This document shows, piece by piece, positions 1 through 64,000 of a DNA stretch of 64,000 bases. The stretch lies in contig CAXHJY010001349.1 of NCBI GenBank assembly GCA_964016885.1, positions 1-64,000 on the forward strand, read 5' to 3'. The notes beneath the pieces are model-generated. The model was not told the origin of the DNA and searched no databases. It worked only from the letters and a program-made list of their open reading frames with translations. Source of the stretch: Eledone cirrhosa (taxonomy: Eukaryota). The position numbers and the translations under genes are program-made. How positions within the stretch are numbered: position 1 is the first letter of the stretch; each line of letters begins with the position of its first letter.

Positions 1-194
<194 letters not shown>

Positions 195-195
195 C

Positions 196-253
<58 letters not shown>

Positions 254-329
254 TGTTTATATATATTATATGTATATATATATATATGTGTATAATATAT
301 ATATATATGTATATATATATATTATTATG

Positions 330-366
<37 letters not shown>

Positions 367-391
367 GTATTAATATATATTATATATATCG

Positions 392-422
<31 letters not shown>

Positions 423-429
423 CATATAT

Positions 430-1027
430 CGTTTCTGAATTTGTTTAGCAAGATTCTTTATCTGAAATCGTGTGTCGAAACCGATATTGTTATACTTTGG
501 GAGGGTCATGTTGCCAATAAGAAACACACGCACGAGCTGCTTTCACTTCAATTTATTATAATAAATTTATAAATTTAGGAATTTATAAATTTATAAATTT
601 CTGGTTGGTTGGTTGGTTCCACAACCAGATAGTTGTTTATATATTGTCAAAGTTCTTTCGTCACACATTTGTGACCTCTTCAGTGACTTGGGATTCTTTT
701 CTTTTTTTGTGCCTCTCCTTTGTTCTCTCCTACGCCATTTTGTTTCTGTGTGTGTATTGTGTGCTCAGTGTGCGCATGCGCCACATCCGGCTGTCTGTGT
801 GTGTTTATGTTCATTTATTTATTTGTTTATTTACATGTTACTGGTTGGTTGTTTGTCCTATGTGTGTGTGTGTTTTCATTTTGTCCTCAATTGTAAGTTG
901 TGATGTTGCTGTTGCACTCATATTTTCTATTTAATTTTGGTTTTGGTTTTGGTTGTAATTCTTTTATGTTTATTGCCTTTGTGATTTGTCTAAACATTGC
1001 GTCTTTTCTGTGTGTAGATTCTATTTT

Positions 1028-1028
<1 letters not shown>
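430..1028 (-). mobile_element. 5'-truncated Penelope-like element: GIY-YIG C-terminal tail plus 3' UTR/pLTR with HHR (same family as 20798-22290)
   Basis: Minus-strand translation [33 protein letters not shown] matches the end of ORF 21268-21846; sequence aligns with 20798-21400. Confidence 0.85.
646..687 (-). ncRNA. Minimal hammerhead ribozyme
   Basis: Minus strand: gtca-CTGAAGA-g-gtcaca(aatg)tgtgac-GAAA-gaac-TT-tgac; stems I and II pair. Confidence 0.75.
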
Positions 1029-1061
<33 letters not shown>

Positions 1062-1062
1062 C

Positions 1063-1139
<77 letters not shown>

Positions 1140-1143
1140 TCTA

Positions 1144-1183
<40 letters not shown>

Positions 1184-1190
1184 AATATAC

Positions 1191-1242
<52 letters not shown>

Positions 1243-1364
1243 TATATACATATATATATATACATATATATATATATGTACATATATATATATACATATA
1301 TATACAATATATATATATATATATAAATACATATTTATACATATATATATATACATATATATAC

Positions 1365-1395
<31 letters not shown>

Positions 1396-1407
1396 CATAT
1401 ATATACA

Positions 1408-1487
<80 letters not shown>

Positions 1488-1551
1488 TATACATATATAT
1501 ATATATATATAAATACATATTTATACATATATATATATACATATATATACA

Positions 1552-1583
<32 letters not shown>

Positions 1584-1595
1584 CATATATATACA

Positions 1596-1709
<114 letters not shown>

Positions 1710-1830
1710 CATATATATACATATATATACATATATATATACATATATATATATATACATATATATATATACATATATATGTATATATACATATATACAT
1801 ATATACATATATATACATATATATATATAC

Positions 1831-1879
<49 letters not shown>

Positions 1880-1981
1880 CACATATATATATATATATAC
1901 ATATATATAGAAAAAGAGATGAAATCGAAAATGCAACTGAAGTCTTATTTTTTTTATATATATACATATATATATATATAC

Positions 1982-2108
<127 letters not shown>

Positions 2109-2143
2109 GATATATATACATATATATATATAGATATATATAC

Positions 2144-2187
<44 letters not shown>

Positions 2188-2189
<2 letters not shown>

Positions 2190-2798
2190 GGTGGTGGCTG
2201 CCAACTCATTTTCGAGTACGGCCACTACTTTATATCCATGTAGGAGAACCCTACCGATGCGCCAAACAAGTGTGACTTTTTAGTCCAGCCAGCGACTTGA
2301 AAACTCTGGTACAAACACTACACCTGTGACAATTATTGACACATAGTGCTGGGCCCATGGCACCATGTGACGACAAGTGCAGAGAGATCTCCAGATATAA
2401 AGCAATGCCTGTGCCGTGAAGCTTTTATAGTGAGCAAAGGCACTGCACAAAACCAGTCCCACTCTCTTAACCAAGATGATATTTACCAAAAGAAGAACGA
2501 GTCAACATCATTGGATACCATCAGGGTTGCAGGTGTTATATCAGAGTTTTCCTTCTCCTAGAATTCTGCCTTGACAAAGGCTAACGGGTCATCTCTCCCG
2601 GTGATTTTGGATGGCCATTGACTCTTAAGAGCTCCTTTGCCGTTTGACAGGTTTTGTTTTTAGTCCTGCAGGATGTCCAAAGTCACCCTCCTCACCATGA
2701 AACCTTGGTGGGGTTGCCAGTTTAGTCGCCAACGACCCGACCATGAGACAGGTTGTACTGGGATACATGTTGCCAGTAGCACCAACTGGTGACCTGAC
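2188..2798 (-). mobile_element. RTE-derived non-autonomous retroelement (~605 bp)
   Basis: Near-identical to copies at 60856-63920; 3' part encodes a C2H2 finger remnant followed by a stem-loop and a microsatellite tail. Confidence 0.8.
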
Positions 2799-2827
2799 AT
2801 ATATATATATATATAGGAACAAGTAAG

Positions 2828-2921
2828 ACCCCGACGGCTGAGCTCAAACCGTTTCGACGGCTAATTCTGTACTGAATGAAAATTTATTCAGGTATTTAAA
2901 TAGCCGAACTTATCAAGGGGT
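2828..2921 (-). ncRNA. Hammerhead ribozyme, U3:A8 core variant (mirror of 4305-4398)
   Basis: Reverse-complement copy of the 4305-4398 motif with a few substitutions in stem III. Confidence 0.75.
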
Positions 2922-4304
2922 AATTCCATATATGGTCAAAGAGATAATCACCAGGATTTGTCACATCACAAGTTAGTAGTAAATCTGTGATGGCAAGTTG
3001 GTGGGGGGAGGGGTAGCTAAACCTGCCGGTAGGAGAAAAAGGGTGAGGCGTGGGATAGACCCATTCATGCGTTGGACTTACTTCGCCCACAAACCCATAA
3101 TGACCCGGGGGGGGGGGGGGGGTAGACTAGGGCTATAACATCCCACTTGCCTATTTTGTAAGCGGTAACCCCTGCTTGCCAATGGAGACGTAAGATCTTC
3201 TTTTACATTCTTTATCGCTTCCTCTATATTTCCTCCTTCCCCCATCCCTCCCTAGTCCTTCTACCCCAGTTCCCTTTCTTTGTCGTCGTCTTTTTCTCGC
3301 CCACCCGAGGTAGCCCATCGGTCCCTGGTAGCTTCAGCACCCCCACCCCTCCCCTATTCTATGATAGATTTGGCTGACTCCGCTTTTTATAGCAGAGGTG
3401 TTAGACTTCGGATACTCGCCCCTTCTCCGACCGCTGTCCCTTTTTTCCGTGCCTTCTATATTTCTTAGTGGCATCTTTGCTTCAATTTCTCGTTTATCCA
3501 GTATTTCTTTCTTCTTTTTCCCTTTTTTTTTGTGGGGGGGGGGGGGGGGGGTGTTCCTGTATTAATTTTCCGTTCTTTACTTTTACTTCGTACGATCGTT
3601 CATGTAGATTGTATAAGACTTTTCGTTTCGTGGCGGTACCCTTAGAGTAAGCACTAGTATTTTTTTGCGGGACGCTGAATTACATTCTCGTACTAGTTTA
3701 CTTTCTGGCACTGGGTGGTAGAAACCTTTATTATTTTCGTCTTAGTCTCTTTAGTATTCTGCCCCCCCCCCCCTTGTTGACCCGTCACCGTACGATACAC
3801 GCACTTATACCTCGTATAAGTTCCCTTTATTTCCGTCCCACCTAGTTTTTTTCTATTATTATTATTTATTATTTTTTTATTCTACATTATATATATATAT
3901 TTTTTTAAAATTTATTTATCTATTCTTTTATTCACTTATTTGTTTATTTATTTATTTATGTATTTCTTTAGACTAGCAATAGCGAGAGACTTAAGTCTTA
4001 GTAACCAGATTTTGCTTATTTTTTATTTTTTTCTCTCTCAGTACCTTTTATAGTTTTACCTTTCATTGTTCTACTTGCCGTTTCGACCTCCTCCCCCCCC
4101 CCCTCCCCAGTATCCTCTTTGACCCTACACTCAGCTGTAGCTGGCACTACCAACGCATGAATGGGTCTACTCAACCCCCTCTCCCTTTTTCTCCTACCGG
4201 CAGGTTTAGCTACCCCTTCCCCCACCAACTTGCCATCACAGATTTACTACTAACTTGTGATGTGACCAATCCTGGTGATTATCTCTTTGACCATATATGG
4301 AATT

Positions 4305-4398
4305 ACCCCTTGATAAGTTCGGCTATTTAAATACCAGAATAATTTTTCATTCAGTACAGAATTAGCCGTCGAAACGGCTTGAGCTCAGCCGTCGGGGT
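4305..4398 (+). ncRNA. Hammerhead ribozyme, U3:A8 core variant
   Basis: acccc-TTGATAA-gttcggcta...tagccgtc-GAAA-cggct(tgagctc)agccg-TC-ggggt; stems I, II and III pair; GUC cleavage triplet. Confidence 0.85.
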
Positions 4399-4497
4399 CT
4401 TACTTGTTCCTATTACCCACTCTACTACGCTAAGTATTGAGTACTTTGGTGCGTTATGGTCCACCTGGTTCCTTACCACATTTTCTTCGTTATATAC

Positions 4498-4528
<31 letters not shown>

Positions 4529-4577
4529 CATATATATATGTATATACATATATATATATATACATATATATATATAC

Positions 4578-4626
<49 letters not shown>

Positions 4627-4729
4627 CATATATATATACATATATATATACATATATATACATATATATACATATATATACATATATATGTATATATATA
4701 CATATATATACATATATATATATATACAC

Positions 4730-4762
<33 letters not shown>

Positions 4763-5123
4763 TATATATATATATATACACATATATATATATATACATA
4801 TATATACATATATATATATATGCATATATATACATATATATACATATATATATATACATATATATACATATATATATATACATATATATACATATATATA
4901 CATATATATATATACATATATATACATATATATATATACATATATATACATATATATATATACATATATATACATATATATATACATATATATACATATA
5001 TATATACACATATATATATATATATACACATATATATATATATATATACATACATATATATACACATATATATACATATATATATACATATATATATATA
5101 TACATATATATACATATATATAC

Positions 5124-5163
<40 letters not shown>

Positions 5164-5307
5164 ATATATATACATATATATATATACATATATATATATA
5201 CATATATAGATACATATATATATATACATATATATACATATATATACATATATATACATATATATATATACATATATATACATATATATATACATATATA
5301 TATATAC

Positions 5308-5436
<129 letters not shown>

Positions 5437-5454
5437 CAATTTATATATATATAC

Positions 5455-5485
<31 letters not shown>

Positions 5486-5549
5486 CATATACAAATATAC
5501 ATATACATATATATATACATATATATATACATATATATACATATATATA

Positions 5550-5828
5550 TAACTTTGACTTTGAATAACTTTGAAATGTTTTGGCCAGTATTGGCCCAGG
5601 CCATCTCTAACTTAATAGCACCACCTGGCGAAGCCTTTCAATTCAGGATTTGGGCACCATGGCCCATTCGCGAAGAGTATTACTGTTTGCGGAGACATAT
5701 CCGGGTGTGGGTGGTTTGTCCGGGATTACTTGGAGGAATTTGTCCAAAGACTTCTTGAATTTTGTGTGATCAGTTTCTGTTTTGACGTGTCCTGGTGTGA
5801 TGTTGAAGAGAGCAGGCCCGATTGAGGT
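5550..5828 (-). mobile_element. 5'-truncated 3' end of the LINE at 27556-32249
   Basis: Encodes [44 protein letters not shown], as at the ORF2 C-terminus; same ttcaaagtta-type tail. Confidence 0.95.
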
Positions 5829-6445
5829 ATATATATATACATACATATATATATATACATATATATATATACATATATATATACATATATATATACATAT
5901 ATATATACATATATATACATATATATATACATATATATATACATATATATACATATATATACATATATATATACATATATATATACATATAAAGAATTAA
6001 TATCTAGTAACATATATATACATATATATATATACATATATATACATATATATATATACATATATATACATATATATATATATACATATATATACATATA
6101 TATACATATATATATATATACATATATATACATATATATATATATATATACATATATATACATATATATACATATATATACATATATATACATATATATA
6201 TACATATAAATATGTATATATATATTCATATATATATATATGTATATATATACACATATATATATATACATATATATATGTATATATATATACATACATA
6301 TATATATATACATATATATATACATATATATATACATATATATACATATATATATATGTATATATATATACATATATATATATATATACATATATATACA
6401 TATATATATGTATATACATATATATATATACATATATATATATAC

Positions 6446-6536
<91 letters not shown>

Positions 6537-6666
6537 CATATATATATATACATATATATATATACATATATATATATACATATATATATATACAATTTAT
6601 ATATTAGTTGGAAGTGATATTTTAGTAAGTAAGTTAATTTTATAATTTCCTTATTTTACGTCTCTC

Positions 6667-6735
<69 letters not shown>

Positions 6736-6825
6736 TCTATATATATATATATATATATACATATATATATGTATATATGTATATATATATATATACATAT
6801 ATATATACATATATATATATATACA

Positions 6826-7033
6826 TAGTACGTTATTCCGGGTTGAATCGGAGGTAACCACAGTAAGTAAGGTACTCAATACATTGCAGAGTATAAAAGT
6901 TTTAATATAGATGAGATACTACAGGACTAGAACTGTTTCATTCTTTAGAAGGATTTAAATGGATACAGTTCAGTAAAAGCAATTTATTGACACGTGTTTC
7001 AATAACAGTTATATAACCTGAAAACAGCTGCTG
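6826..7033 (-). mobile_element. Truncated PLE 3' end with only the 3' half of an HHR
   Basis: Minus strand GAAA-cacgtg-TC-aataaa (palindromic stem III followed by AATAAA); CUGANGA half is missing at the TA junction. Confidence 0.5.
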
Positions 7034-7087
7034 TATATATATACATATATATATATATATACATATATATATACACATATATATACA

Positions 7088-7119
<32 letters not shown>

Positions 7120-7188
7120 CATATATATATATATACATATATATATATACATATATATATACATATATATATACATATATATATATAC

Positions 7189-7233
<45 letters not shown>

Positions 7234-7353
7234 CATATATATATACATATATACATATATATATATACATATATATATACATATATATATACACACCCGT
7301 GTATATTTACCTATCTATATCTATATATATATTCCTATTGTGTATATGCCAAC

Positions 7354-8703
7354 ATGTCTGGAAAGCAACAAATGAAACCAACAGAATCAGAAAGAATTCT
7401 AATGGAGATATCATCGAAATTATCAACACTTATCACGATGATGGACACACAATCCTCTATTTTAAAGGAAATAGAAAAACAATCTACAGACGGAAAACTT
7501 ATAACTGAACATATAAACTCTGAAATTAAGAATTTAGCTGAAATTATACCAACAGTTATCAAAGATACAAGAGAAAGCCTACCACAACCCCCTTGGATGT
7601 CAGAAATAAACGAAAGAAATTTGGAAAACAAAACACATCGAATAAGAAAAGAAATGTGGAAGACATGAAAAAAATTCCTTAACATAAGAAAACAACATTT
7701 CTGGAAAGCATACATATGCGAAAAATATGTCGAAACACATTCGAAATGGCTCTCTCTAACGGCACCCATACTCCCTCGTAAATACCTAATTACAGAAATT
7801 GCAGGAGAACCAGAAGAAGAAACAAAACTCCGATGGGAACTTACATTGACAAAATTCAGGACCGACATCTCCATTTCTGAATGTAAACAATCCCGCTACA
7901 AAGCCAAATATGAAGCTATTGATGACCAAATTGAAGTTGAAATTTCAAAGCTAACGACTGGTATTATAGCTGAAAAACTACGAGAACTATGGATCGGAGA
8001 TATCTCAAAAGAAGAAAACAAATCAAGAAAGGTATGGCAGCAGAAACAATTATTTCTCGATGAATATGCTGCAAATTACGGTAAAGACTCTGGAACCCTG
8101 AGAAAAAGCATTAAAAGTGGACAATCTCATCAATACAACATACGCCAGAACACGTGCCAACACAAACACTCACCTTACCTTGAATCAAAGAAGAACTACG
8201 GTAATAACTCTTCGCTTTTTCTACAAAAACACCCTATCGCACACAACATGAACAAAAAGCACAAACACGATAGGTATTCCTTTGACCAGACCATGAGAAG
8301 TAGTAAAACCAGGAGATCATTCTCAAGATCTCAACAGAGACTACCAACAAGGAATGTGGAAACAAAACGTAGAATAACCAGATCACTATCAAGATCTCAA
8401 CAGAGATTGCCCACAAGAAACTGGACGAAAAAACGATCTAAACCTGAAAGCAAACCTAGGTCATTTTCCCAGATTGGTAAAAATAATGCTAACAGGAAGA
8501 AAAATAATATACAGAATACCAAAAATAGGACAAAATACATAACGAAACCAAATATAATATCACGACCAAAAGTTCATCAAGCGAACACCAATAGGAATAT
8601 AAATCCTGAACAGAGAAAAATTCATTTTTTAACGTCAGGACAACAAAAACCGGAAAAAGAAAAACTCCAGGAGGAAACATACCCAAAACAGCTGTACACG
8701 TAG
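7354..8703 (+). pseudogene. Upstream ORF of the PLE (helical N-part, basic low-complexity C-part), interrupted by one TGA at 7666-7668
   Basis: ORFs 7354-7668 and 7846-8703 are in the same frame, which is open between them after the single TGA. Confidence 0.7.
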
Positions 8704-10935
8704 ATCCTAAAATAATTAATTTATCTAAAAGAGATCTTGACAATGATGAAATGCAAATTCTGTCAAAAGGACTGAAATTCACACCGACTCCAACAGTCAA
8801 CCACCAAGAACTGAAGGAGGATACCCAAGAATTCTGTCGAAAATTACGTCTTGTAGAATTCTTCGCTGATAAAAGTAATGAGAGTGATGAATCACTAGTA
8901 AAGAATAAATCAAATTTCACTCCGCCAAAAGGAAGAAATATCTATCTCGACCAATATATTGACATCCTGTCTAAATTTCCTCTTAGACATAATACTAATG
9001 TTAGGCCAAACATTAACAAATCAGAAATGTCTGCACTTAAACGTATACAAAATGATAAAACAATAATAATTAAACAAGAAGATAAAGGGGTGCAGTTGTT
9101 ATAATGGATACTGAATACTACAAGGATTTGGTTGAGGAACAACTGAAAGACACAACATTCTATCATGAAATACCGTCAAATATAGACCACAACATCATGA
9201 AAAAGATCAACAACCTGGCTTCAAAATACCACAACTCATTTACTGATAAGGAAAGAGACTACATCACCAATTTTGAGCCGAAACCCAGCAACCTGTATGC
9301 CTACCGAAAGTTCACAAGTCAAAAGAAATACAACTGGCAGTAAGAGAACAAAACAGTGAGTACATTAAATTATTACACCCAAAAGACTTAAAACTTAGAC
9401 CTATTATAGCTTGTCCAACATGCCCCACTCACCGTCTAAGCAATTTTGTTGACATTATTTTGAAACCACTATGTATTCACATACCCAGTTTCATCCGGGA
9501 TGATATCGACTTCCTGTCCCATCTTCCCAAAACCACGGAAACGAATTCACTTCTACTCAGTTTTGATGTGGTAAGCCTTTACACCAACATTACACATGAT
9601 TTAGGAATAAAGGCGGTTAAATACTGGGTGGAAAAATATAGAGAAGTGATTCCCATTAGATTCACAGCGCCATTTATATTAGACGCAGTTAAACTTATTC
9701 TGGAAAACAACACTTTCTTCTTCAATGGAAAGAATTACATCCAAATTAGAGGCACAGCGATAGGAACGAAGTTTGCTCCCGTTTACGCGAACTCTGTAAT
9801 GGGATACTTAGAACAACAACTCTACCAAGAAATAGAGGAAAAATATAGTACTGACTTTAGAAAGTACATTGAAAAATCTTGGAAGAGATACCTTGACGAC
9901 TGTTTCATCATCTGGACAGAATCTCTAGATACTCTGGATGAGTTCAATATCCTCCTGAATAACCTACACCCATCTCTCCAATTCACAAAAGAGATGAGTA
10001 GGACCAAATTACCATTCCTAGATATAATGGTAATCAAAAACGACACCACCATTACCACGGATATATATTATAAACACACAGACACCCATCAATATCTGAA
10101 TTTTAAGTCGTGCCATCCACCTCATACAAAACGCAACATCCCATACTGCCTAGCCAGAAGAATTTGTACCATTGTAGAAGATACGAATACCAGGTACAAA
10201 CGCCTAACAGAACTAAGAGAATTTTTGCTCAAACAAAAATACCCATCTCTACTTATAGAAAATGGCATACCGCGGGCTATAAAAATACCTATACAACAAC
10301 TTAGAACAACCCAAGGAAGAAGAAACCAAGAACTGGTCATACCATTTATAATGACACACAACCCATGTCACCAGAATATCTTCAACACTGCCAAAGCAAA
10401 CCTACCGATCATTGCTCAAAGTAATGAATTAAAAGGCTTAATCACAGATCGATCTTTGACTCTTAGTAAAAGACAGCCAAAAAATTTGAAGCAATTGCTA
10501 ACAAAAGCAAAGTTTGACCTTAACAACAAAGACCAATCATTCACTGTATCTAAATGCAATGATAATCGATGCGGCACATGTCAATCCATACACGCCGGTC
10601 AATATATGAAAACAAAAACTGGAAAAATATTCCCAAATGCAAATATGAACTGCAAAAGCAGAAATCTAATTTGCTGCATTAAATGCCCGAATTGTGAAGA
10701 ACTATATGTCGGTCAAACTGGAAATGCACTATCGGAACGTGCACGGGTACACCGTCAACAAATCAGAGACCCAAATGTCCGTCAGATACCCCTAAGCGGC
10801 CACCTGGCAACATGTGGTCAGGGAATATTTATAATATTCCCATTCTACAAATTACACAGCCCAAGTGAAATCAAGAGAAAAATCAAAGAAAAGAATTTTA
10901 TTGATAAATTCAAACCCAAGCTAAATGAACAATAA
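8631..10935 (+). pseudogene. PLE reverse transcriptase plus GIY-YIG endonuclease, with two 1-nt frameshifts (~9090, ~9300)
   Basis: DKG[G]AVVIMD and LY[G]LPKVHK motifs are broken by single-base deletions; downstream 491-aa ORF has YLDD and YVGQT. Confidence 0.9.
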
Positions 10936-11323
10936 TAACGCCTAGGGGTATGGTATTACTTCTACTACCACTATGACCACGACCACTAACAACAACAACA
11001 ACAACAACAACAATAATAATAATAATAATAAAAGTGATGTTGATGGTGATGATTAATAGAAAATGCTATTTTCATCATTTCAAAAAGCAAAACAATTGAT
11101 ACGTTGGATATGACTATTGGTCGTTAGCATGCTCAACCAGCCGTGACGCTTAAACCAATCAGCTGTAGCAATTCAGTGAAACTACACACTGATTGGTCGA
11201 AATACAGTTTACAGGACTTTGCATTCTGGAGCCACTTTTCTCTGTATAAAATGTATAAAAGGTAGGAAATTTACCCATCTCATTACAGTTGAAAATTGCA
11301 AACTCGACTGTCACCACATATCA

Positions 11324-11362
11324 TGAACCTGAAGATTGCGAAAGCATGAAAGTACTTGTTCA
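11324..11362 (+). ncRNA. Minimal hammerhead ribozyme of the PLE pLTR
   Basis: tgaac-CTGAAGA-ttgc(gaaa)gcat-GAAA-gtac-TT-gttca; palindromic stem III. Confidence 0.85.
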
Positions 11363-11502
11363 CTTAGAATTTAATATTCTATCATACTATTTCATTATAA
11401 TACCATTATATATATTTTAAAGGATTGTAAATAAAACGAGTAAATCAGACAAAGTTGGAATTCCTCTTATTAATATATGTATATATATATATATGTATAT
11501 AA

Positions 11503-11633
<131 letters not shown>

Positions 11634-11639
11634 GACATA

Positions 11640-11732
<93 letters not shown>

Positions 11733-11993
11733 TATTAGGTATAGGATTATCCAAGATGTAGTGATGGTTAATTACTACACTGGATATGGTTGACGTACGG
11801 TAAGAGGTTACTCTACGAGTTATGGAAGAATTGTTCAAGAAACTTAGTTCCTGATCCTTCAGTGTTCCGGAGTGTATATAAAGAATGAATCATATCCAGT
11901 GTAGTAATTAACCATCACTACATCTTGGATAATCCTATACCTAATAATTGCCTCCTACACAGTTGAGAAACCACACTGACACACGGCATTAAT

Positions 11994-14324
11994 ATGGAAA
12001 GGCATCATATAGGTATGTCACTTAAAAACATACCTATACCTAACAAAAGGGAATATATTCTCAGTATGATTCAACGCAGTAACGACTTCATTCGGCGTGT
12101 ACGATGGAAAGCTTTCCACTTCGATAAAGGACGCACCAGTCACTCGTCTGAATCATATGGTTTTAAATCATGTAAAAACCCACCTACAAACCCTCACCTC
12201 GAAGCTTTCGAACAGGACTTATTGAAAACTACCATGAACATTAAGTTCAACAGACATAGAAATAATGAGCTGCAGAACAACATGAAAGCACTACTCCGAA
12301 GATTGCAAAATACCAATGGTATTGTTGTGAAAGCTGACAAGACTTCGAACGTGTATACCATGGATATCGATACGTATAATAACTTCATACGCAACGAACT
12401 ACACAAAAAATATAGAAAAACAAATGAAACTACGCTAGCAAATATTAACAACGAGGCATATAAAGTGGTAAAGAATCTCAAGTTAGACGATAGAACCGAG
12501 CCGATTATACCCGCTACCCCCACCTTCAACCTGAAGGACCATAAGGTAAATTTTGACTCTAACCCTAAGATTAGACTTATATGCCCTTCTAAATCAGACA
12601 TAGGGAAAATTAGTAAACATATACTTGACAGAGTAATAACTCAAGTGAAAAAGAAAATTGAAATTAAATTATGGGGCAACACTAGCGAAGCAATTCGCTG
12701 GTTTAATAATGTTAAGAATAAGAATAAATCTAAGTTTATACAATTTGACATAGACGAATACTACTCTTCCATCTCACCAAGCACTTTACGTAAGGCCCTA
12801 TCGTTTGCTAAGGCCAATTCCGACCTAACAGAGGACGAAATCAATATTATTCTCGAGGCTAGAAAAACCATTATTAAGTTCGATAACTGCTACTGGGAAC
12901 GTAAGGACAGACCCACAAATTTCGATATTACCATGGGTTCCAACGACTCGGCGGAGGTCACGGATCTCGTTGGAATTTACATAGCCCACATATTACATAG
13001 TAGATTTAATAATCTACAGGGGGGGGGGATATACAGAGATGACGGGCTCTTATTAGTTAATAACTTGAATAACCAAAATCTTGAAAGGCTACGGAAAAAT
13101 ATTAGAAAATCTTTTAGTGAACTGGGTCTAAAAATAACATACGAATACAATCTTAAGGTAGTAAACTTTCTGGACGTAACTCTTAATTTAAATACCGGAC
13201 AGATACGACCCTTCCACAAGGTAAATGAGAACCTTACGTATATTGACTTTAACTCTAACCACCCACTCTCCATGATCAAATCAGTTCCCCGGAGTATTTC
13301 TCTTAGAATCTCTCGCCTATCGTCTAACTCTGATATATTTAGCGAACATGCTGAATACTACAATAATGCATTAAGGAATGCTGACCACCGGGATACAATA
13401 GAATACATCGATAGTAATTTCCACAACACACATAGCTCTACACGTAATCAAGGTATACGTAACCGGGGGACTAAAACACAAGCACACACACACTGTACTA
13501 CCAGACATACTAATAATAGAAGATCACCACCAAATAAATCACGTTGTAGAAAGTATATCTGGTATAATCCCATTTTTAATGCCTCGATTAGTACAAAATT
13601 ATCTCTTTCATTCTTTAAATTAATTAATAAACACTTCCCTAGTTCCCATAAGTACAGCAAAATTCTGAACTCCAAAACTATTAGACTATCATACTCCACG
13701 GCACCAAACCTTGAAGCATACATAAAAAAACTTAACTTAAGGCAATTAAATAACTCTACAAAACAAAACATTTTAGTAACAGATAGGCAGAACGCAATAT
13801 CTGCCTCCCAACCACTAAATGGGAGACGGGTATTGCACAACCAACCTGTACCGCTATCACAACCTATCCATGGTGTACCCGCTACCCACAACAAAGCATG
13901 TAACTGCCATCTACCTGAAAGATGTCCATTGCAGAATGAATGCCTAAAGTCCAACATTGTTTACCAATGCACGGTTGAATCGGACGACCAGAAATGGTAT
14001 TATATTGGATCTACCACCACATCGTTTAAATCTCGCTGGTACCGTCATCGATTCTCAATCAAACATCAGAATCACCGCTTTGTGACCACGCTCGCCAACA
14101 AGACCTGGCAACTCCGTGAACACAACCAACAGTTCACCTTAAAATGGCATATACTTTCCAGCGCAAATGCATATCGGAGTGGTTTGAAGTACTGCAGGTT
14201 ATGTAACCTTGAGCTATTTTACATACTAAAATCCAAAAACAAACTACTTAACGATAGAATTGAACGATCATTATACTGCAACCACAAACTAAAAGCTAAA
14301 TTCTCTCACTATAAAATAACTTAA
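11994..14324 (+). CDS. PLE RT-GIY-YIG polyprotein, 776 aa, uninterrupted
   Basis: KADKT, QFDIDEYYSSI, GIYRDDGL, VNFLDVTL, CNC..CPL..C, IVYQC..YYIGST, C-terminal CRLC..E. Confidence 0.93.
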   Translation: MERHHIGMSLKNIPIPNKREYILSMIQRSNDFIRRVRWKAFHFDKGRTSHSSESYGFKSCKNPPTNPHLEAFEQDLLKTTMNIKFNRHRNNELQNNMKALLRRLQNTNGIVVKADKTSNVYTMDIDTYNNFIRNELHKKYRKTNETTLANINNEAYKVVKNLKLDDRTEPIIPATPTFNLKDHKVNFDSNPKIRLICPSKSDIGKISKHILDRVITQVKKKIEIKLWGNTSEAIRWFNNVKNKNKSKFIQFDIDEYYSSISPSTLRKALSFAKANSDLTEDEINIILEARKTIIKFDNCYWERKDRPTNFDITMGSNDSAEVTDLVGIYIAHILHSRFNNLQGGGIYRDDGLLLVNNLNNQNLERLRKNIRKSFSELGLKITYEYNLKVVNFLDVTLNLNTGQIRPFHKVNENLTYIDFNSNHPLSMIKSVPRSISLRISRLSSNSDIFSEHAEYYNNALRNADHRDTIEYIDSNFHNTHSSTRNQGIRNRGTKTQAHTHCTTRHTNNRRSPPNKSRCRKYIWYNPIFNASISTKLSLSFFKLINKHFPSSHKYSKILNSKTIRLSYSTAPNLEAYIKKLNLRQLNNSTKQNILVTDRQNAISASQPLNGRRVLHNQPVPLSQPIHGVPATHNKACNCHLPERCPLQNECLKSNIVYQCTVESDDQKWYYIGSTTTSFKSRWYRHRFSIKHQNHRFVTTLANKTWQLREHNQQFTLKWHILSSANAYRSGLKYCRLCNLELFYILKSKNKLLNDRIERSLYCNHKLKAKFSHYKIT

Positions 14325-14815
14325 CATTCGAACCCGTAACTACAACACCACTTTCTAGCTAACAACCTTCTCTTCCCCCCACACTACAAGACAATACACT
14401 GCTTATCACTATACATGGTAACTCAGTACAACTCCTAGAATACTACTACAAAACCAAAAGTTCACTCACCACACATATTTATCTGTCCCCTCTCTACCTA
14501 TATATCTCTCTCTACATCCATTACACTCTCTCTCTCTCACCTTTGACCTACCTCCTTCTCAACATTTATGAACCTGCCCTCTGGGGCAATAAATAATTCT
14601 GACCTCAACTATCTACGCATCTCTCCAAAAGTAACTAATAAAACCCCTACCATAACATTTTGATTAAGACATCTACAAGCCACTCTCTCCTACTTCTCCA
14701 ACCCCTGCATATCTTTCTTTCTCTCTCCTTCTTCCCTACTTTTCTCTCTTCCTGTTCCACTCTATCTTCCCCAACAACCCCACTTAAGGGTTTTTACATT
14801 GTATATTTACCATTC

Positions 14816-14927
14816 TGCTCTGAGGAAACAGTGGTCACAGCATTGGATATTCGAGTTCTGCAAATACTTGTGAATTTGCACGTAGCGGAACTAGGCTGCA
14901 GCACCACCGTGGAAACACTTGTAAGCA
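14816..14927 (+). ncRNA. Hammerhead ribozyme with a long branched stem II
   Basis: tgct-CTGAGGA-a-acagtggt...accaccgt-g-GAAA-cacttg-TA-agca, followed by AATAAA. Confidence 0.8.
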
Positions 14928-14974
14928 CACGGAATAAACTACCTTTTTATGATGTCTACCTGTTATTATTCATT

Positions 14975-15021
<47 letters not shown>

Positions 15022-15036
15022 CATATATATATATAT

Positions 15037-15167
<131 letters not shown>

Positions 15168-15170
15168 CAC

Positions 15171-15221
<51 letters not shown>

Positions 15222-15261
15222 TATATATATATACACATATACACATATATATATATATATA

Positions 15262-15325
<64 letters not shown>

Positions 15326-15358
15326 TATATATACACATATACACATATATATATATAT

Positions 15359-15399
<41 letters not shown>

Positions 15400-15458
15400 T
15401 AAATATATATATACATATATATATAAATATATAAATATATATATACATATATATATAA

Positions 15459-15515
<57 letters not shown>

Positions 15516-15528
15516 AATATATATATAC

Positions 15529-15561
<33 letters not shown>

Positions 15562-15674
15562 AATATATATATACATATATATACATATATATATACATAT
15601 ATATACATATATACATAAATATATATATACATATATATACATATATATATACATATATATACATATATATATAC

Positions 15675-15717
<43 letters not shown>

Positions 15718-15726
15718 TATATATAC

Positions 15727-15769
<43 letters not shown>

Positions 15770-15856
15770 TATATATACATATATATAAATATATATATAT
15801 ATAAATATATATATACATATATATACATATATATATATATACATATATATATATAC

Positions 15857-15889
<33 letters not shown>

Positions 15890-15938
15890 CATATATATAC
15901 ATATATGTATATACATATATACATATATATATATATAC

Positions 15939-15971
<33 letters not shown>

Positions 15972-15988
15972 CATATATATACATATAC

Positions 15989-16021
<33 letters not shown>

Positions 16022-16314
16022 CATATATATACATATATATACATATATATATATATACATCTATATATATATACATATATACATATATATATATACATCT
16101 ATATATATATATATACCTATATATATATACCTATATATATATACATATATATACATATATACATATGTATATACATATATATATATATACATATATATAT
16201 ACATATATATATATACATATATATATATATACATATATATATACATATATATATATATATACATATATATATACATATATATATATATATACATATATAT
16301 ATACATATATATAC

Positions 16315-16347
<33 letters not shown>

Positions 16348-16397
16348 CATATATATACATATATATACATATATATATATACATATATATACATATA

Positions 16398-17130
16398 TTT
16401 TTCCTAAATCTTACGTTAACTACTCTTCGCATCTTGACGTTATATTCGCATATATGTTATAGAATGCTGTTAGCTTCTCGCTAAAACAATCTCTATACCT
16501 CTCATTTATATTTATACTCGGATTCTTTTCCTAGAGTGCTTAAACTATCTGTGACTAATCCCGGTTTTTCTCATAAAAACTGTGATAATTATTGCTATTT
16601 TTGCTGAACTCCTTTTGTAGAGTTTTTTTCAGAATGTATTTGACTGCTATTTCTTGTAAATAAACATTCACTTACATCCTGACGTCACTAGCCCCGTTTT
16701 TCCCCATGTGCTTTTTCATAACTACACATGATGGCGAACTAGCCAGTTTTAGAATTCCCTCTTTCGGATTATAATACTGTGAGAGCCCTGGTTTTCTGTT
16801 GAGCTCTGCTGATGAATGAAATCCAACCGTGACCATCTCTATTTCATGAAATAGTCTTTTAAGACTATACAGAGCATTTGATGTTATTCCAAATTGAAGG
16901 ATAAGTGTTTTAAACTTTATTTTATCATGAGTTAAACGTCTATTGATTTTTCCCTGGATTGCACTAAATTCTGTGGATGAATTTGTATCCTGATTCTCTT
17001 TTGAGATGAGTTTGAATTATTTTTCCTAAATCTTACGTTAACTACTTTTCCCATCTTGACGTTATATTCGCATATATGTTATAGAATGCTGTTAGCTTCT
17101 CGCTAAAACAATCTCTATACCTCTCATTTA
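16398..17130 (+). mobile_element. Non-coding retrozyme-like element: 622-bp unit plus ~110-bp direct terminal repeat, one HHR
   Basis: 16398-16508 is repeated at 17020-17130; no ORF; flanked by TA. Confidence 0.8.
16803..16875 (+). ncRNA. Hammerhead ribozyme, canonical core, stable stem III
   Basis: gctctg-CTGATGA-atgaaat...atttcat-GAAA-tagtct(ttta)agacta-TA-cagagc; all three stems are perfect. Confidence 0.92.
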
Positions 17131-17170
17131 TATATACATATATATACATATATATATATATACATATATA

Positions 17171-17202
<32 letters not shown>

Positions 17203-17213
17203 CATATATATAC

Positions 17214-17340
<127 letters not shown>

Positions 17341-17377
17341 CATATATATAAATATATATACATATATATATATATAT

Positions 17378-17589
17378 AAAGAATGAATAATAACAGGTAG
17401 ACATTATATGCATTTATATACACTCCTGAATAGACATTATATGCATTTATATACACTCCGGAATACTGAAGGATCAGGAACTAAGTTTCTTCAACAATTC
17501 TTCCATAACTCGTAGAGTAACCTCTTACCGTACGTCAACCATATCCAGTGTAGTAATTAACCATTACTACATCTTGGATAATCCTATAC

Positions 17590-17594
<5 letters not shown>
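17378..17594. mobile_element. Rearranged terminal fragments of the 11732-14978 PLE family
   Basis: 17378-17404 is the reverse complement of 14952-14978; 17448-17594 is the reverse complement of 11733-11880; internal 29-bp duplication. Confidence 0.85.
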
Positions 17595-17641
<47 letters not shown>

Positions 17642-18108
17642 CTAGCAGAAGTACCCGGCGTTGCTCGGGTGTAAGTCGACCTTTGGTCTGTTAGAATGTG
17701 TGAAAGTTACTTCCCGCGCATCACAGGTTCAAAACTTCGAACTTCAATGGAAAAAAATAGGTTAGTAGACACAGGTGTGTAATTTATTAATTGTAGTTAC
17801 ACAGTGTATCGTTGAAATTGTTCTCTGGACGACTGACGCAAGTCAAAATCGCTTGATATTGAATGTTCAGTTAATTTAAAGTAGGGTGAAAATGTCGATT
17901 ACTTTCAGGGTTTTTTTTTTTTACAATTTTTGCGCTCACATGTTCAGAAGAAGAATTAAAAGGGCCTTTATCTTAACCGCGGCATAATGGCGAGTCTTTT
18001 GTGACAGTTTTCAAGAATATAGGACGTTCCTGTAAACAGTTTTCCCATGTGTAACTTTGCCTTGTTTTTTTGCGCAAAGTCGAGCCCCGCTTCAGTTTTA
18101 TTGATTTT

Positions 18109-18706
18109 TTACATCAATGCGTGATTTCTGAAGTAGATTTGAGTAGCTAAAAAACCTGTCCCGGTAAATTTGCTATAGGTGAAAAAAAGTTGATCAAAAT
18201 TGTTTCTATGGTTATTGCCCTTTTCCACAGCCTCAAGCCTCGTCTGACGGGATGTTGGTGATTCCTCCGTCAGCGCTTGTTGGCAACGAAGGCGAACGTC
18301 AGCAAGCCTTGTCGTACGTGATGTTGGTGACTCAACCAGCCGGGAAAGACGTCTATCAGCGAGTCGAGATTCGCGCTCAGCAGGTGTTTCCTAGAGAAAA
18401 TTAATTAATTCTACTGGTTAGCTAAGCCAATGGCAGTGTCAATTGTAAATGAGAAAAGTCTAACATGAACAAAAGGGAATCAAGGTAAGACAATACATTT
18501 AATATAACTACGATTAGAATGTTGTAGTTGCTTAAAAGTGGTGACAGTTAGGATAAACGCAGTACTTGCTAACATTAAGGGAGAATATTGCATAAAGGAT
18601 GAATCAATTGTGAATGAACACATACCTGAGAACGCCTAATTCGTTGTCTCAAAGCAATAGCTGTACCTTTTTTGGAGGTAAGTCTTGAACGTTTCCGTGT
18701 GGGCAT
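18109..18706 (-). CDS. Predicted spliced 120-aa STPR-repeat protein (coding exons 18706-18626 and 18390-18109), truncated Helitron Rep N-terminus
   Basis: MPTRKRSRLTSKKGTAIALRQRIRRSQ|ETPAERESRL..ESPTSRTTRL..ESPTSRQTRL; phase-0 intron GTATG...TTTTCTCTAG. Confidence 0.68.
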
Positions 18707-18897
18707 AACGACGTGTAACGAAGCTGTTAGGTTAGAGAGAGGTGATTAAATACAGAGAGAGATGACACCAGATTCGTTAGCATGGTTACTCGTGAATGGG
18801 AAGGTTTGGAAATATGATTACAATAACTTACCGAATTTTCCCGTCTATAAATTGCACTTAAAATAATTAAATTTAATAAAAAAAAACAGCTCTGCGC

Positions 18898-18903
18898 TTT
18901 ATA
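18898..18903 (-). promoter_or_regulatory. Candidate TATA box for the Helitron transcript
   Basis: TATAAA on the minus strand upstream of a GTAAGT donor (~18831) and a CTAACAG acceptor (~18724) that precede the ATG. Confidence 0.4.
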
Positions 18904-20696
18904 CTCCGGTGAGCCTTATGTATAAATAATACAATGGTAATCAATCACGGCTCTAACAGAAGTAATAGATCTAGACTAAAAGTAAAGAAGATAGCATTTT
19001 CTGGTTGGCCTTACACGCCGTTGCGCGGACCTGATTTTAAATGATACGCCTTATATCCTGGTGAGCCATATAGAGCGGAAAATATCTATTGGAAAAGAAT
19101 ACGAATTCATGACCAAGGTGTGACAAAATAGGCGTCTATACAGCGCCTGAAACAAACTTGTCCAAAACCCTAGGATTTTTCTCGTTAAGTATCCACCCAA
19201 AAGGAACCGTTTTTTAGTTACAAAAAATAACCAAAGTGTATAGTAGCTATATTTCTGACATATCATGCCAAAAAGAACAATATATTCAAAAAATGTTCTA
19301 AAGTACATTCAATCTCTCTTTTTGACCGATATCTTAATAAGCAAGTTATCGATTTTTCATTGGCTGTCAGTGTCTATCTGCATGCAGCTGTGCACGTGTG
19401 CGCAATTAATTGCAAATACGCTCATAACATTTAGACGTAAGCAGAACAAAAAATGCCATTAGAGGTGGGCTAATAATGAAGACACAAACCCTGGTGAACT
19501 TACGTTTAAACACCCGAAAAGTTACTCACTTCCTATGCAAAAGACTGTATTATAAATTAAGTAATTATTTAGAATCTTTTGTTTAAAAAAGGAAAACATT
19601 GGTACGACGTAAATTTTTTTACTTGTATTGTATGTGTACAACACAACTTGGTCAAGGTATTATTTAGTAATTTTTTTTTCAAAAAGCATGATTATTTAAG
19701 ACTGTTTGAAAATTTACTCACAGCTTTTAGGTTCACAAAAGACACCATTAAATTTGGTTCCCTTTTCAGATAGGGATAATACTGTATTTCCACTTGAATA
19801 AGGTGGAATATGAAAAGAAACTCTTTAATGGTCGGTCGTTTACTGAGACAGCTGGGAAGACATGCAACTGGCCGTTCAATCAATAACGCACGTCCGTGTA
19901 TGGGCATATGAAATTTATTTTTATTGCGCCAGATGTATATATATATTAATATATATACATACATATATATATATATTACTATATATACATACATATATAT
20001 ATATTAATATATACACATGCATATATATATATATATTAATATATATACATACATATATATATATATATTAATATATATACATATATATATATATATTAAT
20101 ATATATACATATATATATATATTAATATATATACATACATATATATATATATAAATATATATACATACATATATATATATATATAAATATATATACATAC
20201 ATATGTATATATAAATATATATACATACATACATATATATAAATATATATACATACATATATATATATTAATATATACACATACATATATATATATATAT
20301 ATTAATATATATACATACATATATATATATATATATTAATATATATACATACATATATATATATATATATTAATATATATACATATATATATATATATAT
20401 ATTAATATATATACATATATATATATATTAATATATATATACATACATATATATATATAAATATATATACATACATATATATATATATAAATATATATAC
20501 ATACAAATATATATATAAATATATATACATACATATATATATATAAATATATATACATACATACATATATATAAATATATATACATACATATATATATAT
20601 AAATATATATACATACATACATATATATAAATATATATACATACATACATATATATAAATATATATACATACATATATATATATATATAAATATAT

Positions 20697-20743
<47 letters not shown>

Positions 20744-20797
20744 CATATATATATATACATACATATATATATATATATATAAATATATATACATATT

Positions 20798-22290
20798 TCG
20801 TTTCTGAATTTGTTTAGCAAGATTCTTTATCTGAAATCGTGTGTTGAAACCGATATTGTTATACTTTGGGAGGGTCATGTTGACAATAAGAAACACACGC
20901 ACCAGTTCCTTTCACTTCAATTTATTATATATTTATAAATTTATAAATTTACAAATCTACAAACTTATAAATTTCTGGTTGGTTGGTTGGTTCCACAACC
21001 AGATAGTTGTTTATATATAGTCATAGTCCTTTTGTCACACACTCTGTGACCTCTTCAGTGACTGGGGATTCCTTTCTTTGTTTCTGTGCCTTTCCTTTCT
21101 TCTGTCCTACGCCATTTTGTTTCTGTGTGTGTGTTGTGTGCTCAGTTTGCGCATGCACCACATTCGGGTGTCTGTGTGTGTTTGTGTTCATTTATCTATT
21201 TGTTTATTTATTTACATGTTGTTGGTTGGTTGTTTGTTCTATGTGTGTGTGTGTTTTCATTTTGTCCTTAATTGTAAGTTGTGATGTTGCTGTTCAACTC
21301 ATATTTTCTATTTAATTTTGGTTGTAATTCTTTTATGCTTACTGCCTCTGTAATTTGCCTAAACATTGCATCTTTTCTGTGTGTGGATTCTATTTTTATT
21401 TCTATGTTCTCTAATTTACCCTTGTGTTCTATCTTAGCATATTGGTAGAGTACAGATGATTCTTTATTATCTTGAAGGTCTCGCCAGTGTTCATTTATTC
21501 GTTCCCCTATACTACGAGCTGTCTCACCTATGTACACTATATTTTTGTTTCTACATTGTCCTTCAGTACATCTTATGCTATACACTACATTTCTAGTTTT
21601 ACAGTTAATATGGGGGCTTATTTTACAGGTTATACATTTCTTATCTATACATGAGAGTTTTTCTTCCAGCTCGCGGTTGGCGGGCGGTGGATAGAGTGGG
21701 CGATATAATTGGTATATCGGGAATCTGGGTGTGGTGGATTCCGTGGTGTTGTTGTCGTGAGTCGATATCCATTTCAGTTGGTAGGCAGCCCGACAGAAAT
21801 TCGTTTCTATGTCGAGCCATAGTCTGTCGTCCAGTCTCTGTTTCAATATGAACTTGGGACCCAGGCTGAGGAGGTCTAATTCCTCTCGGGAGAGGGATCC
21901 TGTGACTCTGTGACGAGGTGTTTTGCGTCAGGTGTGTTGTTGGTCGGGGTGCCGCTAGGTTCGGTGTTGGTAACGTGTTGGTAACGTAAAGTTTTGTGAA
22001 GTCGCAGACGAAAGAGAGAGAGAGAGAGAGAAAAAAATTTCCATACCAGCTTTGTCAAGACCGCGCGAGAAAAGAATTACACACAGGTCAAACTTGAAGG
22101 ATGAGGAGGAAAGAGGAGGAGGAGAGGTAGTGACAGGAATGAGTGAGAGAAAGTTGAGGAGGAGGCTAACAGAGAGAGAGACTGCTAGAAAGGGTAAAAC
22201 CGAACAGACGAGTGGCAGCAGAAGAAAAATTATGTGTAAATATGATAATAATAGGCTGCCCGTTGCAAATGGTGGGGCATATGAAAAAGT
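20798..22290 (-). mobile_element. Internally deleted Penelope-like element lacking RT
   Basis: N-terminal motif LSREELDLLSLGPKF is in frame with the GIY-YIG domain; 3' UTR shared with 430-1028; HHR at 21019-21063 has GAAA mutated to AAAA. Confidence 0.85.
21268..21900 (-). pseudogene. PLE N-terminal region fused in frame to GIY-YIG endonuclease (no AUG start seen)
   Basis: CITC..NCKTRNVVYSIRC..VYIGETARSIGERINEH..RQITEAVSI..PKLN. Confidence 0.8.
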
Positions 22291-22462
22291 ATATATATAT
22301 ATACATATATATATATATACTTATACATATATATATACAAATATATATATATATATACTTATACATATATATATACATATATATATATATACTTATACAT
22401 ATATATATACATATATATATATATACTTATACATATATATACATATATATATATATATATAC

Positions 22463-22599
<137 letters not shown>

Positions 22600-22972
22600 C
22601 ATATATATATATATACATATATATATACATATATATATATATACATATATATATACATATATATATATATACATATATATTTACATATATATATATATAT
22701 ACATATATATAGATATACATATATATATACATATATATATATACACATATATATATAGATATATATATATACATATATCTATACATATATATATATACAT
22801 ATATCTATACATATATATATATACATATATATATATACATATATCTATACATATATATATATACATATATCTATACATATATATATATATATACCATATA
22901 TACATATATATATATGCATATATATACATATTTATATATATACATATATATATATATACATATATATATATA

Positions 22973-23068
<96 letters not shown>

Positions 23069-23069
23069 T

Positions 23070-23100
<31 letters not shown>

Positions 23101-23281
23101 TACATCCATATATATATACATACATATATATATATATACATATATATATATACATATATATATATACATATATATACAGATATATATATACATATATATG
23201 CATATATATATATACATATATATATACATATATATATACATATATATATATACATATATATATATACATATATATATATAC

Positions 23282-23312
<31 letters not shown>

Positions 23313-23738
23313 CACATATATATATATACATACATATATATATATACATATATATATATACATATATATATATATACATACATATATATATATACATATA
23401 TATATATACAAATATAAATATATATATACATATACATATATATATATTCATATATAAATATATATATACATATATATATACAAATATATATATATACATA
23501 TATATATATACATATATATATATACAAATATAAATATATATATACATATACATATATATATATACAAATATAAATATATATATACATATATATATATATA
23601 CAAATATAAATATATATATACATATACATATATATATATACAAATATAAATATATATATACATATATATATATATACAAATATAAATATATACATATATA
23701 TACATATATATATATATACATATATATATATACATACA

Positions 23739-23824
<86 letters not shown>

Positions 23825-23825
23825 C

Positions 23826-23920
<95 letters not shown>

Positions 23921-24237
23921 TATATACATATATATATATACATATATATATATATATCTATACATATATATATATATATCTATACATAAATATATATATA
24001 CAAATATATATATATACATATATATATATCTATACATATATATATATTTACAAATATATATATATACATATATATATATATCTATACATATATATATATA
24101 TACAAATATATATATATATACAAATATATATATATATATACAAATATATATATATATCTATACATATATATACAAATATATATATATACATCTATATATA
24201 TATACATATATATATATATACATATATATATATATCC

Positions 24238-24282
<45 letters not shown>

Positions 24283-24307
24283 CATATATATATATATACA
24301 TATATAC

Positions 24308-24339
<32 letters not shown>

Positions 24340-24345
24340 CCATAT

Positions 24346-24394
<49 letters not shown>

Positions 24395-24477
24395 ACATAT
24401 ATATATATACATATATATATATACATATATATATATACACATATATATATATACATATATATATACATATATATATT

Positions 24478-26440
24478 AGTGAAAAAGAACAAAGGAACTA
24501 TTATGACATTATAACAAGTTTATTGCCGACAGCCGTTTCGTCCGACCATATAGTGGGACTTTTCAAGGCATATAACATGTGATTGTAAGATCATTATTTA
24601 CATCAACGTATCTCTCTAGCAGTTTGAAATTCTGGTATACATCCGCAGCTCCGCTTGTATAGTTGGGGTCTATATTCTAAGGGGGCTCTTTTATATTAGT
24701 TGTCGGGGTCAGGGATTTAAGGTTAAAAATTAGATAAAATATATTTTACGCATTAAAAGTATAAATTAAAAATTAAAGACTTGGGATCTTGTAGAAGCAC
24801 CTTAAAAACTCCCTCAATAAGTGCATAAAGCTTATAGGCCCCAATAAACCTAACAAACTAGAAGAGATTAAGAGGCTAATAAAAAAAAAAAATAAATAAA
24901 TAAAAAAAAATAAATAAAAAAAAAATAATAAAAAAAAATATATAAAGTTTCCCTAAAAAATATAAAGTTTCCTAAGAAATTCCTTCGAGATAAAAAAAAT
25001 TTTTTTCCGAAAGACAAACTTTCTTCCACCGAGATCACGTTAAAAAATTTCAGAAAATTTACGAAGTTGAAAGAAACTAATCAATTAAAGGTTAGTTCAA
25101 AGAGCCTTCAATAAATCTCTCAGAAAAGGCCCCTTTAATATTTTTAATACGAACCTCCTCCGAGAGGCCCTTCGAAGAATTAAAATTTTAGAGAGCCTTT
25201 ATGGATATATATAAACGAATTGAGGAAAATTATAAACTAAAAGTTAAAAATTATATTTGGGATATCCGAGGAATTTTCAAAGGGCTGCTTCAACAGATAC
25301 AACTTAGGCATAATAGATACAATAATTTAAGTAATTTAAGTAATTTAATTAGGGAGCAATTCAAAGAGCTTATCAAGTTGGGCAAGATTAAAGAAAATGG
25401 TAAGTAAGAAAATACATAAGCAAATAGACAATAATTATAAAATGTATTTTTAAGAAGGTATAAGGTAGCTTCAGTAATCTAATAATGTACTATCAAAAAA
25501 TTATTATAAAATTATTGATACAGGATTAACAAAGACATAATAATATATTCCTGCCTAATTAACAAATAATCAATACACTATTAACAGTCAGGCAAAATTA
25601 GCTCAGGGATATCCCGCGCTCGGATACTTTACACACATACAGTAACACATAGGATTAATACAGACATAATGGTATATTCCTGCCTAATTAACAATCAATC
25701 AATTAACAATTGATGGACAAGAAAATGTACTCAAGGATATCCCACGCACGGATATTTACATACATACAGCAGGATGAACAGTACTGGTGACCTTGTGGGC
25801 GTGATATCCATCATGCGTATGTAGTCATCTGCATAGCTCCAGGCACAGTTGGTCTTGTTTAAAAGTTCATAGTCCACGGATCAACTGGGATTCAGTATCA
25901 GCTGCGTGGACTCTCTGGGAAATGTACGTGTGGATCAAATAGCTAGTGGTTGCTGGGTGTCGTCCGTTCGATCTTTTAGTTTCGGGGATTGCACGCGTTT
26001 GCGATAGATCAGCCTGCCGGTTCCAAATCCAAGATCTCGCTACATAGGATGGACTGGTCTACATGCCAAAAATACCACAAGAGAGACCCTTTGGATAGCG
26101 TAGACGCCGGACCATACCCGCAAATATATACCCTGATCTGTCTTCAATATACAGGGCTGACAGAATATGGATAACACGACCACCATCTAAGCTGGAACCG
26201 ACCCATACAGCAAACAAAGAGGGGACAGCCCTTCGCATTTGACCAGTCGCGTGTGGGCTTGGGGTTCGTAATATACCACCCCAGTCAAATCTAAACTGGT
26301 TTTTTTACCAATATAGCATGTAGACCAGTACATCCTATGTGGCGAGATCTTGGATTTGGAACCGGCAGGCTGATCTATCGCAAACGCGTGCAATCCCCGA
26401 AACTAAAAGATCGAACAGACCACACCCAGCAACCACTATA
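24478..26440 (-). mobile_element. Largely non-coding PLE-type element with 3' HHR, internal ~120-bp direct repeat (25520-25770) and ~120-bp 5' inverted repeat (25945-26066 vs 26316-26438)
   Basis: Repeats read directly; HHR followed by AATAAA at the 3' end; TA-flanked. Confidence 0.72.
24524..24570 (-). ncRNA. Hammerhead ribozyme, U3:A8 core variant
   Basis: Minus strand: tgcc-TTGAAAA-gtcc...ggac-GAAA-cggctg-TC-ggca-ataaa. Confidence 0.82.
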
Positions 26441-26549
26441 TACATATACGTATATACATATACATATATACATATATATATACATATATATATACATATA
26501 CATATATACATATACATATATACATATATATATACATATATATACGTAT

Positions 26550-26588
<39 letters not shown>

Positions 26589-26617
26589 TATATACATATA
26601 TATATACATATATATAC

Positions 26618-26660
<43 letters not shown>

Positions 26661-26677
26661 TATATACATATATATAC

Positions 26678-26720
<43 letters not shown>

Positions 26721-26725
26721 TATAC

Positions 26726-26782
<57 letters not shown>

Positions 26783-26787
26783 TATAC

Positions 26788-26830
<43 letters not shown>

Positions 26831-26835
26831 TATAC

Positions 26836-26874
<39 letters not shown>

Positions 26875-26939
26875 TATAAACATATATATATATACATATA
26901 TATACATGTATATATACATATATATATACATATATATAC

Positions 26940-26978
<39 letters not shown>

Positions 26979-27031
26979 TATACATGTATATATACATATA
27001 TATATATACATATATATACATGTATATATAC

Positions 27032-27062
<31 letters not shown>

Positions 27063-27063
27063 C

Positions 27064-27128
<65 letters not shown>

Positions 27129-27145
27129 CACATATATATATAGAC

Positions 27146-27176
<31 letters not shown>

Positions 27177-27223
27177 CATATATATATATACACATATATA
27201 TATAGACATATATATATATATAC

Positions 27224-27270
<47 letters not shown>

Positions 27271-27283
27271 CATATATATATAC

Positions 27284-27316
<33 letters not shown>

Positions 27317-27367
27317 CATATATATATACATATATATATACATATATATATATACATATATATATAC

Positions 27368-27418
<51 letters not shown>

Positions 27419-27495
27419 CATATATATATATACATATATATATATACATATATATATACATATATATATATACATATATATATACATATATATAC

Positions 27496-27544
<49 letters not shown>

Positions 27545-28005
27545 CATATATATATAGTTGAGCAGTTGAAGTATAAGGACGTGTTTTTACTTCTCTCCCC
27601 GAGTAAGCAGCAAGTCACACAGCCACAAAACAAAACCAAACAAACAAAAATTGACCGGTTAATACATTTACATACATCTATATTATTATATATTTGAAAA
27701 TTGACCGGTTAATACATTTACATACATCTATAATATATTATTATATATTTGAAACCACGTGTTTTCGAACTTGTGAGTACATTTTCCTTTAACTACAAAT
27801 TATTATTATATACTTTCGTCTTTTCATTAACTTAATTAATTTCAAATAACCAGAATATACATATATATATATATACTCATATTTATATATATACTCTTCT
27901 CACTCACACACAAGAAAAACAAAAAACAAAAATAAATCAAAAATAAATTAAAAAAAAATATATATATATTGAAATACTTAACTAAAACACACACTCAAAA
28001 CTAGA

Positions 28006-29154
28006 ATGGCTAACCAGCAAAAATCCAAACAGAACTGGTCTGATAATGAAATCGACATTCTAATAAACACATGGCATTGCCTTACCCAAACAGTAGATAT
28101 AGATGCTTCATCTCTGAACGACATTGCTAAACGTACAGTTCAATTTTTGAAAACTCGATCTGAACAACAGATTCAAAATAAATTAAAGCAAATCGAAATT
28201 GCTTTTAAATTAATCAATAAACATTTGGATAAACTACGGTGTGTTTTTTCTTCGAATGCTGTCCAGCAGCAGCAACAACAACAACAGCAGCTACAACGGC
28301 AACAACAACAACAGCTACAACAACAACATCAACAACAGCAACAACAACAACAACAACGACAACAACAGTGTGAACCACTCCTTGATTCATCAACAATGGC
28401 CGATCTACTAAATGAAACTATTGACCCCCCAGTAGCCTCTGTCTCACAGCATGAAACGCCACATCCTTTCTCTGGCCCAGCAGTCCAATCATCACCACTG
28501 CCAACATCTCTGCCTACTACTACTACTACAACATTTTTGTCTACTGCTATGTCAAGGAATTTACCTTCTAATACCAGAACAAGAACTCTCCCTCCCACAG
28601 TCCACAAAGGTCGTCAAATCCTACCCAAACCATCATCTACACCTCTCACAACACACACACCCACATACCCACCCACTCGAAACCCCATCATTTGCCGCTA
28701 CTCTCTACGCTATAGAATATGTACGGATAGTGGCTGCAAATTCACCCATTTACCTAGGACAAAACGATCTATCCCCACAAACAGCCACCACCATAATACA
28801 TACTCTAATTTAACACCAACACAACCACCAATAACTCAAACAAGGAATCCACAAATCTGCCGCTTTTCCCTGCGAGACAGATTGTGTTTAGACCGGGATT
28901 GTCCCTTTACCCATCTCCCGGGGACCCGTCGGACAAATGAAAATAAAATTAAAAATAAAAACAAAAACAAAAACCATAACCTACATAAAAATAACCACTA
29001 CCACAGTCACCAACAGTCTTCTAAACAGGAAACTTCTTCCTCTTTTTTAGCCATAATGAATCTGGCAAAAGTACTGGAAAAAAACATTCGAGCTATCACC
29101 CAGCACCACCCTCCACTATCACCCCACTGCACAAACTCCCATTGCTGCCATTAA
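28006..29154 (+). CDS. LINE ORF1: Myb/SANT-like N-terminus, polyQ tract, two CCCH zinc fingers
   Basis: NWSDNEIDILINTW..RSEQQIQNK; CRYSLRYRICTDSGCKFTH and CRFSLRDRLCLDRDCPFTH. Confidence 0.85.
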   Translation: MANQQKSKQNWSDNEIDILINTWHCLTQTVDIDASSLNDIAKRTVQFLKTRSEQQIQNKLKQIEIAFKLINKHLDKLRCVFSSNAVQQQQQQQQQLQRQQQQQLQQQHQQQQQQQQQRQQQCEPLLDSSTMADLLNETIDPPVASVSQHETPHPFSGPAVQSSPLPTSLPTTTTTTFLSTAMSRNLPSNTRTRTLPPTVHKGRQILPKPSSTPLTTHTPTYPPTRNPIICRYSLRYRICTDSGCKFTHLPRTKRSIPTNSHHHNTYSNLTPTQPPITQTRNPQICRFSLRDRLCLDRDCPFTHLPGTRRTNENKIKNKNKNKNHNLHKNNHYHSHQQSSKQETSSSFLAIMNLAKVLEKNIRAITQHHPPLSPHCTNSHCCH

Positions 29155-32100
29155 CAAACAAACAAATTAACAACACACCAAAACAATTAAAACCATCCAC
29201 TCTCGCCTCTACATTTTTGCTTAACGCCCAAGGCATCAGCCCTTCCACCAATACTCAAAAATGGAAGATCAAATTCCTGGAGGACTGGATTGATGTCCAT
29301 CCAAACCACATGCCCTTCTTCGTCCTCACTGAAACCCATCTCAGTAACCTCCACTTGGAAGCCGAGGTGAAAGTGAAAAATTTCAAAGCCATCCGTGCTG
29401 ATCGCGCTGGCAGAAGAAAGGGCGGAACTGCTATTTATGTCCATAATTCTTTCTCAACAGAGGCTATGAACATATTCACTAATGGATACTGTGAGGCAGT
29501 CACTGAATTCAGTCAAACCAACAACCTATTAGTAGTTGGGCTCTATAGGCCACCCCAAACGCCTGTACCATGCTTCAAGGAATGCCTCAACAGCATAAAG
29601 TGTTTCATCCAAGAGTGTCACCCTGACAACATCTTAATGATGGGGGACTTCAACCTCCCCGGAGTTGACTGGTCCACAAACAGCCTGCCACCAGGTTCTT
29701 CTGCCTCAACCTCTGACAGGGAAGCTGTGGAATCGCTTCTTGACTTCATGGATGATTTCTTCCTATCCCAACTGGTGCTCGAACCAACGAGGTGCCACAA
29801 AAACGTCCTAGACTTAATTTTCAGCAATCACACTGACAATATCCACAATATTGCAGTGGAGAAAACTCTACTCTCTGATCATGACATGGTTCTCTGTGAT
29901 CTGAGATTCCACCGTCCAATATACAAACCCAATGTCATCTCTCCTGTCCATCCGTTTGACGCTATGGATTTCCATAATGCAAACTGGGAAGCGATCAGTC
30001 ATGATCTTGCACATGTCGACTGGTCCTTCACGCACACTCATACACCCACTAACATCAAAAAGTCCTGGCAGACATTTGTGGACACTGTTACAAACATATG
30101 TGCTAAACACACCCCATTAAGAACTATAAACAAATCTAAGAGCAGAATCCCTAGAAATAGAAAAACGCTCATCAGAAAAATTAAGAGAACGAACAAAAAA
30201 ATCAACAAGCTGAAATACTGTCAGCAGCAACACATCAACTTAACTGCCATTTCATCACTAGAGATTAAAAAACATAACCTCCAAAACAACATAATGTCCC
30301 TCATCAACAATCAGAGAAGAGCTGACGAGGCCTGGGCCATTGAGAAGATCAAACTCAATCCCAAAGTGTTCTTTTCATTTGCAAAAAAACACAAAATCAC
30401 TGGCTCTACTGTTGGCCCTCTAATTGATGAAAATGGCACTCTTCAAGACAATGCTAAAACCATGGGTGAGATACTGCAGAAACAATACTGCTCTGTTTTC
30501 AGCAATCCTGATATGGCCGATCTGGACTGTATCGGCGATGTTACTCCCCATTACACCTTATCGGACATAACGTTTGGCGCCCCTGATGTCTTGGCGGCAA
30601 TAAAGGAAATCAAGCATAATTCAGCAGTAGGTCCCGATAGGTTCCCTGCTTGTGTCTTGAAGGCGTGTCAACACCAACTTGCATCTCCTCTTGCCAATCT
30701 GTGGCGGAACTCACTGGATGCTGGATATGTGCCAGAAAACCTTCTATCCCAGTCTGTTGTCCCAGTTTTCAAAAAGGGAAACAAATCCCTTGCCGTGAAT
30801 TACCGTCCAATCTCACTCACCTCTCATATCATTAAGGTATTTGAGAGAGTGGTGAGATCGCGAATGACCTACTTCCTTGAGAGTAACAATATGCTGAAAT
30901 CCAACCAGCATGGATTCCGTAATGGAAGGGATTGCCTGACGCAGCTAGTGCATCACTTTGATGACATTTTGAGAGCCTTGGGAGAGGGTTCCAACACTGA
31001 TGTTATCTACCTTGATTTCAGCAAGGCCTTTGACAGGGTTGATCATAACATTCTACTGAGAAAGCTGTCCAATATTGGTGTCACTGGAAAGCTGCTGCAG
31101 TGGATCAAGAGCTTCCTGTCAAACAGAACCCAACATGTTGTAGTTGAGGGAGTCAAATCCAGCCCAGCCAAAGTCAGTAGTGGGGTCCCACAAGGCACTG
31201 TGTTGGGCCCACTTCTCTTCATCATCTATATTAATGACATCACTGACATCATCAAACACAGCAACATTAAAATTTTCGCTGATGATTCCAAGCTCCAAAA
31301 GGTCATCAATGGCGTGGATGACCGGATAAGCCTTCAGTCAGACCTACTGGCTGTTACCCAATGGGCGGAAAAGAACAACATGTTACTGAACGAAGACAAA
31401 TTCGAACTGATCCACTTTGGAAAAGAGGATGCTCTGAAACTCCCGTACTCCCTTCCCTCCGGGGAAACTCTCGTGGCATCTAACAACATCAGAGACTTGG
31501 GAGTAACCGTGGACAGCAACATAAGCTGGACCACGCATATAAGCAGCAAAGTTGACATGGCCCGCAGAATGTGTTCCTGGATCCTCAGAACCTTCCAGTC
31601 GAGAGATTCCCGCACCATTATCCTTCTCTTCTCTACTTTTGCCCGACCACACCTTGAATACTGTTGTCCACTGTGGTCTCCCCACACGAAACAAAGTATC
31701 ATGAAACTTGAAGCTCCTCAAAGGGCAATCACGAAAAAGATAGATGGCATGTCAGACCTTGACTACTGGGGTCGATTAGAAAACCTGAAACTTTACTCAC
31801 TCCAACGTCGCCGTGAGCGTTATATTATCTGCATGATGTGGAAAATGTTCCATCATCACTGCCCAAATGATGTTGGCATCGCCTTCAAGATACACCCAAG
31901 GCTTGGGCCCCGTGCTATCCGTCCCATTCAAAAATCTAAATCGCAACTCATAACAACAATACGGCACAATTATTTCACCTCAATCGGCCCTGCTCTCTTC
32001 AACATCACACCAGGTCACGTCAAAACAGAAACTGACCACACAAAATTCAAGAAGTCTTTGGACAAATTCCTCCAAGTAATCCCGGACAAACCACCCACAC

Positions 32101-32162
32101 CCGGATATGTCTCCGCAAACAGTAATTCTCTTCTCGAATGGGCCATGGTGCCCAAATCCTGA
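29049..32162 (+). CDS. LINE ORF2: AP-like endonuclease plus reverse transcriptase, intact (frame open from 29025; no AUG before APE motif I)
   Basis: LNAQG, LTETH, YRPP, MGDFN, LDL, SDH; NYRPISLT, QHGFR, YLDFSKAFD, GVPQGTVLGP, FADD. Confidence 0.96.
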   Translation, partial: SHNESGKSTGKKHSSYHPAPPSTITPLHKLPLLPLTNKQINNTPKQLKPSTLASTFLLNAQGISPSTNTQKWKIKFLEDWIDVHPNHMPFFVLTETHLSNLHLEAEVKVKNFKAIRADRAGRRKGGTAIYVHNSFSTEAMNIFTNGYCEAVTEFSQTNNLLVVGLYRPPQTPVPCFKECLNSIKCFIQECHPDNILMMGDFNLPGVDWSTNSLPPGSSASTSDREAVESLLDFMDDFFLSQLVLEPTRCHKNVLDLIFSNHTDNIHNIAVEKTLLSDHDMVLCDLRFHRPIYKPNVISPVHPFDAMDFHNANWEAISHDLAHVDWSFTHTHTPTNIKKSWQTFVDTVTNICAKHTPLRTINKSKSRIPRNRKTLIRKIKRTNKKINKLKYCQQQHINLTAISSLEIKKHNLQNNIMSLINNQRRADEAWAIEKIKLNPKVFFSFAKKHKITGSTVGPLIDENGTLQDNAKTMGEILQKQYCSVFSNPDMADLDCIGDVTPHYTLSDITFGAPDVLAAIKEIKHNSAVGPDRFPACVLKACQHQLASPLANLWRNSLDAGYVPENLLSQSVVPVFKKGNKSLAVNYRPISLTSHIIKVFERVVRSRMTYFLESNNMLKSNQHGFRNGRDCLTQLVHHFDDILRALGEGSNTDVIYLDFSKAFDRVDHNILLRKLSNIGVTGKLLQWIKSFLSNRTQHVVVEGVKSSPAKVSSGVPQGTVLGPLLFIIYINDITDIIKHSNIKIFADDSKLQKVINGVDDRISLQSDLLAVTQWAEKNNMLLNEDKFELIHFGKEDALKLPYSLPSGETLVASNNIRDLGVTVDSNISWTTHISSKVDMARRMCSWILRTFQSRDSRTIILLFSTFARPHLEYCCPLWSPHTKQSIMKLEAPQRAITKKIDGMSDLDYWGRLENLKLYSLQRRRERYIICMMWKMFHHHCPNDVGIAFKIHPRLGPRAIRPIQKSKSQLITTIRHNYFTSIGPALFNITPGHVKTETDHTKFKKSLDKFLQVIPDKPPTPGYVSANSNSLLEWAMVPKS

Positions 32163-32261
32163 ATTGAAAGACTTCGCCAGGTGGTGCTATTAAGTTAGAC
32201 ATGGCCTGGGCCAATACTGGCCAAAACATTTCAAAGTTATTCAAAGTTATATATATATATA

Positions 32262-32655
32262 TAAGAGGGTGTTAAAGTTTGCTTGAAGCATTGTGAAATG
32301 TGTAAAAATACGTATTTAAGAAAGCCACAACAATGCAAAGGGAAATCTCGAGGTAGGAAGTGAAATATAGATAGGAAAAACAGGTGAAAGTGAAAATTGA
32401 GAGAGACAAAGATGAAAACAAAACAAAGGTAGAAGGGTTACCGTAGTAGAGATTTAATCCCAATATTTCGGACTCACGCCCATCAACGGGGGAAAAGTTC
32501 CAAAAGGGGGGAAACAGGCCAAGCGGAGAAAGTTGTGATGTCGTTAAGCCAGGAATGCTCTCTCAATTTTCGCTTTCACCTGTTTTTCCTATCTATATTT
32601 CACTTCCTACCTCGAGATTTCCCTTTGCATTGTTGTGGCTTTCTTAAATACGTAT
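32262..32655 (-). mobile_element. Small foldback PLE end: ~95-bp inverted repeat (32308-32405 vs 32559-32655) enclosing a degenerate HHR-like motif (32457-32495)
   Basis: Inverted repeat visible; minus strand tccc-CCGTTGA-t-gggc(gtga)gtcc-GAAA-ta-TT-ggga. Confidence 0.6.
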
Positions 32656-32658
32656 ATA

Positions 32659-32718
<60 letters not shown>

Positions 32719-32725
32719 TATATAC

Positions 32726-32757
<32 letters not shown>

Positions 32758-32758
32758 G

Positions 32759-32806
<48 letters not shown>

Positions 32807-32807
32807 C

Positions 32808-32852
<45 letters not shown>

Positions 32853-32899
32853 TACATATATATATATATACATATATATATACATATATATATATATAC

Positions 32900-32946
<47 letters not shown>

Positions 32947-33016
32947 CATATATATATACATATATATATACATATATATATATATACATATATATACATA
33001 TATATATATACAGATA

Positions 33017-33099
<83 letters not shown>

Positions 33100-33169
33100 A
33101 TATACATATAAATATATATATATATATAAGTATATATATATATAAATATATATATATATACATATAAAT

Positions 33170-33200
<31 letters not shown>

Positions 33201-33281
33201 CATATATATACATTTATATATATAAATATATATATATATAAATATATATATATATACATATATATACATATATATATATAA

Positions 33282-33312
<31 letters not shown>

Positions 33313-33397
33313 AATATATATATAAATATATATATATATATACAATATTAAATAACAATATTAAATAAATGGAAAACTATATTTATAAAACCATATT

Positions 33398-33463
33398 TAT
33401 TTCATTATATATATTTCGGGGATATCATATTAACAATATGCTATGCCTTCATCAGACAAAATA
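33398..33463 (-). ncRNA. Hammerhead ribozyme (left arm of palindrome)
   Basis: Mirror of 35825-35890. Confidence 0.75.
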
Positions 33464-33826
33464 CAATATAAACAGTTTTATAGATAAATATATTCGACAT
33501 ACCGTAATAAACATCAACTTCATTTGAAGAGGTTTAGTCTAGCAGTGAAAATACAGAGAGAAAGAAAGAGAGAAAGAAAAGAGGGAAAAAACGAAAGAAA
33601 GAAAGACAAAACGAAGAAAAGGAAGAAAAAGAAGAAAAAGAAAAAGAAGAAATGCATGGAACAAAATAGAGAGATGGAAAAATAGATAAAGTGAAGAGCT
33701 TCATGTAAAGAGACAGAAAGATATATATATATATAGAGAGAGAGGAAATAGAGATAGATACATATATATATATATAGAAAATTAGGTAGTGGGAGGTCAT
33801 TTTGAGTAAGTGTATCAATGATACAT

Positions 33827-33861
<35 letters not shown>

Positions 33862-34685
33862 GCTCAAGTATTAATGTAAGGGAGATATATAGAGAGATAT
33901 AGAGAGATATAGAGAGAGAAAAAAATTTAAAAATATCCAGACATATTCGAGGCGTAGAAAACCCTATGTTTTAATGTATTAGTATTTATAAAACTTACAC
34001 TACACTGTAAATATCAGTATTCCTGAATGAAACAAGTATTCACAATGTGTGAAAATTGATTATCTTATGTTTAGTTTTAAAAATTCATATGTCTATGTGA
34101 CAGCTACAAATCTCAATGTGAATCCAACTGATTCACTCCGCAAACTCTAAGTTATCGGAAAACATTCTCAATGTGGTATAAAAATTTGAGCGTATTATTA
34201 TTCTTGCGATTACTCTACAAGATTATCTATCAAGCAGAAATAGAGAGCAGATTTCAATATACTAATCGAAAATATATATTATATTATAAACATAATAATA
34301 AGTAAAAATATAGAATAGAAAACTAAAAAAATATTACGAAAGAATATTACATAATAAAAATATTGCATATTAAAAATACTACGTATTAAAAAATATTACG
34401 TATTAAAGATTTACATATAAAAATTTACATATAAAAATATACATATAAAAATTTACATATAAAAATTTACATATAAAAATATATAAAAATATTAAAAAAA
34501 AAAAAAATAAATAAATAAAATAAAAATAAAAATATTATAGAATACTACAATACTAAAAGAGTAAAAGTAAAAATAAAAATAAAAATAAAAATAAAAATAA
34601 AAATAAAAATAAAAATAAAAATAAAAATAAAAATGAAAATAAAAATAAACCACAAAAAAAAAAAAAATTTTTATTTTTATTTTTA

Positions 34686-34716
<31 letters not shown>

Positions 34717-35418
34717 TTTACTTTTATTCTTTTAGTATTGTAGTATTCTATAATATTTTTATTTTTATTTTATTTATTTTTTTTTAAATATTTTTATATA
34801 TTTTTATATGTAAATTTTTATATGTAAATTTTTATATGTATATTTTTATATGTAAATTTTTATATGTAAATCTTTAATACGTAATATTTTTTAATACGTA
34901 GTATTTTTAATATGCAATATTTTTATTATGTAATATTCTTTCGTAATATTTTTTTAGTTTTCTATTCTATATTTTTACTTATTATTATGTTTATAATATA
35001 ATATATATTTTCGATTAGTATATTGAAATCTGCTCTCTATTTCTGCTTGATAGATAATCTTGTAGAGTAATCGCAATAATAATAATACGCTCAAATTTTT
35101 ATACCACATTGAGAATGTTTTCCGATAACTTAGAGTTTGCGGAGTGAATCAGTTGGATTCACATTGAGATTTGTAGCTGTCACATAGACATATGAATTTT
35201 AAAAACTAAACATAAGATAATCAATTTTCACACATTGTGAATACTTGTTTCATTCAGGAATACTGATATTTACAGTGTAGTGTAAGTTTTATAAATACTA
35301 ATACATTAAAACATAGGGTTTTCTACGCCTCGAATATGTCTGGATATTTTTAAATTTTTTTCTCTCTCTATATCTCTCTATATCTTTCTATATATCTCCC
35401 TTACATTAATACTTGAGC

Positions 35419-35453
<35 letters not shown>

Positions 35454-35824
35454 ATGTATCATTGATACACTTACTCAAAATGACCTCCCACTACCTAATT
35501 TTCTATATATATATATATGTATCTATCTCTATTTCCTCTCTCTCTCTATATATATATATATATCTTTCTGTCTCTTTACATGAAGCTCTTCACTTTATCT
35601 ATTTTTCCATCTCTCTATTTTGTTCCATGCATTTCTTCTTTTTCTTTTTCTTCTTTTTCTTCCTTTTCTTCGTTTTGTCTTTCTTTCTTTCTTTCGTTTT
35701 TTCCCTCTTTTCTTTCTCTCTTTCTTTCTCTCTGTATTTTCACTGCTAGACTAAACCTCTTCAAATGAAGTTGATGTTTATTACGGTATGTCGAATATAT
35801 TTATCTATAAAACTGTTTATATTG

Positions 35825-35890
35825 TATTTTGTCTGATGAAGGCATAGCATATTGTTAATATGATATCACCGAAATATATATAATGAAATA
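35825..35890 (+). ncRNA. Hammerhead ribozyme (right arm of palindrome)
   Basis: tattttgt-CTGATGA-agg..catatt(gtt)aatatg..cc-GAAA-tatata-TA-atgaaata. Confidence 0.78.
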
Positions 35891-36054
35891 AATAGGTTTT
35901 ATAAATATAGTTTTCCATTTATTTAATATTATTTAATATTGTAAATATACTCCAAATATTTGTCGAGTGCTTTTATATCAGTTATAAATATTTACTAGTT
36001 GTAACCCAACAATTTTAAATATAACTTTACATATATATATATAAATATATATAC

Positions 36055-36085
<31 letters not shown>

Positions 36086-36086
36086 A

Positions 36087-36119
<33 letters not shown>

Positions 36120-36132
36120 CATACATATATAT

Positions 36133-36175
<43 letters not shown>

Positions 36176-36192
36176 TATATACATATATATAT

Positions 36193-36224
<32 letters not shown>

Positions 36225-36236
36225 ATATATATATAC

Positions 36237-36319
<83 letters not shown>

Positions 36320-36814
36320 CATATATATATACACATATATATATATACATATATACATATATACATATATATATACATATACATATATACATATACATAT
36401 ATACATATATATATACATATATATACGTATATATATATACATATATATATACATATATATATACATATATATATATATACACATATATACATGTATATAT
36501 ATATATATATATATACATATATATATACATATATATATACATATATATACATGTATATATACATATATATATACATATAGATACGTATATATATATATAT
36601 ACATATATATATACATATATATACATGTATATATACATATATATATATACATATATATACATGTATATATACATATATATATATATATACATATATATAT
36701 ACATATATATATATATACATATATATATATACATATATATATATATATGCATATATATATACATATATATATATACATATATATATGCATATATATATAC
36801 ATATATATATATAC

Positions 36815-37059
<245 letters not shown>

Positions 37060-37104
37060 CATATATATATATATGTATATATATACATATATATATATAT
37101 ATAC

Positions 37105-37147
<43 letters not shown>

Positions 37148-37194
37148 TACATATATATATATATACATATATATATACATATATATATATATAC

Positions 37195-37245
<51 letters not shown>

Positions 37246-37332
37246 TATACATATAAATATATATATATATATAAATATATATATATATACATATAAATAT
37301 ATATATATATAAATATATATATACATATAAAT

Positions 37333-37363
<31 letters not shown>

Positions 37364-37438
37364 AATATATATATATATACATATATATACATATATATAT
37401 ATGTATAAATATATATATATACATATATATATATATAA

Positions 37439-37509
<71 letters not shown>

Positions 37510-37516
37510 TATATAC

Positions 37517-37563
<47 letters not shown>

Positions 37564-37667
37564 AATATATATATATATACATATATATATATAAATATAT
37601 ATATATATACATATATATATATACATACATATATATATATATATACATATATATATACATATATATA

Positions 37668-37980
37668 GTATTAGTTATACTATTTATGGTTATGTAAATA
37701 CAAAACCTTAAGCAGTTGTAAGTATTTTACACACACCCTAAATAGTGGTAGGCAGTAATGTATTACTACCTTATTACCAGTAAGTTAAGTAGCTCAATGT
37801 AAAGACATCAGATGATTTACAGAGCAGTTATATGAAATATAAGAATCAAAGAACTGTTCAAAACATTATTGTGCTTACAGCTGTTTCCTCCAAACCTCGG
37901 TTTGGAGGAAACAGCTGTAAGCACAATAATGTTTTGAACTGTTCTTTGATTCTTATATTTCATATATTTCATATTTCATA
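37668..37980 (-). mobile_element. PLE 3' end with ~67-bp-arm foldback (37829-37966) centred on HHR stem II
   Basis: Apex tccaaacc-tc-ggtttgga is identical to stem II of the HHR at 50160-50208; both arms carry GAAA-cagctg-TA-agca. Confidence 0.82.
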
Positions 37981-38001
37981 CATATATATATATATATATA
38001 C

Positions 38002-38032
<31 letters not shown>

Positions 38033-38177
38033 CATATATATATACATATATATATACATATATATATATACATATCTATATACATATATATATACATACA
38101 TATATACATATATATATACATACATATATATATATACATATATATATACAAATATATATATATACATATATATATAC

Positions 38178-38225
<48 letters not shown>

Positions 38226-38511
38226 ACATATATATATACATATATATATATACATATAAACTAACCACGGAGTTTGAGGCAATCCATATATATATACATA
38301 TATATATATACATATATATATATACATATATATATATACATATACATATATATATACATATATATATATACATATACATATATATATATATACATATATA
38401 TATATACATATACATATATACATATATATATATACATATATATACATATATATATATACATATATATATATACATATATATACATATATATATATATATA
38501 CATATATATAC

Positions 38512-38542
<31 letters not shown>

Positions 38543-38624
38543 CATATATATACATATATATATACATATATATATACATATATATATACATATATATATA
38601 CATATATATATACATATATACATA

Positions 38625-38955
38625 CGTGGGAAAGTGAAAATTCGGAGAATAGACCGTTAAAACATGTTTATTTAAAATAACACCTACGTACGTTTCGCCC
38701 AGTTGGGCTTCTCAACTGGGCGAAACGTACGTAGGTGATATTTTAAATAAACATGTTTTAACGGTCTATTATCCGGTTTTTCACTTTCCCACGTGCTTAC
38801 GCTCTGCTAACTCTCTAGCCCACTAAATATTAACACTTCGAATATTTAATACTGCCGGCACTAGTATCGAGCAGCTTTGGCATACGCTACTTGGCAAATA
38901 ACTATATGTATCACCTATCCCTCCTTTTTCTCTCTTTCTCGATACGTAAATACTA
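38625..38955 (+). mobile_element. PLE 3' end with ~80-bp-arm foldback (38625-38794) whose junction lies in the HHR core/stem II
   Basis: Minus arm: TTGAGAA-gccca(ac)tgggc-GAAA-cgtacg-TA-ggtg; plus arm restarts at caactgggcGAAA. Confidence 0.8.
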
Positions 38956-39008
38956 TATATATACATATATATATATATACATATATATATACATATATAT
39001 ATATATAC

Positions 39009-39059
<51 letters not shown>

Positions 39060-39070
39060 CACATATATAC

Positions 39071-39101
<31 letters not shown>

Positions 39102-39306
39102 CATATATATACATATATATATACATATATATACATATATATACATATATATACATATATATATATACATATATATATATACATATATATATATACATAT
39201 ATATATATATACATATATATATATACATATATATATATATACATATATATATATACATATACATATACATATATACATATATATATATACATATACATAT
39301 ATATAC

Positions 39307-39375
<69 letters not shown>

Positions 39376-39513
39376 CATATAAACTAACCACGGAGCTTGA
39401 GGCAATCCATATATATATACATATATATATATACATATATATATATCATATATATATATACATACACATATATATATACATATACATATATATATATACA
39501 TATATACATATAC

Positions 39514-39561
<48 letters not shown>

Positions 39562-39593
39562 ATACATATATATATATACATATATATACATAC

Positions 39594-39624
<31 letters not shown>

Positions 39625-39718
39625 CATATATATACATACATATATATATATACATATATATACATACATATATATATATACATATATATACATACATATA
39701 TATACATATATATACATA

Positions 39719-39752
<34 letters not shown>

Positions 39753-39773
39753 CACACATATATATACATATAT

Positions 39774-39804
<31 letters not shown>

Positions 39805-39959
39805 TATATGTACATATATATACATATAAATACATATACATATATATACATATATATACATATACATATATATACATATATATATACATATATATACATA
39901 TATATATATACATATATATACATATATATACATATATATATATATATACATATATATAC

Positions 39960-40028
<69 letters not shown>

Positions 40029-40030
40029 CA

Positions 40031-40062
<32 letters not shown>

Positions 40063-40065
40063 CAC

Positions 40066-40130
<65 letters not shown>

Positions 40131-40175
40131 CATATATATATACACATATATATATATATATACATATATATATAC

Positions 40176-40206
<31 letters not shown>

Positions 40207-40283
40207 CATATATATACATATATATACATATATATATATACATATATATATATACATATATATATATACATATATATATATAC

Positions 40284-40332
<49 letters not shown>

Positions 40333-40415
40333 CATATATATATACATATATATATATATACATATATATATATACATATATATATATACATATATATATA
40401 TACATATATATATAT

Positions 40416-41424
40416 CATAAAATGTCTATAGAATCACAAGATAAAATATAAACTATTTCCTCTTCCAATTAGCACAATTAACTATATAAGGAATCGAATA
40501 GACCAGGCTATACGAATGAGGCTTCTATGAAGGAATCTCCGACAAATAACCGAAAGTAGCGCTTCGCGCCGGCCGTAGCGGAATATTTATCGAATATTTC
40601 GACAGCGTAATCGCCTAGATATAGTCAACTAAACAGAATTAGGTTTAAAATACACTTGGAGAAAAGAGAATACATGTAAATACCTCTACCATGGTTTCGT
40701 CCGTGTTTTGAGTTTTCCAATAATTATGTAATAATTATATAAACTCGAGCGCCGGATTCTTCAGGAAGCTCGCTCACATCTAGACATTAAATTTTCCAGA
40801 ACGATTGCGCCAAGAATTCATTTCAAAATGGCTAAAAATCGTGACGCAGTCGCGGTAAAGTTGGAAGGGGTGTGGTAGTTGCTTACGACTGGTGGCATTT
40901 TTGCGAGAAAGCACAGCACAATACAGCCAAATTTGTATCTCAACCTAGTGGGAGATTATTACATATAAAAGTTTACATATATATATACATACAGATACAT
41001 ATACGTGTTTTGCAACTGGTCACTTTGTGGCACAATGAAAAATTAATAAATTAAACAATCAGAGCTATATATCATAAAACATGTCTATAGAATCACAAGA
41101 TAAAATATAAACTATTTCCTCTCCGAATTAGCATAATTAACTATATAAGAAATCGAATAGACCATGCTATACGAATGAGGCTTCTATGAAGGAATCTCCG
41201 ACAAATAACCGAAAGGAGCGCTTCGCGTCGGCCGTAGCCGAATATTTATCGAATATTTCGACAGCGTAATCGCCTAGATATAGTCAACTAAACAGAATTA
41301 GGTTTAAAATAAAGTAGGAGAAAATAGAATACATTTAAAAACCTCTACCATGGTTTCGTCCGTGTTTTGAGTTTTCCAATAATTATGTAATAATTATATA
41401 AACTCGAGCGCCGGATTCTTCAGG
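40416..41424 (-). mobile_element. Non-coding retrozyme-like element: 659-bp period, ~350-bp direct repeats each with an HHR
   Basis: 40416-40765 is repeated at 41073-41424; no ORF. Confidence 0.82.
40683..40768 (-). ncRNA. Hammerhead ribozyme with extended stem II (second copy 41342-41424 is cut at stem I)
   Basis: Minus strand: cttc-CTGAAGA-atccg..gagttt..aaactc..cggac-GAAA-ccatgg-TA-gagg. Confidence 0.8.
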
Positions 41425-41490
41425 TATATATATACATATATATATATATACATATATATAAAATATATATATATATATACATATATATAC

Positions 41491-41539
<49 letters not shown>

Positions 41540-41579
41540 CATACACATATATATATATAAATACATATATATATACATA

Positions 41580-41617
<38 letters not shown>

Positions 41618-41670
41618 CATATATATACATACATATATATACAAACATATATATACATACATATATATAC

Positions 41671-41707
<37 letters not shown>

Positions 41708-42419
41708 CATATATATATACATATATATACATATATATACATATATATACATATATATACATATATATACATATATATACATACATATATATATACATAT
41801 ATATACATATATATACATACATATATATATATATACATATATATACATATATATACATATACATACATATATATACATATACATACATATACATATACAT
41901 ACATATATATACAGACATACATACATATACATGACATACATATCTATACATACATATCTATACATACATATCTATACATACATATCTATACATACATATC
42001 TATACATACATATCTATACATACATATATATACATACATATCTATACATACATATACATACATATCTATACATACATATATATACATATATATATACATA
42101 CATATATATATAAATACATATATATATATACACACATATATATATATACATACATATATATCCATACATATATATACATACATATATATCCATACATATA
42201 TATACATACAAATATATATATATACATATATATATATATACACATATATATATATACATACATATATATATACATACATATATATATATACATATATATA
42301 TATACATATACATATATATACATATACATATATATACATATACATATATATATATATACATATACATATATATACATATAGATATATATATACATATATA
42401 TATATATACATATACATAT

Positions 42420-44172
42420 CCATTAATATCCTCGTGATATTTAATGTTTTTCACCGTGAAACTGTACAGTTAGGGCCATTTGAATAGGTAAATATTTATA
42501 TTATATTTTTTAATTTTGATTAATTTTAATTGTATATTAATTTTGATTTATTTTGAAAAATTGGTTGAATTTTACTTGTTCTGCTTATCGATATTAAGTT
42601 CTGGTATATCAAATTATTACCATAGAACCACCTTAAATCATAGACACACTATATATTTCCGGGGGTACATTGTACCCTCAGATATATATTAACCTTATTC
42701 AATAATCTCCAGTATGTAGAGATACAAATTTGTCGTTCTATTTAGTTACTAAAAATCTTTTTTTTTAGTGGCGATTATAGACGGCGAGTCTACGATTTCC
42801 CCCCTTCACTATACACCAATGTATTTACGGGTCACTTTCACGACCTTTTAGACCTGTATTAGTTGGTGTGAGGTCATATATTTTGTCGTTTCTGGGGTTT
42901 TTAACCCTAGGACAGGAAAATGCTTCTCTGATGATCGTTGCTTTTCCATTAATATCCTCGTGATATTTAATGTTTTGCACCGTGAAACTGTACAGTTAGG
43001 GCCATTTGAATAGGTAAATATTTATATTATATTTTTTAATTTTGATTAATTTTAATTGTATATTAATTTTGATTTATTTTGAAAAATTGGTTGAATTTTA
43101 CTTGTTCTGCTTATCTCGAAATTAAGTTCTGGTATATCAAATTATTACCATAGAACCACCTTAAATCATAGACACACTATATATTTCCGGGGGTACATTG
43201 TACCCTCAGATATATATTAACCTTATTCAATAATCTCCAGTATGTAGAGATACAAATTTGTCGTTCTATTTAGTTACTAAAAATCTTTTTTTTTAGTGGC
43301 GATTATAGACGGCGAGTCTACGATTTCCCCCCTTCACTATACACCAATGTATTTACGGGTCACTTTCACGACCTTTTAGACCTGTATTAGTTGGTGTGAG
43401 GTCATATATTTTGTCGTTTCTGGGGTTTTTAACCCTAGGACAGGAAAATGCTTCTCTGATGATCGTTGCTTTTCCATTAATATCCTCGTGATATTTAATG
43501 TTTTGCACCGTGAAACTGTACAGTTAGGGCCATTTGAATAGGTAAATATTTATATTATATTTTTTAATTTTGATTAATTTTAATTGTATATTAATTTTGA
43601 TTTATTTTGAAAAATTGGTTGAATTTTACTTGTTCTGCTTATCTCGAAATTAAGTTCTGGTATATCAAATTATTACCATAGAACCACCTTAAATCATAGA
43701 CACACTATATATTTCCGGGGGTACATTGTACCCTCAGATATATATTAACCTTATTCAATAATCTCCAGTATGTAGAGATACAAATTTGTCGTTCTATTTA
43801 GTTACTAAAAATCTTTTTTTTTAGTGGCGATTATAGACGGCGAGTCTACGATTTCCCCCCTTCACTATACACCAATGTATTTACGGGTCACTTTCACGAC
43901 CTTTTAGACCTGTATTAGTTGGAGTGAGGTCATATATTTTGTCGTTCCTGGGGTTTTTAACCCTAGGACAGGAAAATGCTTCTCTGATGATCGTTGCTTT
44001 TCCATTAATATCCTCGTGATATTTAATGTTTTGCACCGTGAAACTGTACAGTTAGGGCCATTTGAATAGGTAAATATTTATATTATATTTTTTAAATTTG
44101 ATTAATTTTAATTGTATATTAATTTTGATTTATTTTGAAAAATTGGTTGAATTTTACTTGTTCTGCTTATCT

Positions 44173-44175
<3 letters not shown>
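42420..44175 (+). repeat. Tandem array of ~3.3 near-identical 526-528-bp units, each with an HHR (42922-43002, 43450-43530, 43978-44058)
   Basis: Unit starts at 42420, 42946, 43474, 44002; ttct-CTGATGA-tcgttgc..cattaatatc/gatatttaatg..gcaccgt-GAAA-ctgtacag-TT-aggg. Confidence 0.9.
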
Positions 44176-44219
<44 letters not shown>

Positions 44220-44220
44220 C

Positions 44221-44288
<68 letters not shown>

Positions 44289-44316
44289 GTATATATGTAT
44301 ATATATGTATATATAC

Positions 44317-44511
<195 letters not shown>

Positions 44512-44630
44512 CATATATACATATATATATATATACATATATACATATATACATATATACATATATATATATATACATATATACATATATATATATATAT
44601 ATCTATACATATATATATATACATATATAC

Positions 44631-44739
<109 letters not shown>

Positions 44740-44776
44740 GATATATATACACATATATATATACATATATATATAC

Positions 44777-44823
<47 letters not shown>

Positions 44824-44824
44824 C

Positions 44825-44855
<31 letters not shown>

Positions 44856-44857
<2 letters not shown>

Positions 44858-46940
44858 TTGTTATATTTGGGGAGGGTCATATTTGCGTAATATTGCCAGA
44901 ATTAATAACAGAACACACTCACTGTTTGGTTGGTTTTCGCTTCTCGCTGTCTTTTATATATATATATCTGCGATCTAACTTACTCGGTCCTCAATGTTGC
45001 CATTGACTGACCGGCGGTCAAAAATAATACAGATACAATATAGACAAACACATATATATATAGTTTACATAATTTACATAAATCTTTCGTTGCACATCTG
45101 CAACATCGTCAGTGGTGTTATATTCATTGTTCCTCCTGTTGTGTTGTATGTCTACGCCATTTTTTTTTTGTTCAGTCTGTCTATATATTTATTTATTTAT
45201 TTGCTTGTTTGTTTATCTTATTTTATTTTGTCTTCTTTGCGCATGCGTTTGCGTGTGTGTATAGTGTTATGTGTGATGTGTGACTAGTGTGTATAGTGTT
45301 GTGTCTGCTGGGTGACTAGTGTGTGTTTATGTGCTTGTGTATGTATTTATTTATCTTATTTAATTTAATTTAATTTACTTATTTATTTATACTTCTCTTA
45401 GGTCAGTGTTGTTTGTTTGGGTGTTGTTGTTGTTCCACTCATTCTTTCTGTTTAGCTTTGGTCTTCTAATTTCTATTTCACTGGCCTCTCTGATTTGCCT
45501 ATCTGCTGGGTCATTCCTATGTTTAGATATTATTCTAATTTCTATGTTGTCTATGTTACCGTCATGTTGTTGTCTAGCATGTTCGTATAGTACTGACCCG
45601 TTTTTTCGTCCTTTTAGTTCCCCCCAGTGTTGGTCTATCCTTTCACCTATGCTACGAGCTGTCTCACCTATGTATGTTTTTGTCGTGTTTCTGCAAGTAC
45701 CCTCTGTACATCTTATGCTATAGACTACGTTTCTAGTTTTACAGTTTATCCGGGGGTTCACCTTACATATGATACATTTCCTATTGGTACAGTGGGTTTT
45801 CTTAAAAGGGTAGGTTTTGCTGATCAGGGATTTTATGGTGGTTCCTGGCTTTTCTACCACATTTATTTTTAAGTGGGTCTTTCTCAGGGCCTTTCTACAC
45901 TGGTTAGCTAATTTCCCTCCAGGGGTGGCGTCCACAAACATGACACTCTGATATCTCTGGTTGTCGTACCATGATGTGGCCTTCCCTATCTTATGTCTAG
46001 CCCTATCTAAGCTATTCCATGATTTGCTCCTGTATAGTGGGCAAATTCCTTTCATGTCCAGTTCTATGAGGGTCTTATACTTTTCCATGGCTCCTTCGTA
46101 TACTCTGACTCTGTCTCTTTGGTTGTAGCCAGAGAACTGCATGCGGTTGATGAAGTGTTGGATGTGTCCTTCCATTTCTGTTGGGTCGCACATGCTGGAC
46201 ACATTCTTCATCACTCGTACCAAATCTGCGATCAGAATATTAAACTTAGCACTACTGGACATTGCTGAGTTTTTTAGTATCAGGTATTTGGAGGCCATGG
46301 GTTTAGCATAGTGTGAGTGGAGAATTTGGGCTCTCTCGTCTATAGTGTTAATCCAGAATTCTGTGTCTAATACAGGTAGTCTATTGTTAGGGTGTTTGGA
46401 AGGGAAGTCTATAGTTACAGTTATACTCTGGTGTATGGAATTAGCTATCTGCTGGATGCTTTCCATCGTGCTACGTTATAAATCAAACTTGTTAGTGCTC
46501 CCTAGTGGGGGTGTTCTTATAGCTATATTGATATCGTCTACATAACGAGAGTACATGATGAGGTCTATGGAGCTTTCATTAAGGAGATCTTTAAGTCTCC
46601 TTTCCCATGAAAAGGTTGGCAACATCACCAGCTATGCTGACGCCGATGGCTGCTCCCTCATTTTGGGTGTAGATTTTCTCATTGAACTTAAATATGTGGC
46701 CCTTTAGGGTAGTTTTGATACTAGCCCCTATTGCATGTGCGACCATTTTTCTTACCTGATCAGTGTTTTGGGGGGTCCGTATAGCTTTGGTCCACCCAAT
46801 CCACCTTCCTATGGGAGTCTTTTTAGCCATTGAGGTTATGGTGGGGGGTCTACCTCTTATAGGTCTACTAGGGCAGAAACGTCTAAGGTCATGGCTGTCT
46901 AGGTAGTCAGTGTCGTAGGTAAGTCTAAGTAGGAGGCCCA
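44856..46940 (-). mobile_element. 5'-truncated, decayed Penelope-like element (RT C-half plus GIY-YIG, HHR at 45076-45118)
   Basis: [26 protein letters not shown] (~46530-46550), LPVLD, VVYSIRC..YIGETAR; CTGACGA-t-gttgca(gatg)tgcaac-GAAA. Confidence 0.9.
45387..46466 (-). pseudogene. PLE RT thumb plus GIY-YIG endonuclease fragment
   Basis: ORF track 359 aa with CIICK..NCKTRNVVYSIRC..YIGET..ERIDQH. Confidence 0.88.
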
Positions 46941-46970
46941 TATATATATATACATATATATATATATATG

Positions 46971-47120
<150 letters not shown>

Positions 47121-47235
47121 CCTATATATATTTATACATATATATATATATACATCTATATATATACACATATATATATATACATATATATATATATACA
47201 TATATATATACATACATATATATATATATATATAC

Positions 47236-47338
<103 letters not shown>

Positions 47339-47339
47339 C

Positions 47340-47418
<79 letters not shown>

Positions 47419-47461
47419 CATATATATATACATATATATATATATACATATATATATATAC

Positions 47462-47492
<31 letters not shown>

Positions 47493-47507
47493 CATATATA
47501 TATATAC

Positions 47508-47570
<63 letters not shown>

Positions 47571-47597
47571 CATATATATATATACATATATATATAC

Positions 47598-47707
<110 letters not shown>

Positions 47708-47710
47708 CAG

Positions 47711-47743
<33 letters not shown>

Positions 47744-47746
47744 CAC

Positions 47747-47847
<101 letters not shown>

Positions 47848-47860
47848 CATATATATACAC

Positions 47861-47931
<71 letters not shown>

Positions 47932-47936
47932 TATAC

Positions 47937-49868
<1,932 letters not shown>

Positions 49869-49918
49869 CAATTAAGATAAAACGAAACGAAATTTAATTT
49901 CGTTTCGTTATTTGTTTT

Positions 49919-50008
<90 letters not shown>

Positions 50009-50009
50009 T

Positions 50010-50250
50010 ATTTTTATTTTTATCCTGTAACCTTTATATGTAAATTGCCATGCTATATCATTTGATGAATGTCACCCCACTGTTGATCAATATGCGCATA
50101 TGTTTTATATGTCTCTTGGGTTGAAAAGGAGGTCAAGTATGTTATAGATCAGTAAATAGTTGCTCCGAAGAATCCAAACCTCGGTTTGGAGGAAACAATT
50201 GTAAGCAAATAAATGACTTAAACTGAACTTTGATTATTGTAATCTCTATA
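50010..50250 (+). mobile_element. PLE 3' end fragment with HHR (50160-50208; U4C core)
   Basis: ttgct-CCGAAGA-a-tccaaacc(tc)ggtttgga-g-GAAA-caattg-TA-agcaa-ataaa. Confidence 0.78.
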
Positions 50251-50263
50251 CATATATATATAC

Positions 50264-50322
<59 letters not shown>

Positions 50323-50453
50323 CATATATATATATACATATATATATATACACATATATATATACATATATATATATACATATATATATATACATATATA
50401 TATATACATATATATATATACATATATATATATATACATGTATATATATATAT

Positions 50454-50598
50454 ATTGTTATATTTGGGGAGGGTCATATTTGCGTAATATTGCCAGAATT
50501 AATAACAGAACACACTCACTGTTTGGTTGGTTTTCGCTTCTCGCTGTCTTTTATATCTGCGATCTAACTTACTCGGTCCTCAATGTTGCCATTTTCTG

Positions 50599-50600
<2 letters not shown>
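50454..50600 (-). mobile_element. Extreme 3' terminus of the 44856-46940 PLE family
   Basis: Nearly identical to 44856-45004. Confidence 0.9.
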
Positions 50601-50665
<65 letters not shown>

Positions 50666-50752
50666 CATATATATATACATATATATATATACATACATAT
50701 ATATATACATATATATATATACATACATATATATATACACATATATATATAC

Positions 50753-50809
<57 letters not shown>

Positions 50810-50836
50810 CATATATATATACACATATATATATAC

Positions 50837-50961
<125 letters not shown>

Positions 50962-50978
50962 CATATATATACATATAC

Positions 50979-51025
<47 letters not shown>

Positions 51026-51044
51026 CATATATATACATATATAC

Positions 51045-51075
<31 letters not shown>

Positions 51076-51076
51076 C

Positions 51077-51150
<74 letters not shown>

Positions 51151-51184
51151 CTCTCTCTCTATATATATATACATATATATTTAC

Positions 51185-51243
<59 letters not shown>

Positions 51244-51312
51244 CACATATATATATATATACATATACATACATATATATATATATACATATACATATAT
51301 ATACATATACAT

Positions 51313-51427
<115 letters not shown>

Positions 51428-51626
51428 CATACAGACATATATATAAATATATATATATATTATTTCAAAATATTAATAAATATAGACATTCATGTAATCA
51501 AATATACTTTATTATATATATTTGGGATGTACTGTGCTGTTTCCTCAGTACGTCCTCATAAGATAAAATACATAAATTGTTGTATGACATACCTCAACTG
51601 TGCTGATGGTTCAATTCCTGTCTTGG

Positions 51627-51675
<49 letters not shown>

Positions 51676-52636
51676 TATACATATATATATACAGACACAC
51701 ACATATATATATATGTATATATAAAGTAAAGAAAATTAACCAAGTGAGGACAAGACAACGAACGGAAACAAAACAAAACGAAAAACAATTTTTATGGGGA
51801 AACCTTAAATAATTATTTAAAAAAAATAAAAATACGATCGAAGGATAAATAATTCAATGGTCATCAGCAGCTGTAATGGACTTGGGCAGTTTCGATCCCT
51901 ACCAATGGTACTGCTGTTCCATCCTGGCTGACAACGTCTGACACAAGCCAAATGCTGTCCTGTGAGGTAAGAGACGAGTGACAATACATTAATTTATAGC
52001 AATTAAGCTACAATACCTATATATATAGGTATTAAATGCTATGAGATATGTTGGTTTCACTTGATAGTTTCTAGATAATAAATTTCAAGGCATATTTCAA
52101 ATGCGCCCTCTGGACAAAACGGTGATGGTGTTGAAGTGAAGAACAAATTAGAAACACTAACTTCATCAATCACCCACCTTAGGGGTCCCTTCCCTTAGCA
52201 GGATACACTCATCACGAATTTGTTGGCGGAAAACGGCAGATCGTGGACTGAGGATATGAGCGGTGTTAGTGGCAACTGAGAGGTAAAGGGCGTGATGGCT
52301 CGCGAAAATCCCGGTATTTATCATCTTCTTTTCCTCTTCTTACGGGTAGAGTTTCCTGCTATCTCAAGAGATATTTGCTTTTCATGGTAAATCACAACTC
52401 AGCCTAAAGTTAAGCATTTGTTACAAAATCGCCATACCAGCGTTTTACAACATATGAAGGCTGTGTATGTTGTAAATGACAAAATGGTTATCTAAAACAT
52501 ACATATTTGTTGTCTCTTGAGTTGCTGTAACGCACAGTTTATATAGCGGGAATTTTAGTAGCAATAACTGTCCACCTATTAATTCTAGTACTATGCAAAT
52601 AAAGACCCATACATAACCTCCCCACGCACATACATT

Positions 52637-52639
<3 letters not shown>

Positions 52640-52713
<74 letters not shown>
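52640..52713. repeat. (CA)n microsatellite
   Basis: Directly visible. Confidence 0.95.
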
Positions 52714-52718
<5 letters not shown>

Positions 52719-53789
52719 TATATATATATATTACTATGTAATAAGCAATATTATATTGTGTTTTTATTACATAATTAAATAGCTCTGTACTATACTTAGA
52801 ACACTCTCCTTTCCTTTACCTTTTCCACGGAAATACTTAACATATATATATATATATATATAATTGGTGTTGGATGCTTAAAGCGTCCGTATGCGGTAGG
52901 CCGTTTGAGCACGCGAATTAGGAAAATCTGCTTCGTAGAATTAAGACGTATCTGAGGACATTGCGATTTTCAGAGTCAGGTTCGATCATCACATCGATCG
53001 TGCCTCGAGCTGGTCGCCAGAGAAACGATTGTAATATGTCCAATAAATTCCATTCGTCGCAATACTGATTCTCTTTTTTTCTGTTATATATATATTTCAC
53101 AGGCGATACCCGCTGATGAAGCCGCATAAGCCGATTGTGCATTGTTGCATGATATATGTAGACAGATGGTGCAGTTCACCTTACTGCTGCATTAGTGCAG
53201 CAGAAACTCGAGTCTGGGAACCTTATAGGCACCCGTTTGCAAGCGACCTATCTTTTGATATCAATTATATTCTTCGTATATTTATATATAGAAAGGAAAG
53301 AAAGAATAGAGAAATATAGAAAAAATAATATAGAAAAAAAATAGAAGGGGAGAAAGAAAGAAGAAAAGATCGGTAAGTGGAGGGGATGGCAAAGGTCTGG
53401 TGTTGAAGAAGTAGGGGGGGGGGTTGAAGGGAGTGGGTGATTGGGCTTTTTGCCTAGGGTAAGAGGGCAGAAGTGCTGCGCTCTGTTGACAAGATGGCAA
53501 AATCATTCCCCCAAACGATGGCCAGTGACACCAGCTGCAACAGCTACACACCCTCGTGGGACTACCTCCTCAGACGGGCCACCGATGTTCCGATCTTGCG
53601 GAGGAGCTCGGCAATACGGGGTCTAAGTACGCTTGAGGTCTTGAGGGCGACCGGTACGAAGAAGAAGCGGCCGGATAAGCCCCGGTATTTGTTTATTTTA
53701 CGTTCTTCTGCGAGGTGGGCTAACAGACTTGAAAATGAACTTGAATTTACTTTTTATCATCAATATATTTTAAAAGTAGCATTTATCCA

Positions 53790-54330
53790 ACTTACTACTT
53801 TTCAACCCCGCAAAGCTCAACTTTGTATTTCACCCTTCCGAGGTTGATAAATTAAAGTACCAGTAAAATGCTGGAGTCGATCAACTTTCCTCTTCCCTCA
53901 AATTCTGGCCTTTTGTCTAAATTAGAAACCATTATATTTGTGGATTGGCAGTATCGGTAGAGGGTCGGACGCCATGCTTTGATGCATAGAGTTACGGCCC
54001 TTGCCATTCTGAGTTCAAATCCCGCCGAGGTTAACTTTGCCTTTCATCCTTACGGATTCGATAAAATAAAGTACCAGTAATGCACTGGGTAATTGCTGGT
54101 CTTGTGCCAAACCTAGAAACAATTATATTTGTCGGTCTTCGAAATCTGTAGTTTGGCAGAGTCATAATACATAGAATGAAATGCACTGTAGTTTCCACTG
54201 TATTTTCCATGTTCAATCCCGCCGATGTTAACTTTGCCTTTTAACCTCCTGAGTTCGATGAAATAAAGAATCAAAGAAGCATTGGGGTCGGTTTAAATTG
54301 TTGAGCTTGTGCCTAAATTTGAATTCATTT
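53790..54330 (+). mobile_element. Cluster of about three tRNA-derived SINE copies (best copy 53940-54120)
   Basis: A-box-like TGGCAGTATCGG, B-box GAGTTCAAATCCC, conserved body ctttgcctttcatcct..gataaaataaagtaccagt resembling cephalopod Nin/Deu-type SINEs. Confidence 0.75.
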
Positions 54331-55799
54331 TATTTGTCAATTTAGTTCTAGCCTCGTCTTGTATTCAAGAAAAGAGGAAATATATATTTGTGCGTATGCA
54401 TGTATATACATTATAACGTTTTCTTTTTTATTGGACAGTGAAACAAAACTTTTAGTTTTATAGTAGAAGAGGGCGATTGATTGAAGATTAATTTACTTAT
54501 TTATTCGATCTAGCCTGTAGATGCTAAGATAGTATAGAGGATAATTCTAAATTAATACTAACCTTTTCTTACACATATATTCTGTTAAATTTCCAGGGAC
54601 TAACCAAAGGCATCTGCTCTTTGTTATCCTACCACTCGATCTCTCACAATTCCAGTACACTATGTTTCATAGATTTTAATCTCTCTTCGTATTGTAAAAT
54701 TCGCAACTCCTCCCTATAATTCTCATATATCTCGATTACGTTTCCGTGAAAATTTTCAGTATGTCTATCATCTTTTTGGTGAAAGAATATTTTCTAGGAG
54801 ACTCATTAATACTTTCTCCCATTCAGTATATGGAATTGAAAGTTTCATATTTTCCGAATTATGTTTAATAAAAAATATTTTGAAAAAAATACGTATATTG
54901 TGGCCTTTGGTGTTATTTGATAATTTCGGATAATCATCTTATTGAAACTTTCCACCGTAAAGTTATTTCTTAATTCTACTCAAACGAAAACGTATCTATT
55001 CTATCTATTAATTCTAGTGTCTAGTAGCTATGTTCTGTTGTGTTATGTAACCGTTCTCATTCGTCACTTCCACAAAAATGATTATTGTTTTTATCAGACT
55101 CAAGGCTAATTTTATGTAAGCGAGGTTATTATTGCATTGAATCAACGAAAGTATATTACAGTTCTTTAATTTATTTTTCTAGCAGAGATAAAAGGTAAAT
55201 ATATTTTAGTTTGAATTCATACCAGAACAAATAGACAGATGTGACATAGACCTTAATGCTGCTATCACTTAGCTTTAAATAAAAGCCATAATTTATGTGA
55301 TCATTAAAAGTATTTTTTAAAGAAATGTATCTATTTCACTCTTTTACAAATTATTCACTCTTCATTAAAGTTATGTTTTTGTCTAACGTATTAAAACATA
55401 AAATGAGTGAAATAACAAAAAAATAATTCTTTCCTTCAACAGGCGATGCTCGCCCAATGATACAAGGAAATATTCTAAACACCACTTGATAAGTATGCCT
55501 TTGAGTTAACTTTGAAATTTTCTTTAGTTTTCTAGATATCATTCTATTGACATTGTTAGATTGCAGTATGTTGTGATTTTGAAGTATCTGAAAAAAAAGA
55601 CACTTCTGAAAGAAACCTTCACTATCTTAGAAATAATCCCTCATTATGAAAACCGGAAACTATTCTTCATATAACACAAACCACGCTAAAAGAAGGATGT
55701 CCAGAGAGAGTGGAAAACGTTCAATTCATCCTTTGATATGATTATTAGCAGTGCTAGCAAGCACTTTTGAGTGCAAGGCATGCTTTATGAATAATAGGT

Positions 55800-56300
55800 T
55801 GAGGCTAGAAATATGAGTCCTCTAACTCGGTACTGAACTTATAGTGGCTCCTGGGGTGCGTGGCGGCGGAAGGCCCTGAAACCCTCATCGACATCAAGTT
55901 TACAAAGGAGGACAGGTGGTCCGGGAATGGTTTGGAGTTTCTTCGCCAAATCAGACCCGAAGACGTGTACGAAATCCAGGTAGTCATGGAGGGCAAACGG
56001 CCACCACACTACTTCATTTGTGATGACGCCCCACACCTGCGAGTCTTTGCCCCCCCCCCCCCAGCTGAAAATTGCAGGGGGCCACAAACCTCCGTTGCTT
56101 GCTGCCAAGACTGGTGCCGGGACAAAAGACAACACCAGCACCAACAACAGCAACAGTAAAGGAAACAACACCACCTGCAACAACATCAGTAGCAACAACA
56201 CCAACAAGGACTATTAAAACCACCAATGGAGACACCCAAACAGGCTCTCCCTCTTCCTCTTTTTCAAATACATGGACATGCCTCTCCTTGTGGCGGGGGA
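55800..56300 (+). pseudogene. Possible decayed L1/Tx1-type ORF1 fragment with degenerate zinc knuckle
   Basis: IQVVMEGKRPPH(Y)FICDDAPHLRVF(C)P followed by a Thr/Pro-rich tail; two Cys positions are mutated or frameshifted. Confidence 0.4.
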
Positions 56301-56869
56301 CAGGTTACGTTGTTGAGGCGGCCCATTTATGCCAGTACCTTCTACGAAGAGGGATGGGCATGCCGTGGCTAATGATGCACAAACATGTACTGAGGCTGTT
56401 GCCGTGTGTAGAACGGATCCGTCTTTCGGCCGAGTCCATAGTGAAGAACGACCCACCGCCTACTTTTGTCCAGGAAGGGCAGGTAATTTTCCTCTGCCAG
56501 GTGGCGGTAGTGAAAGAGGTTGTCTGGTGGACCAGGTTGAAAGGATTGATGACAGACACTTCTCTCTTCGGCCAATTCCTCATCAATTTTTTAAAAGTTT
56601 AACTTGGAAAGGAAGGCGAGGGCGGTGAGAGAAGTGCTGCTCCCAGTAAATTTGCTGAAAGATGGGTGAATGTGATGAGAATGACCTGTATGAAAGGGCC
56701 CTGCGCATGCCTCTGAGCATGCGCCTGTAAGCTGGTTAATTTGAGGGGGTGAGGGGAACCCTTACCGGGTGTCCTCGAAGTGTTGGGTGGTCAGGTTTGG
56801 TGGGATACTTGAGTCGCCGCTGGGTGGTTATTCCCCCTATTAGGAAATTTCATTATTGTATTGCCAATA

Positions 56870-57320
56870 GGCGGTGGATTGGCAGTATCGGTAGAGGGTC
56901 GGTAGCCATGCTTTGACGTATAGAGTTACGGCCCTTGCCATTCTGAGTTCAAATCCCGCCTAGGTTAACTTTGCCTTTCAATCTTTACGGGGTCGATAAA
57001 ATAAAGTACCAGTAATGTACTGAATAATTGCTGGCCTTGTGCCAAACGTAGAAACAATTATTGTATTGCCAATAAATAAAACCTTTATTATTATTATTGT
57101 GTTGGATTGGCAGTATCGATATAGTTTCGGACATCATGCTTTTCAGCATAGAGTTACGGCCCTTTACGTTCAAATCCCGCTGAGGTTAATTTGCCTTTCA
57201 TCCTTACGGGGCCGATAAAATAAACCAGTAAGGATGAAAGGCACAGCTAACCTCAGCGGAAATTGAACTCAGACCGCAAAGGGCCGTAACTCTATGCCGC
57301 AAAGCATGGTTACCGACTAT
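56870..57320. mobile_element. SINE cluster of the same family (two plus-strand copies and one inverted partial copy)
   Basis: Same head and body as 53940-54120; 57230-57315 is reverse-complementary. Confidence 0.75.
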
Positions 57321-57979
57321 TAATATAATAATAATAATGAATTTATTTATTGGCCATAAGGGCCGAAAAATATAATAATAATTATTATTATTATTGTTAT
57401 TATTTGGCTCCGGGTGGGGTTTTAACTGCACCATCTTATATATTAACACCGTTATCAGTGTCATGTATTGGCAGAAACTGTTGTACACCGAACGAAAGGT
57501 TTATCTTTTTTGTTTTTCGAAATATTAATTACCAGTTATGTACTGCAGTCAATTATTTTCACTATTCTTTTTCAATGTAAGAAATGTATAAAAAACATCA
57601 TTGGAATTAAATCATGTTTCCATCTTATGAGGATTTTAGCATAAAAATATGTAGTCCAAATTTAGTTATGTCATAATATTTAGATATAAACATATAAATT
57701 TAGATATAATATTTAGACATAAACATATAACATTTTTTAAAAGAATGTTAAATATCAAAATGGGTTAGAAATAGCGTTAACATGATTCCAAATGCCGAAA
57801 ATATGCAGTAGAATATTATTTAGGAAGGAAAGAATTAATACAAATTAGGTTAAAGTACTCAAACAAAGTAAAAAATCAATAGAAAATATGAAACTTTCAC
57901 AGACGTATTGCAGCCATTCAATTGGTCGTATACACACTACCCGTATATAAATATATATGGCATATGAATCAATTTCCAT

Positions 57980-58574
57980 ACAAACTCATACACACAAGAA
58001 CACATTTACACATACATTCATGTATACATACATGCATGCATACATCCATACATATGTACGTACATTCGTACAATCATCCATACATACATACAAGCACACA
58101 CACATACATTCATGTATACATACTTGCATACATACAATCACATACACATACATACATGTATACATACATATGTACATACAAAATACATACGTATATACAT
58201 ACTCACATACACACATATTACGCCATATTATGTTGAAATATTAAAGCACATACGTGCATTCTCTTATTTTTATTCATTTTATGCATGCGTAAACGATGTA
58301 TCTAAAATATGTTAAAATGCTAAAATGTCTAGCTGTAAAATAACTTCTAATATTTAGTAAAAGAACTGAAACATCTAACATTTTCTTATGACTTCAGAAA
58401 ATAAACGGTTCCAGAACACCGACAAAGATTTCTTTACTTTTGATACTCGCTCACATTCTATCAAATCGGATACTTATTTGTATTTAGGAATTTATAACGT
58501 TCACCATTTTGTTTTTTGAATTTCAAAAATTTAGATATTCTTTTGGAAATTTGCTGTTACACACACACGTATAT

Positions 58575-58654
<80 letters not shown>

Positions 58655-59021
58655 ATATATATATATATACACACATATCTCTTTATATATATACACATAT
58701 CTATATATATACATATATATGCATATATACATATAAATATATATATATATAGATATATATATACATATATATGCATATATACAAATATATATATATATAT
58801 ATAGATATATACATATCTATATATATACATATATATGCATATATACATATAAATATATATATATAGATATATACATATCTATATATATACATATATATGC
58901 ATATATACATGTAAATATATATATATATATAGATATATATATATATACATAAATGTATATATATACATATATATATATATATAAATGTATATATATGCGT
59001 ATATATATATGCTGGCTTATA

Positions 59022-59076
<55 letters not shown>

Positions 59077-59090
59077 ATAGACCCTCACAC
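57980..59090. repeat. Degenerate (CA/TA) and (TA)n microsatellites
   Basis: Directly visible at 57980-58220 and 58560-59075. Confidence 0.85.
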
Positions 59091-59710
59091 GCACATCTAT
59101 ATTTAAGTAAACCTATGAAAAGGGGCATTTAGTTAATACCATTTACGTAAATGTGTGGTAGTATGCATGAAGCAACGTAAGAATGCTTTTGATCTTCAGG
59201 ATTTATATATTCTTGGGTATAAGGACAGGGAAATGAATTACATGTGAAATGTAACCAGATATTGAATTTAAACCTATCGTATACAATCTGCTTGTTATTC
59301 ATTCGAGGTCGATAAGAAAGTACTAGTCTAGTACTGATGTAGATGTTTCCTCTATATCTCTTTCTTATTTCCTCTCTCTCACTATCCTTCTTTGGAAGAA
59401 ATCTGCTGTATTTAGATCTGGATAGAAGATGGGCTTCGCCAGGTTTAAAAAGTGTCCTAAGAAAAAGCCGTATGCTGATATGGCACCACTACGACTCCTT
59501 CAGGAGTTACGGGTCCATATCATACAAACTGCGTTTCTTATCTGTAACACTGACAAACGTTAATGCATATACACACACACATAAACACACATATATGTAT
59601 GTATACATACAAATACAAACACATATTCATATATATATATGTAAATATATTTATATAGACATGGGTTTCCATCCCGCCCGTCCCGTCAATCTATCTTATT
59701 TCTTATTCTT

Positions 59711-59746
59711 TCTTCTGATGAAAGTCTAGCGTCCGAAACGTTAAGA
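59711..59746 (+). ncRNA. Degenerate minimal hammerhead motif
   Basis: tctt-CTGATGA-(weak stem II)-GAAA-cg-TT-aaga. Confidence 0.5.
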
Positions 59747-59841
59747 CCCTCTTCCTGCTACTTCAAGCGTTAACATAATATATTCCTTCCATATAGTGTA
59801 CCGATTGTGATGTTATTTCTGTTTACCTTTTACATACATAT

Positions 59842-59891
<50 letters not shown>

Positions 59892-60177
59892 ATGTATGTG
59901 TGTTGGTATGTATGCATTTATATATGCCTGCATCTACGTATGTATGTATGTTCTGGTTTTATCATTTTATAAATTTTTTACCAATAGAGAGTCAATTTCT
60001 AACATAGGTACAAGACTCTCATTGGAATTTACACAACATCGACTAGGTAGATATGCATTCATGTCTGCATTTATGCACGTGTACAGGTATGGATTCTAAT
60101 GTATGTGTGGATGTGTATATTTTGAGTTATATGCGTGCATGTGCATATGCTTTGTATCTGTACATGTGTATATGCAG

Positions 60178-60805
60178 TTATTAGATGCAGAATTTTTGGA
60201 ATGTTTTTACTCTTCCATTAATGGATTGTACTTGTAATTTCCCAACTAGTCGTGTTTCTTCTGTTTCTGTGAAGCCCAACTTCTCAATATTTGTACCGAG
60301 GCAGTTACTAACATATTCCAGTGGCCCAATAATCACAGGAATAAATCTGAAGGTATAGTCAGGGTGAAGTATTTGCAGATTTCTCATTAGTTCTGCATAG
60401 ATATTCTCCTTTTCCCTAATCTTTAAAATTATATTGGCATCTGCTGGGCAGATAACTTCCACTACCGTGCATGCCTTCTTTTCCCTGTCCCATATCATTA
60501 TATCTGGTCTGTTATGTTTGCATTTTATTGGAGTTTTAACTGGGACATTCCACCAGTACTCTTGCATATTATGTATGTATATGTCTTCAACATATAACTT
60601 TGTATATGTTTATTGTTGGGGCTACCTTTTCTACGGGTTGCATTGTACAGTGTTTTGGCCACTAGATCATGCCTCATAGATAGATAGTACCATGAATACA
60701 TATTTGGAAAGCTGCTTATGACACCTTCGATGTTAATTCTGCAGAGTCTGCAGAAAACATCTAGGTGTTTTGCCTGCATCCCTATCTTTTTTGTGAATCA
60801 GGTAT
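60178..60805 (-). mobile_element. 3' fragment of a restriction-like-endonuclease non-LTR retrotransposon (R4/Dong-like)
   Basis: CRLC, RHDLVAKTLY, NRPDIMIWD..VEV..P.D..K..EK..Y..L, IPVIIG; frameshifted. Confidence 0.85.
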
Positions 60806-60855
60806 TTTTATGTATGTATGTATGTCAGTATGTATGTATGTCAGTATGTATGTAT

Positions 60856-61474
60856 GTCAGGTCACCACTTGGTGCTACTGGTAACATGTATTCCAGTACA
60901 ACCTGTCCCATGGTCGGGTCGTTGGCGACTAAACTGGCAACCCCACTAAGGTTTCTTGGTGAGGAGGGTGACTTTGGACATCCTGCAGGACTAAAAACAA
61001 AACCTGTCAAAGGGCAAAGGAGCTCTTAAGAGTCAATGGCCATCCAAAATCACCGGGAGAGATGACCCCTTAGCCTTTGTCAAGGCAGAATTCTAGGAGA
61101 AGGAAAACTCTGATATAACACCTGCAACTCTGATGGTATCCAATAATGTTGACTTGTTCTTCTTTTTGGTAAATATCATCTTGGTTAAGTGAGTGGGACT
61201 GGCTTTGTGCAGTGCCTTTGATCACTATAAAAGCTTCACAGCACAGGCATTGCTTTATATCTGGAGATCTCCCTGCACTTGTCGTCATATGATACCATGG
61301 GCCCAGCACTATGTGTCGATAATTGTCACAAGTGTAGTGTTTGTACCAGAGTTTTCAAGTCGCTGGCTGGACTAAAAAGTCACACTCGTTCAGCGCATAG
61401 GTAGGGGTTCTCCTACATGGATATAAAGTAGTGGCCGTACTCGAAAACGAGTTGGCAGCCACCATATATGTATG

Positions 61475-61559
<85 letters not shown>

Positions 61560-61842
61560 ATGTATATATGTATATATATATGTATGTATATATATATATA
61601 TATATGTATGTATATATATGTATATATGTATGTATATATATGTATGTATGTATCTGTATGTATATATATGTATGTATATATATATATGTATGTATATATA
61701 TATATATGTATGTATATATATATGTATATGTATATATGTATGTATATATATATATATGTATGTATATATATATATGTATATATATATGTATGTATATATG
61801 TATGTATATGTATGTATGTATGTATGTATATATGTATGTATG

Positions 61843-61893
<51 letters not shown>

Positions 61894-64000
61894 ATGTATG
61901 TGTGTATGTGTGTATGTATGTATGTATGTATGTATGTATGTATGTATGTATGTATGTATGTCAGGTCACCAGTTGGTGCTACTGGTAACATGTATCCCAG
62001 TACAACCTGTCTCATGGTCGGGTCGTTGGCGACTAAACTTGCAACCCCACCAAGGTTTCTTGGTGAGGAGGGTGACTTTGGACATCCTGAAGGACTAAAA
62101 ACAAAACCTCTCAAATCGCAAAGGAGATCTTAAGAGTCAATGGTCATCCAAAATCACTGGGAGAGATAACCCCTTAGCCTTTGTCAAGGCAGAATTCTAG
62201 GAGAAGGAACACTCTGATATAACACCTGCAACCCTGATGGTATCCAATGATGTTGACTTGTTCTTCTTTTTGGTAAATATCATATTGGTTAAGTGAGTGG
62301 GACTGGCATTGTGCAGTGCCTTTGCTCACTATAAAAGCTTCACGGCACAGGCATTGCTTTATATCTGGAGATCTCTCTGCACTTGTCGTCACATGGTACC
62401 ATGGTCCTAGCACTATGTATCAATAATTGTCACAGGTGTAGTGTTTGTACCAGAGTTTTCAAGACGCTGGCTGGACTAAAGTTACATTCGTTCAGCGCAT
62501 CAGTAGGAGTTCTCCTACATGGATATAAAGTAGTGGCCGGACTCGAAAACGAGTGGGCAGCCACCATGTATGTATGTATGTATGTATGTATGTATGTATG
62601 TATGTATGTATGTATGTATGTATGTATGTATGTATGTATGTATGTCATCTCTCCCGGTGATTTTGAATAGCCATTGACTCTTAAGAGCTCCTTTGCCCTT
62701 TGACAGGTTTTGTTTTTAGTCCTGCAGGATGTCCAAAGTCACCCTCCTCACCAAGAAACCTTGGTGGGGTTGCCAGTTTAGTTGCCAACGACCCGACCAT
62801 GAGACAGGTTGTACTGGGATACATGTTACCAGTAGCACTAACTGGTGGCCTTTGTCAAGGCAGAATTCTAGCAGAAGGAAAACTCTGATATAACACCTGC
62901 AACCCTGATGGTATCCAATGATGTTGACTTGTTCTTCTTTTTGGTAAATACCATCTTGGTTAAGAGAGTGGGACTGGCTTTGTGCAGTGCCTTTGCTCAC
63001 TATAAAAGCTTCACCGCACAGGTATTGCTTTATATCTGGAGATCTCTCTGCACTTGTCGTCACATGGTACCATGAGCCCAGCACTATGTGTCAATAATTG
63101 TCACAAGTGTAGTGTTTGTACCAGAGTTTTCAAGTCGCTGGCTGGATTAAAAAGTCACACTCGTTCAGCGCATTGGTAGGGGTTCTCCTACACGGATATA
63201 AAGTAGTGGCCGTACTCGAAAACGAGTTGGCAGCCACCATGTATGTATGTATGTATGTATGTATGTATGTATGTATGTATGTATGTATGTATGTATGTAT
63301 GTATGTATGTATGTCAGGTCACCAGTTGGTGCTACTGGTAACATGTATCCCAGTACAACCTGTCTTTTGGTCGGGTCGTTGGCGACTAAACTGGCAACCC
63401 CACCAAGGTTTCTGGGTGAGGAGGGTGACTTTGGACAGCCTGCAGGACTAAAAACAAAACCTGTCAAAGGGCAAAGGAGCTCGTAAGTGTCAATGGCCAT
63501 CCAAAATCACCGGGAGAGATGACCTCTTAGCCTTTGTCAAGGCAGAATTCTAGGAGAAGGAAAACTCTGATATAACACCTGCAACCCTGATGGTATCCAA
63601 TGATGTTGACTTGTTCTTCTTTTTGGTAAATATCATCTTGGTTAAGAGAGTGGGACTGGCTTTGTGCAGTGACTTTGCTCACTATAAAAGCTTCACGGCA
63701 CAGGCATTGCTTTATATCTGGAGATCTCTCTGCTTTTGTCATCACATGGTACCATGGGCCCAGTACTATGTGTCAATAATTGTCAGAAGTGTAGTGTTTG
63801 TACCAGAGTTTTCAAGTCGCTGGCTGGACTAAAGTCACATTCGTTCAGCGCATCGGTAGGGGTTCTCCTACATGGATATAAAGTAGTGGCCGTACTCGAA
63901 AACGAGTTGGCAGCCACCATGTATGTATGTATGTATGTATGTATGTATGTATGTATGTATGTATGTATGTATCCAATGATGTTGACTTGTTCTTCTTTTT
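60856..64000 (+). mobile_element. Head-to-tail cluster of RTE-derived ~605-bp elements (60856-61465, 61960-62567, 62644-63240 with 5' inversion, 63313-63920, fragment from 63971) separated by (ATGT)n tails
   Basis: Copies align; 3' region encodes [22 protein letters not shown] (C2H2), then a ctcg-aaaa-cgag stem-loop and (ATGT)n. Confidence 0.85.

Follow-up and report, generated by a model that had tools for sequence, protein, structure and literature searches.

Two head-to-head ends of a likely Penelope-type element joined at a predicted hammerhead hairpin

Introduction

It has been previously reported that Penelope-type elements (PLEs) carry inverted ends, although both the formation of these ends and the completion of the second strand have been described as undefined (PMC8557442, PMC11167929). 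Craig et al. (2021) applied the same word to the origin of tandem as well as inverted structures (PMC8557442). Earlier, Arkhipova et al. (2013) had described inverted pLTRs with one-sided tails of 31 bp, an overlap of 15 bp and junction palindromes of 18 and 38 bp, and had proposed self-priming on an antisense template (PMC3846280).

Here we analyze a 138-base palindrome in a 64-kb window (the whole stretch of 64,000 nucleotides of Eledone cirrhosa DNA under study), together with related insertions within and outside the window. These insertions resemble the inverted pLTRs of endonuclease-containing PLEs in their head-to-head, 5'-truncated copies, their one-arm extension and, outside the window, their target-site duplications, as well as in their simple-repeat targets and in the palindromes or 15-bp overlap found at the inverted junction (PMC3846280, PMC8557442). 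The palindrome itself differs in the length of its one-arm extension, which is about 155 nt compared to the 30-40 bp described (PMC3846280, PMC8557442). Furthermore, the palindromes of 2013 were not tied to a ribozyme, the word "hammerhead" being absent from that paper, whereas here the palindrome is stem II of a predicted hammerhead; and they were explained by antisense self-priming, whereas our tail and loop statistics favour two cDNAs (PMC3846280).

Two other bodies of work bear on this locus. The minimal hammerheads of PLEs have a long helix II (7-8 bp) with an unpaired base on its 5' side, a short helix I (4-5 bp) and a small, palindromic helix III (PMC4209133), all of which recur in our motif; the copy at 50165 differs from them in a U4C substitution, and cleavage there is a prediction. 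Cervera and de la Pena (2014) described opposite-strand hammerhead pairs 100-700 bp apart, but half-ribozymes fused at stem II, as found here, are not reported in the accessible part of the work on these hammerheads (PMC4209133). Frangieh et al. (2024) showed that the PAc protein (Poseidon, Anolis), a predicted dimer, cleaves and extends both strands, that two start sites flank the tail, and that uncleaved RNA is the dominant template (PMC11167929). The features of our insertions appear similar: nicking and extension of both strands, two internal start sites, AT-rich targets and an uncleaved template. The in vitro study leaves second-strand synthesis and inverted ends open, as far as its available text goes, whereas we propose the joining of two cDNAs; three of its supplementary files make no mention of inverted or palindromic structures (PMC11167929). 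Our literature search found no paper that links an inversion junction to stem II or applies twin priming to PLEs, and Arkhipova 2006 and the 2017 Terminon paper, which lay outside the search results, may bear on this. The link of the inversion junction to stem II is what we did not find in print; junction palindromes had been described, and self-priming suggested, in 2013.

Results

The window is eukaryotic, with 28% GC and 19.6 kb masked as TA-rich. The original prediction, made from the letters of the window, had described a near-perfect hairpin with arms of about 67 bp. This was borne out: the arms (Table 1) align over 68 bp at 98.5% identity, with one mismatch (T opposite T) and a 2-nt spacer, and their fold has a z-score of -25, with 0 of 200 shuffles folding equally well. 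The palindrome is therefore confirmed as a real observation. Its apex is, as had also been claimed, stem II of the motif at 50160; the window contains two exact occurrences of the 18-nt centre, one at the palindrome and one in that motif (chance mean 0.02). Because the TC loop is oriented as in the intact copy, the right arm is the loop-bearing one, and it runs from the 3' strand of stem II through GAAAC and the stem III loop AGCT to the predicted cleavage site, after which come the 3' strand of stem I and about 50 nt of downstream sequence. It is 82.6% identical to the copy at 50173-50241 over 69 nt, and the aligned portion takes in GAAAC, the palindromic loop of stem III (4 nt) and the 3' strand of stem I. 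The right arm stops at the edge of a TA array. The 50241 copy ends at the corresponding position, as does one contig from the independent sequencing run X15, which has a loose TA end behind 37967; we infer that the end of the arm is the proximal start of reverse transcription. TA arrays lie on both flanks of the insertion, where a target-site duplication would be read, and both arms continue unbroken through the predicted cleavage site. The predicted stem II, common to both arms, is at once an 8-bp microhomology and the apex. The palindrome represents two head-to-head ends of a likely Penelope-type element, joined exactly at a predicted hammerhead hairpin.

Table 1. Coordinates of the palindrome and related features in the 64-kb window.
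Feature	Position	Strand	Basis
One-sided extension; putative long tail of the inverted, loop-less arm, about 155-160 nt	37668-37828	-	multicopy in run X15
Left arm; inverted copy of the predicted hammerhead 3' half and downstream sequence	37829-37896	-	68 bp, 1 mismatch to right arm
Predicted hammerhead stem II; 8-bp stem with a TC loop oriented as in the intact copy	37889-37906	+	identical to 50173-50190
Right, loop-bearing arm	37899-37966	+	ends like the 50241 copy and one X15 contig
Second palindrome, another family, same geometry	38624-38944		arms 38624-38705 and 38713-38794
Non-inverted family copy; type I minimal hammerhead-like motif with the same 3' end	50160-50241	+	motif anatomy

The motif at 50160 consists of a 5-bp stem I, the core CCGAAGA, one unpaired A, an 8-bp stem II, GAAA and a stem III with AATT. 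Helices I, II and III thus surround the core, helix II is long and helix III is palindromic, a property kept in both copies (AATT at 50160, AGCT in the palindrome). In its anatomy this motif is what the original prediction had called an intact hammerhead, but the core at 50165 is CCGAAGA (U4C) and not CUGANGA, and Rfam does not recognize it: the Rfam hammerhead models gave no match at gathering score across the window, none at E ≤ 10 for 50020-50260, and none at E ≤ 10 at 560-800 of L032, a locus outside the window with an intact copy of the outside family described below. Therefore, the hammerhead call rests on motif anatomy. Minimal hammerheads were themselves defined by custom descriptors (PMC4209133), and the Rfam miss is for that reason weak evidence against a hammerhead. 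The free minimum-energy fold of the motif has stem II present and the three-way junction absent. In run X15, two contigs put CTGAAGA-A or CCGAAGA directly 5' of stem II (37889/37888), and because they join stem II to these cores, the apex coincides exactly with stem II and a canonical core is present in the family; the CTGAAGA variant presents the full hammerhead core, CUGANGA ... GAAA ... UH. In the palindrome, the 50241 copy and the outside family alike, some 50 nt separate the predicted hammerhead from the proximal end, which places it close to the 3' end of the terminal repeat. Further hammerhead-like motifs, belonging to different families, were seen at 16809 (+), 40764 (-), 683 (-), 11329 (+) and 45112 (-); among them, the motif at 16809 could fold as a monomer, its stem III being long.

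A non-LTR retrozyme was rejected as an identity for the locus: the window holds one complete copy and one head-to-head half-pair, with no tandem head-to-tail hammerhead units. A preprint on retrozymes (10.64898/2026.07.22.740005) concerns tandem ones. The window does contain reverse transcriptase and GIY-YIG ORFs: the ORF at 9280-10932 combines a reverse transcriptase (RVT_1, E 1.3e-6) and a GIY-YIG domain (E 2.8e-4), and that at 21271-21924 has a GIY-YIG domain. In a masked self-BLAST, the reverse transcriptase and GIY-YIG ORFs of the window had no sequence in common with the palindrome family, and so the likely PLE membership of this family rests on structure, including the inverted, 5'-truncated copy extended at one end only. 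Four ORFs of the window likewise gave no tblastn match to 112 loci outside the window. A region at 11731-14324 contains an ORF (11970-14321) of 785 aa, without a Pfam match and weakly similar to the 9280 ORF (E 0.003), for which we regard a PLE label as tentative. Ahead of this ORF lies an inverted terminal repeat whose spacer is 96 nt long, and a solo copy (17446-17577) stops at roughly the same base.

The original prediction correctly described the palindrome, but the insertion is larger, as the left arm continues for about 155 nt as multicopy element sequence to a TA array at about 37668 (155 nt is the distance from the left arm to the first TA-rich 14-mer). The extension has a summed depth of 138-975 in run X15, and two X15 records, among the matches listed, begin at 37668. 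One X15 record (record 6; 37792-37856, 1 other letter), with a depth of 105, spans 37829, but its shorter side measures 28 nt, which falls below our bar of 31 nt for a boundary crossing, and X15 loose ends at 37830 and 37833 appear by eye to be variant arm sequence. We read 37668-37828 as the long one-sided tail of the element, on the basis of one run, of unrecorded type, and this 28-nt crossing. Four runs were compared: the family was found in X15 (34 contigs), X20 gave one 36-nt piece, and X16 and X7 gave none; the query included the TA array, which is probably the source of most shares near 0.23. Among the matches listed (9 pieces; 27 further), no X15 contig bridges the apex, which leaves the palindrome locus without confirmation by independent reads and which is neither support nor refutation. 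A contig of the same run that joins 37770 to 37942 (side 26 nt) may be an inversion with non-overlapping arms and was too weak to count.

We surveyed seven local inverted pairs chosen from the masked self-BLAST; dispersed inverted matches many kb apart and a SINE-like fold (by eye) at 57064-57358 (68% identity) were excluded. In all seven, one arm ends at most 18 nt from a TA run and the other is extended by at least 41 nt. The apex falls at a stem-II-type hairpin in two of them, 37829-37966 and 38624-38794, while the other five have spacers of 44, 96, 152, 249 and 1074 nt, and stem II is therefore a preferred, not an obligatory, junction. The second palindrome has 82-bp arms at 95.1% identity, with four arm differences and a 7-nt loop, and its right arm extends by 154 nt, nearly equal to the 155 nt at the first palindrome. 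At its apex is an 8-bp hairpin, followed by one base, GAAAC, a palindromic GTAC and GTA; from this 3' half alone we infer a hammerhead, and we found no intact copy of its family within the window.

Other structures in the window were noted. At 33341-36025 there is a 2.6-kb head-to-head palindrome (pair 33341-35943), 99.5% identical over 1269 aligned bp, whose arms meet in an A/T-rich tract; it has an 83-nt one-sided extension and, by eye, CTGATGA ... GAAA boxes at about 35833-35875, near the arm ends. The inverted pair 2813-3075 / 4150-4413, with its 1074-nt spacer, contains in its arms, by eye, TTGATAA, the U3-A8 variant of the hammerhead core, together with a stem II whose loop is long. At 42425-44164, units of about 528 bp that are about 99% identical to one another form a tandem array. 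Several SINE-like repeats, which presumably resemble a cephalopod SINE, lie at 53800-57400, and the one at 57064-57358 folds back on itself. Near-identical non-TA islands within TA arrays, at 38263-38278 and 39388-39401, match by eye part of a LINE-like region near 48620.

To see the same geometry in other DNA, we scanned contigs for two inverted hammerhead 3' halves 14-36 nt apart; wider junctions are invisible to this pattern, and so no genome-wide stem-II fraction follows from it. At least 112 loci (at least 114 matches) in metagenome contigs fit the generic pattern, compared to 17 matches, none of them palindromic, in viral contigs serving as a chance control; a family-specific 23-nt pattern had 0 matches in the viral contigs. 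One repeat family accounts for 63 matches in 62 loci among the matches listed, and its intact copies (L032, L029) run from CTGAAGA through one base and a 5-bp stem II, whose loop is 9 nt, to GAAAC. The junction is stem II (19 nt) in 25 of the 63 family matches and in 3 of 51 non-family matches, among the matches listed. Four entries were dropped before counting, three because of flanks shared with other loci (L118, L112 and L069 with L042, L060 and L050) and one as an internal duplicate (L124.2). This left stem-II junctions in 23 of 59 cases, where 2.6 are expected (binomial P-value 1.5e-16 against a uniform 1 in 23), among the matches listed; together with the two of seven pairs in the window, this agrees with the predicted enrichment of inversion apices at stem II. 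Under the strictest de-duplication the count is 15-21 of 50 (P-value ≤2e-9) among the matches listed. Both strands of the stem are still visible in 19 of the 23, and the remaining 36 junctions have other lengths, with 18 different lengths among the 59, again among the matches listed. These observations support a stem-II hotspot in at least three families.

The outside loci also show the one-sided tail. Of 56 scorable loci among the matches listed, 43 have a 30-nt tail on a single arm, 0 on both arms and 13 on neither, a further 3 loci being unscorable (score threshold 22; the 99.5th percentile of the null is 18). In the 23 exact stem-II junctions among the matches listed, the tail lies on the loop arm in 10 and on the loop-less arm in 7, the other 6 being ambiguous because the family is old. 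Over thresholds of 19-36 the split between loop and loop-less arms ranges from 10:9 to 8:5 (P-value ≥0.3 against 50:50), and loop-less-arm tails number 5-9 across all thresholds tried, among the matches listed. Target-site duplications with at least 8 matching bases flank 12 of the 43 one-tailed loci, compared to 39 of 1806 mismatched pairs, among the matches listed, and this enrichment identifies the loci as insertion products. Two loci, L042 and L073, have the tail on the loop-less arm and duplications of 10 and 11 matching bases; given these duplications, the untailed loop arms are original ends rather than eroded ones. Arms are 68% identical within a locus and 58% between loci, and share 1.20 and 0.48 rare variants, respectively, among the matches listed. 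This likeness is neutral, fitting a shared template, subfamily structure, later gene conversion or the copying of one arm from the other.

Individual outside loci were of interest in themselves. At L070 (1400-1700) both arms end in the same non-consensus sequence of about 28 nt with no adjacent tail, and this locus looks like a candidate for true self-copying. L083 (1036-1907) and L029 (375-703) contain inversions in the stem-II region with one arm reiterated in tandem (units of about 69 and 30 nt, respectively), each unit restarting inside stem II, that is, repeated template jumps at the same hairpin. Two further families, at L079 (1390-1645) and L056 (1488-1546), have head-to-head hammerhead-like 3' halves at or just 5' of stem II, and L079 has a 12-bp direct repeat in its flanks. 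L035 is a perfect palindrome at a contig end and is probably a foldback or assembly artefact.

Discussion

We propose that two cDNAs, primed at nicks on opposite strands of the target, annealed through the self-complementary stem II and thereby gave rise to the palindrome, a reading to which we assign a probability of roughly 0.57. Both strands of the TA-rich target would be nicked, as would be expected from the behaviour of the PAc protein (Frangieh et al. 2024); one cDNA would begin at the distal site and become the long, tailed arm, and the other would begin at the proximal site and become the short arm. The template was uncleaved RNA, because both arms run unbroken through the predicted cleavage site. 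The cDNAs may stall at or near stem II, so that when one has copied the loop and the 5' strand, its 3' end could pair with the other's copy of the 3' strand; annealing would extend over the stem, 8 bp at the palindrome and 5 bp in the outside family. A flap, if any, would be trimmed and each cDNA extended on the other, which would complete the second strand, place the apex at stem II and leave a tail on one arm and a duplication of the target site. In this role the ribozyme would be a ready-made palindrome and not a catalyst, and at other loci other palindromes or plain end joining may do the same job.

Several observations are consistent with this. The predicted cDNA-cDNA duplex is worth -17.3 kcal/mol, compared to -4.6 for the intramolecular hairpin (no concentration term is included). 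The five window pairs that have spacers of 44-1074 nt and no stem-II apex are as expected from independently truncated cDNAs, and a single tail per locus, on either arm, would fit two start sites used from opposite nicks. The likeness of arms within a locus, which also fits copying, and the locus L070 count against two cDNAs, and the proposed joining at stem II is deduced from insertions already completed. A parallel is the twin priming that Ostertag and Kazazian reportedly proposed in 2001 for LINE-1 5' inversions. Twin priming likewise involves two target-primed cDNAs and a head-to-head joint through microhomology; in LINE-1 the second primer anneals internally and the segments are mostly non-overlapping, whereas here both cDNAs would begin close to the 3' end, at fixed sites, with complete overlap, and a structured palindrome would be their meeting point.

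The original prediction held instead that a single cDNA copied through stem II, folded on its own hairpin and self-primed the second strand; in such a model an endonuclease would then process the ends. Self-priming had been suggested before, in 2013, for junction palindromes (PMC3846280). A single folded cDNA would give the same apex, the cDNA-strand hairpins of the two window palindromes are stable (-4.6 and -6.8 kcal/mol), and arms that are 98.5% identical at the palindrome, rare variants shared more within than between loci, and L070, which looks like a copied arm, are all what self-copying would produce. The difficulty is one of length: a copied arm never exceeds its template, so the loop-less arm could not hold more element sequence than the other, yet at the palindrome it is about 155 nt longer, and in 7 of the 17 outside stem-II junctions that could be scored, among the matches listed, it carries the tail. 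The tail has been ascribed to endonuclease resolution of an intermediate (PMC8557442), which could rescue the model, but a staggered cut of a hairpin would fix the polarity of the tail and not yield 10:7, among the matches listed. Moreover, both arms are tailed in 0 of 56 loci, and the 36 of 59 junctions of other length (both among the matches listed) and the five of seven window pairs with long spacers go unexplained, while a covalently closed hairpin would still have to be opened to leave a target-site duplication. We therefore regard a self-copying cDNA as unlikely at this locus and as largely refuted as the sole route, although it may account for a minority of cases; the original mechanism is probably wrong in this key step. 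The priming could also have taken place on RNA, as suggested for head-to-head structures with junction palindromes in Adineta vaga, where an antisense transcript whose 3' end is folded at the palindrome would prime itself and then integrate (Arkhipova et al. 2013; PMC3846280). The same apex would result, but antisense RNAs ending precisely at stem II would be required, neither arm ends at two fixed sites nor a tail on either arm is predicted, and the PLE protein studied in vitro used sense RNA across the pLTR-ORF junction (PMC11167929); we consider this quite improbable.

The remaining explanations do without recurrent joining during reverse transcription. One or a few palindromic master copies, formed once and amplified as units, would make the junction peak a record of success, and would account for its sharpness at a single length in one family; with 18 junction lengths among 59 (among the matches listed), both combinations of tail and loop, arms closer to their own partner than to other loci, and the same geometry seen again within the window in two further families, and perhaps also at L079, such an origin is very improbable. 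Foldback or a template switch during replication, at a short inverted repeat and after insertion, needs no reverse transcription, and any 8-bp inverted repeat can seed such events. This process would have copied the right flank in inverted form, but the left arm continues into element sequence, and the outside loci show direct target-site duplications at element-defined ends, which makes it more doubtful still. Finally, a library foldback or an assembly error could mimic the locus: no independent contig among the matches listed bridges the apex, and L035 is probably such a case. Against this, the arms are not identical (one mismatch here, four at the second palindrome), their layout is asymmetric, their ends fall at sites defined by the element, and old loci with arms about 68% identical, flanked by duplications, have the same geometry; an artefact is the explanation to which we give least credence.

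The proposed annealing of two cDNAs at stem II bears on PLE integration, on inverted ends and second-strand completion, and on the role of weakly active hammerheads. A junction hotspot at stem II, combined with the asymmetry of tail and loop, provides a sequence-only test between one-cDNA and two-cDNA models in any PLE-rich genome, and an open question of PLE integration becomes directly testable, also with the in vitro system already established. In genome annotation, a palindrome with half a hammerhead at its centre represents a real insertion footprint and not necessarily a foldback artefact. More speculatively, stem II might serve across animal PLEs as a programmed stop for reverse transcription and a pairing site for the two cDNAs of a dimeric protein, thereby solving second-strand synthesis and creating the inverted pLTR. 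If true, this would explain why helix II of PLEs is unusually long despite the poor cleavage of these hammerheads and their dispensability for priming in vitro.
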